Source of the DNA: Oscillospiraceae bacterium | GTDB taxonomy: Bacteria; Bacillota; Clostridia; Oscillospirales; CAG-272 | Reading direction: 5' to 3' | Length of the DNA stretch: 64,000 bases | Assembly (NCBI GenBank): GCA_015064735.1 | Contig: SVRP01000006.1 | Location: forward strand, 38,037-102,036 | Shown here: piece by piece, positions 1 through 64,000 of the stretch | Numbering within the stretch: the first letter of the stretch is position 1 | Layout: every line of letters starts with the position of its first letter | Made by a program: the position numbers and the translations under genes | Notes under the pieces: model-generated | Told to the model about the DNA's origin: nothing | Databases searched by the model: none | The model's input: the letters and a program-made list of their open reading frames with translations, nothing else

Positions 1-4
1 TTAT

Positions 5-38
5 AAAAAATAAGGCCGTCTTTTTCAAGACAGCCTTA
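5..38 (-). terminator. intrinsic terminator of the cyclophilin gene
   Basis: Minus strand TAAGGCTGTC..GACGGCCTTA stem followed by T6, just after the stop at 56. Confidence 0.75.
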
Positions 39-55
39 ATATTTTGTTGTGATCC

Positions 56-562
56 TTACTCGGAAACCACTTCAATGCTTTCGATAACGATAGGCTCTAC
101 AGGAACGTCCTGCATATACCAGCCGTAGTTTCCGGTCTCGGTATTAGCTATTGCATCAAGAACGTCCAAGCCCTCTGTAACCTTACCGAATCCTGCGTAC
201 TGACCGTCAAGATGGGGCGCATCCTCATGCATTACAAAGAACTGAGAGGAAGCCGAGTTAGGCATAGAGGTACGCGCCATGGAAAGCACTCCTCTTGTGT
301 GCTTAAGTGTATTTTGCGCAAAGCCGTTTGCTCTGAATTCACCTCTGATCGCGTCGCACTCCTTCTGCTCCATCTCCTCGGTAAATCCGCCACCCTGAAT
401 CATGAATCCGCGAATAACTCTGTGGAATATCAGTCCCTCAAAAAAGTTGCTCCGTGCAAGCTTCACAAAGTTTGCAACGGTAAGAGGAGCCATTTCGGGA
501 TAAAGCTCAGCTGTCATTGTGCCGTAATTTTTTACGTTGATTTTTATTACAGGATTGTTCAT
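56..562 (-). CDS. ppiB: cyclophilin-type peptidyl-prolyl cis-trans isomerase
   Basis: Motifs FHRVIRGFMIQGGG, GVLSMART, SQFFVMH, LDGQYAGFGKV. Confidence 0.95.
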   Translation of the reverse strand: MNNPVIKINVKNYGTMTAELYPEMAPLTVANFVKLARSNFFEGLIFHRVIRGFMIQGGGFTEEMEQKECDAIRGEFRANGFAQNTLKHTRGVLSMARTSMPNSASSQFFVMHEDAPHLDGQYAGFGKVTEGLDVLDAIANTETGNYGWYMQDVPVEPIVIESIEVVSE

Positions 563-579
563 TTCTTTTTCCTTCCTTA

Positions 580-978
580 TTATATATTATTTGTTTCGTT
601 TTTATCAGCTTCGTAAGCAAGAGCAAAGAGCTCTGCAATTCTCTCTTTTCTGCCCTCAAGGTGAAGATATCCGAAAAGCGCTTCCATTCCCGTAGCACTT
701 CTGTATTCAGACACGGTTGCAGACTTCGGGATATTGGTATGACCCATATTTCTTCCCCGCTTAAATACAGCTTCTTCCTCCTCGGTAAGGAGCGGCAATA
801 TTTTTTTCATAGCCTCCGCCTGCCTTGAAGCCTTTACGTATTCAAGGGCTGTACTGTTCAGTCTTGCCGACGACGACAGGCCACTATTCACGAGATATTC
901 TCTGACGCACACCTCAAGCACCGCGTCTCCGAGATACGCAAGAGCCGCCGCAGAGCATTCATTAGGTTTTATTCCCAT
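580..978 (-). CDS. mrnC: Mini-ribonuclease III
   Basis: LAYLGDAV, YRSATGMEALFGYL; 132 aa RNase III domain with no dsRBD. Confidence 0.92.
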   Translation of the reverse strand: MGIKPNECSAAALAYLGDAVLEVCVREYLVNSGLSSSARLNSTALEYVKASRQAEAMKKILPLLTEEEEAVFKRGRNMGHTNIPKSATVSEYRSATGMEALFGYLHLEGRKERIAELFALAYEADKNETNNI

Positions 979-986
979 AACTTCTC

Positions 987-1757
987 CTAAAAAACAATTC
1001 GACGAACCGACTTAACCTTTTTTGTATCGGTATCAAGATCAAAGATAGCTCCGCACGACCTGATTTCTCCGTCGGCGACCCTAAATCTTACAGGCATTTT
1101 TGTGCGGAATTTTTCAATAACCGCATCCGCTTCAGTTCCTATTATTCCGTTCACAGGCCCCGTCATTCCAAGATCTGTTATATATCCACTGCCATTTGGC
1201 AATATTTGCTCGTCTGCCGTTTGAACGTGAGTATGTGTGCCGAAAATTACAGCTATCCTTCCGTCAAAATATCTTGCTAGCGCAAGCTTTTCAGAGGTTG
1301 TCTCCGCATGAATATCCAAAATCGCAAAGTCATAATTTCCCTTCTCACGCTCAAGTATTCTGTCCACCGTCGAAAAGGGACACGCAAGAGATTCCATAAG
1401 CGCCGTCCCTAAAATATTTATTCCGAGAACGCGCCAACCGTTAATATTCAGCAGCGTATATCCGCCACCGGGAGCCATAGGCGGATAATTTGCGGGTCTT
1501 ATTATACTTTCACTTTCCGAAAGCAGCTCGCATATGTCGCGTCTGCCGTAGGTATGATTACCGAGTGTTATAAGATCCGCCCCGCTTGAAATAAGTGTTT
1601 TTGCATCAAGCGCGCTTATTCCGTGAATCTCGGCGGCATTTTCGCCGTTGACCACGGTAAACTCTATTTGATTTTCATTTCTGATCTTCCAAAGATTGTC
1701 TTGAAGATATTCTACCGCGCGAGCGCCAACAACATCTCCAACTGCGAGAATTTTCAT
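987..1757 (-). CDS. ymdB: YmdB/TIGR00282 metallophosphoesterase
   Basis: GDVVG, NGEN, TLGNH, DIHAETTSEK, GTHTHVQTAD, TDLGMTG. Confidence 0.93.
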   Translation of the reverse strand: MKILAVGDVVGARAVEYLQDNLWKIRNENQIEFTVVNGENAAEIHGISALDAKTLISSGADLITLGNHTYGRRDICELLSESESIIRPANYPPMAPGGGYTLLNINGWRVLGINILGTALMESLACPFSTVDRILEREKGNYDFAILDIHAETTSEKLALARYFDGRIAVIFGTHTHVQTADEQILPNGSGYITDLGMTGPVNGIIGTEADAVIEKFRTKMPVRFRVADGEIRSCGAIFDLDTDTKKVKSVRRIVF

Positions 1758-1780
1758 TTTTATTTCTTTCTATGTTATTT

Positions 1781-2434
1781 TTATTTGCTTTGAGTAGTAT
1801 ATGCCGTATTATTCAGCAGCAAAAACTCCATAGTTTTATCGTATAGCATGGCATCATATATCTGTTCCGCCATTTTTTCGGATACATAATTTATGTCATA
1901 TCCGTACAATTCCACAAATTTATCCACATATTTGCCGTAAAACCGAGTCTTTTCATCTTCGGTAAGCACAATTCCGGCATTTTTTACTATATAAGCAAGA
2001 ACAAGATCGTCTTTCACAAGCCCTCTTGCCTTTTCGTAAATGCCGTCCTCAGTTACTCCAAGCGCCTCAAGAAGCTCGTTATACCCGACTCCGTCTCTGC
2101 TTGCGTAATATCTGTACCTGGCTCTTTCCTGCTCGGCATAGTACTCAACATGAGCCGAAGGATAGATTATAATCTCCGCGCTGTCTGATATGGCGCTCCA
2201 CAGCTTTTCCTGCGCGCTCTCACCCATGGCGTAATATACCGTATGTCCCGTATATTCAAAGGGCTTTACGTAGCTTTCGATATTTTCCGTATCGTATCCG
2301 GGAAGTCCGCCGCCGAAGGATTCCTCAAAGCGTGCCGGTTCTTCGTTTTCTTTCTTTGAACATCCGACAATGCCAAATACGGCGGCGCAGACAAGTAATG
2401 CCGACATAAATCGAATAAGTCCTTTTGTTTTCAT
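1781..2434 (-). CDS. putative lipoprotein with trigger-factor C-terminal-like domain
   Basis: Signal peptide with lipobox IVGC; C-terminal half resembles the trigger factor C domain; start taken at MKTKG. Confidence 0.55.
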   Translation of the reverse strand: MKTKGLIRFMSALLVCAAVFGIVGCSKKENEEPARFEESFGGGLPGYDTENIESYVKPFEYTGHTVYYAMGESAQEKLWSAISDSAEIIIYPSAHVEYYAEQERARYRYYASRDGVGYNELLEALGVTEDGIYEKARGLVKDDLVLAYIVKNAGIVLTEDEKTRFYGKYVDKFVELYGYDINYVSEKMAEQIYDAMLYDKTMEFLLLNNTAYTTQSK

Positions 2435-2510
2435 AATAAAGACCTCTCTTTTCGATATTTGCAAAGACCTATAAAGAAAACGGTCCCTTAAAGAACCGTT
2501 CTCTTTTCAA

Positions 2511-2696
2511 TTATTTGCTCTCAACCTTGAGAACTTCCTTGCCGTCATAATAACCGCAAGCCTTGCATACACGGTGATTTCTTACGAATTCGCCGCACTT
2601 GGGGCACTTGGTCATGCCGGGGAGCATAAGCTTCCATGTGCTGGAACGTCTCTTGTCTCTGCGAGCCTTTGATACTTTCTTCTTCGGTACTGCCAT
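2511..2696 (-). CDS. rpmF: 50S ribosomal protein L32 (zinc-ribbon type)
   Basis: [32 protein letters not shown]. Confidence 0.97.
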
Positions 2697-2743
2697 TTCT
2701 ACACCTCCTTGAAGCGTGTGAACACAACTTTCATTTATATAAA

Positions 2744-3271
2744 TTAATTTTTTTCGTCCTCGTCGTTGTTGTCAAAAAAATTCTTGAGGATCGCAAGTCT
2801 CGGATCTATTTCCTTATCCGAGCATCCGCATTCACCCTCATTTTTAGGCTTTCCGCAGCGAGGGCAAAGCCCTAAACAATCCTCCGAGCAAAGCAATCTT
2901 GTGGGGAATCCCAGAAGAAGCTCCTCCTGCAAAGCAAGATCAACGTCAAGCTCACTTCCGTCAAGAACGACGTATTCGTCGTCAAGCTCGGCAGTCTGCT
3001 CCTCAGTAAGCATCTCCTCGGTTACTACTGTGCGCTCGAAGTCAAGAGAGAAAACTCCGCCGGTCGGAGCAAGACATCTTGCGCATTCGCCATGGTATTT
3101 AAGCTCTGCCTTAAGGATAAGTTTCATGTAGCCTGCCCTGTCGGTAATGCAACCGACCACACGGGCGTCGGATTCAAACACGATTCCGTCAATCTGCTCG
3201 GGGGAAAGCGTATAATCAATATCCATACGTTTCACCTCTCCTCGGAGAAGCGGAGCGACGTCCACTGTCAT
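2744..3271 (-). CDS. DUF177/YceD family protein
   Basis: [28 protein letters not shown]; canonical position upstream of rpmF; start chosen from GGAGGT RBS. Confidence 0.9.
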
Positions 3272-3478
3272 ACACATACCTCCTGCGTTATATTTTGTTG
3301 ACACAAAATGCGACAATACATATTATAATCCATATTTTTTCTCTTGTCAAGAGTTTTTTCAAATATTATTGGGAATTGTTAAGAAATATAAGTTTATTTT
3401 AACAAATACAGAGCCAAATTATTTACTTTGTCCAAGTATTGTGGTAAAATATCCGTACAATCTACTTTGGAGGCTTTT

Positions 3479-4342
3479 ATGCATACTGTTTTTTCATACA
3501 ATAAGGATAATCTGTCGCTTATGCCTAAGCGTACAGACGAAAGCAACAAGGGCACCTACGGCAGGCTTTTGTGCGTTTGCGGCTCTGTCGGCATGTGCGG
3601 AGCGGCATATCTTGCCGCAAAGGCAGCTTACAGGACAGGCGCGGGGCTTGTTGAAATACTGACCGTAAAGGAAAATCTTATTCCCTTGCAAGGTTCTCTG
3701 CCCGAAGCTATAATATCGGTTTACGACGGGAACGACCCCGACCTTGATGCCGTTTTGACCTCTGTGGAGCGTGCTGACGCTATAGTTATAGGCTGCGGAC
3801 TCGGACGCTCAGCGGGAGCAAGAAAAATACTCGGAGCAATATTAAGAAGCACCGAAAAGCAATGCGTGGTAGATGCCGATGCGCTTAATATTATCTCGGC
3901 AAACCCCGCCCTGAAAAAACATCTCAGAGACAAGATAATCACTCCTCATCCCATGGAATTTTCAAGACTTACGGGAATATCCACAGACGAGATCCTCAAA
4001 AACACCGAACGGCTTGCCTACGGCTTCGCAAGAGAAAACGGCGCGGTATGCCTTATAAAGCGACACGAAACTATCATCTCCGACGGCTCGGAAAGAGTTT
4101 ACGTCAACAAGAGCGGAAACAGCGGTATGGCAACAGCGGGCTCGGGAGACGTCCTTGCGGGAATCATAGGCGGAATTCTTGCCCAGAATAAAAATTCCGA
4201 CCTGTCGCTCTTTGAAGCGGCATGTCTTGGCACGTATATACACGGCCTTTGCGGTGATATTGCCGCAGAAGCGCTCGGAGAATATTCACTTATGGCAAGT
4301 GATATCATTGACAGTCTGCGCAAGGTATTAAAAAGCATATAA
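3479..4342 (+). CDS. nnrD: ADP-dependent NAD(P)H-hydrate dehydratase (no epimerase domain)
   Basis: KGTYG, GAAYLAAKAAYRTGAGLV, IGCGLG, VDADAL, TPHPMEFSRL, MATAGSGDVLAG. Confidence 0.92.
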   Translation: MHTVFSYNKDNLSLMPKRTDESNKGTYGRLLCVCGSVGMCGAAYLAAKAAYRTGAGLVEILTVKENLIPLQGSLPEAIISVYDGNDPDLDAVLTSVERADAIVIGCGLGRSAGARKILGAILRSTEKQCVVDADALNIISANPALKKHLRDKIITPHPMEFSRLTGISTDEILKNTERLAYGFARENGAVCLIKRHETIISDGSERVYVNKSGNSGMATAGSGDVLAGIIGGILAQNKNSDLSLFEAACLGTYIHGLCGDIAAEALGEYSLMASDIIDSLRKVLKSI

Positions 4343-4348
4343 CAACGC

Positions 4349-4389
4349 AAAATGCCGTCCCGAAATCAAATCGAGACGGCATCTTTTTT
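4349..4389. terminator. bidirectional terminator between nnrD and the DUF378 gene
   Basis: ATGCCGTC/GACGGCAT stem flanked by A and T runs between convergent genes. Confidence 0.7.
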
Positions 4390-4390
4390 A

Positions 4391-4606
4391 TTATTCGTCA
4401 AGAGCCTCGAACTTTTCTCGCGCACGGAAAAGAAGAGACACGCACCAAATACCCGCAAGAGCTACTATAGTATATACTATTCGGCTTCCGAGCATCTCCT
4501 GTCCTCCGAATATCCATGCAACTATATCAAAACGGAAAAGTCCTATGCTTCCCCAGTTCAATGCTCCTATGATCGAGATAATAAGCGCAATTCTATCCAT
4601 TATCAT
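4391..4606 (-). CDS. DUF378 family small membrane protein
   Basis: IIGALNWGSIGLFRFDIVAWIFG..SRIVYTIVALAGIW. Confidence 0.88.
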   Translation of the reverse strand: MIMDRIALIISIIGALNWGSIGLFRFDIVAWIFGGQEMLGSRIVYTIVALAGIWCVSLLFRAREKFEALDE

Positions 4607-4878
4607 TGCGATTTTTCCTCCTTCTTAGGCACAAATCCGAACTTACAAGCTTCATAAGTCCGAATTTGCTAAACGGTTTTCCGTTCATGTTTATTTTTTG
4701 CAATGATTCCCGATTTATTATCGGCAAGTTTTGGTATGATCTTTCAAGCTCCTCTTCACAAAACATTCACTTATCAGAAGCTTTTGTTCACATAATTTTG
4801 CCAAAATAATAATTAAATGTTAAAAATATAGTGTTATAATATAAGGTGAAGTTTTATTTTTATTTCAGAGGAGAAAAA

Positions 4879-7800
4879 ATGCTCGAATTACACGATATTG
4901 TAAAACGCTACGACACGGGTGGAAACGAGGTCCTTGCGCTTAACGGCGTAAGCCTTAAATTCAGAAAAAATGAATTCGTTTCCATACTCGGTGCTTCGGG
5001 TTGCGGAAAGACCACCATGCTTAATATCATCGGCGGACTTGACCGATATACGAGCGGAGATCTGGTAATAAACGGAGTCTCTACAAAAAAATACAAGGAC
5101 AGAGATTGGGATACCTATCGCAACCACTCGGTAGGCTTTGTTTTCCAAAGCTACAACCTTATTTCACATCAAACCGTTCTTTCAAACGTTGAGCTTGCCC
5201 TCACGCTTTCGGGCGTTTCCCGTGCGGAACGTAAAAAGAGAGCAACCGAGGCGCTCATCAAGGTAGGCCTTGGAGACCAGCTTAACAAAAAGCCCGGGCA
5301 GATGTCGGGCGGTCAGATGCAGAGAGTTGCCATTGCCCGCGCACTCGTAAACAACCCCGATATTCTTCTTGCCGACGAGCCTACGGGAGCGCTCGATACG
5401 ACTACAAGTGTACAGATAATGGAGCTTCTTAAGGAGGTTGCCAAGGACCGTCTCGTTATAATGGTTACGCACAACCCCGAGCTTGCGGAGGAATACTCCA
5501 CGAGAATCGTTAAGCTCTCGGACGGTGTGGTTGTTGGAGACAGCGACCCATTTGACGGAGTTGAGGATATTGAAGAAACCGTAGCCCCGGAAGAACCCGA
5601 AGGCGTTATTCCCAAAGTCGATACAAAAAAGACAAAGGGAAAGAAGAAAAAGACATCCATGTCCTTCCTTACCGCGCTCTCTCTTTCGAAGAACAACCTT
5701 CTTACCAAGAAAGGAAGAACGGCTCTCACATCATTTGCGGGTAGTATCGGTATTATCGGTATCGCTCTTATCCTTTCCCTTTCCACGGGTATTCAGGCTT
5801 ATATTGACCAGGTACAGGAGGATACACTTTCGAGCTTTCCCTTGACGGTTTCAAGGCAAACTACCGATATGTCGGGTGTTGCTGACGCTATGCAGCAGGT
5901 AAGCGACGGAGTTGCGGCTCCACCTGAGGGTTATATCGGCATCGATAATTCCGCCGGAACACTTATGAACGCTATGACGGCGACTATACAGAACGACGTT
6001 AAGAGCTTCAAGGCATATATCGACGCTCATTACAACGAGCTTGCTCCCTACGTAAACGACATTCAGTACACATACAATTTCGATCTTCAGGTTTACGGAA
6101 CAGATGCCAAGACCACACAGGTCAACCCCACCACCATTTTCGAAAGCATGGGTGAGGACTATGCGAGCCTTGGCGAGCTTATGGAGGCTATGGGCTCCGA
6201 CAGCTTCAGCATTCTTTCCGAAATGATAAACAATCAGGAGCTTCTCGATCAGCAGTATGAGGTAGTTGCGGGCTCGTGGCCTAAGAATGCAAACGACATT
6301 GTTCTCGTTATCAGCAAAAACAGCCAGCTCACTCTCCTTTCGCTCTACATGCTCGGTGAAATGGATCAGTCCGAGCTTGCCGACGTTATGGAAAGCCTTG
6401 CGTCGGGTGAGCAATATGAGCCCCCTGAGATTCCTCCCTACTCCTACGACCACTTCCTTGGCAAGGAATTCTATCTCCTTACCGATTCGGATTTCTTTAT
6501 CCCTACAATGACTCCCTACGAGTATGAAGGCAAGACCTATCCCGTATGGAAGGATCAGCGCGATGAATTTACTCCCGACGACCTTACGGACTTCGTAAAG
6601 GCTAACGGTGAAAAGCTTCGTATATCCGGTATCATCCGCCCGAGACCCGAAGCAACATCGGCATCTATTTCGGGCTCTTTGGCTTACACCAAGGCACTTA
6701 CCGATAAAATACTTGACAAAAACACAAAAACCGAAATAATCAATCAGCAAAAGGCCACTCCCGAAATAAACGTCCTTACGGGTGCCCCCTTCGAAAAGAC
6801 TGTATTTACCAAAGAGAATATTTACCTTCTTTTCGATGCTCTCGACGCAAGAACAAAGAGTACTATGTACTCCATGTTCAAGAAGGAGCTTCTTAGGAAT
6901 CAGGGAGCGATTCCTCCCGAGCTCTGCGCAGCATTCCTTCCCGACAGAGACCTTTCCGAGCTCGTCGGTAAAATCATCGACAAGGTAAACACAGCCGACC
7001 CCTCAAAAACTATGCTGACACAAATTATCGGCGGACTTAACGCACAGCTAAAGCTAACCGATATAACATTGACCGAGGGTAACCTCATATCATTGCTGCC
7101 TGCCCTCAACTCCGAAAATAAAATAGCGGTAATTATGGCATTCTCTATGGCTTACGACAATATAGAAAAGAATGCCGTAAAGAATATTTGCACTCCGTAT
7201 ATCGACAAAATAGAAATAAACGACGATAATATTTCCATGCTCATCACTAAGCTTCCCGATGATAAATTTGACCAGCTTCAGGCGATCCTTTACGAAAACG
7301 CACCTCAGCTTGATGCGACGCTTGAATCAAATCTTGAGCTTATGGGAGATGCGGAGCAGGCTGACCCCGAATCTATCAACTTCTACGCAAAGGATTTCGA
7401 ATCCAAGGAAAAGATTGAGGAATTTATCGCAAACTATAACAGCCAATTCCCCGAGGATTCTCCCAAGAGAATAGAATATACTGACCTTATCGGAGATCTG
7501 CTTTCCGCAGTTTCTGTTATCATAAACGTAATTTCCTACGTTCTCATAGCGTTCGTTTCTATCTCTCTCGTTGTTTCCTCTATAATGATAGGAATTATAA
7601 CCTATATATCGGTTCTTGAGCGTACCAAGGAAATCGGTATTCTCCGAGCTATCGGCGCGTCCAAGAGGGATATTTCGAGAGTATTCAATGCAGAGACCCT
7701 TATCGTCGGATTTATCGCCGGCGCCGTGGGAATTCTCTTCACTCTGATTATGATACTGCCTATAAACGCAATAATCCACGTTGTAACCGAAAATTCTGCG

Positions 7801-7935
7801 GTAAACGCTATACTTCCTTGGGGTGCTGCGCTTATCCTCGTGGGCATCAGTATGCTTCTCACATTTATCGCAGGACTTATCCCCTCAAGGCTTGCGTCTA
7901 AGAAGGACCCCGTAGTTTCTCTTCGTTCCGAGTAA
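4879..7935 (+). CDS. MacB-like ABC ATPase/FtsX-permease fusion with large extracellular domain
   Basis: Walker A GASGCGKTT, MSGGQMQR, LADEPTGALD, then SVLERTKEIGILRAIGA permease motif. Confidence 0.9.
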   Translation: MLELHDIVKRYDTGGNEVLALNGVSLKFRKNEFVSILGASGCGKTTMLNIIGGLDRYTSGDLVINGVSTKKYKDRDWDTYRNHSVGFVFQSYNLISHQTVLSNVELALTLSGVSRAERKKRATEALIKVGLGDQLNKKPGQMSGGQMQRVAIARALVNNPDILLADEPTGALDTTTSVQIMELLKEVAKDRLVIMVTHNPELAEEYSTRIVKLSDGVVVGDSDPFDGVEDIEETVAPEEPEGVIPKVDTKKTKGKKKKTSMSFLTALSLSKNNLLTKKGRTALTSFAGSIGIIGIALILSLSTGIQAYIDQVQEDTLSSFPLTVSRQTTDMSGVADAMQQVSDGVAAPPEGYIGIDNSAGTLMNAMTATIQNDVKSFKAYIDAHYNELAPYVNDIQYTYNFDLQVYGTDAKTTQVNPTTIFESMGEDYASLGELMEAMGSDSFSILSEMINNQELLDQQYEVVAGSWPKNANDIVLVISKNSQLTLLSLYMLGEMDQSELADVMESLASGEQYEPPEIPPYSYDHFLGKEFYLLTDSDFFIPTMTPYEYEGKTYPVWKDQRDEFTPDDLTDFVKANGEKLRISGIIRPRPEATSASISGSLAYTKALTDKILDKNTKTEIINQQKATPEINVLTGAPFEKTVFTKENIYLLFDALDARTKSTMYSMFKKELLRNQGAIPPELCAAFLPDRDLSELVGKIIDKVNTADPSKTMLTQIIGGLNAQLKLTDITLTEGNLISLLPALNSENKIAVIMAFSMAYDNIEKNAVKNICTPYIDKIEINDDNISMLITKLPDDKFDQLQAILYENAPQLDATLESNLELMGDAEQADPESINFYAKDFESKEKIEEFIANYNSQFPEDSPKRIEYTDLIGDLLSAVSVIINVISYVLIAFVSISLVVSSIMIGIITYISVLERTKEIGILRAIGASKRDISRVFNAETLIVGFIAGAVGILFTLIMILPINAIIHVVTENSAVNAILPWGAALILVGISMLLTFIAGLIPSRLASKKDPVVSLRSE

Positions 7936-7969
7936 TTAAAACGTTAAAAAAGAAAGGACCGCTCATCCC

Positions 7970-8404
7970 ATGGGTAAAATAAGAAACTCCCTTTCACGCT
8001 TTTTTGGGGGACGTTACGGTACCGATACACTTAACACGGTATTAATAATTATTTATACGGTAGTTTTCATTACCTACACCGTTCTTCGTATCGTATTCGG
8101 TGTTACGATGCCTGAAAGCAAAATAGCACTCCCCGTTCTCGGAATAAGCTATTTCGTCATTTCGACCGCGCTTATCGTTTGGGTGTTTTTCCGCATGTTT
8201 TCAAAGAACATCGGAAAGCGCAGACGCGAGAACGAGAAATTCTGCGGATTTTTCAAGCTTCAGAGAAATAAGTTCAGAGACAGAAAGACCCACGTATACC
8301 GCAAATGTCCCACCTGCAAGGCAATTTTACGTCTGCCCAAGTCAAAGGGCAAGCACACTGTTCTCTGCCCCAGATGTAAAAACCGATTCAGTGTAAAGGG
8401 TTAG
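7970..8404 (+). CDS. membrane protein with C-terminal zinc ribbon
   Basis: GRYGTDTLN, two hydrophobic helices, CPTC...CPRC. Confidence 0.75.
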   Translation: MGKIRNSLSRFFGGRYGTDTLNTVLIIIYTVVFITYTVLRIVFGVTMPESKIALPVLGISYFVISTALIVWVFFRMFSKNIGKRRRENEKFCGFFKLQRNKFRDRKTHVYRKCPTCKAILRLPKSKGKHTVLCPRCKNRFSVKG

Positions 8405-8436
8405 AACTGTAATACTTGACCGCTTTCCTAAGTAAA

Positions 8437-8483
8437 GGCTGCTTCATTTGAATTTTCATTCAGATGAGGCAGCCCCTTTTTTT
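8437..8483 (+). terminator. intrinsic terminator
   Basis: GGCTGCTTCAT..ATGAGGCAGCC stem followed by T7. Confidence 0.65.
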
Positions 8484-8553
8484 AAAATGCTATTGCATAT
8501 TTCTCCTAAAAATTATATAATATATATATGGATAAATTTTTTGGAGGAAGCTC

Positions 8554-9996
8554 ATGAAAAAAAGCGCTCTTTTGGATTACGTAAATAACAGAAAATGCGA
8601 TATTCTCGGTCTCGGAGTTTCTAATCTTCCCTTAGCCAATTTTCTGGCAGATAACGGTATTTCTCTTTGTATAAGAGATAAAAAAACGGTCGATGAGCTT
8701 GGAGACGGAGCGCGTACTCTTATGGGTTTGGGAGCTTCATTCGTTACGGGAGACGGTTGCTTCGAAAATCTTGAGGGTGAGCTTATTTTTCGATCTCCCG
8801 GACTTCGTCCCGATCTTTCGGGACTTATTGACGCAAGGGCGCGCCATGCTGAGCTGACCTCTGAAATGGAGCTTCTGCTCTCTCTTACAGACGCTCCAAC
8901 CTTTGCCGTTACGGGAAGCGACGGAAAGACTACATCAACGACTCTTACGGGAATGTTTCTCGATGCTGAATACAAACGTAAAGGTACAGGAAACGTCTTT
9001 GTGGGCGGTAATATAGGTGAACCTCTGCTTTACAAGCTTGATTCAATTTCAGCCGATGACTGCGTGGTTGCCGAGCTTTCAAGCTTTCAGCTTATGACAG
9101 TAAAAAAAGCTCCATCCTACGCGGCTATTACAAACATCTCTCCAAATCATCTTGACTGGCACAGAGGAATGGACGAATATATAGCGGCAAAGAAAAACAT
9201 AATCGGAGGCAATACAAAAAGACTTGTTACAAACGGAGACTGCACTCCGACTCTTGAAATTGCATCCGAGCTTTCGAAAAGAGAGCGCCGTCCCAACATA
9301 TATATTTTCTCGTCCAAAAAATCCCGCTTTGAGGATATATTTACCTTTGGTGCAGGAGAAAACGACAGAGCCCTTTACGTCAAGGACGGATATATTATAA
9401 TCTCAGACGGTAAAAAAGAAACTCCTATTCTTGAAATTTCAAAAATCCGAGTTCCCGGGATTCACAATATAGAAAACTTTATGACCGCTATCGGCTTGAC
9501 GTACGGTTTTACGGATGCGTCGGTATATTCATCGGTTGCCGACTCCTTCTGCGGTGTTTCTCACCGACTTGAGCTTATACGCACATTAGATGGGGTCGAT
9601 TACTACAATAGCTCTATCGATTCGTCCCCCACACGTACCGCCGCCGCTATTTCGGCTCTTGCGGGACGGGATATAGTGATAATTTGCGGCGGATACGACA
9701 AAAAGATTCCGTATGAGCCTTTAGCTCCCGTGCTTTGCAAAAACGTCCGCGCCGCAGTTCTTACGGGCGCTACCGGCAAAAAGATAGAAAAAGCTATTCT
9801 TGAGTGCGATGAATATGCAAAGGGAGCTCCCGAGCTTGTGTATATTCCCGACTTTGAGGGTGCAGTAAAGGAAGCGAGAAAATTGGCGTCTGAGGGTGGT
9901 TGCGTCCTTCTCTCTCCCGCATCGGCAAGCTTTGATGCGTTTCCGAATTTCGCCGTAAGAGGCGATACCTTCCGAAAAATTGTAAAAGATTTTTAA
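8554..9996 (+). CDS. murD: UDP-N-acetylmuramoyl-L-alanine--D-glutamate ligase
   Basis: VTGSDGKTT, GGNIG, ELSSFQL, NISPNHLDWH, HRLE, LLSPASASFD. Confidence 0.96.
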   Translation: MKKSALLDYVNNRKCDILGLGVSNLPLANFLADNGISLCIRDKKTVDELGDGARTLMGLGASFVTGDGCFENLEGELIFRSPGLRPDLSGLIDARARHAELTSEMELLLSLTDAPTFAVTGSDGKTTSTTLTGMFLDAEYKRKGTGNVFVGGNIGEPLLYKLDSISADDCVVAELSSFQLMTVKKAPSYAAITNISPNHLDWHRGMDEYIAAKKNIIGGNTKRLVTNGDCTPTLEIASELSKRERRPNIYIFSSKKSRFEDIFTFGAGENDRALYVKDGYIIISDGKKETPILEISKIRVPGIHNIENFMTAIGLTYGFTDASVYSSVADSFCGVSHRLELIRTLDGVDYYNSSIDSSPTRTAAAISALAGRDIVIICGGYDKKIPYEPLAPVLCKNVRAAVLTGATGKKIEKAILECDEYAKGAPELVYIPDFEGAVKEARKLASEGGCVLLSPASASFDAFPNFAVRGDTFRKIVKDF

Positions 9997-10099
9997 AAGA
10001 TATAAATATTAACAAATTCAGGGTAGAAATAAAGCTTTAAATGTGGTAAAATAAAGGATATGATTGTTCTAACATAAAGATATACGAAAGGACGATAAA

Positions 10100-11125
10100 A
10101 TGCTTAAGAAAATTATTGCCTGCTTACTGATACTTTCTCTTGCCGTATGCGCAGTTTCCTGCGGAAAGAAGAATGACGAAAGCTCCGATGCCCCCGAGGG
10201 CATGAAGTCGGCTACCGTTGACGGTGAGCCCTTTGAGCTTTTCGTTCCCATGTCGTGGCTTGGAAACACTCTGTCGGGTATTTCAAGCGCAACCTATCCC
10301 TATACTCAGGGGATTTCGGTCAGCGCAAGATATATCAGCACAGCTGACGATCTCGACACCTATCTGAGAAAATTCCATGACGACCTTGAGGGTCAAAAGG
10401 GATATATGCCCATAGAAAAGAATGCCGATACCCTCCTCGGAAACGAACCTGCAAAGCGAAGCACCTACAGCTACGTTAAAGGTGAGGAATCCCTTCGTAT
10501 TACATATATCTCCGTAAAGCGCGGAGATGATATTATTTCTCTGAGCTTTTTCTGTCCTGCAAGCGAATACGATAACCGCACAGAAGACTTTGAAAAGATA
10601 CGTACCAATTTCAGATTCAAGGAAAAGACCTTTGCCGACGGCGAGGTCATTATAGATGAGGACACTCCCGCAGGAATGAAGCTTGCTTCAAATCCCGAAA
10701 TAGAATATAAGTTTTACGTTCCCACAACCTGGGCATGCTCACCGAACAGCGGAGCAAGCGATGCTTATTTCCCGGAAAGCGAGAAGACCAACGTAGTCGT
10801 TACGTCTTACATTCCCCCAAATACGGGACGGGTATCGGTTGAGGACTATTTCAAAGACTGCGAACGTCAGTACATTGCAAATTTCGAAGAATATACCCTT
10901 ATTTCCGAATCCCCCGAAATCCGCAAAAATCCCATTGAGGATATGAATATGTATTGCTATACCTTTACTGTAAAAGCGGGCGGAGAAACAGTAAGGATTA
11001 TGCAGGCTGTCTTCGCTTTTAATCAGAGCTTCTACACCGTAACCTATACGGCAAGAAACGAAGCGAAATTCAATGAGCACCTTGAAGACTTCTATAAGAT
11101 ACTCGATAACTTCTGTTTTATCTAA
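10100..11125 (+). CDS. lipoprotein with two tandem PsbP/DcrB-like domains
   Basis: Lipobox AVSC; repeated P(E/A)GMK...F(E/Y)xFxVPxxW motif opens two similar halves. Confidence 0.6.
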   Translation: MLKKIIACLLILSLAVCAVSCGKKNDESSDAPEGMKSATVDGEPFELFVPMSWLGNTLSGISSATYPYTQGISVSARYISTADDLDTYLRKFHDDLEGQKGYMPIEKNADTLLGNEPAKRSTYSYVKGEESLRITYISVKRGDDIISLSFFCPASEYDNRTEDFEKIRTNFRFKEKTFADGEVIIDEDTPAGMKLASNPEIEYKFYVPTTWACSPNSGASDAYFPESEKTNVVVTSYIPPNTGRVSVEDYFKDCERQYIANFEEYTLISESPEIRKNPIEDMNMYCYTFTVKAGGETVRIMQAVFAFNQSFYTVTYTARNEAKFNEHLEDFYKILDNFCFI

Positions 11126-11136
11126 TCTTTATTATT

Positions 11137-12309
11137 ATGAACAACCGAAAAATATATCTTGACAACAGCGCAACTACCCCGCTTTCATCTGTCGCAAAGG
11201 AACAGATGTATGCCGCTATGGAAATCTACGGAAATCCTTCGTCGCTTCACAGCGAGGGTCAGGAAGCTGAAAAGCTCATAAGTACAGCACGCGAGCAGGT
11301 ACTTACGGGTCTTGGGCTCCGTCCAAGGCAGAAGGACGGGATCCTCGTGTTTACGTCCTGCGGCACCGAAGCCAGCTCCCTTGCTCTTTTCGGTACGGCT
11401 TATGCAAAATCACGCAGAGATGCTACGAGAATCCTGACTACCGATTCAGAGCATCCGTCCGTGGCACGTGTTCTGGACAAGCTCGAAGCCGACGGCTTTG
11501 AAGTGATCCGCATTTCCACCAAGGGCGGAATACTCAACACTGACCAGCTGGATGCCGCGCTCGATAAAAAAATACTCCTTGCATCCTTTATGCTCGTTAA
11601 CAATGAAACCGGAGCTATATACTCTGTTGGCGACGCGTTCAAAAGAATCAAACAAAAATATCCCGATGCGGTAACTCACTGCGACGCGGTGCAAGGGTTT
11701 ATGAAGATTCCCTTTTCTCCCGCAACTCTCTCTGCCGATCTGATAACCGTAAGCGGACACAAGCTCCATGCCCCCAAGGGTGTGGGTGCGCTCTATATTT
11801 CCGCTTCTATCATTAAAGCTAAACGCACCGTTCCCTTCCTTCTCGGTGGCGGTCAGGAGGACGGCTGGAGATCGGGCACGGAAAACGTTGTTGGCATTTC
11901 TGCATTCGGCGCATCGGTTGCCGATATTCATAGCAGAAGGGCTGAAATAAGCGCGTATATGCAGAAGCTTCGTGCATATACGGAAGAAAAGCTTGCAAGC
12001 CTTGACGTAAGAATAAACAAGCCCCAAGGGGCGTATCTTGCCAATATTATAAACATTACTCTTCCGAGCATAAAAAGCGAAACTATGCTTCACGCACTGT
12101 CGGCTGACGGAATTTTCGTCTCCAGCGGATCGGCATGCTCCTCTCATTCCCACGGCGCAAGTCCGAGCCTTCTGGCTTTCGGTCTTTCCGAAAAGGATGC
12201 CGACTGCTCTTTGCGCATAAGTCTGTCGGAATATAACACTATGGAGCATATGGACGCTCTCGCAGATTCTCTTCAAAGAAATCTTTGTAAGCTCGTAAGG
12301 ACAAAATAA
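11137..12309 (+). CDS. cysteine desulfurase (IscS/NifS class V aminotransferase)
   Basis: YLDNSATT, GNPSSLH, EHPSV, VNNETG, SGHKLHAPKGVG, SSGSACSS. Confidence 0.95.
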   Translation: MNNRKIYLDNSATTPLSSVAKEQMYAAMEIYGNPSSLHSEGQEAEKLISTAREQVLTGLGLRPRQKDGILVFTSCGTEASSLALFGTAYAKSRRDATRILTTDSEHPSVARVLDKLEADGFEVIRISTKGGILNTDQLDAALDKKILLASFMLVNNETGAIYSVGDAFKRIKQKYPDAVTHCDAVQGFMKIPFSPATLSADLITVSGHKLHAPKGVGALYISASIIKAKRTVPFLLGGGQEDGWRSGTENVVGISAFGASVADIHSRRAEISAYMQKLRAYTEEKLASLDVRINKPQGAYLANIINITLPSIKSETMLHALSADGIFVSSGSACSSHSHGASPSLLAFGLSEKDADCSLRISLSEYNTMEHMDALADSLQRNLCKLVRTK

Positions 12310-12326
12310 ACTTCGAAAGGTACAGT

Positions 12327-14333
12327 ATGGCAGCAAAAAAGGAAACCGCAAAACAGTATAACGACCAAAGTATAAAGGCGCTCAAGGGCGCTGACCGTGT
12401 GCGTAAGCGTCCGGGAGTTATTTTCGGATCTGACGGTCTCGAGGGCTGTGAGCACTCATTCTTTGAAATTCTTTCTAACTCTGTGGACGAAGCCCGCGAG
12501 GGACACGGAAACAATATTACGGTTACTGCTTACGCAGACCATTCTATATGCGTTGATGACCACGGACGCGGAGTACCCCTTGGATACAACGAAGCCGAGG
12601 GCAGATGGAACTGGGATCTTATTTACTGCGAGCTTTATGCCGGCGGTAAGTATGACAATAACAACGGCGATTCTGCTTACGAGTTTTCTCTCGGTCTTAA
12701 CGGTCTTGGCGCATGCGCGACTCAGTACAGCGCCGAATACATGGACGTTTATTCCTACGATGGAACTAATGAGTCCAAAATAAGCTTCAAAAAGGGGTCT
12801 CCCGTTACGGAGCTCCTGGTTCGTCCCCTTGAAAAGAACGAACGACGCACCGGTACGGTCATTCGCTGGAGACCGGACCTTGAGGTCTTTACCGATATAA
12901 ATATACCTCATGAGTTCTTTATTGAGACTATGCGCCGTCAGTCGGTCGTCAATCCCGGCATTTGCTTTAGCCTGAGACTTCAGGGCAACGACGGAAAATT
13001 TGAGGAGCAGAAGTTCCTTTACGAAAACGGAATTTCCGACTACATTGCCGAGCTTGCGGGCGATACTGCCCTCACGGCTCCCGTTCTGTGGCATCTTGAG
13101 ACACAGGGACGCGACCGCGCCGATAAGGACGAATACCGCCTCAAGGCTGATTTTTCATTCTGCGTATCCAATACGGTCAACGCAACCGAATATTATCACA
13201 ACTCAAGCTTTCTTGAATATGGCGGCTCACCTGATAAGGCTGTAAAGGTCGCTTTTGTTTACGCTCTGGATAAATATCTGCGCAATGCGGGCAAGTATAA
13301 CAAGAACGAATCCAAAATAACCTTTACCGATATTTCCGACTGTCTGCTTCTCGTTATAAACAGCTTCTCAACCATGACGTCATACGAGAACCAGACCAAG
13401 AAATCTATAACAAACACCTTTATTTACGAAGCCATGACCAATTTCCTCAAGGAAAATCTTGAAATTTACTTTGTGGAAAATCCCACCGCCGCCGAAATAT
13501 TCGCCAATCAGGTGCTTGTGAACAAGAGAAGCCGCGAAAGTGCGGAAAACGAGAGACTTAACATCAAGAAAAAGCTTACCGGCTCTATGGCTGATATTGC
13601 AAGCAAGGTGGAAAAGTTCGTTAACTGCCGCTCAAAGGACCCTTCTGTCCGCGAGCTTTATATAGTTGAGGGTGATTCGGCACTTACCTCGGTTAAGCTT
13701 GCGAGAAATGCTGAATTCCAAGCTGTCATTCCCGTAAGAGGAAAGACGCTCAACTGTATGAAGAGCACATATGACCAGATATTCAAAAGCGATATTATCA
13801 CCGATCTGCTCCGAGTTATAGGCTGCGGTGTCGAAATAACCGGCAGAAAGGTAAAGGGAGACATGGCTACCTTTGACCTCAACGCGCTTCGCTGGTCAAA
13901 GATAATCATATGTACCGATGCGGACGAGGACGGATTCCAGATAAGAACCCTGCTTCTCACATTGTTTTACCGTCTGCTCCCCACTCTTCTTAAGGAAGGA
14001 AAGGTATTCATTGCCGAGACTCCGCTCTTTGAGATAACCGTAAAGGACGATATATATTTCGCTTACGACGAATTTGAAAAAGCGGAAATTCTCAAGAAGA
14101 TCGGCAATCAGAAGTACGTTATTCAGCGTTCCAAGGGTCTTGGCGAGAACGAACCCGAAATGATGTCAAAGACAACCATGCACCCCGCTACGAGACGTCT
14201 TATTTCAGTAACTCCCACCGATGCGGCAAAGACCGAAGAGATCTTCGACACGCTCCTTGGAAACAATCTCCCCGCAAGAAAGGAATTCATCGCTACTTAC
14301 GGAAGCAAGTATATGAAGGACGCGGATATATAA
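12327..14333 (+). CDS. type IIA topoisomerase subunit B (clostridial GyrB/ParE paralogue)
   Basis: VRKRPG, EILSNSVDE, GLNGLG, YIVEGDSA, PVRGKTLN, TDADEDG, QRSKGLGE. Confidence 0.92.
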   Translation: MAAKKETAKQYNDQSIKALKGADRVRKRPGVIFGSDGLEGCEHSFFEILSNSVDEAREGHGNNITVTAYADHSICVDDHGRGVPLGYNEAEGRWNWDLIYCELYAGGKYDNNNGDSAYEFSLGLNGLGACATQYSAEYMDVYSYDGTNESKISFKKGSPVTELLVRPLEKNERRTGTVIRWRPDLEVFTDINIPHEFFIETMRRQSVVNPGICFSLRLQGNDGKFEEQKFLYENGISDYIAELAGDTALTAPVLWHLETQGRDRADKDEYRLKADFSFCVSNTVNATEYYHNSSFLEYGGSPDKAVKVAFVYALDKYLRNAGKYNKNESKITFTDISDCLLLVINSFSTMTSYENQTKKSITNTFIYEAMTNFLKENLEIYFVENPTAAEIFANQVLVNKRSRESAENERLNIKKKLTGSMADIASKVEKFVNCRSKDPSVRELYIVEGDSALTSVKLARNAEFQAVIPVRGKTLNCMKSTYDQIFKSDIITDLLRVIGCGVEITGRKVKGDMATFDLNALRWSKIIICTDADEDGFQIRTLLLTLFYRLLPTLLKEGKVFIAETPLFEITVKDDIYFAYDEFEKAEILKKIGNQKYVIQRSKGLGENEPEMMSKTTMHPATRRLISVTPTDAAKTEEIFDTLLGNNLPARKEFIATYGSKYMKDADI

Positions 14334-14353
14334 TAAAAAATACAAAATTCAAG

Positions 14354-14391
14354 AAAAGGAACCGATTCATTGTTTGAGTCGGTTCTTTTTT
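14354..14391 (+). terminator. intrinsic terminator after the topoisomerase B gene
   Basis: GAACCGATTCA/TGAGTCGGTTC-type stem followed by T6. Confidence 0.7.
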
Positions 14392-14487
14392 ATAATTATA
14401 AGATGTATTTTGATTATTCTTCGTTAATTCCGAAAAAAACTGCGTATAATAATCTTAACAAAAAAATGAAACAAACAAAGGATTACT

Positions 14488-16137
14488 ATGATTACGTTAA
14501 GCGGAAAGGGTGTTTACGGGGGCATCGTTATAGGCAGGCTATGCTTTTACAAGCGGGAAAACAACGAAATCCCCAAATACACTGTAAAAAACGTCGAAAA
14601 CGAGCTTATCCGTTTTGAAAGCACTTTAAAAAAAGCGATTTCCGACCTCAAAAATCTATATAAAACAGCGCTCAAAGAAATTGACAAGGAAAGCGCGGCA
14701 ATTTTTGAAATTCACGGCATGATGCTTGAGGACGAGGACTTTAACAATGAAATCATTGACACCATAAAGCATGAGCGAATAAATGCCGAATACGCAATCT
14801 TTTCAGCATCGGTGAAATTTTCCAATATGTTTGAATCTATGGACGATTCCTACATGCAAGCGCGCGGCGCCGACATTCGTGATATTTCTAACCGTCTTAT
14901 ATCAATTCTTCTGGGAAAATCATCAAAGGATATTTCTCTTGAACAGGGAGATATCATCTGCGCTGACGACCTCACACCCAGCGAAGCTATGAGCCTAGAC
15001 AGAGGAAAGGTCTCGGCATTCGTAACCTCGGCAGGCTCCGCCAGCTCCCACACGGCAATACTCGCCAAGAGCATGGGCATCCCTGCCGTTATCGGTGTGG
15101 GCGACGATCTTATGACTCTTACGGACGGAGCAGAGGCCATTGTTGACGGTTTCTCGGGAAAGGTCTACATTTCTCCAGATGCCGAGACCTCTGCCCGCAT
15201 GAAAGATAAGCGCAATGCCGACCTTCAGAGAAAGGCGCTTCTCGAAGAATATAAGGGGCTTGAAAATATAACCCTTGACGGCAAGAGAATCGAGCTTTTC
15301 GCAAACATTCAGTGCTTACAGGAGCTTCCATCGGTTACCTCAAACGATGCAGGAGGAATAGGGCTTTTTCGAAGTGAATTTCTCTACATGGACAGAAAGG
15401 ACTTCCCCACGGAGGACGAGCAGTACGAGGTGTACAAAAAGGTTCTCTCCCACATGGAAAGCAAAAAGGTCATAATACGCACCCTCGACATCGGTGCGGA
15501 CAAGCAAGCCGACTACTTTATGCTTGATAAGGAAGAAAATCCCGCTCTCGGGTTGCGGGCGATACGGATATGTCTTACCCGTCCCGACATTTTCCGTCCT
15601 CAGCTTCGGGCGCTTCTGAGGGCATCGGTTCACGGAAATCTCGGTATAATGTTCCCAATGATAAGCTCTGTTTCCGAGCTCAAAAAGACACTGACCATAG
15701 TTGACGACGTAAAGCGTGAGCTGACGGCAAAGGGTATTCCCTTCTGCACCGCTACCGAGCTTGGAATTATGATTGAGACCCCCGCGGCGGCAATTATCAG
15801 CGACATTCTCGCCCCGCTTGTGGACTTTTTCAGCATAGGAACAAACGATCTTACTCAATACACCTTAGCTCTTGACAGACAAAACCGACTGCTTGACAGA
15901 TTTTTCGAGCCTCATCATGAGGCTGTGCTCCGTCTTATAGAGCTTACGGTAAACAATGCCCATGCACACGGCAAATGGGTAGGAATCTGCGGAGAGTTAG
16001 GCGCTGACGTTGAGCTCACCGAGCGATTCCTGAGAATGGGCATTGACGAGCTTTCGGTTTCACCATCGTTTATTCTTCCTCTGCGCGATAAAATAAGAAA
16101 GACAAATCTGCAAAAAGAGAAAGGAATCAGAAAATGA
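14488..16137 (+). CDS. ptsI: PTS enzyme I
   Basis: SHTAILAKS phospho-His motif, GIGLFRSEF, RTLDIGADK, ENPALGLRAIR, GTNDLTQY, GICGE. Confidence 0.96.
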   Translation: MITLSGKGVYGGIVIGRLCFYKRENNEIPKYTVKNVENELIRFESTLKKAISDLKNLYKTALKEIDKESAAIFEIHGMMLEDEDFNNEIIDTIKHERINAEYAIFSASVKFSNMFESMDDSYMQARGADIRDISNRLISILLGKSSKDISLEQGDIICADDLTPSEAMSLDRGKVSAFVTSAGSASSHTAILAKSMGIPAVIGVGDDLMTLTDGAEAIVDGFSGKVYISPDAETSARMKDKRNADLQRKALLEEYKGLENITLDGKRIELFANIQCLQELPSVTSNDAGGIGLFRSEFLYMDRKDFPTEDEQYEVYKKVLSHMESKKVIIRTLDIGADKQADYFMLDKEENPALGLRAIRICLTRPDIFRPQLRALLRASVHGNLGIMFPMISSVSELKKTLTIVDDVKRELTAKGIPFCTATELGIMIETPAAAIISDILAPLVDFFSIGTNDLTQYTLALDRQNRLLDRFFEPHHEAVLRLIELTVNNAHAHGKWVGICGELGADVELTERFLRMGIDELSVSPSFILPLRDKIRKTNLQKEKGIRK

Positions 16138-16385
16138 ATAGCTTTGAATACACCGTTAAGGATGAAAACGGTATCCACGCGCGCCCCGCGGGGCTTATTG
16201 CCAGAAAGGCAGCAGAGTTCGCATGCGACGTAACCATAGAATGCAATGGCAAGAGCGCGAGTCTCAAAAAATTGCTCTCTCTTATGGGAATGGGCATAAA
16301 AAAAGGCGATACCGTCAGAGTTTTCGCATCCGACAGTACCGCCGACATTTCATCACTCAAAAGATTTATGGAAGAAAATATATAA
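16134..16385 (+). CDS. ptsH: HPr family phosphocarrier protein
   Basis: GIHARPAG His15 motif; overlaps the ptsI stop. Confidence 0.92.
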   Translation: MNSFEYTVKDENGIHARPAGLIARKAAEFACDVTIECNGKSASLKKLLSLMGMGIKKGDTVRVFASDSTADISSLKRFMEENI

Positions 16386-16426
16386 AAAACACAGGGTTGC
16401 CGCAAAATGCGGCAACCCTGTAATTT
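16384..16426. terminator. bidirectional terminator
   Basis: Perfect 14-bp stem ACAGGGTTGCCGCA/TGCGGCAACCCTGT between convergent genes. Confidence 0.8.
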
Positions 16427-16429
16427 GTA

Positions 16430-16933
16430 TTAAAGATACGAGAACAGCTTTCTCTTGCTATTTGCGTCAAGGGCATCTATATCGGGGATTTCGTATCTGT
16501 TATCGTTAGAATCTCTCACTATAATTCGGGGAGTTCCGTACAGATGCTTTATGTCGCTGTGGCGGTTCTTTATGTTAAAGGTTATCTCACCTCTGTCGGT
16601 ATCCACCGTCCACTTAAGCGTTCCAAACTTATCCTCAACCTCGATAACGCTCGTTATCTTAGGCACCATGTAATATTCCTTAAAGCATTCCTCAAGTGCC
16701 TTCTTAGAATCACTGTCAAGCTCCTCAAGGTCGCGGACAAAACCAATCTCATGTTCGTCCTTGTCAAGAAGCGTAATATACATGGTATGATTAGTGTATG
16801 GGAAGAGCATTCTGGGCTCAAGATCCTCGTAAACCGTTCCGTCCTTCATTGTAAGCCTTATAAGATATATGTCGGTCTTTTCGATTCTTCCCGTATATTT
16901 ATCTACGTATATTCTTCTCATATGACACCTCAT
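16430..16933 (-). CDS. DUF1854 family protein
   Basis: LEPRMLFP, EIGFVRDLEELD, YMVPKITSV, WTVDTDRG, DNRYEIPD..LD..S. Confidence 0.8.
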   Translation of the reverse strand: MRCHMRRIYVDKYTGRIEKTDIYLIRLTMKDGTVYEDLEPRMLFPYTNHTMYITLLDKDEHEIGFVRDLEELDSDSKKALEECFKEYYMVPKITSVIEVEDKFGTLKWTVDTDRGEITFNIKNRHSDIKHLYGTPRIIVRDSNDNRYEIPDIDALDANSKRKLFSYL

Positions 16934-19197
16934 TCAAAGTTCTCGGCGCGCTTGGATTCGTTTATCTTGTCAGCCATAGACTGTATCTCAACCAGCTTAT
17001 AATACTTACCCTTCATTGCCATAAGCTCCTCGGGAGTTCCACACTCGATAATCTCGCCGTTATCCACAACGACTATCTTATTCGCCTTGGAAAGCGTGGA
17101 AAGTCTGTGAGCTATCATAATGGTTGTTCTACCGCTTATAAGCTTTTCAATCGCATCCTGAATCAAGTGCTCGGTCTCAGAGTCAACAGCCGCGGTCGCT
17201 TCGTCAAACACAAGCATTTTGGGATTTCTAAGCACCGCTCTCGCAATCGAAAGTCTCTGTCTTTCTCCTCCCGAAAGTCCCACGCCGCGTTCTCCGAGCA
17301 CAGAATCGTATCCGTCGGGCTGGCGTACTATAAATTCGTGCGCGTTTGCTACGTCCGCGGCATTTATTACCTCGTCAACAGAGAACTCGCCGTTTCCGTA
17401 GGAAATGTTATTGTAAATAGTGTCGTGGAACATCTGAGGCTCTTGCTGAACGTATCCGATATTTTCTCGGTAGTATTCCATGTCTATCTTTCGGATATCC
17501 ACACCGCCGACGGTTATCTTACCTTCATAGTGGTCATAGTATCTGAGCAAGAGATTTATCAACGTGGACTTACCGGAGCCCGTAGTTCCGACTATACCCA
17601 CAATGTCTCCCGGCTCAATGCGGAGATTAATATTCTTAAGGACCTTCTTGGTACGGTCAAAGGAGAAGTTAACGTTCTTAAACTCAATAACTCCGCCCAT
17701 GTCAGCATCGGTATTTCCCTTTCCGAAGTTATGCTCCGGCTCCGCGTCAAGAATATCCATTATTCTTTCGAGAGATGCGGTTGCATTCTGCATAGAGTCG
17801 GAGAGGTTTGCAAAGAAGTCTACGGGACCGTAGAACATCGTAGCGTAGGAAATAAAGGAAACGAGAAGACCTATGGTTATAGCCGATTCTCCGCCGTTTA
17901 TTACCATGTGTCCGCCAAGCGCCCAGATAACTACGCCTCCAAGCTGAATAAGACAGTTGATTATAGCGGGATACGCGTTAAGTATCTTACCTGCCTTGGT
18001 GTCGGTCTCCCTCCAATTATCAACGGTAGACGCAAATCTTGCGGTTGCGTTCTTTTCGTTGGTAAAGGATTTTACGACTCTTATACCCGGAATGGTATCG
18101 GTAAGCACCGAGGTTACAGCCGAGCTCCTTCTCCATATACGGCGGTAGAAGGGGGCTATCTTCTTTCTGAAAATTCTCGACCCGATTACGACGAGAGGAA
18201 CGGGAATAAGAGAATAGAGTGTAAGCTCAGGATTGATTACAAGCATTACGATAACTATACCGATAAGCTTGAAGAACTGTACTACAACTTCCTGCGTAAT
18301 ACGAAGCATAAACGCCTGAATGGTCGCCGTATCGCTGCTTATTCTGTTAATTACAGAGCCTGTAGAGGTCTTATCGTAAAACCTCATGGGCAAATACTGC
18401 GCCTTCTCGTAAACGTCGCATCTGAGCTTTGCGATTATCTTATTACCCGAAACACGGAGCATATATCCTCGCAAGCCGGACAAAACGTAATGGACTATAT
18501 GAACGCATATAAGGAGGACAACTACCGCGGCAAGCGAGCCGTAATCGGAGTTGGGAAGTATGTTATCAACGAGACTCTTTGTAAGCAGAGGGGGCAAAAG
18601 TGTGATAGCCGTTGTAATTATCGAAATAATTACGGAGATTATAAGTATGGGCGCTTCGGGCTTTAGGTATCCGCCCAGCTTCTTTATAAGTCTTCCCTTG
18701 CTCATACAGTGCACACAGGGAACACCGGGAGCGGAGAGAGTTCTGCCACACTTGGGACATACCGAAAGCATCTTTTCATAGACTGCTTCCATTACACCGT
18801 AGGCTTCCTTTACGTCCGTACCGTCTCTTACGTCCTTGACAAAGGTTACCGCCGCATCACAGAGAGCGGTTACGGTAAAGGTAAAGCGGAATACATCGCT
18901 TTTTTCGCCATTTTTGAGAACAATTCTCATTATTCCGTTACCGTACATTCGCTTATTGAAAATATCCTCGATATCTTCAAATGCGTAACGCTCGGACAGC
19001 TCGTCTTTTCCAAAATCGTAGGAAAAGATATGAGCTTTGGTGGCAAGAAGAACACAGGAGCTGTAATTGGCTTCCTTGGAGATCTCACCGCAAACAGCAA
19101 AGAGAATGGGCTCTTCCTCGTTTCCTAAAGAAACGAGCTTTTGAATCTGATTGGCAGACAACTTCCGATTGGTTAAAAAAGGCGCATCCATAATCAA
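16930..19197 (-). CDS. ABC exporter (TMD+NBD) with N-terminal PH-like and Zn-knuckle extension
   Basis: GTTGSGKST, LSGGERQR, FDEATAAVD, IAHRLST; N-terminal ~150 aa ending CPKC..CVHC; overlaps the DUF1854 start. Confidence 0.9.
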   Translation of the reverse strand: MIMDAPFLTNRKLSANQIQKLVSLGNEEEPILFAVCGEISKEANYSSCVLLATKAHIFSYDFGKDELSERYAFEDIEDIFNKRMYGNGIMRIVLKNGEKSDVFRFTFTVTALCDAAVTFVKDVRDGTDVKEAYGVMEAVYEKMLSVCPKCGRTLSAPGVPCVHCMSKGRLIKKLGGYLKPEAPILIISVIISIITTAITLLPPLLTKSLVDNILPNSDYGSLAAVVVLLICVHIVHYVLSGLRGYMLRVSGNKIIAKLRCDVYEKAQYLPMRFYDKTSTGSVINRISSDTATIQAFMLRITQEVVVQFFKLIGIVIVMLVINPELTLYSLIPVPLVVIGSRIFRKKIAPFYRRIWRRSSAVTSVLTDTIPGIRVVKSFTNEKNATARFASTVDNWRETDTKAGKILNAYPAIINCLIQLGGVVIWALGGHMVINGGESAITIGLLVSFISYATMFYGPVDFFANLSDSMQNATASLERIMDILDAEPEHNFGKGNTDADMGGVIEFKNVNFSFDRTKKVLKNINLRIEPGDIVGIVGTTGSGKSTLINLLLRYYDHYEGKITVGGVDIRKIDMEYYRENIGYVQQEPQMFHDTIYNNISYGNGEFSVDEVINAADVANAHEFIVRQPDGYDSVLGERGVGLSGGERQRLSIARAVLRNPKMLVFDEATAAVDSETEHLIQDAIEKLISGRTTIMIAHRLSTLSKANKIVVVDNGEIIECGTPEELMAMKGKYYKLVEIQSMADKINESKRAENFE

Positions 19198-19347
19198 GTC
19201 GCAACCGCTGTTGCTCTCCTTATTTATTTTCTTTCGTGAATTCTATCACCATATAGCATAAATGTCAACCCCTTTTTAGATATTTTTTTAATCTTTTTCA
19301 CATTTATTTTTTTTAAAATTTTTTACAGACTTTTTTTGCAAAAACTA

Positions 19348-19376
19348 TTGATTTTTATTATTTTATGTGGTATAAT
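19348..19376 (+). promoter_or_regulatory. sigma-A promoter of tRNA-Ser
   Basis: TTGATT-N17-TATAAT with extended TG. Confidence 0.8.
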
Positions 19377-19391
19377 ACCAAAGTCGGCTAC

Positions 19392-19483
19392 GGAGAGATG
19401 GCTGAGCTGGTCTAAGGCGCACGACTGGAAATCGTGTGTAGGCTAATACCCTACCGAGAGTTCGAATCTCTCTCTCTCCGCCA
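19392..19483 (+). tRNA. tRNA-Ser(GGA)
   Basis: Acceptor GGAGAGA/TCTCTCC-G-CCA, anticodon arm CACGA-CTGGAAA-TCGTG, long variable arm, GTTCGAATC T-loop. Confidence 0.97.
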
Positions 19484-19517
19484 AAAAATCCTCGTTCTTC
19501 GGAACGAGGATTTTTTT
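19483..19517 (+). terminator. terminator after tRNA-Ser
   Basis: AAAAAATCCTCGTTC-TTCG-GAACGAGGATTTTTTT. Confidence 0.85.
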
Positions 19518-19713
19518 ATCCAAGCCGCAGGCTTGGTATATCATCGCCGCACGAAGTGCGGTGCATATCATCAAGGGCGGCAAGCCGCCCTTGTATCTCA
19601 TCACGCGCCAGCGTGCATTTCCCTGCGGCTTGATGATATACAATGCTCCGCATTGATGATATACCGCAACAAGTTGCGGATGATATACACGCCTTCGGCG
19701 TGATTGGGACGCG
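19515..19713. repeat. modular multi-hairpin interspersed repeat, copy 1
   Basis: Near-identical to 20343-20575 over the first ~120 bp and last ~50 bp; hairpins separated by TATATCATC/GATGATATA-like linkers. Confidence 0.92.
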
Positions 19714-19749
19714 CAACCAAATTCCCACCCTCAAATTCCCGATTTGCAG

Positions 19750-19778
19750 TTGATTTTTGGGCGAAAATATGCTATAAT
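19750..19778 (+). promoter_or_regulatory. sigma-A promoter of the 19802 gene
   Basis: TTGATT-N17-TATAAT with extended TG. Confidence 0.75.
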
Positions 19779-19801
19779 AAACACAGAAAGGCGGTGGGGA
19801 G

Positions 19802-20254
19802 ATGAAATTTAATACATATGATAGGACACCAAGGATAAAAACACAAAAATGGATTAAAATATTTCTGATTTCATTTTTTGTATTCTTTACCGCCATTATG
19901 TTGTTTGTGGGAATCATAATATCAATTGATAATCAGAGTATATTCCCAATTCTCATCACCGTTATATCTCTTACGTTTGTCGCATTCATGGCGAGTATGT
20001 ATATTTATAATGCATATAAGGCGTATTTTGAAATTGATGCAACCACAATTAAATTGATTAGTTACCCTTTTTTCAAAAGGCGTGAAAAAATCTTTTCGTT
20101 GAGTGACATCAAAAAAATAAAGCGGCGATATGGAGGTCGAGTGGGAATCTCGTATCTCATATTTATAAATCAACAAAACAAGGTTTTGTTTCAAACCATG
20201 AATGTCCCTGAAATAAAATCCTATTTTGAAGGTTTAGGCTTTAATCTTGAATGA
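19802..20254 (+). CDS. AT-rich hypothetical two-TM membrane protein, possible bacterial PH-like C-terminus
   Basis: Two hydrophobic helices then a beta-rich basic tail (FSLSDIKKI); visibly more AT-rich than flanking core genes. Confidence 0.7.
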   Translation: MKFNTYDRTPRIKTQKWIKIFLISFFVFFTAIMLFVGIIISIDNQSIFPILITVISLTFVAFMASMYIYNAYKAYFEIDATTIKLISYPFFKRREKIFSLSDIKKIKRRYGGRVGISYLIFINQQNKVLFQTMNVPEIKSYFEGLGFNLE

Positions 20255-20298
20255 TAAAGTAGGCAATCGTCTATGTATCAAAATTACAGTTATTTGCC

Positions 20299-20344
20299 AA
20301 CAAAAACAGAACATTTGTCTACCGACAAATGTTCTGTTTTTGTT
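20299..20344 (+). terminator. terminator with perfect 21-bp inverted repeat
   Basis: AACAAAAACAGAACATTTGTC-TACC-GACAAATGTTCTGTTTTTGTT. Confidence 0.8.
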
Positions 20345-20575
20345 TATCCAAGCCGCAGGCTTGGTATATCATCGCCGCACGAAGTGCGGTGCATATCATC
20401 AAGGGCGGCAAGCCGCCCTTGTATCTCATCACGCGCCAGCGTGCATTTTGCCTGCGGCTTGATGCAATAAGGGCGTAGCCCGTCATTCGCCGAAGGCATA
20501 TACAACACTTCGTGTTGGTGATATACCGCAACAAGTTGCGGATAATATACACGCCTTCGGCGTGATTGGGACGCG
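20343..20575. repeat. modular multi-hairpin interspersed repeat, copy 2
   Basis: Direct repeat of 19515-19713 with different central hairpin modules at 20465-20520. Confidence 0.92.
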
Positions 20576-20591
20576 AGATTGCGGAAAGTTC

Positions 20592-20620
20592 TTGAATTAC
20601 TTTGCAAAATATGATATAAT
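20592..20620 (+). promoter_or_regulatory. sigma-A promoter of the 20721 gene
   Basis: TTGAAT-N17-TATAAT with extended TG. Confidence 0.75.
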
Positions 20621-20720
20621 GCTTTCGAGGTAAGTGATTGTATGGCTAAAAAATATTTATTGATCTATTCGGAGCAACTTGTTTGCTGTGCCGCCTCAAT
20701 CTATTAAAAGGAGTAAAAAT

Positions 20721-21326
20721 ATGAAAAAAGTACTATCTTTAATCTTGGTATTTGTATTTCTTTTTTGTTTTACATCCTGCTCATTTTTTAACCGCTTCAA
20801 AGGCGATATGAGTAAAATTGATTTCGATGAAGATAAAAATTTATTGTACAGCGGGAACACGTATTACCGTGCAGACGATCGCTTTACGGTTTGGACAGAT
20901 GAAGATGTGGTTGAAATTGGATGGCACTCTCAATTCCCCTTTTTCCCCGATATGCACTATTATGTTTTTAATGACGAAAACCCTTTATTCATTTTCTGTG
21001 CCAATGGAAAAAGCAGTGTGTATTTCAGTTTGTTTTTCAGGTCGGATTATGATCTTTACGGTGCCGTATACACGGTCAATAATACCGACATTGAGATAGT
21101 TCTTAACTCTGACATATTGCCAAGCGACGTCAACGCTTCCGCAATAAAATACGAATATTCGCAGCAATTCCACATGCGCTTAAAGGATGACTCCCGTGTT
21201 CGGGTAGAGTTCTCGGGACCGTATAAGCATGGCGATAACTGGTATTTTTTGCACTCGGACAATGCTTGGCTCTTAAGCGACCAATTTGTTACGATGTTAA
21301 TAAATAACGGTATTATAAACGAATAA
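20721..21326 (+). CDS. hypothetical lipoprotein
   Basis: AGGAG RBS, MKK signal peptide with lipobox FTSC; aromatic-rich mature part. Confidence 0.75.
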   Translation: MKKVLSLILVFVFLFCFTSCSFFNRFKGDMSKIDFDEDKNLLYSGNTYYRADDRFTVWTDEDVVEIGWHSQFPFFPDMHYYVFNDENPLFIFCANGKSSVYFSLFFRSDYDLYGAVYTVNNTDIEIVLNSDILPSDVNASAIKYEYSQQFHMRLKDDSRVRVEFSGPYKHGDNWYFLHSDNAWLLSDQFVTMLINNGIINE

Positions 21327-21346
21327 TTCTTGTATTATTTCAAACT

Positions 21347-21382
21347 AAAAGAACTGCTTTGCGGTAGCAAAGCAGTTCTTTT
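21347..21382. terminator. bidirectional terminator
   Basis: AAAAGAACTGCTTTGC-GGTA-GCAAAGCAGTTCTTTT. Confidence 0.8.
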
Positions 21383-21386
21383 TCTG

Positions 21387-22058
21387 TTACATCACATAAA
21401 ATATCACAGCCATTGAATGGCAAAGACTGCCGATGACGGTAAATATATGGAATACCGAGTGAAAATACCTTTTCTTCACCGAAAAGAAGTAAACTCCGAA
21501 TGTATAAAACAGTCCCCCAAGAAGAACCAGCATAAACCCTTTGTGTCCGAGACTTCTATAGGTTTGCGGAATCGAAAACACAACAGCCCAGCCCATTGCG
21601 ATATAACATATCATGCTGAACGACTTATACTTTTTCAGGTCAATGGCATTCAGCGTCATCGCCAATATTGCCGTTCCCCAGACAAGAGCAAAGGTTCCCC
21701 ATGCGGCAAGCGGATAATCTTTCGCCACCGAGCATACAAGAATGGGAGTATAAGTTCCCGATATGAGAAAATATATAGAACAGTGATCCATTATCTGAAA
21801 CACCTTTTTCGCCGTATTCGGACGCAGTCCGTGATAAATGCTTGACATGGTATACAGAGTTATCATGGAAAGTCCGAACATAGCTCCGCAGAGCACTCCC
21901 ACTGTTTTTCCGTTAAATGCCGATATCACCACGCAAAGCACGAGGGTTATTACCCCCACAGCTCCGCCTACTATATGACTTACCATATTGAATATCTCTT
22001 CGCCCTTGGTATAAAAGGGTAAAATTCTGTCCTTCAGCACTACTCTTTTTGTTAACAC
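21387..22058 (-). CDS. hemolysin III / PAQR family membrane protein
   Basis: EEIFNMVSH, SSIYHGL, DHCSIYFLISGTYTP, HSVFHIF. Confidence 0.92.
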   Translation of the reverse strand: MLTKRVVLKDRILPFYTKGEEIFNMVSHIVGGAVGVITLVLCVVISAFNGKTVGVLCGAMFGLSMITLYTMSSIYHGLRPNTAKKVFQIMDHCSIYFLISGTYTPILVCSVAKDYPLAAWGTFALVWGTAILAMTLNAIDLKKYKSFSMICYIAMGWAVVFSIPQTYRSLGHKGFMLVLLGGLFYTFGVYFFSVKKRYFHSVFHIFTVIGSLCHSMAVIFYVM

Positions 22059-22195
22059 GTCTTTTACCTCCTCAAAATATAGTTTTTAATACTACATTGT
22101 ATAGTTATTATATCACAGATTTTTAAAATTATCAATACATTATATGAAAATTTTTAAAAAAATTTCGGGAAGAGCCATTGACTCTTCCCGATTTT

Positions 22196-23803
22196 TTAAT
22201 AGGTTATATATTTTTCTCTTTTTTGAACTATCTCGTTCACTGCATGGAAATTATTGGTCAGAATAACGTCTATACCCATATCAAGAAATCTTTCTGCTTC
22301 CTCGGGATCATCCGACCAAAATACGTTACATATAATTCCGTTTGCATGCGCCTTATCTATCATTTCCTGATTAAAATATGGTTTAAATAGCTGAAGCTTC
22401 TTACAGCCGTATTTTATAGCCCTCTCAACTATTCCCCACGGGTCGTTTCCGCCGCCACAACAGCGCGTGATCTCGGGATATTCGTTTTGGAGACGTTCAA
22501 GCAAGGTGTCGCTTCCGCTCATAAAGTAAATATACTTTTCGCAGTCGTATTTTCTTATGAGTCTTACGACCTCGTGTAAATCCTCGGGGCGTTGACCGCA
22601 CTCCCCTTTAAGGTGGATATTCATTACGCAGTGGCAAGCGAATTTTTTCAGAATTTCCTCAAAGGTAACTATGCGCAGTCCCTTGAAGCTCTCTCCGCTT
22701 TTAGAACCGAAATCAAGCTTGCAAAGCTCTTCAAGGGTATATTCGGCAACCCTTCCCACGCCGTCCGAGACCCGTTCCAGCTTTGAGTCGTGAACCGACA
22801 CGGGAATTCCGTCCTTGGTAAATCTTATGTCGAATTCTATTTCCTCCGCACCCATGGCTACCGCTGCTCCAAACGCGGGCATGGTATTCTCCGGAGCCAC
22901 CTTATTAAATCCTCTGTGGGCGCAGGTTCTCGGATATTTCATTATCTCGTCGTATCTTACGATGGCGCTTCCGCCGGGACGGTATTTCCAAGGACGTCTT
23001 CCTTTTTCTATATACTCATAGTGAGCCGAAAGAGGATTTCCAAATCCGGCAGGCTTATAGTATTTCTTCTTGGGGTCGATGTCGACAGTTGCAAGTCCTA
23101 CCTTACTGTACATATTAAGAAGCACTTCTCCCGTGGGAGCAACTACCATAGAGGCTCCGCCTATATCCGAATTCTCGTCCATCGAAACAGATGAACGCAG
23201 TACGTATGCGTTTGTATTATAAGCAAGATTTTGGGACATTATCTGCAATGCAAGGTGAGTATCGCTTCGCTGATGTGAGCAGCCTATAACAACGTCAAGA
23301 TTCTGTCGTGCCATATTTGCGAACGCCTCGTAAAAATAAAAGTCATAGCAGGTCAAGAAGCCAAATCGTATTCCTTCCATTTCGATAACGGTAGGCTCGG
23401 AAAACTCAAAGCTGTAATCGCTGTCAAGGCGGGTCTTTGTAACCTCTCCCGGGGTAAGATGCTGTTTAAAGTAAAGCCCCTCAATCTCTCCCTTTCGGTT
23501 GATAGCATACGTAGTGTTTCTCTGCCTTCCTTCTTCACCGTATCTTGCGCAAACGAACACCATGGCATTACATCTTTTTGCAGTATCACTGCATACAGTC
23601 AGTATTCTGCTGTTGAATTTTTTCGATGACGCATATGCCTCCTCCTTGCTTCTTGCAAGACATGGAATGTCGCACATTTCCGGAAGAACGATAATATCCA
23701 TACTGTCGTCGCACTGCTCGATGAGCTTTAACTGTTTCTCAAAATAATACTCGGATTTTGAATAATCTGTAGAATACGCAGGTTGAATAATACAAACCTT
23801 CAT
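22196..23803 (-). CDS. CN-hydrolase (nitrilase fold)-glycerophosphodiester phosphodiesterase fusion
   Basis: N-half has E-K-C triad motifs VLPE, YFKQHL, TCYDFY; C-half has AHRG, PENT, EFDIRFTKDG, VHD. Confidence 0.85.
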   Translation of the reverse strand: MKVCIIQPAYSTDYSKSEYYFEKQLKLIEQCDDSMDIIVLPEMCDIPCLARSKEEAYASSKKFNSRILTVCSDTAKRCNAMVFVCARYGEEGRQRNTTYAINRKGEIEGLYFKQHLTPGEVTKTRLDSDYSFEFSEPTVIEMEGIRFGFLTCYDFYFYEAFANMARQNLDVVIGCSHQRSDTHLALQIMSQNLAYNTNAYVLRSSVSMDENSDIGGASMVVAPTGEVLLNMYSKVGLATVDIDPKKKYYKPAGFGNPLSAHYEYIEKGRRPWKYRPGGSAIVRYDEIMKYPRTCAHRGFNKVAPENTMPAFGAAVAMGAEEIEFDIRFTKDGIPVSVHDSKLERVSDGVGRVAEYTLEELCKLDFGSKSGESFKGLRIVTFEEILKKFACHCVMNIHLKGECGQRPEDLHEVVRLIRKYDCEKYIYFMSGSDTLLERLQNEYPEITRCCGGGNDPWGIVERAIKYGCKKLQLFKPYFNQEMIDKAHANGIICNVFWSDDPEEAERFLDMGIDVILTNNFHAVNEIVQKREKYITY

Positions 23804-23870
23804 GTTTTTTCCTCCTTATCTTGATAGCTTATTATAACACAGACTCTTAATTATTACAAGTGAATACAAG

Positions 23871-23908
23871 AAAAAATCTGCTCCCATGAAATGAGAGCAG
23901 ATTTTTTT
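23871..23908 (-). terminator. terminator after the DUF1667 gene
   Basis: AAAAAATCTGCTC..GAGCAGATTTTTTT. Confidence 0.75.
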
Positions 23909-23918
23909 CATAGTTGAA

Positions 23919-24272
23919 TCAGAGTGCTACGTTTCTGGTGGTAACGATATTAGCACCCGTTCCGAGAATATTCTCGATAACGATATCTCCAAGCTTTGCG
24001 TCCTTGGGAACGCGAACCTTATTAACTTCCTTCATAGCCTCGAAAAGAAGCTCCTTCGGAATAGTCTTATCGGTCTTTACGGGAACAACTCCGCCGCCTT
24101 CAACTGCCGCCGTGGTGGTAAGTGTTCTCATGGGTGCGGTGCACTCGGTCTCAGCGTAGGTAAGACCTCTCTTACAGGTATATCCGGTTACGGAAAGCAC
24201 CTTCTTGCCCTCAAGCTCAACCTTAAGCTGACAGCCCTTGGGACATACGATACAGGTTAAATCACGTGTCAT
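23919..24272 (-). CDS. DUF1667 family CxxC small metal-binding protein
   Basis: TCIVCPKGC, GYTCKRG..YA, PVKTDKTIPK, ENILGTG; third gene of the oxidoreductase trio. Confidence 0.85.
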   Translation of the reverse strand: MTRDLTCIVCPKGCQLKVELEGKKVLSVTGYTCKRGLTYAETECTAPMRTLTTTAAVEGGGVVPVKTDKTIPKELLFEAMKEVNKVRVPKDAKLGDIVIENILGTGANIVTTRNVAL

Positions 24273-24285
24273 TTCAATTTCCCCC

Positions 24286-25527
24286 TTATTCAATACTGAA
24301 GCTGATCTCGGACGACTTTATACCCGCGATCATATCCTTGGTGAGAGTAAGAGTTTCCATCTCACCGGGAGCAACCTTCTGCTTCTTCTTGCTGATAAGA
24401 ACCTCATCGCCGTCTCTTACAACAATCTTGATATCGCGGTAAACGTCGGCAACACGGAAGTAAACGGTTACGTCCTCTTCAGCGGTTATACGCTGAGGAA
24501 CGGTATATCTTACCTTTCCGTCGGTCTTGAGCTTGATGTTTCTGCCGTAGAGGGTCTCGCCGTTTATGTATCTGACGGCTGCCTTACCGGCAATCTCAGC
24601 TTCCTCGGAAACATAGTCAACAAGGTCGTGAACGTGAAGAACGTTTCCGCAGGAGAAGATTCCCTCGGTCTCGGTCTGACGGTTCTGGTCAACCATAGCG
24701 CCTCCCGTGATGGGACTCAAGGGGATATTTGCACTCTTGGTAAGCTCGTTTTCGGGGAGAAGTCCGCAAGAAAGGAGAAGTGTGTCGCACTCTATATACT
24801 GACGGGTCTCGGGAATAGGCTTACGTCTTTCGTCAACCTTTGCAATGGTAACACCCGTAACTCTGTCATCACCGTGTATCTCCACTACAGTGTGGCTGAG
24901 CATAAGTGGAATGTTGAAATCGTTGAGGCACTGCTCGATATTTCTTGCGAGTCCGCCCGAGTAAGGCATAAGCTCACAAACAGCCTTTACCTCAGCGCCC
25001 TCAAAGGTCATTCTTCTTGCCATTATAAGTCCGATATCGCCCGAACCGAGAATAACTACCTTCTTACCGGGCATATATCCGTCCATGTTTACAAATTTCT
25101 GAGCAGTTCCCGCGGTAAAGATACCCGAAGGACGCTTTCCGCAGATGTTAAGAGCTCCCTTGGGACGCTCACGGCAGCCCATAGCAAGGATTATTGCCTT
25201 TGCCTCAACGGTGAACATACCGTCCTCGCTGTTCATAGCGGTAATAACCTTATTGGGGGCTATATCAAGTACCATTGTGTTAAGCTTAAAGGCAATATTT
25301 CTCTCTCTTACCTGAAGCTCATAGCGGTATGCATACTCGGGACCGGTAAGCTCCTCCTTGAAACGGTGGAGACCGAAGCCGTTGTGAATACACTGACGGA
25401 GAATACCGCCAAGGGACTTATCGCGCTCAAGAATGAGTATGCTGCGAAGTCCTGCATCGTATGCGGCAACAGCCGCACTCATTCCTGCGGGACCGCCGCC
25501 TATAATTACGAGATCAACCTTTGTCAT
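24286..25527 (-). CDS. FAD-dependent pyridine nucleotide-disulfide oxidoreductase (glycerol-3-P oxidoreductase-type subunit)
   Basis: GGGPAG, GGILRQCIHNGFG, ILGSGDIGLIMARR, GNVLHVHDLVD. Confidence 0.85.
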   Translation of the reverse strand: MTKVDLVIIGGGPAGMSAAVAAYDAGLRSILILERDKSLGGILRQCIHNGFGLHRFKEELTGPEYAYRYELQVRERNIAFKLNTMVLDIAPNKVITAMNSEDGMFTVEAKAIILAMGCRERPKGALNICGKRPSGIFTAGTAQKFVNMDGYMPGKKVVILGSGDIGLIMARRMTFEGAEVKAVCELMPYSGGLARNIEQCLNDFNIPLMLSHTVVEIHGDDRVTGVTIAKVDERRKPIPETRQYIECDTLLLSCGLLPENELTKSANIPLSPITGGAMVDQNRQTETEGIFSCGNVLHVHDLVDYVSEEAEIAGKAAVRYINGETLYGRNIKLKTDGKVRYTVPQRITAEEDVTVYFRVADVYRDIKIVVRDGDEVLISKKKQKVAPGEMETLTLTKDMIAGIKSSEISFSIE

Positions 25528-25528
25528 A

Positions 25529-26965
25529 TCAGTTATCCCCCTTTGTCTTTTCGTAGTTAATTACAGAGCCCTTACCGAACTTTGTTACGCCGGTAAAGTC
25601 CATACCGTTTTCTCTTGCGAGAATATCAACGACTATGGGAGAACAGAAGCCGCCCTGACAGCGTCCCATTCCGCTTCTTGTACGGCGCTTGATACCGTCA
25701 ACGTCGGTTGCCTTGGGATTGGTGTGAATAGCCTCAACTATCTCTCCCTCGGTAATTCCCTCACAGCGGCATACGATACGTCCGTATCTGGGATCCTTTT
25801 TGATTATCTCATTCTTCTTTTCCATAGAAAGGCTGTGGAAATAGTGAGCGGGCTTACGTATGGGATTGTAGTCAGCCTTTACGTTTGCCTCAAAGCCCAT
25901 CTCGTTCTTAAGCATTTCATCTATATACTCGGCAATAGCGGGAGCGGAGGAAAGTCCGGGGCTCTCGATTCCCGCAAGAGTGATTACGTTGTCGCGGTGT
26001 CTTATTATAAAATCTCCCGTGCTTCCAACTGCGCGCAAACCTGTAAATGAAGTTATTACCTTATTGAAAGGAATGTTTGCTACGTTATCGCTTGCCTTGG
26101 AGAAGATGGTAGCAAATCCTTCGGGGGTCGTGGAGGTATCGTTCTTATCCTCTATGTCGGTTGCCGTAGGTCCGAGAAGAAGGTTTCCGTCAACTGTGGG
26201 AGAAACGAGAATTCCCTTACCCATCTTTGTAGGAGTGTGGAATATGGTTCTCTGAGTAAATGCGCCGCATTCCTTATCAAGTACCATATACTCACCGCGT
26301 CTGGGGTGAACGTCAAAGTCGCAGTCGCCTGTCATAGCGGCAATTTTATCGGAATAAACTCCTGCACTGTTGATAACGATTCCTGCTTCAACAACGTCTC
26401 CCTTTGCGGAGGTTATTTTGTAGCCGTCTGCCGTTTTTTCGATATTCGCAACCTCAAAGTTGAGTTTAAGATCAGCTCCGTTATCCATAGCGTTTCCTAC
26501 TGCCGCAATGCAAAGCTCATAGGGGCATACGATTGCGCTGGTAGGAGCAAGCAGAGCGCAAGTAAGGTCGGGATTTATATTGGGTTCAAGAGCACGAAGC
26601 TCGTCCTTCTCAACGATACGAAGTCCGGGAACACCGTTACGAATGCCTCTTTCGTAAATGTCCTCGACCTCTGCTCTTTCATTCTCAAACGCAACTACGA
26701 GAGCCTCGTTGTTCTTGTACTTAACACCGAGCTCCTTGGTAACCGTAGGCATAAGGATCGAGCCTCTTACGTTGAGCTTTGCCTTAAGGGAGCCTTCCTT
26801 TGCGTCAAAACCTGCGTGAACGATTGCACTGTTAGCCTTGGTTGCTCCCATAGCAACGTCGTTTTCCTTTTCAAGAATACACAGGGTCTTGTCGTATTTT
26901 GCAAGTGTGCGTGCGATCATACCGCCTACTACACCTGCGCCGATAATCACGATATCGTACTTCAT
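25529..26965 (-). CDS. FAD-dependent oxidoreductase with C-terminal BFD-like [2Fe-2S] domain (GlpA/LhgO-like)
   Basis: IIGAGVVG, TKANSAIVHAGFD, SPGLSSAPAI, VCRCE, GMGRCQGGFC; start at MKYDIV. Confidence 0.88.
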   Translation of the reverse strand: MKYDIVIIGAGVVGGMIARTLAKYDKTLCILEKENDVAMGATKANSAIVHAGFDAKEGSLKAKLNVRGSILMPTVTKELGVKYKNNEALVVAFENERAEVEDIYERGIRNGVPGLRIVEKDELRALEPNINPDLTCALLAPTSAIVCPYELCIAAVGNAMDNGADLKLNFEVANIEKTADGYKITSAKGDVVEAGIVINSAGVYSDKIAAMTGDCDFDVHPRRGEYMVLDKECGAFTQRTIFHTPTKMGKGILVSPTVDGNLLLGPTATDIEDKNDTSTTPEGFATIFSKASDNVANIPFNKVITSFTGLRAVGSTGDFIIRHRDNVITLAGIESPGLSSAPAIAEYIDEMLKNEMGFEANVKADYNPIRKPAHYFHSLSMEKKNEIIKKDPRYGRIVCRCEGITEGEIVEAIHTNPKATDVDGIKRRTRSGMGRCQGGFCSPIVVDILARENGMDFTGVTKFGKGSVINYEKTKGDN

Positions 26966-27325
26966 TGTCTGCTTTCCTCTCTTTTTATTTTTTGGATTTT
27001 TTGCAGAAAAAAGGCACGTCAAAAGAACGGAACCAAATTCCGCGCTTTTTTCGTGCATCTCCAAATCTCTGCATTAAATATTCACATACGATGATTATAT
27101 CACATTTTTTCAATATTGTCAAGTCGCTTTTAGAATTTTTTCGTTATTTTTATTTTTGGCGAGCGCGGTGCATATTATGTGAATTTTTTCTAAAAATTCT
27201 AAGACTTTTCTCAAAAAAATTCGTTTTATCTATTTACATATTCAATTATTTGTGTTATCATATTAGGTGGCGAATAATAATTTCAATATTCATTATTAAC
27301 TATATTTTTATGGAGGTCAAACATC

Positions 27326-30300
27326 ATGGCTATTGAAAGAAAAAAACTGTCAATGGACGGTAACACAGCCGCGGCGCACGTTTCTTACGCGTTTACCGAG
27401 GTTGCTGCTATCTACCCCATTACCCCTTCTTCGGTTATGGCTGAGCTCACCGACGCTTGGTCCGCTACCGGATTGAAGAACATTATGGGTGAAACGGTAA
27501 AGGTTACTGAAATGCAGTCCGAGGCCGGTGCCGCAGGTACCGTTCACGGTTCTCTTGCAGCAGGCGCTCTTACCACCACCTACACCGCATCTCAGGGTCT
27601 TCTTCTGATGATCCCCAACATGTACAAGATCGCGGGTGAGCTTCTTCCCTGCGTTATCCACGTTTCCGCTCGTTGCGTTGCGTCTCACGCACTCAACATC
27701 TTCGGAGACCACTCCGACGTTTACGCTTGCCGCCAGACCGGTTTCGCAATGATGGCAAACACCAACGCTCAGGAAGTTATGGACCTCGGTGCCGTTGCTC
27801 ACCTCGCAACCATTAAGGGCAGAGTTCCTTTCGTAAACTTCTTCGACGGATTCCGTACTTCTCACGAGATCTCCAAGGTTTCCGTTTGGGACTACAAGGA
27901 TCTTGAGGAAATGGTTGACAAGGATGCGATCGCTGCATTCCGCGCTCGCGCTATCAACCCCGAGCATCCCGTTCTCCGCGGCTCCGCTGAAAACGGTGAC
28001 ATCTTCTTCCAGCACAGAGAAGCTTGCAACTCTTACTATGACGCTCTTCCCGCTATCGTTGAGGAGTACATGGATAAGGTTAACGAGAAGATCGGTACTA
28101 ACTACAAGCTCTTCAACTACTACGGTGCTCCCGATGCTGAGCGCGTAATCGTTGCTATGGGCTCTATCTGTGACGTTGCAGAGGAAGTTATCGACTACCT
28201 CCTCGCTAAGGGCGAAAAGGTTGGTCTCGTTAAGGTTCGTCTCTACCGTCCTTTCGTAGCCGCAAAGCTTATCGAGGCTCTTCCCAAGACCGCAAAGAAG
28301 ATCGCGGTTCTTGACAGAACCAAGGAGCCCGGCTCTCTCGGTGAGCCTCTCTACCTCGACGTTGTTACCGCTCTCGCTACTAACGGCGTCAGCGCAAAGA
28401 TCGTTGGCGGACGTTACGGTCTCGGATCTAAGGATACCACTCCCGCATCTATCTTCGCTACCTTCGAGAACCTCAATGCTGATGAGCCTAAGAACAACTT
28501 CACTATCGGTATCGTAGACGACGTTACCGGACTTTCTCTTGAGGAAAAGCCCGCTCCCGATACCGCTCCCACCGACATGATCCAGTGCAAGTTCTGGGGT
28601 CTTGGCGGAGACGGAACCGTTGGTGCAAACAAGAACTCCATTAAGATCATCGGCGACCACACCGACAAGTTTATTCAGGCATACTTCCAGTATGACTCCA
28701 AGAAGACCGGCGGCGTAACCATTTCTCACCTCCGTTTCGGAGACAGCCCCATCAAGTCTTCCTACTATATTAACAAGGCAGACTTCGTTGCATGCCATAA
28801 CAGCTCTTACCTTGCAAAGTATGACATGATCTCCGACGTTAAGCCCGGCGGAACCTTCCTTCTTGACTGCCAGTGGAGCGACGAGGAGCTTGACGCTCAT
28901 CTTCCCGCTTCGGTTAAGAGCTACATAGCAAAGAACAACATCAAGTTCTACACCATCAACGCAACAAAGCTTGCTCTCGACCTCGGTAACGGTAAGGTTA
29001 AGAACACCGTTCTTCAGTCCGCATTCTTTGCTCTCGCAAAGATCCTTCCCACGGCTGATGCTATCGAGTACATGAAGTATATGGCAACTAAGTCCTACCT
29101 CAAGAAGGGTCAGGCAATAGTTGACCTCAACCACAAGGCTATCGATGCAGGTAAGGATGCTCTTCATGAGGTTGCGGTTCCCGCAGCTTGGGCAAACGCA
29201 GGTGAGACCGCTCCCGCAGCTAAGGTTACCGGCGAGCGTCAGGATCTCGTTGATTTCGTCAACGACATCGTTCTTCCCGTTGTTGGAATGAAGGGTGATT
29301 CCCTTAAGGTTTCCGACTTCACAAAGTACGCTGACGGCACATTCCCCCAGGGCTCCGCAGCTTACGAAAAGAGAGGCGTTGCAGTATTCGTTCCCAAGTG
29401 GAATCCCGAAACCTGTATCCAGTGTAACAGCTGTGCTTTCGTATGTCCTCATGCGGCTATCCGTCCCTTCGCTATGAACGCTGACGAAGCAGCAAAGGCT
29501 CCCGAAGCTACCAAGTTCACCGCAAAGCCGGTTATGAAGACCGACTACAAGTTCACCATGGCAATTTCTCCTATGGACTGTATGGGTTGTACCCTCTGCG
29601 TAAAGGCATGTCCCGTTACCGCAAATTCCGCTAAGACCGGCAAGGCTCCCGCTATGGAGATGGTTCCGATCGCAACTCAGATGGATCAGCAGGCTCCCTT
29701 CGATTACGCAGTTGCTAACGTTTCCGAAAAGCCAGAGCTTATTAACGCAACCGTTAAGGGAAGCCAGTTCAAGCAGCCCCTTCTCGAGTTCTCCGGCTCT
29801 TGTGCAGGATGCGCAGAGACCTCTTACGCTCGTCTTATTACACAGCTCTTCGGTGAGAGAATGTATATCTCCAACGCTACCGGATGTTCTTCTATCTGGG
29901 GTGGCTCCGCTCCCGCAACTCCTTACACTGTAAACAAGGAGTCCGGCAGAGGTCCCGCATGGGCTAACTCCCTCTTTGAGGACAACGCTGAGCACGGTCT
30001 CGGTATGGCTCTCGGTCAGAAGACAATTCGCGAGAAGCTCATAGGCAAGGTTAAGGCGATGGCAGAATCCGACAAGGCTTCCGACGAGTTCAAGGCTGCC
30101 GCTAAGGCTTACCTTGATACCAAGGACAACGGCAAGGAAAACGAGGCTGCTACCAAGGCTCTTATCGCTGAGCTTGAAAAGGCTGCAGCACAGGGCTGTC
30201 CCACAGCTCCCGCGATCCTCGCTGAAAAGGATTACCTCGCTAAGAAGTCCATCTGGATCTTCGGTGGAGACGGTTGGGCATACGATATCGGATTTGGCGG

Positions 30301-30889
30301 TCTTGACCACGTTATCGCTTCGGGCGAGGACGTAAACATCATGGTATTCGATACCGAGGTTTACTCCAACACCGGCGGACAGGCGTCCAAGGCTTCTCAG
30401 ATCGGTCAGGTTGCTCAGTTTGCTGCAGCCGGTAAGGCAATCGGTAAGAAGGATCTTGCTCAGATCGCTATGTCTTACGGTTACGTTTACGTTGCTCAGG
30501 TTTCCATGGGCGCAGATATGAACCAGCTCCTCAAGGCTCTTACCGAGGCTGAAGCTTACAACGGTCCTTCCCTCGTAATCGGCTATGCTCCTTGTGAAAT
30601 GCACGGAGTTAAGGGCGGTATGCAGAACTGCCAGCTTGAAATGAAGAAGGCTGTTGAGGCAGGCTACTGGCAGATGTTCCGCTACAATCCTGCGGCAGAG
30701 GGCAACAAGCTTACCATAGACTCCAAGGAGCCCACCGGTAACTACGTTGACTTCATCAAGTCCGAAACCCGTTACGCTCGTCTCGTTCAGTCCTTCCCCG
30801 AAAAGGCAGAAGAGCTCTTCGCAAAGGGCGAAGCTAACGCAAAGGTTAAGTACGACAGACTTAAGAAGCTTGAAGAGCTTTACAAGTAA
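27326..30889 (+). CDS. nifJ: pyruvate:ferredoxin (flavodoxin) oxidoreductase
   Basis: YPITPS, MQSEAGAAG, GLGGDG, CIQCNSC/CMGCTLC ferredoxin motifs, GACAGC-like GSCAGC, GGDGWAYDIG, YSNTGGQ. Confidence 0.98.
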   Translation: MAIERKKLSMDGNTAAAHVSYAFTEVAAIYPITPSSVMAELTDAWSATGLKNIMGETVKVTEMQSEAGAAGTVHGSLAAGALTTTYTASQGLLLMIPNMYKIAGELLPCVIHVSARCVASHALNIFGDHSDVYACRQTGFAMMANTNAQEVMDLGAVAHLATIKGRVPFVNFFDGFRTSHEISKVSVWDYKDLEEMVDKDAIAAFRARAINPEHPVLRGSAENGDIFFQHREACNSYYDALPAIVEEYMDKVNEKIGTNYKLFNYYGAPDAERVIVAMGSICDVAEEVIDYLLAKGEKVGLVKVRLYRPFVAAKLIEALPKTAKKIAVLDRTKEPGSLGEPLYLDVVTALATNGVSAKIVGGRYGLGSKDTTPASIFATFENLNADEPKNNFTIGIVDDVTGLSLEEKPAPDTAPTDMIQCKFWGLGGDGTVGANKNSIKIIGDHTDKFIQAYFQYDSKKTGGVTISHLRFGDSPIKSSYYINKADFVACHNSSYLAKYDMISDVKPGGTFLLDCQWSDEELDAHLPASVKSYIAKNNIKFYTINATKLALDLGNGKVKNTVLQSAFFALAKILPTADAIEYMKYMATKSYLKKGQAIVDLNHKAIDAGKDALHEVAVPAAWANAGETAPAAKVTGERQDLVDFVNDIVLPVVGMKGDSLKVSDFTKYADGTFPQGSAAYEKRGVAVFVPKWNPETCIQCNSCAFVCPHAAIRPFAMNADEAAKAPEATKFTAKPVMKTDYKFTMAISPMDCMGCTLCVKACPVTANSAKTGKAPAMEMVPIATQMDQQAPFDYAVANVSEKPELINATVKGSQFKQPLLEFSGSCAGCAETSYARLITQLFGERMYISNATGCSSIWGGSAPATPYTVNKESGRGPAWANSLFEDNAEHGLGMALGQKTIREKLIGKVKAMAESDKASDEFKAAAKAYLDTKDNGKENEAATKALIAELEKAAAQGCPTAPAILAEKDYLAKKSIWIFGGDGWAYDIGFGGLDHVIASGEDVNIMVFDTEVYSNTGGQASKASQIGQVAQFAAAGKAIGKKDLAQIAMSYGYVYVAQVSMGADMNQLLKALTEAEAYNGPSLVIGYAPCEMHGVKGGMQNCQLEMKKAVEAGYWQMFRYNPAAEGNKLTIDSKEPTGNYVDFIKSETRYARLVQSFPEKAEELFAKGEANAKVKYDRLKKLEELYK

Positions 30890-30896
30890 TAATAAC

Positions 30897-30938
30897 AATC
30901 AGGTCAGCTCCGTTATGGAGCTGACCTGATTTATTTTT
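30897..30938 (+). terminator. nifJ terminator
   Basis: AATCAGGTCAGCTCC-GTTAT-GGAGCTGACCTGATT followed by T-rich tail. Confidence 0.85.
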
Positions 30939-30995
30939 ATATAAAAGCGCGGCAGTCTTGACTTGAAATCCAAGACTGCCGCATTTATTTTTAAA

Positions 30996-31301
30996 TCAGC
31001 TTATCCACTCGTAGCTATCGTCAACGGTGTCCTCTTTTGCGTTGGAAGCTATATCTTTTCTAAACTCGCCTATATGATCTATATTCTCAGGCGCGTCGGG
31101 ATACGAGCTTGCCTCACCGCTGTCAGAGCCGCTATCGGAGCCACTGTCCGAACCACTGTCCGAGCCGCCGTCAGAGGATGGAACGTCAGAAGCCACCGGC
31201 GTTGAAGAAGATGCATCCGCGCTACCATCGTCCTTTTTTGAGCACGCTATAAGGGTTGCGACAAGCGCAACAATAAGAAGAGCTATCAATATTTTTTTCA
31301 T
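30996..31301 (-). CDS. small lipoprotein with Ser/Asp/Gly repeat linker
   Basis: Lipobox IACS; (SDSG)n from degenerate 12-bp repeats at ~31127-31174. Confidence 0.75.
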   Translation of the reverse strand: MKKILIALLIVALVATLIACSKKDDGSADASSSTPVASDVPSSDGGSDSGSDSGSDSGSDSGEASSYPDAPENIDHIGEFRKDIASNAKEDTVDDSYEWIS

Positions 31302-31333
31302 AATTTCTTACTCCTTTCTTACCTTTATACCGT

Positions 31334-33889
31334 TCAAGCGTTAACCGCGAGAATGCTCTTCACAAGCTCGCTATCCTTATTCTGAGACTTGACAGCAAGC
31401 TCATACAAGGAGGTCGTGTAATAGTTTTCGGTATAGATAACTATATTTTCTCCGGATTCGTTCGCATAAGAGATAAATCCGACTGCGGTAAGACGCACGA
31501 ATACCGCGTTAGAGTCTTCAACGGGGATATCCGAAATAGCGAACTTAAGGCTCTGATCGCCCTCACCCGTAATATCGGAAACCATCTTACCAAGCTCAAT
31601 ATAATCCACTCCCTCGGTAAGAGCGTCATCGTTAGCAATAATATCCTTGTAAGGTTCGGGAAGTATGCAAATTCCAACGGAAGCGTTCTCCCCAATATTA
31701 TCAAGTACTTCCTCGGATACGAATACGCCAAAGGCTATTCCAGCGGAGTCTCCGCTAATCTTAAGTCCCGCGCCCTGCACTACGGAGAAGCCGTCGCGAA
31801 TGTCAAACACGGATGCAACAACGTCTTCGGTAGCGTTAGTGTTGGTATACGTCTTGCCTGCCTCAATCAATTCTCCGCCTACGAGCCAAAATCCTGTCTC
31901 GTTATCGTGAAGCTTGATACCAGCCTTGGCGGTATTCGCGCCGATCTTCCATACAGCACCGTCATCGTTAACAGTCAGATTTCCACGCTCGTTCATAATA
32001 AACGAGTTCTGTGTCTTTTCCGCACCGTTGTTAACGTAAAGCTCAGCGCCCTCCGCAAGATTTATAGTAACCGTTCCGCCGATGTTCCTGAATATACCGC
32101 CGGTAGGTGTCGTCGTACCCGTGAAGTTAGCTATGAGCTTACTTGTTCCGTCGATTGTGATATTACAGGTGCTGGAAATGTCTGTAACGGCTGCCTTAGT
32201 GGGATTGAAGCAGAATACGTAGCTGGTCTCGGGATTGGGAGAGGTTGCGTTTCCGCCGACTGCCGTAATGGTAGAATTTTCAACGCTCAGATCTACCGAT
32301 GCGCTGGTATTCCACGGTACGCAAATAACACTGGTTGCAGCCGAGCCACCCGAGGATATTTCAGAATCCTTCACCTTAATGATGAAAGGCTCGTGCTTCT
32401 GATAGTCTGCACCGTTAGCCTGAGCGGCAAGTCTGAATACTGCGCCGGAGGGAGCGGTGATTGTACAGTTATCAACTGTAGTCGTTGAGCTTGCAAAATC
32501 CGAAACCCATGCGCCGTTCGTATACGGATCGTACTTGAATACGTCGGAAGTAGCGACATTCGCGATTTCAAGGTTCTTTACCGTCAGGTTATAAAGACCA
32601 ACATGCTCTGCAAATCCGGCTACGCAGGTAATCTTTACCTTACCGTCCGCCTTTGTTGCACCCTCAATAACTACGTTTTTGAGGTTTTCCTTATCATATG
32701 TGCCGCTGAATACGAGAGCACTTGTAAGAACATAATCATCAACAACAATGATTTTTTGACCGTCAGTCAGTGCATCAACAGCTTTCTGCAACGTAGAATA
32801 GGTTGCCACGTTATTACCGCTCGCATCGACTATCTTGAAGGGATCACCGCCCTCTGCAACGTATGCTTTGTGAGTCAGCACAACGTCTGCGGTTGCGGAG
32901 GTGTTTACGTAGGGATTAGAAACGATGTTATCACCATCAAACCAGGAGTGTTCATCGCCGTTTTCGGAAATGGTAGGAAGTGTTATTCCCTTTTTGGCAG
33001 CTTCTACGCCAACCACCCACTTCGCACCGTTGTCAACGATGGTGGTCTTGGAGTTCATATTAGCGGTAATGATGCCTGTACCTGCCACGCAATTATTAAC
33101 TGCGACAGTAGCGCCGTTTGCAAGGTTAAGAGCCAACGCTCCCGAAGCATCATGTCCGTGGAACATTGTTTTCATGTACTGACCATCCATCTTCAAAGAG
33201 GAAGTAGCGTCAAGATTTACTGTTACCGTTCCGGCAGTAAGAAGATTGAAACACGATTTGGTACTATCTCCGCCGTTTTCGGCTTTCGATGTTGTCAGAT
33301 TGATATCGGAATTTTGAATATTAAACGTAATATCACAATTTTTTGAGATATTGTTACCCGTTCTTGCGAAGGGCTCGTTGTTAGTAGTGTTAAGATTGAT
33401 TGTGGTATCCTTAATGTTGATATTCGCATCGGTTCCGTCGGGAAGAGCAATGCTGAATACCAAGCCGTAGGAGTCGTTTACCGTACAGTTCTCTATGTTA
33501 ACGGTTGAAAACTCGTTGTAGATAAAGCGAGCGCTGTTTACCTTAAGGTTTTTGACAGTAAAGGTATTATTTGCGTTTCCGCAAACATCAAATGCGTATC
33601 CGCCCGAGGTGGTCAAGGTATAGCCCTGACCGTCTACGGTCAGGCTCTTACTTGTAAAGGTTCCGTGTCCCGTATAGGAGGAATCTCTCAAGAGGACGAT
33701 TGTAGAACCGGAAGGTGCCTGGTTAAGGGCAGTCTTTACACTGGTATAGTAGGTTTTTGTGCCCTCACTATCCTCAGCATAGCATACGTTATTGGGGTCA
33801 AGCGCGGGATCATCCGCCGCAAACACCGCAAAAGGTATTACCGAGAGCAATAGCATAACCGTCAGGGCAATTGCAATTAATCTTTTCAT
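31334..33889 (-). CDS. large secreted protein with two beta-helix (pectin-lyase-like) units and a C-terminal beta domain
   Basis: Signal peptide MKRLIAIAL..FA; Asn/Thr-rich; duplicated N-cap YTSVKTAL..STIVLL / YSTLQKAV..QKIIVV. Confidence 0.7.
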   Translation of the reverse strand: MKRLIAIALTVMLLLSVIPFAVFAADDPALDPNNVCYAEDSEGTKTYYTSVKTALNQAPSGSTIVLLRDSSYTGHGTFTSKSLTVDGQGYTLTTSGGYAFDVCGNANNTFTVKNLKVNSARFIYNEFSTVNIENCTVNDSYGLVFSIALPDGTDANINIKDTTINLNTTNNEPFARTGNNISKNCDITFNIQNSDINLTTSKAENGGDSTKSCFNLLTAGTVTVNLDATSSLKMDGQYMKTMFHGHDASGALALNLANGATVAVNNCVAGTGIITANMNSKTTIVDNGAKWVVGVEAAKKGITLPTISENGDEHSWFDGDNIVSNPYVNTSATADVVLTHKAYVAEGGDPFKIVDASGNNVATYSTLQKAVDALTDGQKIIVVDDYVLTSALVFSGTYDKENLKNVVIEGATKADGKVKITCVAGFAEHVGLYNLTVKNLEIANVATSDVFKYDPYTNGAWVSDFASSTTTVDNCTITAPSGAVFRLAAQANGADYQKHEPFIIKVKDSEISSGGSAATSVICVPWNTSASVDLSVENSTITAVGGNATSPNPETSYVFCFNPTKAAVTDISSTCNITIDGTSKLIANFTGTTTPTGGIFRNIGGTVTINLAEGAELYVNNGAEKTQNSFIMNERGNLTVNDDGAVWKIGANTAKAGIKLHDNETGFWLVGGELIEAGKTYTNTNATEDVVASVFDIRDGFSVVQGAGLKISGDSAGIAFGVFVSEEVLDNIGENASVGICILPEPYKDIIANDDALTEGVDYIELGKMVSDITGEGDQSLKFAISDIPVEDSNAVFVRLTAVGFISYANESGENIVIYTENYYTTSLYELAVKSQNKDSELVKSILAVNA

Positions 33890-34369
33890 TGTCTTTTCTC
33901 CTTTCACTCCAGACAATTTTTATTATGCGTTTTTTGTGCATTTTTTCTTTCGAAAAAACCTCACGATAATTATACTATCTTCTGTACGTTTTGTCAATAT
34001 AATTTGAGTTTTTTCTGTATTTTTATGCATATTGCATATGTAATCTTGTATTTTTCGTGAATTTGCCCAAATTTAGGATTTTATTTTTAGTCAAAACATG
34101 ACATGTCCTGATGTGTAAAATGAATGTCATGTCCTTTGAGACAATTAAACAAGAGACCTTATATCGTAAAGGCATCTTTTTCATTCAACGTATCCTTTTG
34201 AGTGGAGAAAGCACCGCGGGGCAAAAAATGCAAGACGCTAAATTAGGATGCGACGGGAAAATCACCTACAACGGTGAACGTCGAAAAATTCCCGTCAACG
34301 TGTCATGCTGACGGAGGACGCGCAGAAAAAGTCAAGGCCTCCGACAACTGCCGATAGTTTTCTGCATAC

Positions 34370-34406
34370 AAAAAAAGGGGAGTCGGCTCATAAATGAACC
34401 AACTCC
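34370..34406 (-). terminator. rny terminator
   Basis: Minus strand GGAGTTGGTTCAT-TT-ATGAGCCGACTCC followed by CC-T7. Confidence 0.75.
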
Positions 34407-34509
34407 GTCATTATATATCTCTCGCGAAAATTCGCTATGTATCCTTCCGAATTGCTCTATATAAAATATATATCAATCCCTTTGGGAAATCGAGTGATAT
34501 TGTGAGCGA

Positions 34510-36069
34510 TTATTTTGCGTAGTCAACCGCTCTGCTTTCTCTGATAAGATTTATCTTAATCTGTCCGGGGTACTTGACCTCTTCCTGAATCTTCTGCGCC
34601 ATTTCGCGGGCGATAAGCTTCATTCCGTCATCGTTGACCTCCTCAGGCTTAACCATTACGCGGATCTCACGTCCTGCCTGTACCGCATACGCCTTATCCA
34701 CTCCGCCAAAGCCCTTGGCGATTTCCTCGATCTTTTCGAGCCTCTTAATGTAATTTTCAAGATCCTCACGGCGCGCTCCGGGTCTTGCTGCAGATATTGC
34801 ATCTGCCGCCTGGATTATTACTGCCGTTATTGACTGCGCCTCAACGTCTCCGTGGTGCGCCTCAATTGCATGTATTACTTCCTTGCTTTCCTTATACTTC
34901 TTTGCAAGGTTTACACCAAGCTCAACGTGTGAGCCCTCCATCTCATGGGTCTGCGCTTTTCCTATATCGTGGAGCAGTCCGGCCCTCTTTGCGACCGTAC
35001 TGTCAACTCCAAGCTCATCCGCTATCATTCCTGCAATAAGCGCAACCTCCAATGAGTGCTTGAGGACGTTCTGCCCGTAGCTGGTTCTGTACTTAAGTCT
35101 GCCGAGCATTCTTACAAGCTCGGGATTGATTCCGTGGATACCCACGTCAAACGTAGCTCTCTCTCCCGCCTGCTTTATACCGGCTTCAATTTCCTTGGTC
35201 GCCTTTTCTACGGTTTCTTCGATTCTCGTAGGATGAATTCGTCCGTCGGAAATAAGCTTTTCAAGAGCAAGCTTTGCAGTTGCTCTGCGTACGGGGTCGA
35301 ATCCCGAAAGGGTTATTGCCTCCGGAGTATCGTCTATGATAAGCTCTACACCCGTAAGCTTTTCTATCATCTGAATGTTTCTTCCCTCTCGTCCGATTAT
35401 GCGTCCCTTCATATCCTCGTTGGGAAGAGCTACCACCGAAACAGTCGTTTCGGCCACGTGGTCCGCCGCGCATCTCTGTATTGCAAGAGAGATTATGTTT
35501 TTTGCCTTGTTGTCTGCTTCTTCCTTGAATTCGGTTTCCAGCTCGTCAAGCCTTTGAGCAAGCTCGTGCTTCATTTCGCTTTCTACTCTGTGAAGCAGCT
35601 CTGCCTTAGCCTCTTCAATAGAAATTCCCGATATTCTTTCGAGTATCAGCATTTCCTTCTGGTGGAGCTCGTTTATCTGCTCTCGAAGGACTTCGTTTTC
35701 CTTGATCTTCTTATCGAGAGTCTCATTCTTTTTTTCGAGAGCCTCGGTCTTTTTATCAAGGTTCTCTTCCTTTTGAGCGAGTCTGCGTTCCATTCTGGAA
35801 ACCTCGGAGCGTCTCTCCTTGATCTCTTTTTCGGACTCGTTTCTCTGCTTGAGTATTTCTTCCTTTGCACTGATCAGCGCTTCCTTCTTCTGAGTTTCGG
35901 CTTCCTTTTTGCCTTCCTCAAGGATTCGCTTTGCTTCTTCTTCGGCAGATCCTATGGCTGATTCAGCTTTTTTCTGACGTCTCTTGTATCCTGTTTTATA
36001 GAATACTACACCGGATACCGCAGCCGCGACTGCTGCAGACGCGACACCGATTGTAATTTCGATCACCAT
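34510..36069 (-). CDS. rny: ribonuclease Y
   Basis: N-terminal TM, coiled coil, KH motif [14 protein letters not shown] motif [21 protein letters not shown]. Confidence 0.97.
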
Positions 36070-36347
36070 TCCTAAAAACACCTCCTTGTTTTTAATTTTT
36101 ATCCTAAAATTCGTTATTGTATCATAAAAGAACCGGGTACAGCCGCTCTTCTAATATTAAAATTCGATTTACAAAATCGAATATTTCTGACACATACTAA
36201 TATTTTACACGATTTTCAACAAATTGTCAAGGGTTTTAGGCAAATACGCTCTATTTTGCCTTAAAAAATCAACACATTATTTTACACAGGAAACTTTTTT
36301 GCAGATTAAAAGAGATGCGCCGTCATTCAGCGCATCTCTCATAAATT

Positions 36348-37394
36348 TCAGCTTATCTTTTCTACCCATATTTTATATGCGTAGACGGTATTTCCCTCAA
36401 GGGATATTCTGTACCAATTTCCGTTTTTGCTTATTCCCGTACAGTTAAGAATCGTTCCGACGGGAACGGTTTTATAGGTGTTTCCCTCCGATGCCGACGT
36501 TGCGTCGGGGAACGTACGTAGCTTTGCGCCGTCTGGGCGAATTACCCTAACCTGACAGTCGGATTCGTCATATATTACCGAGCCGTCTGTGCTTACAGTG
36601 TATTTCGCTTCAATATAGGCAATTGATCCCTTATAGAATATCTTTACAAAGCTTTCGTCCTCACTGATAACGGCAAGCTCGGTTCCAAGCTCAAGCTCCG
36701 CGACAGGCTCTGTTGTATTGTCGGGAGTAGAATATATAGGAGCTGCTACCGTCATATCAACCCACTTTGGGGTCGTCTCAACCGAATATGAGATTTTCTT
36801 CTCATCTATTCCGAAAAGAAGATTTTTTCCTATTATCAAGTCGTCCGATACGTCAATATAAACCGCGCTTATAAGAGAAGCAAAACAGTAAAAGGGGGCT
36901 TTTCCGGCATCGTAATCGTCAGTGCTTCCGCTTCCTCTTATTTCGAGAATCCCTCCGTTATAAAGCGCCCATTCTGCGTTTTCCCCGCACTTTCCGCCAA
37001 ACAGATAGATCTCTCCGTAAATATCGACAACCTCGGCAGTACCTCCGTCGTAGGTTATAAGAAGATTTCCGTCGCTGTTCAAATTTATGTTTTTTATAGA
37101 GACTCCGTCTTTTCCCTCGGGTCCCATAAGTCCTGTATCGCCCTTATCTCCTTTTTCACCGTCCTTACCGTCAAGTCCGTTTTCCCCGTCCTTTCCGTCG
37201 ATTCCGGGCGCGCCGTCTCTGCCGTCTACTCTACCGACTATACTTTCGGTTCCGTCTGTAAATATGAGCACAAGCTCTCCTCTTTTGTTTATTTCGGCAG
37301 TTCTTACCTCTCTGCACTGATGCTCCTCGGCGCAGGAACAAAACAGTAAAGCTCCCATACAGAGCAAAAGCATTATCGATATAATTTTCTTCAT
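36348..37394 (-). CDS. lipoprotein with collagen-like Gly-X-Y segment, LRR N-cap-like module and SH3b-like domains
   Basis: Lipobox FCSC; ~13 GXY triplets; GKCGENAEW..GILEIRGSG; two SH3-like segments. Confidence 0.7.
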   Translation of the reverse strand: MKKIISIMLLLCMGALLFCSCAEEHQCREVRTAEINKRGELVLIFTDGTESIVGRVDGRDGAPGIDGKDGENGLDGKDGEKGDKGDTGLMGPEGKDGVSIKNINLNSDGNLLITYDGGTAEVVDIYGEIYLFGGKCGENAEWALYNGGILEIRGSGSTDDYDAGKAPFYCFASLISAVYIDVSDDLIIGKNLLFGIDEKKISYSVETTPKWVDMTVAAPIYSTPDNTTEPVAELELGTELAVISEDESFVKIFYKGSIAYIEAKYTVSTDGSVIYDESDCQVRVIRPDGAKLRTFPDATSASEGNTYKTVPVGTILNCTGISKNGNWYRISLEGNTVYAYKIWVEKIS

Positions 37395-37517
37395 TACAGA
37401 AACATCTCCTTTGACAGTAGCCTATAGATAAATTATATCAAAAAACGCCGTTTATGTCAATAAAAAAACCGCTTTCGATATCAAAAGCGGTTTTTCTTTA
37501 TATTTCGGGGCGGTCAA

Positions 37518-38210
37518 TTAGCCAAGCTTTGCTTGGTTGATCTTGATTCCGGGGCCCATGGTGCTTGCGATTACGCAGCTCTTAATATACTGACCCTTTG
37601 CAGCGGCAGGCTTTGCCTTTATTACCGCGCCAACAAGAGTGTTGAAGTTCTCGGTGAGCTTCTCGGTTCCGAAGGAAGCCTTTCCGATGGGACAGTGAAT
37701 GATGTTGGTCTTATCGAGACGGTACTCGATCTTACCTGCCTTAGCCTCGGTAACTGCTCTTGCAACGTCGGGAGTAACGGTTCCTGCCTTAGGAGAAGGC
37801 ATCAAGCCCTTAGGTCCGAGAACCTTACCGAGCTTACCGATAACGCCCATCATGTCGGGGCTTGCAATTACTACGTCGAAGTCAAACCAGTTTTCCTGCA
37901 TGATCTTCTCTGCGTACTCGGGACCGCCAACGTAATCTGCGCCTGCAGCCTCTGCCTTTGCTACGTTATCACCCTTTGCGAATACGAGAACCTTTACGTT
38001 CTTACCGGTACCGTTGGGGAGAACAACTGCGCCTCTGACCTGCTGGTCTGCATGACGGGAGTCAACACCGAGACGAATGTGTATTTCGATGGTCTCATCG
38101 AACTTTGCCTTGGATGTCTGGCAAACCAGATCCAATGCTTCGGAAGGATCATAAGCCTTGCTCTTATCAATAAGCTTTGCGCTATCTGTATACTTCTTTC
38201 CCATTTTCAT
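37518..38210 (-). CDS. rplA: 50S ribosomal protein L1
   Basis: [34 protein letters not shown]. Confidence 0.98.
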
Positions 38211-38221
38211 AATCCTCCTTC

Positions 38222-38647
38222 TTAGTCCTCAACTACTACGCCCATGCTGCGCGCAGTTCCTGCTATCATGCTCATAGCGGTATCGATGTTTGCCGCATTA
38301 AGGTCGGGCATCTTAGTCTCGGCGATCTTGCGAACCTGCTCGCTGGTGATCTTCGCAACCTTGGTCTTGTTAGGCTTTGCGGAGCCGGACTCGATTCCTG
38401 CCGCCTTCTTTATGAGAACGGGAGCGGGGGGAGTCTTGGTGATAAAGGTGAAGGAACGGTCTGCGTAAACAGTGATTACAACGGGAATGATGAGTCCCAT
38501 GTCGTTCTTTGTTCTTTCGTTGAATTCCTTAGTAAATACGGGAATTGCAACACCGTACTGACCGAGTGCCGGTCCTACGGGAGGCTGGGGAGTAGCCTTA
38601 CCTGCGGGCAACTGCAGTTTAATATAGCCCATTACTTTCTTTGCCAT
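38222..38647 (-). CDS. rplK: 50S ribosomal protein L11
   Basis: [28 protein letters not shown]. Confidence 0.98.
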
Positions 38648-38663
38648 TTTAATTTACCTCCAT

Positions 38664-38710
38664 TGTGGTATTAATACGGGAGAATTCAAAAAATTTTTCT
38701 CCCTCCCACT
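38664..38710 (-). promoter_or_regulatory. L1-binding autoregulatory leader of rplK-rplA
   Basis: Minus strand GTGGGAG...inner hairpin GGGAGAA/TTCTCCC...ACCAC directly upstream of the rplK RBS, matching the known Bacillota L1 operator pattern. Confidence 0.7.
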
Positions 38711-38729
38711 TTACACGGCTTTTGCCGTC

Positions 38730-39266
38730 TTACGCGAGCTTTACGTCGTTTACGTCAAGCTCAACAGGCATATCACGGCGTCCTCTCTTAACGAGCACCG
38801 TAATAGTTTTCATATCATCGGAAATAGCCTGAACCACACCGGCATAGCCCTCGAACAGTCCGCCGCTTACTACGACGTTGTCTCCGACCTTTACAGTGAG
38901 CTCTACCCTCTTGGTTTCGATATTGAGAGCCTCTACCTCTGCCTCAGTAAGAGGCGTAGGACGGGACCCGGGGCCAACAAAGCCCGTAACTCCCGTAATA
39001 TTCCTTACCGCATGCCAGCTTTCATCGGTCATGGTCATTTTGATAAGAACATAGCTCGGGAATATCTTGACTTCGGTTTCCTTTTCCGTATCGCCGTTTT
39101 TCTCTACGACGATCTCTACGGGGATCTTGATATCCTCAAAATAACGCTCAAGTCCTCTGTTTTCGATGATCTTCTCAAGGCTTGCCTTTACCTTGTTTTC
39201 GTAGCCGGAGTAGGTGTGCGCCACATACCATCTCATGCCTACATTCATTTCATTGATATCGCTCAT
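38730..39266 (-). CDS. nusG: transcription termination/antitermination factor NusG
   Basis: WYVAHTYSGYENKV, FPSYVL, VRNITGVTGFVG, KOW motif. Confidence 0.97.
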   Translation of the reverse strand: MSDINEMNVGMRWYVAHTYSGYENKVKASLEKIIENRGLERYFEDIKIPVEIVVEKNGDTEKETEVKIFPSYVLIKMTMTDESWHAVRNITGVTGFVGPGSRPTPLTEAEVEALNIETKRVELTVKVGDNVVVSGGLFEGYAGVVQAISDDMKTITVLVKRGRRDMPVELDVNDVKLA

Positions 39267-39281
39267 AATTCTTATCCCTTA

Positions 39282-39545
39282 TTATTTCTTAAAAAGATTC
39301 GGCAGAGCGGTAATTCCCTCGTGGAATACTATGTCAAGCACTGCTATCGCAACTGCGCAGCATACGACAACTACAAGTACAACAAGGGTATTCTTCAATA
39401 CTTGCTTCCATGTCGGCCAGACAATCTTTTTTCTTTCGCTGTTGAATCCGCGGAAAGCCTCTTTAAGTTTGCCCTTCTTCTTTTCCTTTGCGGGCTTCTT
39501 TGCTTTCTCTTCGGCTTCTACGACTTTCTTTTCCTTATCTGACAT
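39282..39545 (-). CDS. secE: preprotein translocase SecE
   Basis: SERKKIVWPT followed by one TM; canonical position. Confidence 0.93.
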   Translation of the reverse strand: MSDKEKKVVEAEEKAKKPAKEKKKGKLKEAFRGFNSERKKIVWPTWKQVLKNTLVVLVVVVCCAVAIAVLDIVFHEGITALPNLFKK

Positions 39546-39559
39546 ATTCTCCTCCCAAA

Positions 39560-39721
39560 TTACTTAGATTCTTTGTGAAGAGTGTGCTTGCGGCAAAACT
39601 TGCAGTATTTCTTCAGCTCAAGTCTGTCAGGGTCGTTCTTCTTGTTTTTCTTTGTGTCGTAATTTCTCTGCTTGCACTCGGTGCATACGAGAGTAATCTT
39701 GACTCTTGCATCATTAGCCAT
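39560..39721 (-). CDS. rpmG: 50S ribosomal protein L33 (below the ORF-track cutoff)
   Basis: Hand translation [53 protein letters not shown]. Confidence 0.97.
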
Positions 39722-39868
39722 GTTAGCGGCACCTCCCATTTCATTTTATTTGACCTTTTTTCTCCACTTTTGGCGAAGCTTCGGTCTGTGTACCTCCCTC
39801 ATCGAATAGCTTGTACCGCATTGGCGCGTTCGGGCACAACAAAAAAGCCTATTCGCAGAGGTATCGCT

Positions 39869-39897
39869 ATTATACCACTTCCGCAATCCCGTGTCAA
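39869..39897 (-). promoter_or_regulatory. sigma-A promoter of rpmG-secE-nusG
   Basis: Perfect TTGACA-N17-TATAAT with extended TG on the minus strand. Confidence 0.85.
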
Positions 39898-41351
39898 TAG
39901 TTTTTTTGAATTTTTTTATCTTTTATATTTTTATTTTGAAAAATTCCCCCTCGGAGCTTTCCGAGCCATCTTCCGCTTACGTATCTTATCGCAAAGAGAG
40001 TCGCGCGAAACAGCCAGTCTACCGTCATGGCTATCCATACACCCATAATTCCCATACCAAGACCCGGAAGCTCGAACAATCCTAATACCGACACGGTTTC
40101 AAGAGCAAGCATGTAACCTCCCGCAATGCGGAATACCCACATGGATATGATCGATATCACCATTGGATAGCGTACGTCCCCCGCCGCGCGAAAGGCGGAC
40201 GGAAGCATAAATCCGATGGGCCACATTATGATGGCGCAGAAGCAATGGTAGGTTATCAGCATTTTTGTCACATGAGCCGATTCGGGTGAAAGAGAGTATG
40301 CAAAAACTATAGGAGACAGTAAAAGAAGAGTTAACACGATAACGATTCCGAGCGAAATATAATTCAACACCGTAAGCAACCGAGAATAATATTTCGCCTG
40401 TTCCTCTTCCCCCGCTCCGACGCTTTGACCTACTACGGTTATCATAGCACTTGAATAAGCGTTACCCACAACGTACTGAAAATTGCACACCGTAAGCGCT
40501 ACTGCGTTAGCGGCTATAACGGCGGTGCCCATAGAGGATATCAGGGTCTGCGTAAGCAATCTTCCAAGCTGAAACATTCCGTTTTCCACGCCGTTGGGAA
40601 TTCCAATGCTCAATATTCTTTTTACGACCGAAAAATTCGGGCGATAGTTCAAAATACGCTCAATATGAAAAACGCTTTTTTTATTAGCCACAAGAGCTAT
40701 CATAATTACCGATGCCGCAAAGCGAGCGATAAGCGTTCCCAACGCCGCGCCCGAAGCCCCCATTTTCAAGGCAATTATGAACGTGGCATTTCCGCATATG
40801 TTTATCACGTTCGTTATCAGGGACACAACCAGAGCTATCCTTGTATTTCCTGCTACACGGAACATTGCGGATACACTGCTGCACGCCGCCAGCATCGGAA
40901 ATGACAGCGCAAGATAAAAGAAATAGCTTTCCGCGCTTCTCATTACGTCCGGCTCTGCGTTTCCAAAAAACAAAGACAAAATAGGCTTTCTGAACAGGAT
41001 CGTTACCGCCGCCAAGGCAACAGCAATAATGACCGACGAATATAAGAGCTGCTTTGCCGCGATCTGCGCATCCGCTTCATCCTTTCTGCCAAGCGCGTGA
41101 GCGACGATCACAGCGCCTCCCGAAACAAAAGCGGTAAAGAAGATCACAAGAAATACGTCCAACGCATTTACAAGCGAGACCCCCGAAACAGCGGCTTCTC
41201 CCGCGTACGCGACCATTACGGTATCAACCGCTCCCACCGCCACCGAAAGTAATTGCTCTAAAATAAGCGGGATCAATATCCCGACCAGCTGTTTTTTTGT
41301 GAAAAGCATTTTTGTTTTTTTTACCGACCCGATTTCCTTGGTTAAAAGCAT
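39894..41351 (-). CDS. MATE family efflux transporter
   Basis: VDTVMV..GEAAVSGV, many TM helices, FRAAGD; start may be the internal MLFTKK. Confidence 0.92.
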   Translation of the reverse strand: MLLTKEIGSVKKTKMLFTKKQLVGILIPLILEQLLSVAVGAVDTVMVAYAGEAAVSGVSLVNALDVFLVIFFTAFVSGGAVIVAHALGRKDEADAQIAAKQLLYSSVIIAVALAAVTILFRKPILSLFFGNAEPDVMRSAESYFFYLALSFPMLAACSSVSAMFRVAGNTRIALVVSLITNVINICGNATFIIALKMGASGAALGTLIARFAASVIMIALVANKKSVFHIERILNYRPNFSVVKRILSIGIPNGVENGMFQLGRLLTQTLISSMGTAVIAANAVALTVCNFQYVVGNAYSSAMITVVGQSVGAGEEEQAKYYSRLLTVLNYISLGIVIVLTLLLLSPIVFAYSLSPESAHVTKMLITYHCFCAIIMWPIGFMLPSAFRAAGDVRYPMVISIISMWVFRIAGGYMLALETVSVLGLFELPGLGMGIMGVWIAMTVDWLFRATLFAIRYVSGRWLGKLRGGIFQNKNIKDKKIQKNY

Positions 41352-41479
41352 ATCTGCCTCCCCGTATATAAATCCTTGACATTCAAAGAAAATGTGATAT
41401 AATTATAGCATAATAAATAGCATTTTTCATGCCATATTATCTCAATTTTATGACGGTTTTTTATATTTTCGGAGGGCAC

Positions 41480-42262
41480 GTGAGAGCTTATTTTCATTTA
41501 TTGCGAGAAAAGAAGGATCAACCGGAATACGGGCGCATACAAAACAAGGAGATCAAGGTAGACCTTCATTTTCACTCGCAAATAGAGCTGTACATTATAA
41601 TTTCGGGTCAAGTCGACGTTCTTATAAACGAAAAGCATAAAACTCTCGGCGCGGGGGAAATAGCCGTGTCTCTGAGCAACGACACTCACGGATACAGAGC
41701 TTCGTCCGCAGCTGACGTAATATATCTGGTAATCCCCACGAGACTTCTCGGAGATCTTGCGCAATCTGTAGAAAACAAGTACGCGTCTTCCCCGTTCATC
41801 AATGACAAATCAATCTTTGACAAGGTATTGGATGCCGCCAACAAGGTCATTGACACAAGCAACGAGCTGTTACGTAGAGGATACCTTTACCTTGTACTGG
41901 GAACGGTACTTGAAAATATCGGCTTGAAGGAAGTCGACGAAGACCACTCAACACACTCTGATGCGAAGCTGCTAATCTACGTCAGCGAGAATTTCAAAAA
42001 GGAGCTTTCACTTTCACACCTATCCGAAAAATTCGGTTATAATCCCAGCTACATATCAGGATATTTCAAAAAAGCCTTCGGCGTTTCGTTCAGCAAATAT
42101 TTATCCACTCTGCGGCTGAGGGAGGCTATTCGGCTTTTCGAAACGGGAGAGTACAACGTAACCGAGTCAGCTCTCGAAAGCGGCTTTGGCTCTACACGCA
42201 GCTTTTACAGAGCTTTTTGTGAGGAATTCCACTGTTCTCCCAAGGAATATTTCAAAAAATAA
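41480..42262 (+). CDS. AraC family transcriptional regulator
   Basis: Cupin LHFHSQIEL and C-terminal HTH YNPSYISGYFKK..ALESGFGSTRSFYRAF; GTG start after GGAGG; divergent from MATE. Confidence 0.9.
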   Translation: MRAYFHLLREKKDQPEYGRIQNKEIKVDLHFHSQIELYIIISGQVDVLINEKHKTLGAGEIAVSLSNDTHGYRASSAADVIYLVIPTRLLGDLAQSVENKYASSPFINDKSIFDKVLDAANKVIDTSNELLRRGYLYLVLGTVLENIGLKEVDEDHSTHSDAKLLIYVSENFKKELSLSHLSEKFGYNPSYISGYFKKAFGVSFSKYLSTLRLREAIRLFETGEYNVTESALESGFGSTRSFYRAFCEEFHCSPKEYFKK

Positions 42263-42310
42263 AAAAACTGTTGCCGCGGCAACAGTTTTTTATTTATAAG
42301 CCTTGTATAA

Positions 42311-42775
42311 TTACTCAGCAGCTTCCTCGGTCGCTTCCGCGTCAGCAAGATCGTCCTCGGCAATTATGCACTCGAACTTTTCTCCGCAAGCGGGACAAGC
42401 AAGCTCCTCGGGGTCAATTGATCCGTCAAAGCAGATGGTCTCTCCGCAAGAAGGACACTCTACCTCGAAATATTCCTCATCGTCGCAGCAGTCGCAGTCG
42501 CAATCGTCGCAATCACAGTCGCAATCATCGCAATCGCAGCAATCGCACTCGTCGTCCTCAATGAGAAGCTCCTCTACTGCTCCGAGGTCCTCATCAAGCT
42601 CCTCGCAGTAATCGAAAGCGGTATCAACGTCAGCCTCAAGATCCGCAATAGCCTCTGCCATCTCTCCCACTATGTCGATAAGCGCAAGTATAAGCTTGCC
42701 CTCTTTTGTGGTATTATCGATCTCAGTGCCGTCTGCAAGCCCCTTGATATATGCAGCCTTTTCGCTAATGGTCAT
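42311..42775 (-). CDS. CD1247-like protein with Cys/Asp-rich tract and zinc ribbon
   Basis: ISEKAAYIKGLADG, (CD)n tract, CPSCG..CPACG; follows efp as is common in Clostridia. Confidence 0.8.
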   Translation of the reverse strand: MTISEKAAYIKGLADGTEIDNTTKEGKLILALIDIVGEMAEAIADLEADVDTAFDYCEELDEDLGAVEELLIEDDECDCCDCDDCDCDCDDCDCDCCDDEEYFEVECPSCGETICFDGSIDPEELACPACGEKFECIIAEDDLADAEATEEAAE

Positions 42776-42807
42776 AATAAACCTCCGTATATTTTATTTG
42801 TGGAAAA

Positions 42808-43365
42808 TCACGCGCGGGAGAGGTACTCGCCCGTTCTCGTGTCTATTTTAAGAACCTCACCCTCGTTAATGAAGAGCGGAACCTTGATAACTGCTCCGGT
42901 CTCAAGAGTTGCGGGCTTAAGGGTATTGGTTGCGGTGTTACCTGCGAAGCCGGGGTCGGTCTGGGTAACCGCAAGCTCAACGAACGTGGGAGGCTCAACT
43001 CCGAATACGTTGCCCTTGTAGGAAACTATCTTACACATCATCTCTTCCTTTACGAACTTGAAGCTTTCGGGAAGCTTATCGCTGTTAAGGGGGAGCATAT
43101 CGTAGGTCTCCATATCCATAAAGTAATAAAGATCACCGTCGTTGTAAGAATACTGCATTTCCTTTCTTTCGATGTACGCGTTCTCGAACTTGTCTGTGGG
43201 GCTGAAGGTTCTCTCAATTACAGAGCCTGTAATAACGTTCTTGATCTTTGTACGAACAAAAGCCGCTCCCTTACCGGGCTTTACGTGCTGAAACTCGATT
43301 ACCTGATATACAGCGCCATCCATATCAAAGGTTACGCCATTCTTAAAATCTCCTGCTACTACCAT
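42808..43365 (-). CDS. efp: elongation factor P
   Basis: [34 protein letters not shown]. Confidence 0.98.
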
Positions 43366-43580
43366 TCTTATATTCCTCCGAATTTTATTTTTTTAATAGT
43401 CACGTAGCCGTGCATATAAATTCATTTTATTTTACACTATTTTACAAGAAATTTCAAGTGCTTTTTTTAAATTTTTCTCAATATTTTTTCTCTTTTTTAT
43501 TTTGCTCCGTAAAAATAACAAAAAAAGCGCCCATAATATACTAATTATTGTACGGAATATCCCAAAATGCCAAAATGCCG

Positions 43581-43609
43581 TTGACAAGCACAATAAAAAA
43601 GATTATAAT
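43581..43609 (+). promoter_or_regulatory. sigma-A promoter of the yloC-remA-gmk operon
   Basis: Perfect TTGACA-N17-TATAAT, preceded by tandem CCAAAATG x2. Confidence 0.8.
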
Positions 43610-43681
43610 TAGTATGTATATTTATAGTTGTATTATTCCTCCACCGAGGACCCTATCGATATGAAAGGACGTACCTTTGCC

Positions 43682-44569
43682 ATGATAAAAAGCATGACTG
43701 CCTTTGGCAGAGCAAGGAAAACCGTAGGCGGTAAGGATATAACCGTTGAGATCCGCTCTGTAAACAACCGTTTCTTTGATTGCTCGGTTAAGCTGCCGAG
43801 AGCCTTTTCTTTTCTTGAGGAAAGAATAAAACCCTATCTCCAGTCCGCCGGAGTTACCCGTGGAAAAGTAGATCTGTTTATCGGAATTGAGGTCATAGAT
43901 TCAAAAACTGCCGAGATAGCCATAGACGAGGGCTATGCCGGCGCATACGTCAGCGCTCTCCGCAGGCTCGGCGAAAGCTTTGATCTGAAGGACGACATAA
44001 GTATTATGACGGTTGCTTCAAACCGTGATATATTTATCGTCAAGAAGCCTGAGGACGACGCAGAGCAGGATTGGGCAGACCTTTGCTCCGTCCTTGACGA
44101 AGCAATAGAAAAATTCCTATCGGGCAGAGCCCGCGAGGGAGAAAACATACAGCGCGATCTTGAAGGAAAAATCTCGGCTATCCGCAGCCGCGTAAACACT
44201 ATCGAAGAGCTTTCGGCGAAGGATACCGAATCATACCGCGAAAAGCTTGAGACACGTTTGCGCGAAATGCTTTCGGACAACCGACTCGTATTCGACGAAA
44301 ACAGAATCCTCACCGAATGTGCGATCTTTGCCGACAGAATTGCAATCGACGAAGAGCTTGTCCGTCTGCGTTCACACTTTGACGGATTTGACGACATTCT
44401 CCGCTCCGAGGAGCCTGTAGGACGAAAGCTCGATTTCCTCGTTCAGGAAATCAACCGTGAGACCAACACCATAGGCTCTAAGTGTCAGAACGCATCCATC
44501 GCCAAGCTTGTGGTTGACATCAAGTGCGAAATCGAAAAGATACGCGAGCAAATACAGAACATCGAATAA
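43682..44569 (+). CDS. yloC: YicC/YloC family endoribonuclease
   Basis: SMTAFGR, EIRSVNNRF, DEELVRLRSH, GRKLDFLVQEINRETNTIGSK. Confidence 0.93.
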   Translation: MIKSMTAFGRARKTVGGKDITVEIRSVNNRFFDCSVKLPRAFSFLEERIKPYLQSAGVTRGKVDLFIGIEVIDSKTAEIAIDEGYAGAYVSALRRLGESFDLKDDISIMTVASNRDIFIVKKPEDDAEQDWADLCSVLDEAIEKFLSGRAREGENIQRDLEGKISAIRSRVNTIEELSAKDTESYREKLETRLREMLSDNRLVFDENRILTECAIFADRIAIDEELVRLRSHFDGFDDILRSEEPVGRKLDFLVQEINRETNTIGSKCQNASIAKLVVDIKCEIEKIREQIQNIE

Positions 44570-44587
44570 GCACGGGAGGGATACAGT

Positions 44588-44854
44588 ATGAAATTTATAA
44601 ATATCGGATTTGGAAATATGGTAGCCTCCGACCGGATAATAACGATAGTAAGTCCCGATTCCGCTCCCATCAAGCGTCTCGTACAGGACGCAAAGGACGA
44701 GGGACGTGTGATAGACGTTTCATGCGGCAGGCGTACACGCGCCGTCGTTATTACCGACAGCGAGCACGTTATCCTCTCGGCTATTCAGGCAGAAACGATT
44801 GCGAACCGTCTCGACAGTAACGACACGTCTGACGACGAGGACGTTGAAGAATAA
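44588..44854 (+). CDS. remA: RemA/DUF370 family protein
   Basis: [36 protein letters not shown]. Confidence 0.92.
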
Positions 44855-44865
44855 AGGAGACAAAA

Positions 44866-45471
44866 ATGAGCAAAGGATTAATGATAGTAATTTCGGGACC
44901 TGCCGGAAGCGGCAAGGGCACGGTAAATGCTCATCTGCTTAAGAGCGGTGAGTTCGTATATTCGGTATCCGCAACCACAAGAGCTCCAAGGCCCGGCGAG
45001 GTTGACGGTGTTAATTATCATTTCATAAGCAGAGATGAATTTCTTTCCCGCATAGCCACGGGAGATATGCTGGAATACACCGAATACTGCGGAAATTTCT
45101 ACGGTACTCCGAAAAAGGAAGCCGAGGAGGTTCTTGACTCGGGCAAAAACCTTATTCTTGAAATTGAGGTTGAGGGAGCAAAGAATATCAAAGCCAAGTA
45201 TCCCGACGCGGTGCTCGTAATGCTGCTGCCCCCAAGCTTTAAGGTGCAGGAACACAGACTCCGTTCAAGAGGGACCGAGACCGAGGAAAAGATACTCGAG
45301 CGTCTTGCGAGAACCAAGGAGGAGCTTAAAGAGGTTCACGTTTACGACTACGTGGTTTACAACTACGACGGAGCAGACAAGGAAGCCGCTGATAATATCC
45401 GCGCAATAGTCAGGGCAGAAAAATGCGCAGTGTCAAGAGACAAAGACATCAAGCTGAAATATTTTTCATAA
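44866..45471 (+). CDS. gmk: guanylate kinase
   Basis: SGPAGSGKGT, SVSATTRAPRPGEVDGVNY. Confidence 0.97.
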   Translation: MSKGLMIVISGPAGSGKGTVNAHLLKSGEFVYSVSATTRAPRPGEVDGVNYHFISRDEFLSRIATGDMLEYTEYCGNFYGTPKKEAEEVLDSGKNLILEIEVEGAKNIKAKYPDAVLVMLLPPSFKVQEHRLRSRGTETEEKILERLARTKEELKEVHVYDYVVYNYDGADKEAADNIRAIVRAEKCAVSRDKDIKLKYFS

Positions 45472-45511
45472 AACCGATTAAACTACATATACAGAAGAAA
45501 AGGAGAAAATC

Positions 45512-45841
45512 ATGATCTACCCCACCATAACCGAGCTTACAAAGGATGAATTTAACCGTTACGAGCTTACTCTTGCTACCGCAAAATGCGCCCGTATAAT
45601 AACCAACGAATATGTGGCACAGCGCGAAGCGGCAGAAAAGGCCGCAACCGGTAACAAGGAAAATGACCGTAACCTTATGAATATGATCAATAAGGAGTAC
45701 CGCGACGAAAAGGCAGTAAAAAATGCTATCAACCGTATTCATAGCGGAAAATACACTATCGTACGCACCGAGCCCGTAACCGAAGAGGTATCCGAGGAAG
45801 CAGCTGCCGAAGCTGTTGAGGAGACTGCGACAGAGGTATAA
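45512..45841 (+). CDS. rpoZ: RNA polymerase omega subunit with acidic tail
   Basis: MIYPTI..NRYELTLATAKCARII; position between gmk and priA. Confidence 0.75.
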   Translation: MIYPTITELTKDEFNRYELTLATAKCARIITNEYVAQREAAEKAATGNKENDRNLMNMINKEYRDEKAVKNAINRIHSGKYTIVRTEPVTEEVSEEAAAEAVEETATEV

Positions 45842-45887
45842 ATCCTGTCGCTTCCCTTCTTATTTGAATTTTTGCAAGGAGGAAAAT

Positions 45888-48377
45888 ATGTCTCTCTACG
45901 CAGAGGTCTATTTATTGGATGCACCCTATTCCTTAGACCGCGCATTTGAATATTATATTCCTCCGGAGCTCCGCGGGAATATTGCCAGGGGAGATTTCGT
46001 TACCGTTCCCTTCGGCACGTCAAACAAAAGAAAGCTCGGCATCGTTACCGAGCTTTCTTCTGCGCCCGAAAATCCCAAGATAAACTACAAGCCCCTGATT
46101 TCCGTATGCGACAGAAGTACCTCTCTCGACGAGGACATGCTGGGACTTTGCTTCTTTCTTAAGGAGCATACTCTCTGTACAGTCGGAGATGCAGTGCGCG
46201 CCATGGCTCCCGCATCGGCTATTTCGAGACTGGAGGAAATATACCGCGTTACCGACAATACGGATTTACTTGCTCAAGCCAAAAAATCACTTGATACCCC
46301 GACGCTTCTTATTCTGGATTTTATCCAAAAGAAAGGAAGCGTCAGATTTGATTTGCTGAAAACAAGATTCGGCTCTGCATCTGAAAGCGCGGTAAAAAAG
46401 CTTACGTCAGAGGGAGTCCTTATTAAGGATATGACTCTCAGGGAAAGCTCTCAAAAATACGAGACCCTTTGCTCTCTTGCAATCGACCTTGAGCGCGCCG
46501 ACAAAATTTTAAAGGGCGAGGATGAAAGCATTACCCTACGCTCAGTCAATCACGTGGCTATACTCAAATATTTCTTTGACACGCAGCTTCCCGAGGTTGA
46601 CGAAAAGATTCTTTGCAAGGTTTCGGGAACCACCGCGGCACAGGTAAGCGCGCTTTGCTCAAAAGGAATATTAAAAAGAGAAAAACGTATAATTGACCGT
46701 GGGTTATCAGTAAACAAAAAGAAAAAGGCGCAAAAGGAAATCGTCCTTAACGAGGAGCAAAGCAAGGCGTTGGAAACCCTTTGCCGGCTTCACGACGAAA
46801 AGCAACCGAGAGGCGCTCTCCTTTTCGGAGTTACCGGAAGCGGAAAAACATCGGTCATGATAAAGCTCATCGACCACGTGCTTTCGGTAGGTGAAGGCGT
46901 AATTCTGCTCTTACCCGAGATCTCACTTACGCCGCAGACTCTCGACATATTCTGCTCCCGATACGGCGACCGAGTTGCAATTATCCATTCGGGACTTTCC
47001 GCCGGAGAGCGTCTTGACACGTACCGAAGAATACGCAGCGGCGGAGCCGACGTGGTCATCGGTACACGCTCCGCGGTTTTCGCGCCTCTCAGTAATCTCG
47101 GACTTATAATCATTGACGAGGAGCAGGAGCACACCTATAAATCGGACATGAATCCAAAATACCACGCAAGAGATATAGCAAGATACCGTTGCGCTCACAG
47201 CAACGCTCTTATGCTCCTTGCGTCGGCTACTCCATCCTTTGAAAGCTACAAAAAAGCAAAAGAGGGTGCGTACACACTTGTAAAGCTGAAAAACAGATAC
47301 GGCGATGCGGTTTTGCCAAAGGTTACCGTTGCGGATATGAGAGCAGACTCCGCAACCTCTCCTCTCGGCAACCTCCTTTGTCAAAAGCTTTTGAATACAA
47401 AGGAAAGAAACGAGCAATCCATCCTCTTTTTAAACCGACGGGGGTATAATACGTTTATATCCTGCCGAGGCTGCGGAGAAGCAATAAAATGCCCCGAATG
47501 CTCTGTTTCCATGACCTATCATACAACCTCGTCGGACTACGGCAAGGGTGAGCTTCGCTGCCACTGGTGCGGAAGACGGATTCCTATTCCAAAAAGCTGT
47601 CCGTCCTGCGGCTCGGAGCATCTTTCGGGAATGGGCTTCGGAACGCAAAAGATAGAACAAGAGCTTTGTGAGCTTTTGCCCGACTCAAAGATACTCCGAA
47701 TGGATACCGACACCACCTCGACCAAAAATTCTTATGAGGATATTCTCGGGAAATTCCGCAGACATGAAGCCGATATTCTTCTCGGTACCCAGATGGTAAC
47801 CAAGGGACACGACTTCCCCGACGTTACCCTTGTGGGTGTTCTTCTTGCCGACGCGTCCCTATATCTCGACGATTACAGAGCATCGGAAAAAACCTTTTCC
47901 ATGCTAACCCAGGTCATAGGCAGAGCCGGACGTTCAAAAAAGCGCGGAGAAGCGATAATTCAGACCAACAATCCCGACCACGAGTGTATAAGGCTTGCCT
48001 GCGCTCAGGATTACGAAAAATTTTACGAGTCCGAAATACGATTAAGAAAGGCCCTTGTTTTCCCTCCCTTTTGCGATATAGTTCTTATGACCCTTACCTC
48101 ATCCGACGAAAAAGAGGCTCTCCGTGCATCGGCTCTTATGAGCAAGATGCTCGACAAAGCCTTAACCGACGAATTTTCCGATGTACCAATAGTGAAATAC
48201 GGTCCCTTCGAGGCTCCCGTATACAAGGTTGAGGGAAAATACAGAATGAGAGTAGTAATAAAGTGCAGGCTCAACAAGAGAAGCCGCTCGCTTTTCTCGA
48301 ATATTCTTTCGGATTTTTCAAAAGCAAACGCAAAGGGCATCTCTCTTTCAATAGATTTTAACCCTTCTTCGCTTTAA
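45888..48377 (+). CDS. priA: primosomal protein N'
   Basis: GVTGSGKT, IIDEEQE, SATPS, four CxxC pairs, QVIGRAGR. Confidence 0.96.
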   Translation: MSLYAEVYLLDAPYSLDRAFEYYIPPELRGNIARGDFVTVPFGTSNKRKLGIVTELSSAPENPKINYKPLISVCDRSTSLDEDMLGLCFFLKEHTLCTVGDAVRAMAPASAISRLEEIYRVTDNTDLLAQAKKSLDTPTLLILDFIQKKGSVRFDLLKTRFGSASESAVKKLTSEGVLIKDMTLRESSQKYETLCSLAIDLERADKILKGEDESITLRSVNHVAILKYFFDTQLPEVDEKILCKVSGTTAAQVSALCSKGILKREKRIIDRGLSVNKKKKAQKEIVLNEEQSKALETLCRLHDEKQPRGALLFGVTGSGKTSVMIKLIDHVLSVGEGVILLLPEISLTPQTLDIFCSRYGDRVAIIHSGLSAGERLDTYRRIRSGGADVVIGTRSAVFAPLSNLGLIIIDEEQEHTYKSDMNPKYHARDIARYRCAHSNALMLLASATPSFESYKKAKEGAYTLVKLKNRYGDAVLPKVTVADMRADSATSPLGNLLCQKLLNTKERNEQSILFLNRRGYNTFISCRGCGEAIKCPECSVSMTYHTTSSDYGKGELRCHWCGRRIPIPKSCPSCGSEHLSGMGFGTQKIEQELCELLPDSKILRMDTDTTSTKNSYEDILGKFRRHEADILLGTQMVTKGHDFPDVTLVGVLLADASLYLDDYRASEKTFSMLTQVIGRAGRSKKRGEAIIQTNNPDHECIRLACAQDYEKFYESEIRLRKALVFPPFCDIVLMTLTSSDEKEALRASALMSKMLDKALTDEFSDVPIVKYGPFEAPVYKVEGKYRMRVVIKCRLNKRSRSLFSNILSDFSKANAKGISLSIDFNPSSL

Positions 48378-48419
48378 AACAATAAAAACAACCTATTTAA
48401 ACCAATAAGGAGTTCATAT

Positions 48420-48869
48420 ATGGCAAAGCTTAAAATAGTAAAGGTAGGCGACCCGATTTTGAGAAAGGTCTGCCGACCTGTAGAATGTATTACACCAAGG
48501 ATCATTACTCTCCTTGACGACATGATAGAAACCATGCACGCGGCAGACGGAGTCGGTCTTGCGGCGTCACAGGTAGGCATTCTTCGCAGAGTCGTCGTTA
48601 TTGAGGTAGAGCCCGGTAATACCATAGAGCTTATCAATCCCAAAATAATCGCATTCTCGGGCGAGCAAGAGGAAGAAGAGGGATGCCTTTCCATTCCCGG
48701 AAAATGGGGCATTACCCACCGTCCAATGCACGTTACCGTACGGGCTACCGACAGACACGGCGAGACCTTTGATATTTCGGGCTCCGGGCTTCTCGCAAGA
48801 GCCTTCTGCCACGAAATAGACCATCTTGACGGAAAGCTCTATACAGACAGAGTCATCGACAAAAAATAA
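48420..48869 (+). CDS. def: peptide deformylase
   Basis: GVGLAASQVG, EGCLS, HEIDHLDG. Confidence 0.97.
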   Translation: MAKLKIVKVGDPILRKVCRPVECITPRIITLLDDMIETMHAADGVGLAASQVGILRRVVVIEVEPGNTIELINPKIIAFSGEQEEEEGCLSIPGKWGITHRPMHVTVRATDRHGETFDISGSGLLARAFCHEIDHLDGKLYTDRVIDKK

Positions 48870-48885
48870 AGAGGATAAGCTGAAA

Positions 48886-49818
48886 ATGAAAATATTATTT
48901 ATGGGCACCCCCGATTTTGCCGTTTTTTCGCTCCGCGCTCTTGCAAATTCGGAGCATGAAATAGCAGCGGTAATTACACAGCCCGACAAGCCCAAGGGCA
49001 GAGGCTATACCCTCACTCCCCCTCCCGTCAAGATTGTGGCAAACGAGCTTTCTATTCCGGTCTATCAGCCGACCACTCTCAGAAGCGATGAGTTTTCACA
49101 GCTGCTTTCGAAAATCAATCCAGACATATGCGTAGTCGTTGCCTACGGTAAAATTCTCCCCGAAAATGTATTGAAATACCCGAAATACGGCTGTATCAAC
49201 GTACACGGCTCCCTGCTTCCCGAATACAGAGGAGCGGCTCCCATGCAAAGAGCTATAATCGACGGCAAGACGGTTACGGGAATTACCACCATGTATATGG
49301 ACGTAGGACTCGACACGGGAGATATGCTTCTTACAGAGGAAATAGAGATCACCGACGGCGACAACTTCGAAACTGTACACGACAAGCTGGGCGAGTGCGG
49401 AGCAGCCCTGATAGTCCGCACAGTCAATGACATCGAAAAGGGTCTTGCGGTGAGAATTCCCCAGAACGAGGCTCTTGCCACCTATGCGGCGAAGATTACA
49501 AAAGAGGATTGCGTTCTTTCCTTTGACAGAAGCGCACGAGAGATACACAACCTCATCCGCGGTCTTTCACCTGTTCCGCTTTCTTTTACTCACACCCCCG
49601 ACGGAAAGCTTCTCAAAATCACCGCCTCAAGAATCGCAAACGAGGACAAGGAGTATGCAACTCCCGGCGAGGTAATCTCACTTGATGGCGGAATCACCGT
49701 TGCCTGCCAAAAGGGTGCAATAACACTCCTTGGCGTTCTTCCCGAAGGAAAGGGACGCATGAGCTCTGAGGACTTCGTAAGAGGCAGACGTATTGCCCTT
49801 GGCGACATACTCAAATAA
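48886..49818 (+). CDS. fmt: methionyl-tRNA formyltransferase
   Basis: FMGTPDFA, TQPDKPKGRG, NVHGSLLPEYRGAAP, GLDTGD. Confidence 0.97.
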   Translation: MKILFMGTPDFAVFSLRALANSEHEIAAVITQPDKPKGRGYTLTPPPVKIVANELSIPVYQPTTLRSDEFSQLLSKINPDICVVVAYGKILPENVLKYPKYGCINVHGSLLPEYRGAAPMQRAIIDGKTVTGITTMYMDVGLDTGDMLLTEEIEITDGDNFETVHDKLGECGAALIVRTVNDIEKGLAVRIPQNEALATYAAKITKEDCVLSFDRSAREIHNLIRGLSPVPLSFTHTPDGKLLKITASRIANEDKEYATPGEVISLDGGITVACQKGAITLLGVLPEGKGRMSSEDFVRGRRIALGDILK

Positions 49819-49834
49819 ATTTTCCGAGGTACAA

Positions 49835-51124
49835 ATGGAACCGAGAAAACTTGCTTACGACCTTTTACAGAGGCTCGAAAAGAACAACCAGTTTTCAAAT
49901 ATAATACTTGACCGAGCGCTTATTGACAACGGCATGAGCGACGCGGACAAGGGTCTTGCCACTGCTCTTCTCTACGGAGTTACCGAGCGCAGACTGACCC
50001 TTGACTATCAAATAAGCCGTCTTTCCGCAAGACCTGTTGAAGCTCTTGACATGTCGGTGCTTACGGCTCTGCGATTGGGGCTTTACCAGCTTATTTACAT
50101 GGATAGAATTCCGCCGCATGCGGCAATCAATGAGACAGTGTCTCTTTGCCCGAAAAAAACAGCGGGGTTTGTTAACGCGATTCTTAGAGCGTATACAAGA
50201 GACCCAAGGCTTGAATATCCGTCGGCAGACGTGGAGCCCGCCCGATTTCTTTCTGTTCGCTTTTCGGTATGCTTACCCCTTGCGGAAAAGCTCGTGTCCG
50301 ACTTGGGCTTTGACAGTACATTCTCCTTGCTTGCAGGCTTTGAATCAAGAAAGCCCGAAACAACTGTCTCGGTAAACACCCTGAAGATTTCAAGAGATGA
50401 GCTGCTTAAAAAAATTCCCGACTCAACTCCTACTCAATATTCCGAAGGAGGTATTCACGTCAGGGGCTCGGTTCGTGAGCTTTACGGATTTGATGACGGT
50501 CTGTTTTTCGTCCAGGATGAAGCATCGCAGATATGCGTCAGCGCAATCGGCGCCCGTCCGAATGAAACCTTTATTGACACCTGCTCATGCCCCGGCTCCA
50601 AAAGCTTCGGGGCGGCAATTTCCATGAAAAACGAGGGAAGGATACTCTCCTTTGACCTCCATGAAAAAAAGCTCCCTCTTATCGTATCGGGAGCCAAAAG
50701 ATTGGGTATAAATATTATAAGCACCTCTGCCTGCGACGGCAGGCACTTTCTTCCTGAATTAGAAGGTATTTCCGACAGAGTTTTATGCGACGTTCCATGC
50801 TCCGGGTTCGGTGTTCTTTCAAAAAAGCCCGAGCTTCGCTACAAGGATCCCTCCGAATCCGAAGCTCTTCCCGACATTCAGCTCGCTATTCTCGAAAATG
50901 CCTGCCGTTATCTTAAAAGCGGCGGAACGCTTATATACTCTACGTGTACGGTGCTTCCAAAAGAAAATGAAGAAAATGTAAGAAGATTTCTTGATAGAAA
51001 CAGGGATTTTTATCTTGAATCTTTCTCCGTGTGCGGACTTGATTTTAAGGACGGATATATGACTCTCCGTCCCGATATTCACGGCACCGACGGATTTTTC
51101 CTTGCAAAACTGAAAAAAAGATAG
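49835..51124 (+). CDS. rsmB: 16S rRNA m5C967 methyltransferase
   Basis: NusB-like N-domain, QDEASQ, CSCPGSKS, DVPCSG, YSTCT, DGFF. Confidence 0.93.
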   Translation: MEPRKLAYDLLQRLEKNNQFSNIILDRALIDNGMSDADKGLATALLYGVTERRLTLDYQISRLSARPVEALDMSVLTALRLGLYQLIYMDRIPPHAAINETVSLCPKKTAGFVNAILRAYTRDPRLEYPSADVEPARFLSVRFSVCLPLAEKLVSDLGFDSTFSLLAGFESRKPETTVSVNTLKISRDELLKKIPDSTPTQYSEGGIHVRGSVRELYGFDDGLFFVQDEASQICVSAIGARPNETFIDTCSCPGSKSFGAAISMKNEGRILSFDLHEKKLPLIVSGAKRLGINIISTSACDGRHFLPELEGISDRVLCDVPCSGFGVLSKKPELRYKDPSESEALPDIQLAILENACRYLKSGGTLIYSTCTVLPKENEENVRRFLDRNRDFYLESFSVCGLDFKDGYMTLRPDIHGTDGFFLAKLKKR

Positions 51125-51132
51125 GATAAAAT

Positions 51133-52203
51133 ATGAACACCACAGAAAAAACAGATCTGCTTTCCCTACTCCCATCGGAGCTTGAGGAGCTTATGATCTC
51201 TATGGATGAGCCCAAATACCGCGCCACACAGATATTTCCCGCAATGCACAAGGGAATATCTCCCTTTGACCTGACAAACATCGGCAAATCCACCAAGCAA
51301 AAGCTTGATGAGCGCGCGTTCTTCTTTCTTCCTACCGTTAAAAGAAAGCTTATATCAGCTATTGACGGAACAATCAAATATTTATTCACTCTGCATGACG
51401 GAAACTGCGTGGAAAGCGTTGTAATGAAATACAAGCACGGCAATACTATATGTATATCCTCGCAGGTTGGATGCCGTATGGGCTGCGCCTTTTGCGCATC
51501 AACGATAGGCGGTAAAATAAGAGACCTTTCCCCATCGGAAATGCTGGGGCAGATAATCGCCGCAGAGCTCGATTCGGGTGAAAAAATCTCGAACGTGGTT
51601 ATGATGGGTATAGGCGAGCCCCTTGACAATTACGCTAACGTAATAAAATTTTTGAAGCTCGTAGGACACGAAAAGGGTATAAATATCGGCTATCGACACA
51701 TTTCCCTTTCTACTTGCGGTCTCGTAAACAGAATAGACGACTTGGCAAAAGAAAGCTTCCCAATTACCCTTTCTATTTCGCTCCACGCATCGGACGATGA
51801 AACAAGAAGCGCAATAATGCCCGTAAACAAAAAATGGAATATTGAAAGTCTGCTTACCGCATGCCGAAATTATTACAAGGCTACCGGAAGAAGAATTTCC
51901 TTTGAGTACACGCTTATTTCGGGTAAAAACGATGCTCCCGAGGCTGCAGCGCGCCTTGCTTCGCTTCTTAACTCGTCGCTTCGACCAAAAAATGAAAGCG
52001 AAAGCTTCCCCATTCACGTAAATCTTATTCCGGTGAACCCCGTAACAGAAACGGGCTTTTCGGCATCGGACAAGGCGGCGGTTGATAAATTCGCGGCTAT
52101 TCTTGAGAAAAGAGGTATCAGAGCCACCGTACGCAGACGCCTCGGCGCTGATATAAACGCTTCCTGCGGTCAGCTTCGCAGAGCAGAGGAAAACATACAG
52201 TAA
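51133..52203 (+). CDS. rlmN: dual-specificity RNA methyltransferase (radical SAM)
   Basis: SSQVGCRMGCAFC, MGIGEPLDNY, INASCGQL. Confidence 0.96.
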   Translation: MNTTEKTDLLSLLPSELEELMISMDEPKYRATQIFPAMHKGISPFDLTNIGKSTKQKLDERAFFFLPTVKRKLISAIDGTIKYLFTLHDGNCVESVVMKYKHGNTICISSQVGCRMGCAFCASTIGGKIRDLSPSEMLGQIIAAELDSGEKISNVVMMGIGEPLDNYANVIKFLKLVGHEKGINIGYRHISLSTCGLVNRIDDLAKESFPITLSISLHASDDETRSAIMPVNKKWNIESLLTACRNYYKATGRRISFEYTLISGKNDAPEAAARLASLLNSSLRPKNESESFPIHVNLIPVNPVTETGFSASDKAAVDKFAAILEKRGIRATVRRRLGADINASCGQLRRAEENIQ

Positions 52204-52253
52204 TTTTTGAATTTTAACACTCCTTTTTTACATATAACAAAAGGAGTTTATCA

Positions 52254-53300
52254 ATGAAATACCGTTTTCGCCCATCGGGCAAAAAAAGAAGTTTGCTTAT
52301 ATCGGCAAATACTGTACTGCGGTTAAAAGGCTCAGACAAGCCGAAAAAGGCAAGCAACCTCCCCGAAGCCCGTGAAAAAATTGATTTTTCCGAGGTAGGT
52401 GGAAGAAGCAGATTTGCTCTTGCACTTCTATCGGTCAAAATTGCCCTTAAGCAATTTTGGAAAGGGGTCGTAAAAAAGCTCAGAGACTTTTTAAAAAAAT
52501 CCAAATCGGCTGCCTCTTGCGCTCTGAATAGGATACCGAAAAAGAAAAAAGAGAAGAAAGTCAAATCGGTCAATTCCCTGCCCTTGCTTGCGGGAGCTAT
52601 GACTGCGGCAATCCTTGTTTGTGCATTTTCGGTTATTTATATGGTTTTCGGACTTTTCTCCTTTTACGGCAGAAGCTACCGTACTGTTGCCGTTCCCGAC
52701 ACCGTAGGTTCTCATTATTCGAAGCTTACGAATCTCGGAGAGGATTTTATTATTTCGGTAAAGTCGGTAAACAATCCCGATTTTCCCGACGGCACTGTTA
52801 TATCCCAATCTCCTCCCGCAGGAGTAACACGGAGAATCTACAAGGACAAGGGTCCTTGCAGAATAACGGTTACCGTAAGCAGAAGCAAAAAATACACGGT
52901 TCCCGACGGTATCTTGGGTGCCACAGAGCGCGATGCGCTTCTTGCACTAAAAAACGCAGGGATCCCCTATAAAATAAACAGAGAATTTTCCGATTCCGTC
53001 CCCAACTCGGTAACCTCAATTGTTCCGGGGAGCGGAACGATCCTTTCCGCCGGAGAAGCCGTAACCGTTACGGTAAGTCTCGGAAAGCAAATAGACAGTG
53101 TTTTCATGCCCGACCTTACGGGGCTTTCCGAAAGCGAAGCTGTTGAGCAGATTTCTCGGCTCGGTCTTATCCTTGGACGGGTGGTTTACGTAGAGTCAAG
53201 TCAAAAGGCAGGAACGGTTACCTCACAGAGTATAATAAAAAGCACACCCGTGTCCCCCGGCACGGAGATATCCATAACCGTAAGTATTGGAAGGAATTAA
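52254..53300 (+). CDS. PASTA-domain membrane protein lacking a kinase domain
   Basis: Basic ~105 aa N-terminus, one TM, three PASTA repeats (VPDTVG, VPDGILG, MPDLTG); no Hanks kinase motifs. Confidence 0.85.
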   Translation: MKYRFRPSGKKRSLLISANTVLRLKGSDKPKKASNLPEAREKIDFSEVGGRSRFALALLSVKIALKQFWKGVVKKLRDFLKKSKSAASCALNRIPKKKKEKKVKSVNSLPLLAGAMTAAILVCAFSVIYMVFGLFSFYGRSYRTVAVPDTVGSHYSKLTNLGEDFIISVKSVNNPDFPDGTVISQSPPAGVTRRIYKDKGPCRITVTVSRSKKYTVPDGILGATERDALLALKNAGIPYKINREFSDSVPNSVTSIVPGSGTILSAGEAVTVTVSLGKQIDSVFMPDLTGLSESEAVEQISRLGLILGRVVYVESSQKAGTVTSQSIIKSTPVSPGTEISITVSIGRN

Positions 53301-53304
53301 GTAT

Positions 53305-54267
53305 ATGTCTTGCACTGTTAAAGGAAAAATAATAAACGGAGTTGGCGGTCTTTACACCGTAAGGCTTCTTGATAACACTCTGATGCCCGTAGGCAGTAAA
53401 ATAAAGTGTCGGGCAAGGGGTTCCTTTCGTCATGAAAAGCTTTCTCCGCTTCCGGGAGACACCGTAAATCTTCTGTACTCCGAGGGAATGTCCAAGGACG
53501 GAGCAGATAAAAAAGCCTCGGATCTCGTTATAGACGAAATATATCCGAGAAAAAATTCTCTCATACGCCCCCCCATGGCAAACCTTGATTTCCTGTTTAT
53601 CACCATGGCATCGGCATCCCCCTCTCCAAGCCTCGCAACCGTTGACAAGCTCATCGCTATTGCCGAATTTAACGGCATTGAGCCTATTGTGGTAATTACG
53701 AAAAACGAGCTTGATCCCGCGTATGCCGAGGAGCTTTTCAAAAGCTACTCCCTTTGCGGATTTACCTGCTTTTCTCTCAGCGCGGCGGAAAACACGGGTA
53801 TAGAGCCCATAGATGAATTTATAAAGTCAAGCATGAACGGCAAAACCGCCGCCTTTGCAGGTGCGTCGGGAATAGGAAAATCCACCCTTATGAATCGGCT
53901 GTTCCCCCATCTTTCACTTTCTACATCTGAAATAAGCAAAAAAATTGAGCGAGGCAGACACACAACACGAGAGGTGGAGCTGTTCTGTCTTTCAGAGGAC
54001 GCCGATTGCGGATATATTGCGGATACCCCCGGATTTTCAATGCTTGATTTTGAAAGATTCGATTTCTTTGAAAAGGACGACCTTCCAAGCACCTTCCGCG
54101 AGTTTGAGCCCTACATAGGCGAATGCAAATATACAAAATGCTCTCACACCAAGGAAGAGGGCTGCGCCATTCTCGAAGCTGTAAAGAGCGGCAAAATCCC
54201 CGTATCAAGACACGTTAGCTACGTGGAGATATTCGACACTCTCAAAACAAAGAAAAAGTGGAACTGA
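53305..54267 (+). CDS. rsgA: ribosome small subunit-dependent GTPase A
   Basis: RPPMAN, ITKNEL, GASGIGKSTLMN, RGRHTT, DTPGF, CKYTKCSH..C. Confidence 0.96.
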   Translation: MSCTVKGKIINGVGGLYTVRLLDNTLMPVGSKIKCRARGSFRHEKLSPLPGDTVNLLYSEGMSKDGADKKASDLVIDEIYPRKNSLIRPPMANLDFLFITMASASPSPSLATVDKLIAIAEFNGIEPIVVITKNELDPAYAEELFKSYSLCGFTCFSLSAAENTGIEPIDEFIKSSMNGKTAAFAGASGIGKSTLMNRLFPHLSLSTSEISKKIERGRHTTREVELFCLSEDADCGYIADTPGFSMLDFERFDFFEKDDLPSTFREFEPYIGECKYTKCSHTKEEGCAILEAVKSGKIPVSRHVSYVEIFDTLKTKKKWN

Positions 54268-54291
54268 CAAAACAGACAGGAGTTTATATAT

Positions 54292-54924
54292 ATGAAAGCA
54301 TTTATTTATACGGGTGGTATTATTAACACTCAGAATATAACCGAGCATCCCAAGGGAGACGATCTCGTTATCGCCGCCGATTCCGGCTACGACAACGCAA
54401 AGGCTCTCGGTGAGAAGCCAAATATTCTTCTGGGAGACATGGATTCAATAAAGAGCAAGTCCTTACCCGAGGACATAGAAACACTTAAGGTTCCCGCCGA
54501 AAAGGATTTTACCGACACTCAGCTTGCCGTTGATACGGCAATCAAAAGAGGTGCCCGCGAAATAGTAATAATCGGCGGTCTTGACGGCAGACTTGACCAT
54601 ACCCTGTCAAATCTCGCTATCCTTGAGGATCTATACAAAAGGGGCATATTTGCTCATATCACCAACGGATATAACCGCGTAAGATTCCTTAATTCCACCA
54701 GCACTCTTCTTCCCAAAAGCGGCTTCGGATATTTCGGTCTCCTTTGCTTTTCCGAGAAGGCAAAGGGTGTATCGATCGAGGGAGCAAAATATCCTCTTAA
54801 AAACGCAAAAATCGAAAGGACCTTTCAGTTTGCAGTCTCAAATGAAATAGTCGGGAACTGCGCTCTCATCTCGGTTCGAAAGGGAGCTTTTTATATTGTT
54901 GAAAGCAGCGAACAGATCAAATAA
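54292..54924 (+). CDS. thiN: thiamine diphosphokinase
   Basis: AADSG, GDMDS, EKDFTDT, GRLDHTLSN, VSNE. Confidence 0.94.
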   Translation: MKAFIYTGGIINTQNITEHPKGDDLVIAADSGYDNAKALGEKPNILLGDMDSIKSKSLPEDIETLKVPAEKDFTDTQLAVDTAIKRGAREIVIIGGLDGRLDHTLSNLAILEDLYKRGIFAHITNGYNRVRFLNSTSTLLPKSGFGYFGLLCFSEKAKGVSIEGAKYPLKNAKIERTFQFAVSNEIVGNCALISVRKGAFYIVESSEQIK

Positions 54925-56086
54925 AGATCAGACTGTAATGCTTATTCCAGAGATATGCTTGATAAAGCATACCCTCCATGCGTATCCTTCGGGGTACGCT
55001 TTTTTCTTTTGCGATCAGCTCATGTACGTCCTTTCCGAAAAGCCGATAGCATAGACTCATATCTATTCCCGATAGAAGCTGAAGCAGAGCTTTTTCCAAT
55101 TGTTTTAATTCCCGTTCTCTGATCTCATATTCGGACGGAACACATTCCGCGTACACACCGTAATAAGAACAAAGGCGGTCTCGCCTCTCTGTGGAATAGG
55201 CTAAATCCATATAAAGACTTCCGTCGGATATAGCAACTCCGCAAGGGTCTATTTTCCCCTTTGCCAAGGAAAGTCCCCGTATAAACGACGGCATCAGATA
55301 ATCAAACTGCGGATAATCAAAGGCAAAAAGAATATCTGTTAGCATTCTTTCAAGCTCAAATGCGGTTGGGCAAGCAGTATCCCCTTCGAGGACCTCAAAA
55401 GGGCTTGACGGGACAGCACTGCTTACAGACGGCACATAATTAAATCTGTTAACTCCAAGAGCCGAGCAAATACAGCCTCCCGATGGCGGCACCTCGAAAA
55501 TATCCCGATATATCTGTATTCCACTACGGGGTGCAGCAGAAAAGAAATGCTCATTAAGATGCTTTACGTTCACCGCAAGAGGACAGCCTACAAAACGCGC
55601 AATTCCCTTAATCTCGGATGCAAAGGCTATTTTATTTTTATCTTTGGCATAGAATAGCGGGCGGCTCCCTCTCCTGTCGCGGATAAGCAAAAGCTCGCTT
55701 CTTCCTCCATCGTAAAGAGCTGCCGAAAAATCCCCCTCCATGCTCTCCCCAAGTCTTGCCCCGAAGGACATATACCTTTCAATTATCCTTTCGCTCACGG
55801 TTGCATTTTTTTCACTGTAGCTGTCCCAAAGTCCAAGTTCCTTGCTCCCTGCCTCTCCGTCGGACACCGCAACGATATTCTCTCCACCTCTTTCTGCCGA
55901 AGCAAAAAAGAGTCGGTCCCTTTCCCTGTCTGCAATTCCCCAGCCCGAAAACAGACCGATTCCTCTGTTTATATAACCGCCTCTGCCATATCCTCCTCTT
56001 ACGAGCATAGCGTTGCTCATTTGGGTCATAACCGACGAGCTTGGAAGCTCTCCGTCCATATCAAATATTCCGCCTATTACCGCCAT
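54917..56086 (-). CDS. degenerate asparagine synthetase-like protein (Ntn-fold N-domain, eroded synthetase domain)
   Basis: GDFSAALYD, LIRDRRGSRPLFY, FASEIKG resemble AsnB; the N-terminal Cys and SGGLDS are absent. Confidence 0.7.
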   Translation of the reverse strand: MAVIGGIFDMDGELPSSSVMTQMSNAMLVRGGYGRGGYINRGIGLFSGWGIADRERDRLFFASAERGGENIVAVSDGEAGSKELGLWDSYSEKNATVSERIIERYMSFGARLGESMEGDFSAALYDGGRSELLLIRDRRGSRPLFYAKDKNKIAFASEIKGIARFVGCPLAVNVKHLNEHFFSAAPRSGIQIYRDIFEVPPSGGCICSALGVNRFNYVPSVSSAVPSSPFEVLEGDTACPTAFELERMLTDILFAFDYPQFDYLMPSFIRGLSLAKGKIDPCGVAISDGSLYMDLAYSTERRDRLCSYYGVYAECVPSEYEIRERELKQLEKALLQLLSGIDMSLCYRLFGKDVHELIAKEKSVPRRIRMEGMLYQAYLWNKHYSLIFI

Positions 56087-56118
56087 GTATCTTTTCCTTC
56101 CTTCGATAATAATGGTAC

Positions 56119-56147
56119 ATTATATGAAGAAAACTTATTTTTTATTT
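56119..56147 (-). promoter_or_regulatory. putative sigma-E promoter of the AsnB-like gene
   Basis: Minus strand ATA-N16-CATATAAT matches the known sigma-E ATA/CATAnAnT spacing. Confidence 0.45.
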
Positions 56148-56221
56148 CTTGTGTAACCGCCGTAAATTTACCGCATATACTAATGGCAGAAAGAAAGTTT
56201 TTTTGAAAGGATGATACCGCT

Positions 56222-56302
56222 ATGAAAATTATTCTCCTTCACTCCCCCAATTTTCTTAAAGGCATCTTGCGTAAGGTTTTCGGAATATCAAAAAACAGAT
56301 AA
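56222..56302 (+). CDS. spoVM: stage V sporulation protein M-like 26-aa peptide (not in the ORF track)
   Basis: Hand translation MKIILLHSPNFLKGILRKVFGISKNR; Pro9/Phe11, amphipathic; GAAAGGA RBS; near thiN as in Bacillus. Confidence 0.8.
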   Translation: MKIILLHSPNFLKGILRKVFGISKNR

Positions 56303-56341
56303 TAAAAGTGCGCCGAGTATAATATAAATATACTCGGCGCC

Positions 56342-56370
56342 TTGACATTAACGTCAGTGTGTGATATAAT
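56342..56370 (+). promoter_or_regulatory. sigma-A promoter of dat
   Basis: TTGACA-N17-TATAAT with extended TG. Confidence 0.8.
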
Positions 56371-56411
56371 TAATTTATTAGTAAGAAGGAAAGGAAGTCC
56401 TCTCTCCCGCT

Positions 56412-57257
56412 ATGAAAAATCTCGGTTATTATAACGGAAAATACGACCTCATTGAGAATATGACCGTTCCAATGAACGACCGTGCGTGCTATTTCGGCGA
56501 CGGTATTTTCGAGGTCATTTATACGAGAAATCATAAGCCTTATGCACTTTCGGAGCATATGGACAGACTTTACGCAAGCGCAAATGAGCTTGGTATAAAT
56601 ATAGCTATCACCAAGGAAGAATTTTCAAGTCTTATTGAGGAGCTTATACATAAGGTGGATTCTTCCGAGCAGCTTGTTTACTGGCAGGTATCCCGCGGTA
56701 CCGAGATGAGAAGCCATGCGCCCATGAGCGAGCTTACGGCAAATATATGGGTAACCATTCGCCCTATGAAGCTCAGGGATTCCTACACTCCCATGACCGC
56801 CATTACCCTTGAGGATACGAGATTTTTGCATTGTAATATGAAAACTCTCAATCTTATACCCACCGTCCTCGCATCAAGGGAGGCAGTAGCTCGCGGCTGT
56901 GATGAGGCAATTTTTCACCGCGGCAGCATAGTTACCGAGTGCGCCCATTCCAATATATCAATAATTACTCAAAATGGTGAAATCAAGACCGCACCCGCAG
57001 ATAATATGATTCTTGCCGGCGTTGCAAGAGCTCACCTTATTGAATTTGCAAGGAAATTTGGAATTCCCGTTATTGAGGAGCATTTCACAGTCGAGGAAAT
57101 GATGAACGCAGATGAAATTATCGTTACCTCGTCGGGCACACTTTGCAGACCTGTGTGTGAAATAGACGGAAAGGCAGTCGGTGGAAAAGCGCCGAAGCTT
57201 CTTTGCAAGCTCCGTGATGCCCTTGTTGCCGATTTTATGGAAAAGACCGAACGGTAA
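56412..57257 (+). CDS. dat: class IV aminotransferase, D-amino-acid aminotransferase-like
   Basis: DRACYFGDGIFE, HMDRL, QVSRG, NMKTLNL, TECAHSN, ILAGVAR. Confidence 0.8.
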   Translation: MKNLGYYNGKYDLIENMTVPMNDRACYFGDGIFEVIYTRNHKPYALSEHMDRLYASANELGINIAITKEEFSSLIEELIHKVDSSEQLVYWQVSRGTEMRSHAPMSELTANIWVTIRPMKLRDSYTPMTAITLEDTRFLHCNMKTLNLIPTVLASREAVARGCDEAIFHRGSIVTECAHSNISIITQNGEIKTAPADNMILAGVARAHLIEFARKFGIPVIEEHFTVEEMMNADEIIVTSSGTLCRPVCEIDGKAVGGKAPKLLCKLRDALVADFMEKTER

Positions 57258-57282
57258 AACAGAAAATCAACAAAACATAAAG

Positions 57283-57330
57283 AAGCTATCCCCTCGGAAA
57301 ACGGGTTCTCCGAGGGGATAGCGTTTTTAT
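57283..57330. terminator. bidirectional terminator
   Basis: GCTATCCCCTCGGA/TCCGAGGGGATAGC stem between convergent genes. Confidence 0.8.
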
Positions 57331-57337
57331 TTTTATA

Positions 57338-60300
57338 TCAGCTGTCATATTTGCTGAGTGTTCCGTCGGTGCATCTTACTGTGTAATTACCGGAATTTGC
57401 CTTCCAATACTTATCCTTCTGTACTCCCGACCATTGCCCCACGGTTCCACCGTAGGAAATATCGGAAAGTCTGTTGCACCCGGAAAACGCATACCCGCCT
57501 ATATTTTCAAGCTGGCTACTCGCTCCAAGCGACACTCTCTTAAGATATTCGCAACCCTCAAATGCGCCCGCACCTATTGATTTAAGCGAGCCCGGAAGCT
57601 CTATACTCTCAATATCGCAGTTCCTAAAGGCATCGTTGGGAATGACATCAGCATCTGTTATCACGACGCTCCTAAGAGATGCCGGAACAGCAGGGGGCAT
57701 ATAAGAATTTGGAGCGTCATTAAATATATACCCAAAATGACTGTATTTCTCGGAATCCTTTGACACTCCCACAAAGGGAAGCGTAATGCTTTGGAGCCTA
57801 TCGCATTTGTAGAAAGCGCAATTACCTATACTTACAACGGTACTCGGTATTTTCACCTCCGTAAGACCGTTACACCTTGAAAAAGCATAGTTGCCGATCG
57901 TTTCAATGCCGTCCGAAATTTCTATTTCGGCAAGATTCAAGCATTCAGAAAATGCATAGCTGCCTATATTGCCTGACAGGGTTACTCTTTTAAGAGCGGT
58001 ACAGCCGGCAAACGCATAATTGCATATATATTCAACCCCATCGGACATATCAACACTCACAAGCTCGACACAACCGGAAAACGCATTTTGGGCTATCAGC
58101 CTTGCATCCTCATGAACCGTACATGACGTTATATAGTTATCCACGGGACATACAAGGACCGCGTACATATTCGTACCGGTTCCAAGATAATACGCGTTGT
58201 CGTATTTGTTAAATATACGGGTCGGACAATAAGCGAAAGCTTTCTTTCCTACGTCCACAAGCTTTATATTCTCGCCAAGTGTTACGGTTACAAGACAGTA
58301 ACAGCCTGAAAACGCTTCTTCTTCTATGCTTGTAAGGCTGCTCGGCAAATTTATATTCAAAAGAGCTGAACAGTCGGAAAAGGCAAACTTTCCTATACTC
58401 TCAAGTGCTGAACCGTCAGCTATATCTATCTGAACAAGTCCGCTGCAATTATTAAAGGTGTTTTTTTCGATGATTTTCACCCCACAGGGGATTTTAATGC
58501 TCTTGAGATTTTTGCAATTTGCAAAAGCAGTGTCTCCTATGCTCTCAAGATTGCTGCTGTCTGCTATATCTACCTGACTGAGTCCGCTACATCCGTAAAA
58601 GGCAAGAGCGCCGATAGATTTTACACTGCTCGGTATCTCTATGCTCTCAAGCAACTTACAACAATAAAAGGCGTTTTTCCCGATTTCCGAAAGCATGCTG
58701 CCTTCCTCAAAGCTAACACTCTTAAGCTTTTCCATCTCAAAAAATGTTCCTTCGCCGATATTCTTAAGGCTTGCGGGAAGCTTTATTTCCGAGAATTCAA
58801 TACAGTTTTCAAATACTCTACTACCAAGAATTTCAAGCTCCGAATTTTCGGCAAAGCTCAGTGTTTCAAGAGTTGAGCACCCGTTAAAAGCGTATGCTTT
58901 GATTTCCTTGACCTTTGCGGGAATTTCTATACTTTCAAGATTGGTACAACCGGCAAATACGCTCTCATTTATAACCGTAACACTGTTCGGTATTTCTATA
59001 CTCTCAAGGAAACCGCAATCACGGAACAGTCCGTTGCTCAGCTGTGTGAGCTTGCTGTTTTCGGCAAAGATTACAGTCTTAAGAAGCATACATCCCGAAA
59101 ATGCCGATTCGCCAATTGCTTCAACACTACCCGGTATCTCTATGCTCTCAAGCAATAGACATCCCGAAAATGCCGACTTGCCTATTGTTTTAAGTCCTGT
59201 CGGTAATATTATCCTTTCAAGCATCGAGCACTCCAAAAATGCCGATTCGCCAATATTCGTAAGGCTTGCGGGCAATACTATTTCCTCAAGACTCTTGCAT
59301 TTTGAAAATGCAAAGCCTCCAATACTGTCAAGCCTTCCGCTTTGAGGAAGATTTACCCACTTCAGATTATTACAGTTTGCAAATGCATTTAAACCGATGG
59401 ATTCAAGAGCTCCGTTATTATCAAAGGTTACAGTATGAAGCTTATTGCAATCCGCAAAGGCATTGGAGCCTATATTTATAATACTTTTGGGAAACATTAT
59501 ATCCAAAAGCCCATCACAGCCCCCAAACGCACCGTTACCTATATTCTCAAGCAAGCTATCCTCTGCAAAAACTACCGCCTTAAGATTATCGCAGTTGTTA
59601 AAGGCAAAATAATCAATATTCTTAACCGATGCGGAAATTTCTATTTTTTCAAGGCCGTCACACCCCTTGAATGCCATCTGACCGATATTCGTAAGTCCGC
59701 TTGGAAATTCTATATTTCTAAGAGACGTACACCCCGAAAAAGCTTCGCCGCCTATAGTTTCAAGTGCGCTGTTCTCGGCAAAGGTTACTGTTTCAAGGCT
59801 TGTGCAATCGGCAAAGGTGAGAACCCCGATCTCTTTGATGCTACCGGGCACCTCTATAGAAGTAAGACTCCCGCAGTTCTTAAATGCCTGATATCCTATC
59901 TCTGTTACACTGTCAGGAATATCTATCTCTGTAAGTCCCTTACATCCCAGAAAAGCTAACGTTCCTATTTTAGCAATACTGTCGGGAATAGATATACTTT
60001 TTACTGTTTCCAGATTTTTGAAGGCGTTGTTACCGATAGCCGCAACAGGAAGACCGTTATATTCGGACGGAATGACAATATCCGTATCATCACAGTCTCC
60101 GATACCTGTGAGAGTGTAGCTTTCATTGTCCGGATTCAATTCAAATAGGAGTCCTTTGGAATCGGGCAATACTTGACCCGGTCCCTCGCTACCCTTTTGA
60201 TCCGTATCTGAGATATCTGTGCTTTCATCTTGTAAAATATATTCTGTTATCGTTACATTCGGTTTTCTGAACGCAACAACAGCTACCGCAGCAATTACGG

Positions 60301-60343
60301 CAACAGTCAGAATCGCTACTAACAGCGCAACCGTCTTTTTCAT
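57338..60343 (-). CDS. BspA-type (LRR_5) leucine-rich repeat surface protein
   Basis: Some 30 repeats of IGxxAFxxCxxLxxIxIPxSV; N-terminal hydrophobic anchor; start at MKKTVA. Confidence 0.92.
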   Translation of the reverse strand: MKKTVALLVAILTVAVIAAVAVVAFRKPNVTITEYILQDESTDISDTDQKGSEGPGQVLPDSKGLLFELNPDNESYTLTGIGDCDDTDIVIPSEYNGLPVAAIGNNAFKNLETVKSISIPDSIAKIGTLAFLGCKGLTEIDIPDSVTEIGYQAFKNCGSLTSIEVPGSIKEIGVLTFADCTSLETVTFAENSALETIGGEAFSGCTSLRNIEFPSGLTNIGQMAFKGCDGLEKIEISASVKNIDYFAFNNCDNLKAVVFAEDSLLENIGNGAFGGCDGLLDIMFPKSIINIGSNAFADCNKLHTVTFDNNGALESIGLNAFANCNNLKWVNLPQSGRLDSIGGFAFSKCKSLEEIVLPASLTNIGESAFLECSMLERIILPTGLKTIGKSAFSGCLLLESIEIPGSVEAIGESAFSGCMLLKTVIFAENSKLTQLSNGLFRDCGFLESIEIPNSVTVINESVFAGCTNLESIEIPAKVKEIKAYAFNGCSTLETLSFAENSELEILGSRVFENCIEFSEIKLPASLKNIGEGTFFEMEKLKSVSFEEGSMLSEIGKNAFYCCKLLESIEIPSSVKSIGALAFYGCSGLSQVDIADSSNLESIGDTAFANCKNLKSIKIPCGVKIIEKNTFNNCSGLVQIDIADGSALESIGKFAFSDCSALLNINLPSSLTSIEEEAFSGCYCLVTVTLGENIKLVDVGKKAFAYCPTRIFNKYDNAYYLGTGTNMYAVLVCPVDNYITSCTVHEDARLIAQNAFSGCVELVSVDMSDGVEYICNYAFAGCTALKRVTLSGNIGSYAFSECLNLAEIEISDGIETIGNYAFSRCNGLTEVKIPSTVVSIGNCAFYKCDRLQSITLPFVGVSKDSEKYSHFGYIFNDAPNSYMPPAVPASLRSVVITDADVIPNDAFRNCDIESIELPGSLKSIGAGAFEGCEYLKRVSLGASSQLENIGGYAFSGCNRLSDISYGGTVGQWSGVQKDKYWKANSGNYTVRCTDGTLSKYDS

Positions 60344-60391
60344 CTCAGCATCCTCCTTTCCGGCATTTTGAATCATTAAATATATCTATTT

Positions 60392-61774
60392 TTACTTCCC
60401 AACACAGAATTTTGAAAAAATTTCCGACACTATTTCTTCTCCAAGCTCTCTGCCGTCCACCTCGCCAATGTATGACAGTGCCGACTCGATTGCCACGCAG
60501 CAAAGGTCAAGGGGAATTCCCGCCTCAAGATCGCAAAGCGCGGAGTAAAGTGCCTCATCTGCAAGCTTCAAGGACGCATACTGTCTTGCTCCGCTTACTA
60601 CGGCATCATTTTTTATATCTATATCTCCGTCTATGAACAGACGGTCAATAAGCTCTCCAAGCTCCGAAAAGCCCTCTCCCGAAACTGCCGACACCCTCAG
60701 TGTATTCTCAAACGTATCGGTTATGAATTTCATATCGCAATGCTCGGATACGTCGCTTTTATTTATAAGAGCGACAGTTGGGGTATCGAGTACGTTTATG
60801 ACGTAATCTATAAGTCCTCTGTCCTCATCGGTCAGCGGCTTTGCCCCGTCAAAAACGGCAAGTATAAGCCCCGCTTGGCTCATTTCGGCTTTTGTTCGTT
60901 CTATTCCCATGCTTTCGACCACATCGTCGGTCTCACGCAAGCCTGCCGTGTCGCATAGTCTGAGTAACGTCTTGCCGAGAGTGGCGCTTTCTTTCAGACA
61001 GTCCCTCGTGGTTCCCTCGATATCTGTAACTATTGCTGCATCATATCCGAGAATTCTGTTGTAAACCGAGCTTTTTCCCGCATTTGTTCTTCCGCAGATG
61101 ACCGTAGGTATTCCCTCGTTTACTGCCCTGCCTGTACCGTAGGTAGACGCAAGGCGCCTTATATTTTCAAGCGAGTCTCTGACCGTTTCGCATATCTCGT
61201 CTCTGCTCATTTCGGATAGATCCTCATCGGGGAAATCTATTGCCGCGTAAACTGAGGTAAGTGTTTCTCGGAGTGAAAGATATATTTTTTCGGTTCTGTC
61301 GGCAAGTCCGCCTCTCATTCCGTTTCTTGCAAGAATCATTTGGGTGTCGCTTTTGGCTTCAAGAAGATTTCCGAGAGCTTCGGCCTCGGACAGTCTCATT
61401 TTCCCGTTTATGTATGCGCGCCTTGTGAATTCTCCCGCCTCTGCGGCACGGGCACCCGCCATGAGAGCCGCCCCGAATACCTTCTGCGTTACGAGAATTC
61501 CACCGTGGCAGGTTATCTCCACCGTATCCTCTCCCGTAAATGAATTAGGTCCCTTGAAGTAGACCGCCATTACGTCGTCAACCGAGTCCCCGTCTATTCG
61601 GATCTCTCCGTAATACATCCTTCCCTTTTCCTTTTTTGAGAGCTTTTCTTCGCTTGAAGAAAAGAAAATTCTGTCCCCCACGTCAAGAGCCTCCGCCCCC
61701 GATATGCGTATAAGAGCAACTCCACCCTTACCGTAGGGAGTGCTTATGGCGGCTATTGTATCTGATAGTTTCAT
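60392..61774 (-). CDS. mnmE: tRNA modification GTPase MnmE
   Basis: TIAAISTP, SFTGEDTVEITCHGG, GEFTRRAY, NAGKSS, GTTRD, DTAGLR, FSKFCVGK. Confidence 0.97.
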   Translation of the reverse strand: MKLSDTIAAISTPYGKGGVALIRISGAEALDVGDRIFFSSSEEKLSKKEKGRMYYGEIRIDGDSVDDVMAVYFKGPNSFTGEDTVEITCHGGILVTQKVFGAALMAGARAAEAGEFTRRAYINGKMRLSEAEALGNLLEAKSDTQMILARNGMRGGLADRTEKIYLSLRETLTSVYAAIDFPDEDLSEMSRDEICETVRDSLENIRRLASTYGTGRAVNEGIPTVICGRTNAGKSSVYNRILGYDAAIVTDIEGTTRDCLKESATLGKTLLRLCDTAGLRETDDVVESMGIERTKAEMSQAGLILAVFDGAKPLTDEDRGLIDYVINVLDTPTVALINKSDVSEHCDMKFITDTFENTLRVSAVSGEGFSELGELIDRLFIDGDIDIKNDAVVSGARQYASLKLADEALYSALCDLEAGIPLDLCCVAIESALSYIGEVDGRELGEEIVSEIFSKFCVGK

Positions 61775-61785
61775 GGATTCTCCTT

Positions 61786-61819
61786 AAAAAATAAGGCCGC
61801 CGCATATGCGACAGCCTTA
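61786..61819 (-). terminator. terminator-like hairpin directly upstream of the mnmE RBS
   Basis: Minus strand TAAGGCTGTCGCAT/ATGCGGCGGCCTTA followed by T6. Confidence 0.7.
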
Positions 61820-61833
61820 CAGTTGAAATAAAA

Positions 61834-62040
61834 TTACGCTTCGATTACGTCGTCGTCATCCGCGTCAACGTCGCACTCATCGCACTCGTCGAGAAGATCG
61901 TCGCACTCATAAACGAGATCCTCGGTATATCTCTTAACGAGCTTATAGATGATAAATGCAATTACGCCAACAACTGCGATGCATGCAAGGCTTATAGCGA
62001 TAATTTTGCCGTAGTTAGTCTTCTTCTTTCTGAAAAACAT
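61834..62040 (-). CDS. small single-pass membrane protein with acidic Cys-containing tail
   Basis: AGGAGG RBS; RKKK, one TM, then ECDDLLDECDECDVDADDDD. Confidence 0.75.
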   Translation of the reverse strand: MFFRKKKTNYGKIIAISLACIAVVGVIAFIIYKLVKRYTEDLVYECDDLLDECDECDVDADDDDVIEA

Positions 62041-62184
62041 AATTATTTCCTCCTTGGTATAAATAATCTTGTTGATTATAGTATATCATATTTTTAAAAA
62101 AATGCAATATAATTCTTAAAATTTTTTTAAAAATTTCAAAATTTTTATATAATATACTCAAAAATCATAATATTTTGCCACATC

Positions 62185-64000
62185 TCACCTTTTTTTGAAA
62201 TTTTTACGGCTTATAACCGCCTCTCCGCCGGTAAGAAGTATCATTTTTACGGCTGATGCGCTGAAATCCTGCGCTACAACACGCAGAGGTTTATCAAGAA
62301 CTCCTCTTCCAAGCACCTTGACACTTCCTACCTTTTGCCCAACGAGCTTCTTTTCCTTAAGAGAATTTAGGGTAACGGTATCCCCCGCATAAAACATTCG
62401 AGATATAGTATCTATATTTATTTCAGCCTTACGGGTTCCCTTGTATTCCTCGGTGCCGCCGTTCTCTTCACTTCGTCCTCTGTTAGCCTCCTCATCGCTC
62501 ATAAGCATTTCGGCTTCCTCCGCGCTTACGGAAGGCAAAGGAAGAGCAACAGAAAGCTCCTCGGCAAGCTCGGCTTCTTCGGTAATATAATTTTCCTCGC
62601 CGTCCGAGTTGTCTCCTTCGTACAGCTCCGCCGCCTCACGTTTTTCTCTTTCTGTGTCTGTCTCAGCAGAAGCTACGCTTTCGACTGCGCATGCAGCAAG
62701 ACATGGAACTGCCGATTCGGGAAGCTCCGCAATATCCGGAGCCGGCTTTTGCATTTTCTTTGCCGATATTTTCCGTTTCAGCTCCGCAATATCCGGCAAA
62801 AGGAGATAAGCTATGGCAAAAGAAAGCGCCACTGCGGCTGTTCCGAGAATGATCACTGCAGAAAGTCCGCCCTTTGGTGAATATTTCGCGCCGAGAATCA
62901 CGGGAATGAATCCCTCAAGAGCTATACCCTCTCCGTCCTGCTCATTCCTTTTCTTTCTTCTTGACACCACCGCGCAAAGTATCAGTATTTCGCATAAAAC
63001 AATAATGCAAAGGCATATTATCAAAGGCATAAGATTTACCCTTCCCTCGGTGATCACATAGTATTTTGAAAAGTGTCCGGTAGTAAAATCAATACTTGTG
63101 TCGATTGAGGTAACATCGTAAAATTCTGCCGTACCGTCATCTCTTACAAATACGATTCCGAGAATCTCAGACGTGTCCGTTCCCTCCGGAAGAAGAAACG
63201 ATACCTTATATTCTCGGCCATCTGCATAATAATCGGCTCCGAGACATATATCCACAGCCGCAAGTATATTGCAGTTTTTTATTTTCTTCAAAAGTGATTT
63301 CCTTAGTGAGCTTCCGTCAGAATAGAATATTCTTTTATTCTTTGCCGCCTTTCTGAGAATCTCATCTATATCCTCCGCATTTGTGTGAAAAATAGTCAAT
63401 ACGGCATCCGAGCTTATTCCTCCGGGGGAATATACCGTACCAACGTATCCGTTTTCCTCGGGTGAATATCCTTCGGGAGCAAGAAGCGCACCGTCTTGGG
63501 TAACCGTACCTCCCTCGGTATAAGCCCGGTCGGTATTCACTCCTCTGAGCAGCGCCTTTCTTTCTTCGGTGAATTTGCGGATTTCATCGGGTGTTACCGA
63601 GTCCTGAAGCCGTCCGAGCTCAAAGATAGAGCGATTATATATTTCCTCAAGCATAGCAAGCCCGTCCGCAGAATAACAGTCCTTTTTATTCAGAAGGCGA
63701 CCGTACTCGGCAAACAGAGCCTCTTTGCCCTCTCTTTTGGCGGTATCAACAAGATTTTCTATCTTTTTAATGTCCTCAAGAGCTTGGTCTCTCAGTACCT
63801 CATACTCGGATATATTCTGTGCTGCTTCAAGACCTTGCTCGAAGCTGTCTACAAGCTTAATGAGCGCCTCGTAATTTTCCTTGGAATATTCCGCTTTAGC
63901 TCCCACCCTTGACCTGACCTCATTTTTTACAGAAGCAAGACAGGTGTTTTTTTCTTCCTCTCTCGCCGTTTGTAAAATCGAATTCAGATCCTCAACCGCT
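62185..64000 (-). CDS. large surface/membrane protein with helical repeats, HFS motif, TM segments and C-terminal uL15-like domain (5' end beyond window)
   Basis: Frame checked open from 63906 to the window edge; C-terminal EINIDTIS..VTLNSLKEKKLV..VKVLGRGVLDKPLRVVAQDFSASAVKMI..GGEA matches the uL15 C-domain pattern. Confidence 0.85.
   Translation of the reverse strand, partial: AVEDLNSILQTAREEEKNTCLASVKNEVRSRVGAKAEYSKENYEALIKLVDSFEQGLEAAQNISEYEVLRDQALEDIKKIENLVDTAKREGKEALFAEYGRLLNKKDCYSADGLAMLEEIYNRSIFELGRLQDSVTPDEIRKFTEERKALLRGVNTDRAYTEGGTVTQDGALLAPEGYSPEENGYVGTVYSPGGISSDAVLTIFHTNAEDIDEILRKAAKNKRIFYSDGSSLRKSLLKKIKNCNILAAVDICLGADYYADGREYKVSFLLPEGTDTSEILGIVFVRDDGTAEFYDVTSIDTSIDFTTGHFSKYYVITEGRVNLMPLIICLCIIVLCEILILCAVVSRRKKRNEQDGEGIALEGFIPVILGAKYSPKGGLSAVIILGTAAVALSFAIAYLLLPDIAELKRKISAKKMQKPAPDIAELPESAVPCLAACAVESVASAETDTEREKREAAELYEGDNSDGEENYITEEAELAEELSVALPLPSVSAEEAEMLMSDEEANRGRSEENGGTEEYKGTRKAEINIDTISRMFYAGDTVTLNSLKEKKLVGQKVGSVKVLGRGVLDKPLRVVAQDFSASAVKMILLTGGEAVISRKNFKKR

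Follow-up and report, generated by a model that had tools for sequence, protein, structure and literature searches.

Hairpin arrays of mirrored plan behind tRNA genes of gut Clostridia and their pairing with an Avd-like four-helix-bundle gene

Two structured repeats and two AT-rich genes alternate directly behind the tRNA-Ser(GGA) gene of an Oscillospiraceae genome (44.6% GC, 95% complete), and the locus raises the question of what such repeats do there. A first-pass annotation of the 64,000-nt stretch of DNA analysed here (the window) had read them as the borders of exchangeable one-gene cassettes. The answer developed below begins with the parts of the islet, proceeds to the family of repeats to which both copies belong and to the protein gene that accompanies this family, and then weighs the possible roles of the repeat.

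Layout and variation of the tRNA-Ser(GGA) islet

The islet repeats one order twice, in which a bidirectional terminator is followed by a repeat (197 or 231 nt), a sigma-70 promoter, one AT-rich gene and a terminator. This layout had been described before and all of its features were recovered in place, including the onset of each repeat within the T-tract of its upstream terminator and the TTGAnT-17-TG-TATAAT promoter of each unit. The parts, in window positions, are the following.

19348–19376, plus strand: promoter of tRNA-Ser, TTGATT-17-TATAAT with TG before the −10 box (sequence-predicted)
19392–19483, plus strand: tRNA-Ser(GGA), CCA encoded, anchor of the islet (tRNA model, 55.9 bits)
19483–19516, bidirectional: intrinsic terminator 1, immediately 3' of CCA, with A-tract, 9-bp stem, TTCG loop and T-tract
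19517–19713, plus strand: mirror hairpin array copy 1, 197 nt (core 19517–19705)
19750–19778, plus strand: promoter 1, TTGATT-17-TGcTATAAT, for the 150-aa gene (sequence-predicted)
19802–20254, plus strand: cargo gene 1, 150-aa orphan protein, 30.7% GC
20299–20344, bidirectional: terminator 2, AACAAAAACAGAACATTTGTC / GACAAATGTTCTGTTTTTGTT, 21-nt arms, 100% complementary
20345–20575, plus strand: mirror hairpin array copy 2, 231 nt (core 20345–20567)
20592–20620, plus strand: promoter 2, TTGAAT-17-TGaTATAAT (sequence-predicted)
20642–20707, plus strand: remnant of a PF05635 four-helix-bundle (4HB) gene, 21-codon ORF MAKKYLLIYSEQLVCCAASIY and stop, downstream of promoter 2 and ahead of the lipoprotein gene
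20721–21326, plus strand: cargo gene 2, 201-aa protein, 38% GC
21350–21384, plus strand: terminator 3, closing the islet

The 15-nt arms of terminator 1 are 100% complementary and its hairpin recurs behind tRNA-Gln(CTG) on contig L393. Similarly, the hairpin type of terminator 2 recurs after tRNA-Trp and after another cargo gene on contig C6. Terminator 3 is convergent with the core HlyIII gene (21387–22058, minus strand). As annotated earlier, a second copy of the tRNA 3' end is absent within the window. By eye, the 150-aa protein displays hydrophobic, membrane-like stretches and the 201-aa protein a lipoprotein-type signal peptide (MKKVLSLILVFVFLFCFTSC); Pfam returned no family over the cut-off for the former and no family for the latter. 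Just three weak homologues of the 150-aa protein were found in 400 genomes of the order. A homologue of its gene in genome G037 lies behind a tRNA-Ser with a similar promoter (AAAATATGCTATA at the −10 region) and without an array, and arrays are thus not required for tRNA-side placement.

The content behind tRNA-Ser(GGA) is not invariant, in keeping with a cassette-like locus as first proposed, since both near-identical strains and five other species differ there, the five species carrying five different contents. One strain of 99.75% identity possesses another gene and another terminator to the left of array 1, and in a second strain the terminator and the left half of array 1 both differ. 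In same-species contigs both cargo genes of the window are constant and variation is confined to the tRNA side, with no deletion variant or strain lacking the 19802 gene among the 23 and 6 contigs examined. A synteny comparison yielded no clean pair of empty and occupied sites because the genus is too divergent and because tRNA-Ser and tRNA-Val flip orientation relative to their neighbours.

Architecture and distribution of the array

Each repeat is built as a "mirror hairpin array", a modular element undescribed before, in which small hairpins are linked by a fixed 10-nt word. Three units of a GC hairpin followed by GTATATCATC precede three or more units of GATGATATAC followed by a hairpin, and each array comprises 7–9 separate hairpins with the 10-nt word between them. 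Copy 1 opens with TATCCA and hairpin H1, continues with three units of GC hairpin and (T/C)ATATCATC, passes through a centre, CCTGCGGCTTG, that is complementary to the H1 5' arm, and closes with three units of GATGATATAC and hairpin and the end GTGATT. The two window copies are 99% identical over their left 110 nt (19511–19620 versus 20339–20448, positions that begin inside the terminator T-tracts) and 82% identical over the whole units, with one 34-nt insert in copy 2 (approximately 20465–20498) that contributes two extra hairpins. One hairpin of the right half carries compensatory changes between the copies (AATGCTCCGCATT in copy 2 versus AACACTTCGTGTT in copy 1). With up to one mismatch GATGATATAC is found at 13 places in the window where 3.2 would be expected, a number reached by 0 of 100 shuffles, and 11 of the 13 occurrences lie inside the two repeats. 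The outer ends of the array were also inspected for a MITE-like arrangement, a candidate that was rejected: TATCCAAGCC... and ...GTGATT share, by reading, only ATC-AAG, and a target-site duplication was not seen.

Pairing in the hairpins is retained while their sequence drifts, and the 10-nt linker stays fixed. Thus, a stem of 4 bp or longer is present in 141 of the 158 distinct spacers, with 665 Watson-Crick pairs versus 26 other pairs, both-sided changes occur at 15 of 47 consensus pairs, and the fold z-scores of the array reach −4.9 (RNA) and −5.9 (DNA). G.T wobbles of the left half favour the tRNA-sense strand (19 versus 3) and those of the right half display no polarity (1 versus 3). Folding also predicts a long-range "ladder" in which the three left words pair with the three right words; this pairing is neither backed nor excluded, since no word varies and 5 of 18 sequences break one of the pairs. 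A terminator T-tract flanks every array on the left and variable sequence on the right. The terminator, the two halves of the array and the flank downstream are nearly independent of one another in their assortment (Spearman −0.03 to 0.25).

The genome holds about ten copies, six of them directly behind a tRNA gene and its terminator. The four non-tRNA copies lie 0.8–4.6 kb downstream of a same-strand tRNA gene, and those in the window and on contig C6 stand directly behind small cargo genes. Patchily distributed arrays were found in 17 of 41 relatives, other families included at 77–85% identity, and the family extends to many herbivore-gut Clostridia MAGs (recorded as Acutalibacteraceae, Oscillospiraceae or Clostridia). 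A co-oriented tRNA or tmRNA gene lies no more than 100 nt upstream of 30 copies, and no more than 400 nt upstream of 38, among the 54 from about 60 MAGs that have enough upstream sequence, and the array is therefore not equally common after core-gene terminators, another point on which the cassette annotation stood. More than 15 tRNA species are represented among the array sites; each array shares the orientation of its tRNA, with promoter and gene next, and in many copies the last module itself supplies the −35 box (CCTTGATT-17-TGnTATAAT). GC skew is positive at four copies and negative at six; array orientation does not follow it, which gives no support for a lagging-strand ssDNA route. No array match was obtained in 50,697 phage records, and of 26 pattern matches in IMG/VR one was a true array, again behind a tRNA-Arg 3' end.

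The first ORFs downstream of arrays fall into 42 clusters among 53, with 12 of the 53 being the same 4HB gene and the other 41 singletons. Genes behind arrays average 6 GC points below their own locus, which agrees with the expectation of AT-rich genes beside other copies, and by a crude hydrophobicity test the cargo displays no enrichment in envelope proteins (14 of 33 versus 52 of 121 controls). Apart from the 4HB gene no recurrent neighbour was found within 4 kb of 65 arrays, the top clusters being spurious ORFs across the array.

The four-helix-bundle gene and its linker word

The sole recurrent partner of the arrays is a 115-aa Avd-like 4HB protein of PF05635. In the complete module a bidirectional terminator is followed by the array, a promoter and the 115-aa gene. 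The genome retains a single intact copy of the cognate gene, on contig C29 (45136–45480, protein start MAKNYLLIYSEQLAT), whose product matches PF05635 with 68.4 bits against a cut-off of 33.8 and PDB 2RLD with E = 1.6e-16. The remnant in the window matches this gene in its first 13 codons, with 12 of 13 residues identical, and is unrelated beyond. Promoter 2 belongs to the conserved type that drives the 4HB gene at other loci. The existence of a large array family paired with an Avd-like 4HB gene, and the stump of that gene kept at copy 2, had been missed in the first-pass annotation.

The cognate protein is 91–96% identical across three bacterial families, always beside an array. Across the order an upstream mirrored 7-mer is present at 44 of 46 4HB genes, and 23 of these 44 have a tRNA gene within 400 nt upstream, while among canonical PF05635 genes elsewhere in the phylum, taken as a control, the corresponding numbers are 6 of 29 and 0 of 29. 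Each 4HB subfamily has its own linker word, ATGAAAT and GTTATGA being words of subfamilies other than the cognate one. Pairs of 4HB proteins with at least 80% amino-acid identity share the word in 83% of cases, a proportion that falls to 24% at 60–80%, 2% at 45–60% and 0% below 45%; the 53 word-sharing pairs observed compare with a permutation mean of 8.7 and a maximum of 20, and 0 of 2000 permutations reach 53. Since array and gene are adjacent, part of this association between protein and word is simple co-descent. An identical 4HB protein lies behind tRNA-Val(GAC) in this genome and behind tRNA-Gln(CTG) on contig L393, where the terminator is different and the array reshuffled, and the two gene copies differ by 15 synonymous and 0 non-synonymous changes. 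As to a joint transfer of tRNA gene and islet, a tRNA-Val allele identical to that of the genome was found in none of 400 genomes of the order. The cognate gene (>90%) is present in only 5 of 17 array-positive relatives, many of these MAGs being incomplete, from which it follows that arrays persist without it. What is new here is an array upstream of nearly every 4HB gene in the order, words specific to each subfamily and one protein at two tRNA genes. We know of no 115-aa helical bundle with recombinase chemistry.

Possible roles of the array and comparison with known systems

The pairing of array and 4HB gene suggests that gut Clostridia possess a new module for gene capture or gene control. 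Our judgement is evenly balanced on the reading we favour, that the window repeats are "orphan" copies of the mirror array, the cis element of the 4HB module, and that arrays serve as joints for exchangeable units. The 4HB protein would recognise the linker word, and the hairpins may hold the words evenly spaced or single-stranded. Self-contained units of promoter, gene and terminator could be stacked or exchanged at these joints behind a tRNA gene, through recombination or gene conversion that takes place at the repeated words or between them, together with horizontal transfer and with no integrase. Array 2 would then formerly have been part of a full module in which the lipoprotein gene replaced the 4HB gene from codon 14, array 1 and the 150-aa gene would have been added on the tRNA side, and the C29 protein could act in trans on both window arrays, either moving DNA or controlling the adjacent promoter.

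More tentatively, a wider proposal is put forward as a possibility, namely that an RT-free clade of Avd-like 4HB proteins reads a subfamily-specific word between hairpins conserved in structure only, and that protein and array together form a new kind of tRNA/tmRNA-homing gene-capture element, whose arrays are joints where cassettes with their own promoters join, replace one another or pass to other tRNA loci and other bacterial families. PF05635/Avd-like proteins form a large family that is called uncharacterised in the literature consulted. If true, the proposal would give PF05635 its first function, and Avd-like proteins outside retroelements their first functional handle, along with a readable code of protein-to-word recognition, and it would describe an integrase-free route to the build-up of small accessory genes behind the tRNA genes of gut Clostridia. 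The pairing makes the idea directly testable by swaps of word or protein, and orthogonal parts for sequence recognition could be drawn from the many protein-word pairs found in nature.

The array might instead be an immobile platform for control or insulation, with the 4HB protein as an autoregulator on six words upstream of the promoter, replacement cargo inheriting this control and islets spreading via horizontal transfer and ordinary homologous recombination. Such a platform would suit the constant position of the array, with a terminator on one side and a promoter and gene of the same orientation on the other, the −35 box that the last module gives in many copies, the covariation of protein and word, as in repressor-operator pairs, and the lack of any recombinase linked to the arrays. 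We nevertheless regard it as unlikely, since hairpins that conserve structure are unneeded between operators and since control alone leaves unexplained both the tight placement at more than 15 tRNA species and the occurrence of the same protein behind different tRNAs. In addition, the promoter of copy 1 lies 37 nt past the shared repeat (45 nt past the GTGATT core end) and resembles that of the array-less homologue.

The covarying hairpins and the polarised wobbles of the left half would also be expected of a structured ncRNA, a relative of the Gut-1 motif (RF01706), which would arise as a 3' trailer when tRNA transcription reads through, or else start at a promoter that went unrecognised, and which the 4HB protein might bind. 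Gut-1 shares the architecture, matches sister arrays with the UGAAAU linker and was rated a likely RNA by Weinberg et al. (PMC2864571). This origin appears rather improbable, as a strong bidirectional terminator stands directly upstream with no promoter between it and the array, the right half displays no wobble polarity, and the array is pseudo-palindromic, Gut-1 matching one half per strand, which is unusual for an RNA gene. An Rfam scan of the window, at E ≤ 1 and even at E ≤ 10, returned no family for the arrays, Gut-1 included.

Integron-like cassettes, in which the repeats are folded single-strand sites for a site-specific recombinase and units are excised as circles of approximately 830 bp, were the mechanism suggested in the initial cassette reading. 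Self-contained one-gene units at the tRNA, with structured repeats between them, variable and orphan-like cargo and strain differences that stop inside the array, are the part of that reading that stands. The integron mechanism does not, and we consider it very unlikely: the three tyrosine recombinases of the genome (Phage_integrase matches at C26:65.5 kb, C14:34.2 kb and C7:88.9 kb only) all lie away from arrays, as the annotation had already noted of the window, and include no IntI-type enzyme at an array; no family of recombinases comes up repeatedly in the 4 kb around the 65 arrays; each unit is equipped with a promoter of its own; the site has several hairpins, breakpoints that vary between strains and segments that assort almost independently; and the 19802 gene is missing from no contig examined. 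Selfish palindromes of the REP/BIME or REPIN type, spread by a RAYT (IS200/IS605-type Y1 HUH) transposase, would explain why palindromic units lie dispersed outside genes, in mirror orientation and behind terminators, but are most improbable given the absence of a Y1_Tnp (PF01797) match from a genome with about ten arrays, the lack of association among 41 relatives (both in 7, with 7.05 expected, array only in 10, Y1 only in 10, neither in 14), the low copy number and the tie of the arrays to tRNA genes and a different protein family.

Compared with known systems, the islet resembles integron cassette arrays and CALINs in its rows of small, variable, often orphan genes with structured repeats between them and in differences that end inside the repeat. 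Integrons, however, possess IntI, a single attC hairpin with a GTTRRRY core and fixed crossover, and an attI anchor, whereas the islet has no IntI, a multi-hairpin array and a tRNA terminator as anchor, and the promoterless cassettes of integrons are read from a common Pc while each islet unit carries its own promoter and terminator. REP/BIME-REPIN systems likewise combine extragenic mirror palindromes after terminators with a single-copy protein gene and many non-coding copies, but here the partner is a 4HB protein rather than RAYT, and the few copies are tied to tRNA genes and attached to a promoter and cargo. The intervening sequences of 23S and 16S rRNA encode a PF05635 protein of unknown function at a stable-RNA gene, as the module does, although they sit inside rRNA helices. 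Avd of diversity-generating retroelements shares the homologous small helical-bundle fold (PF05635 / cd16375). In those elements Avd is accompanied by a reverse transcriptase and by template/variable repeats. The array modules have no reverse transcriptase (RT) nearby; the only RT of the genome (C23:145.7 kb) is on a contig without an array of the mirror class, and among 41 relatives the 11 with an RT comprise 6 of the 17 that carry arrays and 5 of the 24 that lack them, so that RT and arrays do not go together.

Gut-1 is, like the array, composed of short hairpins of free sequence and a fixed short word, occurs in uncultured gut Clostridia and also has two mirrored halves, with the linker UGAAAU in place of GAUGAUAUAC. 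In the available text of its description (Weinberg et al. 2010, PMC2864571) it is a motif solely from human-gut and other environmental sequences, and that text is silent on any tie to tRNA genes, on promoters, on a protein partner and on cassettes. At 20 other loci the one array to score with the Gut-1 covariance model, whose gathering score is 50 bits, was a sister array linked by UGAAAU (58.7 and 48 bits), and the main arrays were left unmatched. Arrays of the Gut-1 type also lie behind tRNA terminators in this genome, and they precede a 4HB subfamily of their own. If the wider proposal is true, the orphan Gut-1 motif would thus be explained as one word-class of a larger family.

Array anatomy at the tRNA-Ser locus

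Behind tRNA-Ser(GGA) stand two copies of a mirror hairpin array, a repeat of small hairpins joined by a short fixed linker (the word). The succession of terminator, repeat, promoter, ORF and terminator, which the first-pass annotation had recognised twice here, is borne out by the positions of the features and by the identity of the repeats.

Features of the tRNA-Ser locus (window coordinates)
19348-19376, tRNA-Ser promoter
19392-19483, tRNA-Ser(GGA), CCA encoded
19483-19516, terminator 1, perfect and bidirectional, immediately 3' of the CCA
19517-19713, array copy 1, 197 nt, beginning in the T-tract of terminator 1
19750-19778, promoter 1, consensus
19802-20254, 150-aa gene
20299-20344, terminator 2, perfect
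20345-20575, array copy 2, 231 nt
20592-20620, promoter 2
20721-21326, 201-aa gene, product with a lipoprotein-type signal peptide (by eye)
21350-21384, last terminator

The two copies are 99% identical over the first 110 nt and 87-91% over the remainder; copy 2 also carries an insert of 34 nt. Allowing at most one mismatch, the window contains 13 occurrences of GATGATATAC where 3.2 would be expected, 11 of them inside the repeats. The array is modular: TATCCA and a hairpin form the 5' end, followed by three units of a GC-rich hairpin and (T/C)ATATCATC in the left half, a centre in which CCTGCGGCTTG complements the first hairpin's 5' arm, at least three units of GATGATATAC and a hairpin in the right half, and GTGATT or CTTGATT at the 3' end. 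Thus, either strand reads hairpin-GTATATCATC modules first and the array is a pseudo-palindrome. The hairpins are drawn from a limited repertoire and their positions shift from copy to copy; their pairing is conserved. The 74 copies examined yield 158 distinct inter-word spacers, in 141 of which stems of 4 bp or more form, the spacer pairs comprise 665 Watson-Crick against 26 of all other kinds, and 15 of 47 consensus pairs stay paired via two-sided changes in an 18-sequence alignment. In three genomes (loci L033, L131, L167) the loop of the first hairpin holds a nested insert of ~45 nt (GTAGGGGTTCCCCGAAGCGAGC...GGGGGTTCC), perhaps another mobile hairpin of smaller size.

Placement behind tRNA genes and variable cargo

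The source genome (G000; 2.1 Mb, 95% complete) carries about 10 array copies. Six lie behind tRNA terminators (Ser-GGA, Arg-ACG, Val-GAC, Trp-CCA, His-GTG and Leu-CAG) and the remaining four 0.8-4.6 kb farther downstream of a same-strand tRNA gene, those in the window and on contig C6 being directly 3' of small cargo genes. The family is patchy, occurring in 17 of 41 relatives, with other families among them at 77-85% identity, most of the compared genomes being incomplete MAGs. A pattern scan of species genomes yielded more than 118 stretches, mainly from MAGs of herbivore guts that bear the label Acutalibacteraceae, Oscillospiraceae or Clostridia; phage records held no array, and a single true array turned up among the IMG/VR pattern matches. 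Upstream sequence was long enough for 54 well-resolved copies; 30 of them have a co-oriented tRNA or tmRNA gene within 100 nt upstream and 38 have one within 400 nt, at least 15 tRNA species being represented. Since such tRNA-flank positions amount to ~0.1-0.2% of a genome, by an estimate that takes 37 tRNA genes per 2.1 Mb, the repeat does not follow terminators of core genes equally often.

Other word-array classes stand behind tRNA terminators of G000 at C23:58337 (tRNA-Gln-TTG), C29:144175 (tRNA-Tyr), C2:10140 (tRNA-Asn), C20:34762 (tRNA-Arg-CCG) and C29:71295 (tRNA-Leu-CAA), two being Gut-1-type GTGAAAT arrays and three TTCACT repeats without hairpins. A mirrored 6-mer is present in 18 of 37 tRNA 3' flanks of G000 vs 7% of random 330-nt windows. 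Long palindromic tRNA terminators, e.g. GGGAGCCA ... TGGCTCCC, reach into the acceptor 3' strand at C26:261 (tRNA-Asn), C20:34531 (tRNA-Gln-CTG), C3:53682 (tRNA-Met) and C7:73908 (tRNA-Cys), and therefore leave an inverted copy of the tRNA end behind the terminator.

Clustering of the first ORF downstream of each of 53 arrays gave 42 clusters, of which 41 are singletons. The non-recurrent ORFs average 6.1 GC points under their locus (27 of 33 are lower), control ORFs lying 2.6 points above it, and a crude hydrophobicity test gave no excess of membrane proteins among the cargo. The contents following tRNA-Ser(GGA) differ in each of six species, the source included, and tRNA-Val(GAC) is followed by a mirrored-word array in ~10 of 26 species, with at least six word classes. 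Only three homologues of the window 150-aa gene, all weak, were found in 400 genomes of the order. A 31%-identical homologue lies in a genome of another family (L217; G037:C3, about 10.1-10.8 kb), directly 3' of tRNA-Ser(CGA) and with a similar promoter (AAAATATGCTATA), without a hairpin array.

Pairing of an Avd-like protein with the array word

The only recurrent partner of the array is a 115-aa Avd-like four-helix-bundle protein (MAKNYLLIYSEQLAT...; 4HB protein), which accounts for 12 of the 53 first ORFs and belongs to PF05635 (68.4 bits vs a cut-off of 33.8). Proteins of PF05635 are termed uncharacterised in the literature consulted; the closest solved relative of the 4HB protein, 2RLD, is uncharacterised as well. 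The 4HB protein is 91-96% identical across three bacterial families and adjoins the array in each. The one intact gene copy in G000 lies on contig C29 behind tRNA-Val. The window keeps the promoter type of the gene and, at 20642-20707, its first 13 codons, beyond which an unrelated sequence leads into the lipoprotein gene; array 2 was therefore probably a complete module formerly. On C23 a C-terminal remnant of a 4HB gene (C23:57964-58026) lies behind the GTGAAAT array.

From 41 genomes 52 genes of the 4HB clade were gathered, 46 of them with 250 nt or more of sequence upstream, and in 44 of these 46 that sequence repeats a 7-mer four times or more, with copies in both orientations. The word differs from one protein subfamily to the next and is, for example, GTATATCATC, GATTACAT, ATGAAAT (the Gut-1 word), ATGAATT, GTTATGA, GTGATAT, ACTTCAC, ATGAAGC, ATATCGC or TCATTTG. 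The proportion of locus pairs with a common word falls from 83% at an amino-acid identity of at least 80% to 24% at 60-80%, 2% at 45-60% and 0% below 45%; word-sharing pairs at 60% identity or more number 53, whereas 2000 permutations, which ignore phylogeny, average 8.7 and never exceed 20. A tRNA gene lies within 400 nt upstream in 23 of the 44 loci. As a control, 29 canonical PF05635 genes were taken from elsewhere in the phylum, outside this order: 6 have any mirrored word and none has a tRNA. Within one array the words all agree and the hairpins differ; across subfamilies the words change jointly with the protein. Such a pattern would be expected if the protein recognised the word, although co-descent of the adjacent array and gene contributes to it.

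A second, canonical PF05635 gene of G000 (C7:83861-84169, 132.9 bits) has no mirror array or tRNA upstream. Canonical genes from other orders at L328 and L329 stand behind many direct 7-mers (TAGTTGG eight times; ACTAGTA seven times), which may be another kind of word array.

Relocation, mosaicism and known systems

The module has relocated between tRNA loci. An identical 4HB protein is encoded behind tRNA-Val(GAC) in G000 and behind tRNA-Gln(CTG) in comparison contig L393, the genes differing at 15 positions, all synonymous third-codon ones, and the L393 locus has a different terminator and a reshuffled array. Same-species contigs agree at 99.5-100% identity from the centre of array 1 to the right and vary to the left of it: one strain has another gene, terminator and left half, and another keeps tRNA-Ser with a copy-2-type terminator and a different left half one module longer. 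Four segments compared over 37 arrays, namely the terminator, the left and right halves and the downstream flank, vary in identity with almost no correlation (Spearman -0.03 to 0.25). Thus, arrays are mosaics and exchange junctions without a single fixed crossover site.

tRNA-Val(GAC) faces uvrB in G000 (C29:43771-46000, compared with L299, L302, L306 and L319) and away from it in five genus relatives, the genes on either flank being the same. The placement of tRNA-Ser(GGA) likewise varies, both in side and in orientation, with respect to the HlyIII gene (window 19392-22058 vs L051, L061 and L065), and the tRNA-Val islet of L392 has a different upstream neighbour from ~60 nt before the tRNA. 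Within the genus, these reorientations of tRNA genes against their neighbours left no clean pair of empty and occupied sites. At L028, L029, L105 and L241 the 3' part of the tRNA is repeated directly over 17-45 nt immediately ahead of terminator and array, with the intact tRNA 180-270 nt upstream; these look like att-type duplications from earlier insertions. Bases 1-70 of L078 (metagenome contig ERZ27248306:k141_309422) are Illumina adapter sequence.

The best-supported reading is that the array is the cis site of a module with the Avd-like protein as trans factor, and that both arrays of the window are orphans, one retaining a 4HB gene stump. The 4HB protein would bind the word, and such binding may serve exchange, homing or promoter control. 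An array that is purely a control platform is a less likely alternative, and a Gut-1-like RNA is less likely still. G.T wobbles in the left half are biased to the tRNA-sense strand (19 vs 3), those in the right half are not (1 vs 3), and an Rfam scan of the array up to E <= 10 matched no family. The first-pass reading of the repeats as borders of exchangeable one-gene cassettes holds in outline, as a tRNA-anchored stack of self-contained units with a structured repeat between them and variable, foreign-looking cargo, but its integron mechanism is unsupported. None of the three tyrosine recombinases of G000 lies near an array, and the 4-kb surroundings of 65 arrays hold no recurrent recombinase; an integron-like system is unlikely. 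The single reverse transcriptase of G000 is on C23, a contig without an array of the window class, and reverse transcriptase does not track arrays. Spread driven by RAYT is very unlikely, a Y1/RAYT gene being absent from G000 and showing no co-occurrence with arrays in 41 genomes.

A literature search turned up neither mirror arrays paired to the 4HB protein nor any account of their tRNA placement, and the pairing of protein and word is a new result. Among catalogued elements the orphan Gut-1 motif comes closest; for it the accessible part of the published account gives no function, partner or context (PMC2864571). The array shares the architecture of Gut-1 and differs from it in the word.

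Follow-up and report, generated by a model that had tools for sequence, protein, structure and literature searches.

Hairpin-linker arrays between tRNA 3' ends and accessory genes in gut Clostridia, a DNA module family with a candidate Avd-like partner protein

Two copies of a palindromic repeat, assembled from short linkers and mini-hairpins, lie at positions 19520-19713 and 20348-20575 of a 64,000-nucleotide stretch of Oscillospiraceae bacterium DNA (contig SVRP01000006.1; hereafter, the window). What are such arrays, and what might read them? A sequence-only reading of the locus had proposed a non-autonomous REP/BIME-like element or RNA scaffold, recognized as single-stranded DNA by an HUH/Y1 enzyme encoded elsewhere.

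The elements which that reading had listed for copy 1 were all recovered at the same positions (Table 1). Three linker-hairpin units on the top strand are followed by three on the bottom strand, the right-half units corresponding to the left-half unit type when read on the bottom strand, and an 11-nt inverted repeat, A/A*, encloses the first three. The 5' arm and loop of the A hairpin (CAAGCCGCAGG, 19521-19531) are the exact reverse complement of A* (CCTGCGGCTTG, 19622-19632). Copy 2 is 99% identical to copy 1 over the left 110 nt and 91% identical over the right 78 nt. The 33-nt insert in its first right-hand linker is also present in copy C4 of the same genome and in locus L108, and two insert types break the linker at one common point, GATG^ATATAC. 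Linker matches with at most one mismatch number 31 in the window, compared to an expectation of 16 +/- 4, and 11 of these fall inside the two array stretches of about 200 nt. Folded as single-stranded DNA, copy 1 reaches -53.8 kcal/mol on the top strand and -56.5 kcal/mol on the bottom strand, compared to -33 +/- 3 for shuffled sequences (z = -6.5 and -7.2, respectively; 0 of 200 shuffles equally stable), and the RNA fold z-score of the array is -5.6. A chance origin of the repeat is excluded.

Table 1. Features of the tRNA-Ser locus in the window
Feature	Position	Strand	Basis or detail
tRNA-Ser(GGA) with encoded CCA end	19392-19483	+	ARAGORN and Rfam tRNA, 55.9 bits
Bidirectional intrinsic terminator, 15-bp stem, A-run before and T-run after, ends TTTATCC	19483-19519	+	inverted repeat and terminator scan
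A hairpin, copy 1, CCAAGCC-GCA-GGCTTGG	19520-19536	+	sequence
Left half-array, copy 1	19537-19615	+	3 x (linker + hairpin)
Left linkers, copy 1: TATATCATC; CATATCATC; TATCTCATC	19537-45; 19564-72; 19594-602	+	hairpin after each
Left hairpins H1 (loop GAA); H2 (loop CAAG); H3 (loop GCCA)	19545-19563; 19572-19593; 19602-19615	+	
Center, copy 1: variable 6-nt spacer and A* (CCTGCGGCTTG, 19622-19632)	19616-19632	+	
Right half-array, copy 1	19632-19702	+	3 x (inverted linker + hairpin)
Right linkers, copy 1: GATGATATA, three times	19632-40; 19655-63; 19679-87	+	hairpin after each
Right hairpins H4 (loop TCC); H5 (loop CAAG); H6 (loop TTC)	19641-19655; 19664-19679; 19688-19702	+	
Predicted promoter of cassette gene 1, TTGATT, 17 nt, TG-extended TATAAT	19750-19778	+	consensus scan, 10/12 matches
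Cassette gene 1, 150-aa membrane protein	19802-20254	+	predicted gene
Cassette 3' end: degenerate tRNA-3'-like piece GTATCAAAATTACAGTTATTTGCCA and terminator (arms 20299-20319, 20324-20344)	20272-20347	+	
Array copy 2	20348-20575	+	A 20348-64; A* 20451-61
Left linkers, copy 2	20365-73; 20392-400; 20422-30	+	
First right-hand linker, copy 2, split: GATG; 33-nt insert; ATATAC	20461-64; 20465-20497; 20498-503	+	
Remaining right-hand linkers, copy 2	20517-25; 20541-49	+	
Conserved leader with predicted promoter (20592-20620) and 21-codon PF05635 gene remnant (20642-20707, MAKKYLLIYSEQL...)	20592-20707	+	
Cassette gene 2, 201-aa predicted lipoprotein	20721-21326	+	
HlyIII-family gene, conserved flank	21387-22058	-	

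The sequence-only reading overlooked the surroundings of the repeat, namely, its position between tRNA-CCA end, terminator, and promoter, its possible role at cassette junctions, and the gene of a PF05635 partner protein. The repeated module begins immediately 3' of the CCA of tRNA-Ser(GGA), and the terminator counts as part of it; identical terminator versions were found in separate MAGs behind tRNAs that are unrelated to each other. A complete tRNA, invariably of the same orientation, ends 34 to 50 nt ahead of the A hairpin in 68 of 116 family copies, and these tRNAs represent 28 anticodon types. Other copies follow tmRNA ends or tRNA-3' fragments of about 22 nt. The module always begins directly behind a tRNA or tmRNA CCA or behind a tRNA-3'-like cassette end. 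In the genome harboring the window, 6 of 29 tRNA/tmRNA unit ends bear an array. Every complete array is followed, about 50 to 110 nt downstream, by a consensus match to a promoter with a TG-extended -10 element, and the scan for consensus matches detected no promoter facing into the array on either strand. We show here that the array is a cis-acting DNA module in a predicted untranscribed gap, which extends from an intrinsic terminator to the next promoter.

With about 12 array copies in this 95%-complete genome and an exact 24-nt signature retrieving more than 119 contigs of Oscillospirales MAGs, the repeat is a member of a large family of gut-clostridial DNA modules that has received very little study. 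The multi-copy family postulated earlier is thereby borne out, and the proviso that only these two copies might exist proved false. Array distribution among species is patchy. A search of a plasmid collection gave no array match, and viral contigs gave two, one by tRNA-Arg and one at an internal cassette junction. The building block is oriented, with an 8- to 9-nt linker preceding a C-GNA/GNNA-G mini-hairpin, and the linker is near-invariant whereas hairpin sequences turn over, their structure being retained while the sequence is replaced. Among the distinct hairpins of 133 arrays, left-half loops comprise 27 GNA versus 5 TNC triloops plus 12 GNNA tetraloops, and right-half loops comprise 0 GNA versus 35 TNC triloops plus 7 TNNC; perfect hairpins account for 76 of 118 distinct ones in the left half and 51 of 73 in the right half. 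The strand polarity of triloops described in the sequence-only reading holds for the family as a whole but only partly within copy 1, where the top-strand loop of H2, like that of H5, is CAAG. As our comparison of hairpins shows, their constraint is limited to structure, the C-G closing pair, and the GNA/GNNA loop. Hairpin families are position-specific within the array, unit number varies from one to five on the left and from zero to six on the right, and half-arrays occur. In the sister subfamilies at L216, L219, and L221, unit polarity relative to the tRNA is reversed, with the TNC-loop half first. Complementarity of A and A* is maintained by differing sequences in at least eight subfamilies, and this covariation shows that the complement previously noticed in copy 1 is conserved across the family.

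Pairing between left and right linkers, which forms the nested four-way junction of the MFE fold, was considered and rejected: L3 and R1 are anti-correlated at their sole variable position and are complementary in only 18 of 73 arrays (odds ratio 0.12, p = 1.7e-4). Judged by sequence comparison, what is conserved in the linkers is a word and not a helix. Exceptional stability is known for the DNA mini-hairpins of the types d(C-GNA-G) and d(GCGNNAGC) (PMC3201870, PMC13037366), and strand-polarized units with C-GNA-G loops point to a folded single strand as the probable recognition form. When G-T and A-C mismatches were compared as a test for a preferred strand, raw counts in the left half were 26 versus 8, and counts at the event level were 10 versus 4 and 3 versus 4, which is not significant.

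About 13% of the array copies have downstream of them a gene for a four-helix-bundle protein of family PF05635 (23S_rRNA_IVP/Avd-like; 68.4 bits compared to a cut-off of 33.8, E = 7.5e-19), whose closest solved structure is PDB 2RLD (E = 1.6e-16). Where present, this gene is the first one downstream of the array, and inter-locus homology stops at its stop codon. The leader that precedes the gene remnant in the window is found together with the full gene behind the array C29 of the same genome and at 15 other loci. In 0.79 Mb of DNA around arrays, 15 of 19 PF05635 matches are located directly downstream on the same strand. Viewed from the gene, a hairpin-linker array precedes 14 of the 18 PF05635 genes with a readable upstream region (12 genomes), and at L223, L231, L213, and C7 of the own genome, hairpin-less word repeats or tandem repeats are found directly upstream. 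Outside the genus, arrays and PF05635 occur together in 6 of 6 genomes and are both missing in 10 of 10; within the genus, PF05635 is also found in genomes where the array subfamily of the window was not detected. Each PF05635 lineage has its own linker word. Same-word pairs are 78 to 96% identical, one pair with 97% identity has words one base apart, identity does not exceed about 70% between lineages whose words are dissimilar, and the family of the window is 39 to 53% identical to all others. This correlation of word and protein could be plain physical linkage. Members of PF05635 are found with elements of a selfish or mobile kind that are linked to structured nucleic acids (PMC10053308, PMC4990558). 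From its gene neighborhoods, the array appears to be paired with this small four-helix-bundle protein rather than with the suspected transposase.

Both cassettes of the window are situated between tRNA-Ser and the HlyIII-family gene. Cassette gene 1 matches no Pfam family above cut-off and is a rare accessory gene, homologs being confined to 3 of the 301 genomes searched in the order; in another family, a homolog is located behind tRNA-Ser without any array. The tRNA-3'-like piece at the end of this cassette recurs ahead of copy C20b of the same genome, behind an unrelated gene. In a genus relative, tRNA-Ser is directly followed by the HlyIII-family gene and both cassettes are absent; an exact-protein look-up of this flanking gene gave no match. 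At the tRNA-Ser site, another array subfamily is present in one relative and different repeats are present in another, so that exact insertion boundaries are not definable from an empty-site comparison. Every junction between single-gene cassettes bears an array, and arrays thus placed between single genes were found at C9, C6, and C20 of the own genome and at L066, L103, and L110.

Six metagenome contigs are identical from R1 (R2 in L204) through gene 1 and copy 2, to about 470 nt past gene 1, but have four different left halves and at least three different terminators, and one of them carries another cassette gene upstream. Identical downstream DNA joined to differing left halves suggests that exchange occurs inside the array. 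Strain-level homology is lost to the left of the center, and three strain-level breakpoints, which are also compatible with homologous recombination, map to the center or the R2 linker. Hairpin alleles at the six positions are near linkage equilibrium (1- to 3-fold enrichment), with a minimum of 0.4-fold across the center. At L210, an identical PF05635 protein is found behind a different tRNA and with a different array and leader, which implies that breakpoints fall outside arrays, too. One deletion is bounded by TCTC microhomology. All-against-all megablast mapping of breakpoints yielded too few events and is confounded by shared linkers.

The reading that we tentatively favor is that the arrays might be the protein-bound, folded-DNA junctions of tRNA-linked, self-expressing cassettes. 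When the array is single-stranded or extruded, its stable hairpins would keep the AT-rich words open as regularly spaced binding sites, and the cognate PF05635 (Avd-like) four-helix-bundle protein would bind these words; the window copies may be served in trans by the PF05635 gene at C29. The bound, folded array would then be the site of cassette joining and exchange, with the left half remaining with the upstream unit, i.e., the tRNA or the previous cassette, and the right half, promoter, and gene moving together, comparable to a split attC site in integrons. RecA-type recombination or template switching between copies could account for breakpoints and mosaicism alike, with no need for a dedicated system. 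It is tempting to go further and to speculate that arrays and cognate PF05635 proteins constitute an undescribed system for gene cassette capture at tRNA/tmRNA 3' ends, which we regard as somewhat unlikely. The array would serve as the attachment site in such a system, and a lineage-specific, in effect programmable, protein would read the word and recruit a strand-exchange activity, either one of the host or a novel one.

The enzyme suggested by the sequence-only reading was a RAYT or an IS200/IS605 TnpA, i.e., an HUH/Y1 protein mobilizing a non-autonomous element in trans by reading single-stranded hairpins. A conserved 5' word followed by a hairpin, as an oriented unit, is reminiscent of the way guide and hairpin are combined at IS200/IS605 ends and in REPs, and the common point at which the two insert types split the linker also suits such a process. 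However, PF01797 (Y1/RAYT) gave no match in the own genome, although an identical search detected it in 6 of 14 control genomes. Y1 genes are not associated with arrays across 41 relatives, being present in 8 of 19 array-bearing (42%) and 9 of 22 array-free genomes (41%), and G003, G008, and G028, which are 95 to 100% complete, possess arrays but no Y1 gene. Mobilization by such an enzyme is highly improbable and close to refuted. The accompanying notion that no enzyme gene sits beside the repeat stood up: none recurred within 4 kb of 119 loci, which shared just syntenic host genes, an ABC transporter, and a MATE/MurJ-like protein, no recombinase family recurred in these loci, and the three tyrosine recombinases of the genome (PF00589; C26, C14, and C7:88.9 kb) lie far away from every array. 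A structured noncoding RNA, the class to which Gut-1 was assigned in 2010, strikes us as improbable. It would be made by read-through or by opposite-strand transcription to the bidirectional terminator, and its stem-closed multi-hairpin domain and hairpin tail would bind the PF05635 protein as RNA. Conserved unpaired words next to variable stems, a covarying long-range stem, position-specific hairpins, the stability of the RNA fold, and a terminator that would also function on the bottom strand are in line with an RNA, as is the rating of Gut-1 as likely RNA (PMC2864571), but the terminator directly precedes the array and neither strand has a promoter-like consensus site facing it. Moreover, polarity flips mid-array and, with the tRNA as reference, runs the other way in sister subfamilies, and thus no single transcript bears one unit kind. 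C-G-closed triloops are the optimum for DNA and not for RNA (PMC3201870), and the excess of G-U is not significant.

Two further explanations accept the array as DNA and assign it a different role. In an operator or insulator array, the PF05635 protein would bind the words just ahead of a strong promoter and control its own gene and, in trans, other cassette promoters; in a variant, it would shield these from read-through and supercoiling that originate in the highly transcribed tRNA gene. In either case, exchange within the array would be a by-product of repetition. This agrees with the predicted TG-extended promoter behind every complete array, with the first place downstream taken by the PF05635 gene and a word that tracks the protein lineage, and with the hairpin-less words or tandem repeats preceding some of these genes. 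Nevertheless, duplex operators could do without GC mini-hairpins with polarized GNA loops and without a closing repeat that covaries, no role as transcription factors is known for PF05635 and Avd proteins (PMC10053308), and the precise start after CCA and the tRNA-3' fragments before internal copies would be left unexplained, and we consider regulation by such an array unlikely. The arrays might also be selfish or neutral REP/BIME-like palindromes without a dedicated partner, tolerated between terminator and promoter, the one location where an insertion does no harm, and homogenized and shuffled by gene conversion and by template switching at hairpins; they may then exert a generic structural effect, e.g., as a gyrase site or back-up terminator. 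Multiple extragenic copies at 3' ends of transcription units, variable unit number, the TCTC-bounded deletion, the patchy distribution, and the lack of an enzyme gene nearby argue for this origin. We judge it rather unlikely in view of a near-invariant linker beside hairpin turnover, position-specific hairpin families, a precise CCA start behind 28 tRNA types, and the tight tie to a single protein family, in which lineage and word correspond.

The module has a fixed address, composed of tRNA-CCA, terminator, array, and promoter, and the arrays mark junctions of swappable accessory genes in a dominant bacterial group of gut and rumen. The match between linker word and lineage of the adjacent Avd-like protein provides a testable protein-nucleic acid pair and, if the arrays are protein-bound cassette junctions, would open a possible route of gene exchange without integron integrases or HUH transposases. 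If they are moreover part of a capture system, this would be the first function for Gut-1 and a unifying one for PF05635, which also occurs in DGRs and rRNA intervening sequences. Arrays break MAG assemblies and can pass for CRISPR-like or RNA features.

Several known systems share features with the arrays. Like REP/BIME elements, the arrays are extragenic multi-copy palindromic units in both orientations with short conserved linkers at transcription-unit ends, and recognition as folded single-stranded DNA is plausible for both. RAYT genes are typically flanked by REP repeats. The arrays differ from REP/BIME elements in their hairpins of 13 to 22 nt, which are freely replaceable, the linker being the conserved element; in an orientation that switches by block (3 + 3), not alternately; in the lack of a RAYT/Y1 gene; and in their anchoring at tRNA CCA ends, between terminator and promoter. 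From non-autonomous derivatives of IS200/IS605, which depend on a TnpA-Y1 or TnpB partner and have their subterminal hairpins on a single strand at either end, they are set apart by units on opposite strands in the two halves and, again, by the missing Y1 gene. Known PF05635 members are the DGR accessory protein Avd and the S23p ORF of 23S rRNA intervening sequences; in contrast to these systems, the loci inspected showed no reverse transcriptase gene, no template/variable repeats, and no rRNA context, and the array-linked PF05635 lineages are distinct, each with its own word.

The accretion of ICEs, IMEs, and CIMEs in Firmicutes likewise places accessory DNA in tandem behind tRNA/tmRNA genes, with T-loop-to-CCA fragments marking internal junctions. 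Array units, however, measure 0.3 to 2 kb, contain one gene and no integrase, and share one junction module behind 28 tRNA types, and their internal fragments often mismatch the adjacent tRNA, e.g., at copy 2 in the window. In integrons, too, a structured and imperfectly palindromic site, conserved more in structure than in sequence, separates one single-gene cassette from the next, and folding of single-stranded DNA is implied for attC and arrays. The cassette boundaries of integrons lie within this site, and those of the arrays may do so. Unlike integrons, the arrays are found without IntI or a nearby recombinase, their cassettes each have a predicted promoter and terminator of their own whereas integron cassettes are promoterless, and the site is a branched sequence of about 200 nt with repeated units, anchored at many tRNA genes rather than at one attI.

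The closest relative is Gut-1 (RF01706), introduced as a candidate sRNA of 77 nt that occurs "only in human gut," without context or partner (Weinberg et al. 2010, PMC2864571). Rfam, which the sequence-only reading had proposed to consult, gave a divided answer. At gathering thresholds, only the tRNA was detected in the window, and a search including Gut-1 at E <= 10 found nothing credible on either window copy, but two other family copies match Gut-1 below the threshold of 50 bits (24.5 bits for copy C21 of the own genome and 30.4 bits for L086), on the strand giving R-type unit orientation. Judging from its published alignment, Gut-1, an orphan motif of Rfam since 2010, is a half-array that belongs to a sister subfamily and makes up half of a larger, mirrored DNA module. 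The word of Gut-1 is a 7-nt GUGAAAU/GUGAUAU and differs from that of the window arrays (GATGATATA), the closing repeat is different, and the two polarities stand in opposite order relative to the tRNA. Like the window arrays, Gut-1 comprises at least three small hairpins with short covarying stems, joined by a conserved purine-rich word. Its alignment lies behind a tRNA and a terminator, opens with UAUAUUCGCC, has GGCGAAUAUA as closing sequence, and continues with the inverted word AUAUCAC and further hairpins, which is the bipartite plan of the window arrays.

We tentatively favor a reading of the hairpin-linker arrays as folded-DNA junction modules between tRNA-linked cassettes, in which the folded array would display repeated words that a cognate PF05635 protein would read. 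Enough upstream sequence was available for 116 copies; in 68 of them the A hairpin, the first of the array, comes 34-50 nt after the end of a complete tRNA, which always lies on the same strand. Among these tRNAs are 28 anticodon types, and the intervening gap holds only a bidirectional terminator, of which a few sequence versions return behind unrelated tRNAs. Other copies follow tmRNA 3' ends, ~22-nt tRNA fragments (T-loop to CCA), or a conserved cassette "trailer." Six of the 29 tRNA/tmRNA unit ends in the own genome bear an array, and copies also lie between single accessory genes (C9a and C9b in the window; C6a, C6d, C6c, and C6b; C20b and C20c). At tRNA-Ser, a genus relative carries a different array followed directly by the HlyIII-family gene and lacks the two window cassettes; of 301 genomes searched across the order, only 3 have a homologue of the first cassette gene (gene 1).

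Other elements also occur near tRNA genes or arrays (see the table). The cassette trailer, immediately before terminator and array, consists of two direct repeats (CACCTTTTGTTCGTTTTTACCCC ... TTTAGACACCTTTTnnnnnCGTTTAAGGCA), and its final GCA or CCA falls exactly at the position expected for a tRNA end. A second module, with a degenerate T-arm-like word, lies between tandem arrays. A third, GC-rich and ~170 nt long, is flanked on one side by a complete tRNA with a terminator of its own and on the other by a direct repeat of the last ~22 nt of that tRNA (T-loop to CCA). Its first part is the T-arm/acceptor strand of this tRNA in inverted orientation; the module had no Rfam match and resembles a miniature tRNA-integrating element or a scar left by one. 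A further repeat follows the terminators of three more tRNA genes; in this genome, several families of repeats occupy the DNA 3' of tRNA genes.

Both window copies proved to be built as a sequence-only reading had described them. Copy 2 is 99% identical to copy 1 over the left 110 nt and 91% over the right 78 nt. The array unit has a direction, an 8-9-nt word (xATATCAT-C) being followed on one strand by a hairpin closed by a C-G pair. Of the distinct hairpins, 76 of 118 in the left half and 51 of 73 in the right half are perfect palindromes, despite unrelated sequences. Left-half loops comprise 27 GNA and 12 GNNA versus 5 TNC, and right-half loops 35 TNC and 7 TNNC versus no GNA or GNNA; the right half is therefore the left-half unit on the bottom strand. 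DNA mini-hairpins of the types d(C-GNA-G) and d(GCGNNAGC) are exceptionally stable (PMC3201870, PMC13037366), and such literal motifs are present in hairpins H1 and H3. Folded as single-stranded DNA, copy 1 reaches -53.8 kcal/mol (top strand) and -56.5 kcal/mol (bottom strand), compared with about -33 +/- 3 for shuffles (z-scores of -6.5 and -7.2). The two arrays contain 11 of the window's 31 linker near-matches (16 +/- 4 expected window-wide). Two unrelated inserts split a linker at the same point, also found as its complement in a left-hand linker, a hint that cleavage or insertion may take place at a fixed site in the word.

Positions of array features and associated elements (window coordinates; C, own-genome contig; L, locus elsewhere)
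Feature	Location	Sequence or remark
A hairpin	19520-19536	CCAAGCC-GCA-GGCTTGG; start of copy 1
Left half, copy 1		three units, each linker then hairpin; linkers TATATCATC, CATATCATC, TATCTCATC
A* 11-mer	19622-19632	CCTGCGGCTTG; after short spacer; exact complement of 19521-19531
Right half, copy 1	ends 19702	three units, inverted linker GATGATATA
Copy 2	20348-20575	
Inserts (33 and ~39 nt)	20465-20497; L163, L174, L202	split at GATG^ATATAC; 33-nt insert interrupts first right-hand linker of copy 2
PF05635 four-helix-bundle gene remnant	20642-20707	21 codons, MAKKYLLIYSEQLVCCAASIY*; leader and promoter intact
A/A*, main form		CAAGCCGCAGG / CCTGCGGCTTG
A/A*	C6d and C21 copies	CATTGCGAAAG / CTTTCGCAATG
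A/A*	L110	CAAGCCGACAG / CTGTCGGCTTG
A/A*	Gut-1	UAUAUUCGCC / GGCGAAUAUA
Cassette trailer	C6:44440-44495; C20:35830-35895; C29; L084, L117, L122, L131, L138, L173, L174, L195	C29: after 133-aa ORF
Module between tandem arrays	C21:940-985; C6:45880-45930; L083, L096, L130, L132, L166, L180	GAGGGTTCGAATTCATACGCAAAAC...AAAATATCTTTTTTGTAGCCCATAGAC
~170-nt module	L108 3990-4180 (minus); L110 1945-2170 (minus); L194 about 190-335 (reverse complement); L094 850-1020	
Further tRNA-flank repeat	C2:10140; C20:34838; C29:71381	ACTTTTTACCTTTTCACTCTTCACTT-like
Gene 1 homologue (31% identical)	L197 (G037:C3) ~1240-2080	directly behind tRNA-Ser, another family; similar GTATCAAAATTA trailer, without hairpin array
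Hairpin-less word repeats	L213; upstream of C7:83861-84169; L223; L231	e.g., GGAATTA x5; GGAGTTAGGATACA x3; ATTATTCA/TGAATAAT

Across the family, 73 of 133 parsed arrays have three left and three right units (range, 1-5 left and 0-6 right). A/A* complementarity survives sequence change between subfamilies, with more versions in subfamilies other than those tabulated, and reverse-orientation equivalents of these segments have only 2-5 nt in common. Hairpin families are position specific (CACGCG mostly at H3, CCGCAA at H5, CAAGGC or CACGCC at H6), and alleles at different positions are nearly unlinked (1-3x enrichment; minimum of 0.4x across the center). The nested linker-linker fold of the MFE prediction was rejected: at the single variable linker position, the third left and first right linkers are anti-correlated, and only 18 of 73 arrays have complementary bases there (p = 1.7e-4), so the linkers do not form a helix.

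The search for further copies bore out a repeat family larger than the window pair, with 11 BLAST matches and 12 linker clusters in the own genome (2.11 Mb, 31 contigs, 95% complete). Of 41 relatives, 19 have array matches (up to 86% identity), scattered patchily over the genus and six other families of the order. An exact 24-nt signature is present on more than 119 contigs, a lower bound from species-representative genomes; the matches listed all belong to Oscillospirales MAGs, which derive from samples of ruminants, other animals, and faeces.

Identical gene 1 is encoded on six metagenome contigs, all matching the window identically from the first right-hand linker (the second in one contig) through gene 1 and copy 2, ~470 nt past gene 1, as followed to the end of the sequence read beyond copy 2. 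Four different left halves and no fewer than three terminators are represented among these contigs, and one contig has another cassette gene upstream. The left half thus goes with the upstream DNA, and promoter and gene move with the right half. A recombination site would show this pattern, which may also reflect homologous recombination between copies. At locus L210, an identical PF05635 protein occurs in another setting, in which the preceding tRNA, the array, and the leader are all different. One public metagenome contig (L204, 1-70) starts with an Illumina adapter, an assembly artefact.

The sole recurrent neighbor of the arrays is a 115-aa PF05635 protein (68.4 bits; E = 1.6e-16 against PDB 2RLD) of the Avd-like, 23S-rRNA-IVS family (PMC10053308, PMC4990558). 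In 0.79 Mb searched around arrays, 15 of 19 PF05635 hits lie directly downstream of an array on the same strand, and homology between loci stops at the gene's stop codon. After the window remnant, a lipoprotein gene takes the place of the remaining PF05635 gene. In relatives, an array of the same plan precedes 14 of the 18 PF05635 genes with a readable upstream region, behind tRNA and terminator wherever the flank is visible. Outside the genus, arrays and PF05635 occur together in 6/6 genomes and are jointly absent in 10/10; inside it, co-occurrence is blurred by other PF05635 lineages. Each lineage has its own word (GTGATG, ATGATG, GTGAAG, ATGAAG, GTGATAT [Gut-1 type], GTTATAT, GTTATGA, or GATGATAT), and similar words accompany similar proteins: identity is 78-96% for the same word and at most ~70% between lineages with dissimilar words, the window family sharing 39-53% with all others. 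The single exception is a 97% identical pair with words one base apart. We infer that the PF05635 protein would bind the array words, although physical linkage alone could produce the correlation. Some PF05635 genes lack a hairpin array and are instead immediately preceded by simple word repeats, tandem or inverted.

Besides this junction reading, an operator or insulator array is conceivable but unlikely, and a selfish repeat without a partner slightly less probable. A TG-extended promoter lies downstream of every complete array, and the promoter scan found no promoter-like site facing into the array. The earlier proposal of a REP/BIME-like element recognized by RAYT/TnpA-Y1 was partly right about a REP-like, folded single strand; the HUH/RAYT mechanism found no support. 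The own genome, at 95% completeness, lacks a Y1/RAYT gene, and Y1 occurs in 8 of 19 array-bearing genomes versus 9 of 22 without arrays, independently of the arrays, which makes a HUH-mobilized element very improbable. No recombinase was found near arrays in the own genome or the family loci.

A Gut-1-type RNA is also improbable, if less so. At gathering thresholds, tRNA was the only Rfam match. Correspondence to a described Rfam family was partial: neither window copy matched a relevant family at E <= 10, and two other copies matched Gut-1 (RF01706) at 24.5 and 30.4 bits, short of the 50-bit threshold, each on the strand that gives its units the right-half orientation. With flanks, the published Gut-1 alignment comprises tRNA, terminator, closing repeat, GUGAUAU-joined hairpins, and then AUAUCAC-joined hairpins, a layout that identifies Gut-1 as a half-array of a sister subfamily of the window arrays. 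In Gut-1-type subfamilies, the half nearest the tRNA is the one with TNC loops, whereas in the window family it is the one with GNA loops; this reversed order, with a terminator ahead of the array, argues against one functional transcript.

Follow-up and report, generated by a model that had tools for sequence, protein, structure and literature searches.

Known Systems and Comparison with the Locus

uL15 (RplO; PF00828, TIGR01071) is a small (~145 aa) soluble ribosomal protein whose gene lies in the spc operon, flanked by rpmD and secY. The N-terminal extension of uL15 is the source of most of its rRNA contacts and threads into 23S rRNA, and in the mature 50S subunit the uL15 site is already filled. 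The C-terminal half of the protein is a globular L15p/L18e domain, a fold that, to our knowledge, has otherwise been described only in ribosomal proteins, inside ribosomes. Here we describe a domain of this fold, referred to as the cap, which terminates a membrane protein of 1,243 aa whose gene lies partly in the window, the whole 64,000-nucleotide stretch of DNA that was analysed.

A functional comparison can be made with YqjD, ElaB, and YgaM (DUF883) from E. coli, small C-tail-anchored membrane proteins that bind the 50S subunit with their N-terminus in the exit tunnel and inhibit translation (bioRxiv 10.1101/2024.08.16.608256). The general idea of a cytoplasmic module tethered at the inner membrane face is the same. 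The proteins are, however, unrelated in sequence and fold, and the 1,243-aa protein has no DUF883 match in Pfam. The latter is an exported surface protein with its module behind the transmembrane (TM) region, and ribosome binding by this module is putative.

The architecture resembles that of the S. aureus Ebh type, large Gram-positive surface proteins that feature a DUF1542/FIVAR-type helical ectodomain and a C-terminal membrane anchor. Like this type, the 1,243-aa protein starts with a signal peptide, has a long ectodomain rich in Ala and Glu and a TM region towards the C-terminus, and probably ends in a cytoplasmic tail; some of its homologues carry DUF1542. The 1,243-aa protein itself, however, has no DUF1542 that Pfam can detect, no internal repeats, and no visible LPXTG. 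We know of no uL15-like cap described for Ebh-type proteins. Inspection of the translation revealed no sortase-type LPXTG motif and, in contrast to LPXTG proteins, which end in a short basic tail, ~200 residues that include a folded domain lie past the hydrophobic region.

Gene and Architecture of the Product

The ORF (62185..>63999, - strand) leaves the window at its 5' side, and its first 639 codons lie past the window end. Independent contigs from ENA, JGI, and Logan provide the full gene (L001:5859-9590), which is a single unbroken ORF for 1,243 aa, and the window protein is a 100% match to the C-terminal 604 aa of this product. The parts of the protein are, in order, a signal peptide, a ~930-aa ectodomain, TM1 with the RRKKR run, a short hydrophobic segment with a YSPKGG turn, TM2 with a K/R cluster, a linker, a lead-in, and the cap (Table 1). 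The full-length translation and the hydropathy profile bear out the original prediction of a fusion to a membrane-anchored surface protein, which carries a signal peptide, and hydropathy and sequence agree with its membrane segments, one of which has RRKKR behind it. The protein had been called giant, but with 1,243 aa it is large rather than giant.

Table 1. Features of the cap protein gene and its neighbour, with positions in the window
Feature	Coordinates	Strand	Basis
3' part (604 codons + stop) of the 3,732-nt gene for the surface/membrane protein	62185..63999	-	ORF list and translation
Membrane-proximal ectodomain segment (YKVSFLLPEG...HFSKYYVITEG)	63043..63210	-	Conserved in the closest subfamily (A1)
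Transmembrane helix 1 (LMPLIICLCIIVLCEILILCAVV)	62965..63033	-	Hydropathy peak 3.3; AF2 helix 34-65 of the model
K/R cluster SRRKKR after TM1	62947..62964	-	Read from the sequence; basic run there conserved in A1
Short hydrophobic segment GIALEGFIPVILGA and turn KYSPKGG	62866..62928	-	A1 conservation
Last transmembrane helix (LSAVIILGTAAVALSFAIAYLLL)	62797..62865	-	Hydropathy peak 2.4; AF2 helix 86-126 of the model
Second K/R cluster (LKRKISAKKMQK) right behind the last TM helix	62746..62781	-	K/R count
Acidic linker, probably disordered	62533..62745	-	Composition; AF2 pLDDT mostly 42-59
Lead-in: conserved motif SVSAEEAEMLMSDEEA (two short helices) and short connector	62431..62532	-	Alignments and AF2
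Cap, uL15 C-terminal-domain paralogue	62209..62430	-	Pfam PF00828, PDB sequence matches, AF2, Foldseek
Basic C-terminal end RKNFKKR and stop	62185..62208	-	Translation; 7 residues at 62188-62208
Co-oriented 68-aa ORF, small membrane protein with acidic Cys-rich tail (…ECDDLLDECDECDVDADDDD…)	61834..62040	-	Conserved in closest relatives

The ectodomain is non-repetitive. No internal repeats were found in it by self-BLAST, so the predicted extracellular repeat region is not confirmed for the 1,243-aa protein, and no relatives of the ectodomain were found among solved structures. Some homologues have DUF1542, Big_3, or MBG repeats. In the membrane-proximal segment the HFSxYY motif is kept, with F15 and Y24 invariant in alignment A1, and AlphaFold2 (AF2) predicts short strands. 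The same alignment shows that a Glu in the middle of TM1 (E47) is nearly invariant.

The linker had been described as acidic and rich in Ala and Glu, which its composition upholds. Residues 1047–1150 (104 aa that comprise the K/R cluster, the linker, and most of the lead-in) have a net charge of −16 and contain 21% Glu and 16% Ala. The linkers of homologues can be aligned by composition only (A1), and across the family they contain 18% Glu, 12% Pro, and 11% Ala. The charge of the linker does not correlate with the charge of the cap (rho 0.10, p 0.38); since the two do not co-vary, there is no sign of an intramolecular acidic–basic switch. The two-helix lead-in VSAEEAEMLMSD lies ahead of the basic cap. 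Its motif, V(S/T)xEEAxxLxSD, is found ~20–35 residues before the domain and is conserved in all architectural classes (alignments A1, A2, and A4). AF2 models the lead-in as two helices (203–209 and 212–218) and a strand (220–222) with a pLDDT of 91–95.

The uL15-like Cap

The last 81 residues and the stop codon occupy 62185–62430 (-), and the C-terminal stretch ends in ...KAEINIDTISRMFYAGDTVTLNSLKEKKLVGQKVGSVKVLGRGVLDKPLRVVAQDFSASAVKMILLTGGEAVISRKNFKKR before the stop. The original prediction that the last ~80 aa are a uL15 C-domain is confirmed by four methods, and the match goes well past anything expected by chance. The Pfam profile PF00828 (Ribosomal_L27A) matches the cap over its full length (1–72/72) with an E-value of 1.5e-12 and 47–48 bits (48.1) against a cut-off of 21.5. 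A phmmer search of the PDB gives uL15/eL18 chains only, with best E-values of 4e-7 to 1e-5, and the best alignments cover residues 74–142 of S. aureus uL15. The AF2 model of the cap has a pLDDT of ~95 (94–97), and a Foldseek search of the PDB with the cap gives uL15 chains only at the top of the list, all with a probability of 1.00. In the Foldseek alignments the cap is ~30–36% identical to Bacillota uL15 chains. Additional searches with the family profile revealed that the nearest ribosomal proteins are uL15 of E. faecalis, S. aureus, Listeria, and B. subtilis (E 6e-15 to 5e-13, residues 67–143), compared with ~5e-4 to 1e-3 for Thermus and Pseudomonas (Proteobacteria) and 4e-6 for Vibrio. The cap is thus a true homologue of uL15 over residues ~67–143, copied from the globular C-terminal domain of a uL15 of the Gram-positive type and put to a new use.

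The cap and uL15 have the motif VK(V/I)LG.G.L.K.L.V.A..FS.SA and a GG in common. There are some differences, however, that distinguish the paralogues from the canonical domain. Nearly all paralogues have Asp in place of the Lys that precedes FS in the Bacillota uL15 sequences of the alignment, and the last helix, which reads EAxEAAGG in uL15, reads KMIxLTGG in the paralogues. The cap is also more basic, with a net charge of +8 in the 1,243-aa protein, compared with 0 for the C-domain of S. aureus uL15. Counted separately, the 70-aa core and the end piece have +6 and +4 in the 1,243-aa protein and +3.3 and ~+2 on average in the family, where a basic end is usual. Many relatives have the end motif S(P/S)ERGGKRK (A1).

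Judged from its sequence, the cap is probably not a working ribosomal protein, and it is not rplO. The homology with uL15 is one of sequence and fold in the C-terminal globular domain. The TIGR01071 equivalog scores 40.6 bits, which is below its cut-off of 77.95, and only profile positions 69–142 of 144 are aligned. The Gly/Arg/Lys-rich N-terminal half of uL15 is absent from the cap protein and the ~100 residues that precede the cap are acidic; the motif GKT.G[RK]G.KG was not found in the window or in any fetched locus. uL15 is soluble, whereas the cap terminates a membrane protein that has a signal peptide and TM helices, and it is preceded there by an acidic linker and by the two-helix lead-in that is specific to the family. 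The location of the gene away from the spc operon, as had been pointed out, holds: its neighbours are the 68-aa ORF, the adjoining mnmE, a gene for a BspA-type LRR protein, and ACT/DUF711 genes, and there is no rplO within the window or the fetched loci.

A Family of Cap-Tailed Membrane Proteins

The 604-aa window product gave no matches in the homologue search, and matches were obtained with the full-length 1,243-aa protein. A search of 1.84 billion proteins found 1,668 representatives at E ≤ 1e-3, of which 937 have E ≤ 1e-10, with lengths from ~100 to 6,312 aa. The domain is located at the extreme C-terminus in all of the best 150 representatives (150/150), and in the 1,243-aa protein it ends 7 residues from the stop. 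Precomputed PF00828 matches exist for 75 long proteins. Uncultured Clostridia and Anaeroplasmataceae from gut and rumen carry these proteins, and 80 loci all derive from uncultured Clostridia MAGs. At least ~900 clusters of membrane proteins (370 to 6,312 aa) terminate in this lead-in and cap, and their extracellular parts vary widely or are absent. Within the tails of the family, conservation is highest in the cap, with 57–89% identity among most long homologues and 51% at the lowest, a sign of selection on the cap. The 1,243-aa protein also has the other features of this family, with at least one upstream TM helix that is flanked by K/R residues towards the tail, and a linker rich in acidic residues or Pro.

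The short members (370–400 aa) feature a ~130-aa middle domain that has no counterpart in the 1,243-aa protein. This domain was modelled for the relative P0058 with a pLDDT of ~93, and Foldseek matches it to E. coli YjbR (2fki; E 3e-3, TM 0.58); the likeness to the MmcQ/YjbR-like fold concerns the short members only. By sequence, nothing significant was found for the middle domain in Pfam or the PDB. The YjbR family is annotated as DNA-binding.

Membrane-tethered proteins with a uL15 C-domain tail constitute a large family that is so far undescribed, and a full-text literature search found no paper on a tethered uL15-like module. In NCBI the long forms go by the name "uL15 family ribosomal protein", a label that is misleading and can inflate the counts of rplO-like genes in MAGs. 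The 1,243-aa protein and one short family member have no PADLOC match to anti-phage defence systems, and IMG/VR, searched for a phage origin, holds no relative of the protein.

Possible Role of the Cap

The best overall explanation, to which we assign a probability of about 0.6, is that the 1,243-aa protein has a membrane-tethered tail with a re-used uL15-type docking cap for a cytoplasmic partner, a mechanism that we infer from the anatomy of the protein. The signal peptide exports the protein, the ~930-aa ectodomain is displayed outside the cell, and hydrophobic segments with K/R clusters at their flanks hold the protein in the membrane. In the proposed mechanism, the K/R clusters would fix the anchor at the inner leaflet. 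The acidic linker may then project the cap off the anionic membrane, where the cap would dock its cytoplasmic partner. This docking would couple the surface protein, or in the short members a bare membrane anchor, to the cell interior. It is highly probable that the cap lies in the cytoplasm and serves there as a binding module. The nature of the partner is much more tentative. A protein is the candidate that we favour, at somewhat less than even odds, an RNA or a ribosomal particle is an unlikely one, and the remainder falls to something else. Once found, the partner would reveal how the carriers couple large adhesin-like surface proteins to the interior, and a ribosome as partner would add a new mode of ribosome tethering at membranes. 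With only ~115 residues including the lead-in and a well-folded predicted structure, the module lends itself readily to pull-down and structural tests.

The original prediction went further and proposed that the module could recruit ribosomes or 50S precursors to the membrane, or couple a surface cue to translation. The cap would then keep a uL15-like affinity for 23S rRNA, pre-50S, or 50S particles and hold them at the membrane, possibly for localised translation and export, or for storage or silencing like the E. coli YqjD/ElaB/YgaM anchors. We consider this unlikely. It is consistent with PDB matches that are all uL15 or eL18, with a cap more basic than the canonical domain and followed by a basic end, with the resemblance of the P0058 middle domain to YjbR by Foldseek, and with the existence of membrane-anchored 50S binders (bioRxiv 10.1101/2024.08.16.608256). 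RNA-modification genes also adjoin the gene in some lineages, mnmE here and RluA and AlaX elsewhere. The N-terminal Gly/Arg extension is absent, however, and the paralogues show the Lys-to-Asp exchange before FS and the change of the last helix to KMIxLTGG. In mature subunits, furthermore, the site of uL15 is occupied, and the carriers are mostly adhesin-like proteins unrelated to translation. The gene neighbourhood does not favour the ribosome either: there is no universal translation-linked neighbour, and no neighbour gene that would suggest a partner is common to all lineages. Three lineage-specific contexts were found instead, one with an ECF-S-like membrane protein, RluA, and AlaX, one with upp, DUF2188, and CobW, and one with SpoIVA upstream. 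Because the neighbourhoods vary by lineage, the RNA-related neighbours likely reflect lineage synteny. The function claim of the original prediction is therefore not supported by these findings. It is more doubtful still that, in a wider sense, about a thousand membrane-protein families of Firmicutes from gut and rumen use a ribosomal-protein mimic to tether ribosomal particles at the inner membrane face. If true, ribosome docking would represent a new route, at the level of the fold, by which translation is localised to the membrane or ribosomes are stored, and would span proteins from 370-aa anchors to 6,000-aa adhesins, including the 1,243-aa protein.

Membrane Topology

Docking of a cytoplasmic partner places the cap inside the cell, and there are some ambiguities regarding this point in the closest subfamily. 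Its members feature two clear TM helices after the signal peptide and one short ambiguous hydrophobic segment, and a strict two-helix reading would leave the tail outside the cell. Alignment A1 shows an invariant P85 and a conserved YxPxGG-like turn in the short segment, and AF2 gives a pLDDT of <50 for model residues 68–82. Owing to this low confidence we infer the topology of the segment, which may cross the membrane a third time over a short length or else form a re-entrant loop.

A run of K/R residues after a TM helix is a cytoplasmic marker by the positive-inside rule. The 1,243-aa protein has 5 K/R within the 15 residues past the last TM helix, and the family means in every class are 4.0–4.9 in the 15 residues after this helix and 0.5–2.5 before it. 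In the class B relative P0050, a signal peptide and an Ig/MBG ectodomain are followed by a single TM helix and RRGRR, and in the class C relative P0058 an N-terminal TM helix is the only one and is followed by RHKKHK; both arrangements put the cap inside. On the basis of the single-TM relatives and the K/R counts, the cap is most probably on the cytoplasmic side. The original prediction, which would not hold for an extracellular domain, stands in this respect, with some doubt left for the subfamily of the 1,243-aa protein.

The opposite arrangement, in which the tail of this two-helix subfamily exits the cell again and the basic cap helps to hold the protein in the envelope by binding teichoic acid or another anionic polymer of the wall, is very improbable. 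Two confident TM helices past the signal peptide, the poorly modelled segment between them, the basic character of the cap, and the lack of an LPXTG on inspection would all fit it. A ~50–60% identical cap, however, follows a single K/R-flanked TM helix in class B or an N-terminal anchor in class C, and both of these are inside. The loops after both TM helices of the 1,243-aa protein are also K/R-rich (RRKKR and KRKISAKK), which fits an odd number of crossings with the segment that carries the YxPxGG turn as the extra crossing. Additionally, Anaeroplasmataceae, which are wall-less, are among the carriers.

Integrity of the Gene and Its Neighbourhood

An artefact (an error of assembly, two genes joined by a frameshift, or a functionless rplO remnant in decay) might be suspected for a metagenome-derived gene that runs off the window, but it can practically be dismissed and was rejected, since the ORF is uninterrupted, separate ENA and JGI assemblies give the identical 1,243-aa product while further JGI and Logan contigs give its C-terminal 925 aa, the architecture is common to hundreds of homologues, and no other part of the protein is as well conserved as the cap.

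The 68-aa ORF is possibly co-transcribed with the gene. There is no terminator-like site between the two, and a 13-pair hairpin with a T-run is located behind the 68-aa ORF at 61820–61791. A link of this ORF to the cap is tentative. In L007 and L011, which are the two closest relatives, the ORF also comes directly after the gene, with 70–72% identity.

The surface-protein gene and its locus

The gene for the surface protein lies at the end of the window, and its translation ends in KAEINIDTISRMFYAGDTVTLNSLKEKKLVGQKVGSVKVLGRGVLDKPLRVVAQDFSASAVKMILLTGGEAVISRKNFKKR followed by the stop codon. The remainder of the gene was recovered from other contigs with the neighbouring mnmE: the full 1,243-aa gene is called at this locus in independent ENA and JGI assemblies, and its C-terminal 925 aa are also present on further JGI and Logan contigs. 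The 604 residues encoded in the window are identical to the C-terminus of the recovered product, and because the independent assemblies match as well, the gene and the fusion are real and an assembly artefact is ruled out. The original prediction of a uL15-like domain fused to a surface protein is borne out by this gene and by a family that shares the C-terminal placement. The neighbours are a 68-aa ORF, mnmE, a BspA-type LRR protein and an aminotransferase gene, with ACT/DUF711 genes upstream; the rpmD/secY context is not present around the gene, in agreement with the prediction that the domain is encoded outside the spc operon.

Features of the window discussed in the text
Feature	Position	Strand	Remarks
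Surface-protein ORF	62185..>63999	-	last on this strand; open at 5' end
uL15-like core	62209-62430	-	within predicted interval 62185-62430
Basic end	62188-62208	-	7 residues, within the same interval; then stop codon
68-aa ORF	61834-62040	-	directly after surface-protein gene
Terminator-like hairpin	61820-61791		after 68-aa ORF
BspA-type leucine-rich-repeat protein	57338-60376	-	1,012 aa; just downstream of mnmE
Pyruvate:ferredoxin oxidoreductase gene	27326-30889	+	1,187 aa; clear Pfam hits
Antisense ORF	27350-30898	-	1,182 aa, uninterrupted; no Pfam match
ORF	31334-33916	-	860 aa; no Pfam family at E<=1e-5

The surface protein begins with a signal peptide (residues 1-27) and an Ala/Glu/Leu-rich ectodomain of ~930 aa, which has no Pfam domain. 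Self-BLAST of the ectodomain gave no internal repeats, so the predicted extracellular repeat region was not found in this protein. Next to the membrane is a conserved segment that ends in HFSKYY and leads to TM helix 1, which has a nearly invariant Glu and is followed by SRRKKR, then to a short hydrophobic segment (GIALEGFIPVILGA) with a KYSPKGG turn, in which Pro is invariant, and to another clear TM helix, after which comes LKRKISAKKMQK. An acidic linker, which is probably disordered, connects this helix to a lead-in, SVSAEEAEMLMSDEEA, that is conserved and for which the model shows two short helices and a strand (pLDDT >90). The protein ends in the uL15-like cap, with a net charge of +8 counting the basic end.

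The cap and ribosomal protein uL15

PF00828 (Ribosomal_L27A) matches residues 1165-1233 over the entire profile (E 3e-12, 47 bits, cut-off 21.5). A phmmer search of all PDB sequences with the last 94 residues returned only uL15 and eL18 chains; uL15 of chloroplasts, S. aureus and B. subtilis gave the best matches, in which the tail aligns to residues 74-142. An AlphaFold2 model of the last 314 residues with 18 homologues has a pLDDT of 94-97 over the domain, and uL15 chains fill the top of the Foldseek list against the PDB with a probability of 1.00. The predicted uL15-like domain is confirmed by these results, which include the HMM and Foldseek checks proposed beforehand; both gave uL15. A family profile built from 24 diverse tails gives E-values of 6e-15 to 5e-13 with uL15 of E. 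faecalis, S. aureus, Listeria and B. subtilis, aligned over residues 67-143, and mycobacterial uL15 scores about equally, whereas Thermus and Pseudomonas (Proteobacteria) uL15 reach only ~5e-4 to 1e-3 and Vibrio 4e-6. This preference for Gram-positive proteins suggests that the cap is a copy of a uL15 of Gram-positive type, which fits an origin within Bacillota.

Judged from its sequence and gene context, the surface protein is not the organism's uL15. The uL15 (RplO) equivalog profile TIGR01071 gives 40.6 bits against a cut-off of 77.95 and aligns only at profile positions 69-142 of 144. The tail is without the Gly/Arg-rich N-terminal half of uL15, which threads into 23S rRNA; the ~100 residues preceding the domain have a net charge of -16, and the canonical N-terminal motif was not found in the window or in 86 fetched loci. 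The cap is more basic than the canonical domain: its 70-aa core has a family mean charge of +3.3 and its end piece ~+2 (+6 and +4 in the surface protein), compared with 0 for the S. aureus C-domain. Relative to aligned Bacillota uL15, the family has Asp in place of Lys ahead of the FS motif, and EAxEAAGG in the last helix is replaced by KMIxLTGG, whose new hydrophobic residues may be a packing site for the lead-in helices.

Family size, architecture and distribution

When the word search was limited to the last 94 residues, it gave one list of 50 proteins (736-2,077 aa) and another of 25 (372-978 aa), with 3 in common. All have PF00828; those that a source names are called 'uL15 family ribosomal protein', from Clostridia or Anaeroplasmataceae MAGs. 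An exhaustive phmmer search of 1.84 billion representatives with the domain gave 1,668 proteins at E<=1e-3, of which 937 pass E<=1e-10. With the same query, canonical uL15 reaches no more than 25-33 bits, which we estimate to be near or past the E cut-off at this library size, and the counts are therefore essentially paralogues. Among the best 150 matches listed, of ~100 (fragments) to 6,312 aa, the domain is at the extreme C-terminus in 150/150.

Three architectures are found. Class A, the type of the surface protein, has a signal peptide, an ectodomain, two or three hydrophobic segments and the tail. Class B has a signal peptide, Ig/MBG/Big_3/Flg_new ectodomains, one TM helix and the tail. 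Class C (370-650 aa) has an N-terminal TM anchor, an acidic linker, a conserved middle domain of ~130 aa, the lead-in and the cap. The cap is 57-89% identical among most long homologues (lowest 51%) while the linkers align by composition only, a pattern that points to strong purifying selection acting on the cap. Across the family the linker is acidic and rich in Pro (E 18%, P 12%, net charge -15 per 100 residues), and its charge does not co-vary with that of the cap.

With one genome per species, the distribution scan gave 80 loci, all of them in MAGs of uncultured Clostridia from gut, rumen or caecum, labelled Eubacteriales, Oscillospiraceae, Christensenella or Gallimonas; no relatives were found in viral contigs. 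Two loci of ~12 kb (L027 and L066) apparently hold two members each, so several paralogues would lie close together in some genomes.

Membrane topology

By the positive-inside rule, the K/R flanks of two homologues predict an unambiguously cytoplasmic cap in classes B and C: P0050 has a signal peptide, Ig-like ectodomains and one TM helix followed by RRGRR, and P0058 has an MTELQ start and a TM helix followed by RHKKHK. In all classes, the 15 residues past the last TM helix contain 4.0-4.9 K/R, compared with 0.5-2.5 ahead of it. The surface protein has a K/R cluster after each of its two TM helices, and an extra crossing is therefore required between them. The candidate is the conserved 14-residue hydrophobic segment with the YxPxGG turn, which is modelled poorly (pLDDT <50), and an extracellular cap is kept as a rival for this protein. 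A cytoplasmic cap has a probability of about 0.85.

Proposed role

A paralogue of the uL15 C-domain has been re-used as the cap. It is under strong selection, is invariably C-terminal and invariably follows a membrane anchor and a flexible linker, and the attached ectodomains are widely different or absent. We infer that the cap would act as a cytoplasmic docking module, which the acidic spacer would project off the inner leaflet and which would bind a partner. The original prediction was a ribosome or rRNA tether. Membrane-anchored 50S binders do exist, namely E. coli YqjD/ElaB/YgaM (bioRxiv 10.1101/2024.08.16.608256), but the uL15-tail proteins are unrelated to them in sequence and architecture. 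A tether is unlikely because the cap lacks the half that threads into rRNA, the uL15 site is already taken on mature subunits, the family has a charge-reversing substitution, and a translation-related gene context is not shared. Full-text literature searches found no paper on the module, which places a known ribosomal fold in a non-ribosomal setting that is very widespread and undescribed.

The cytoplasmic middle domain of class C (P0058 and relatives, family alignment A3) has the consensus ..RY..SF.AKLIQS...Y..L.N...SY..VK.R.SW..E...GR.....KGK.L.V..AL.P.....TKY...D.S.VKR...VP.L.KI.S.R. and is modelled with a pLDDT of ~93. Ribosomal proteins aside, E. coli YjbR ranks first among its Foldseek matches (2fki; E 3e-3, TM 0.58); no sequence-level support for this likeness and no Pfam family were found.

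Gene neighbourhoods and other features of the window

Neighbourhoods are lineage-specific with no universal neighbour, and PADLOC gave no matches. The downstream genes in one large lineage encode an ECF-S-like membrane protein, RluA and AlaX; in Christensenella-labelled MAGs, upp is upstream, and genes for DUF2188 and CobW are downstream. In six loci of Gallimonas-labelled and other Clostridia MAGs (L072, L074, L076, L083, L085, L086), a 488-aa ORF lies immediately upstream, which we take from its sequence to be the sporulation ATPase SpoIVA. In the surface-protein lineage, a 68-aa membrane ORF and mnmE lie downstream. In the 68-aa product, a basic N-terminus is followed by a single TM helix and a tail that is acidic and rich in Cys (ECDDLLDECDECDVDADDDD); the two closest relatives, L007 and L011, conserve the ORF in this position with 70-72% identity. 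No terminator-like hairpin separates it from the upstream surface-protein gene, and it may be a co-transcribed partner.

The BspA-type protein, which has no Pfam hit in the precomputed tables, matches Pfam LRR_5 (697 bits, 8 stretches) and is a putative second large surface protein of the neighbourhood. The unusually long ORF antisense to the pyruvate:ferredoxin oxidoreductase gene is probably a shadow ORF.
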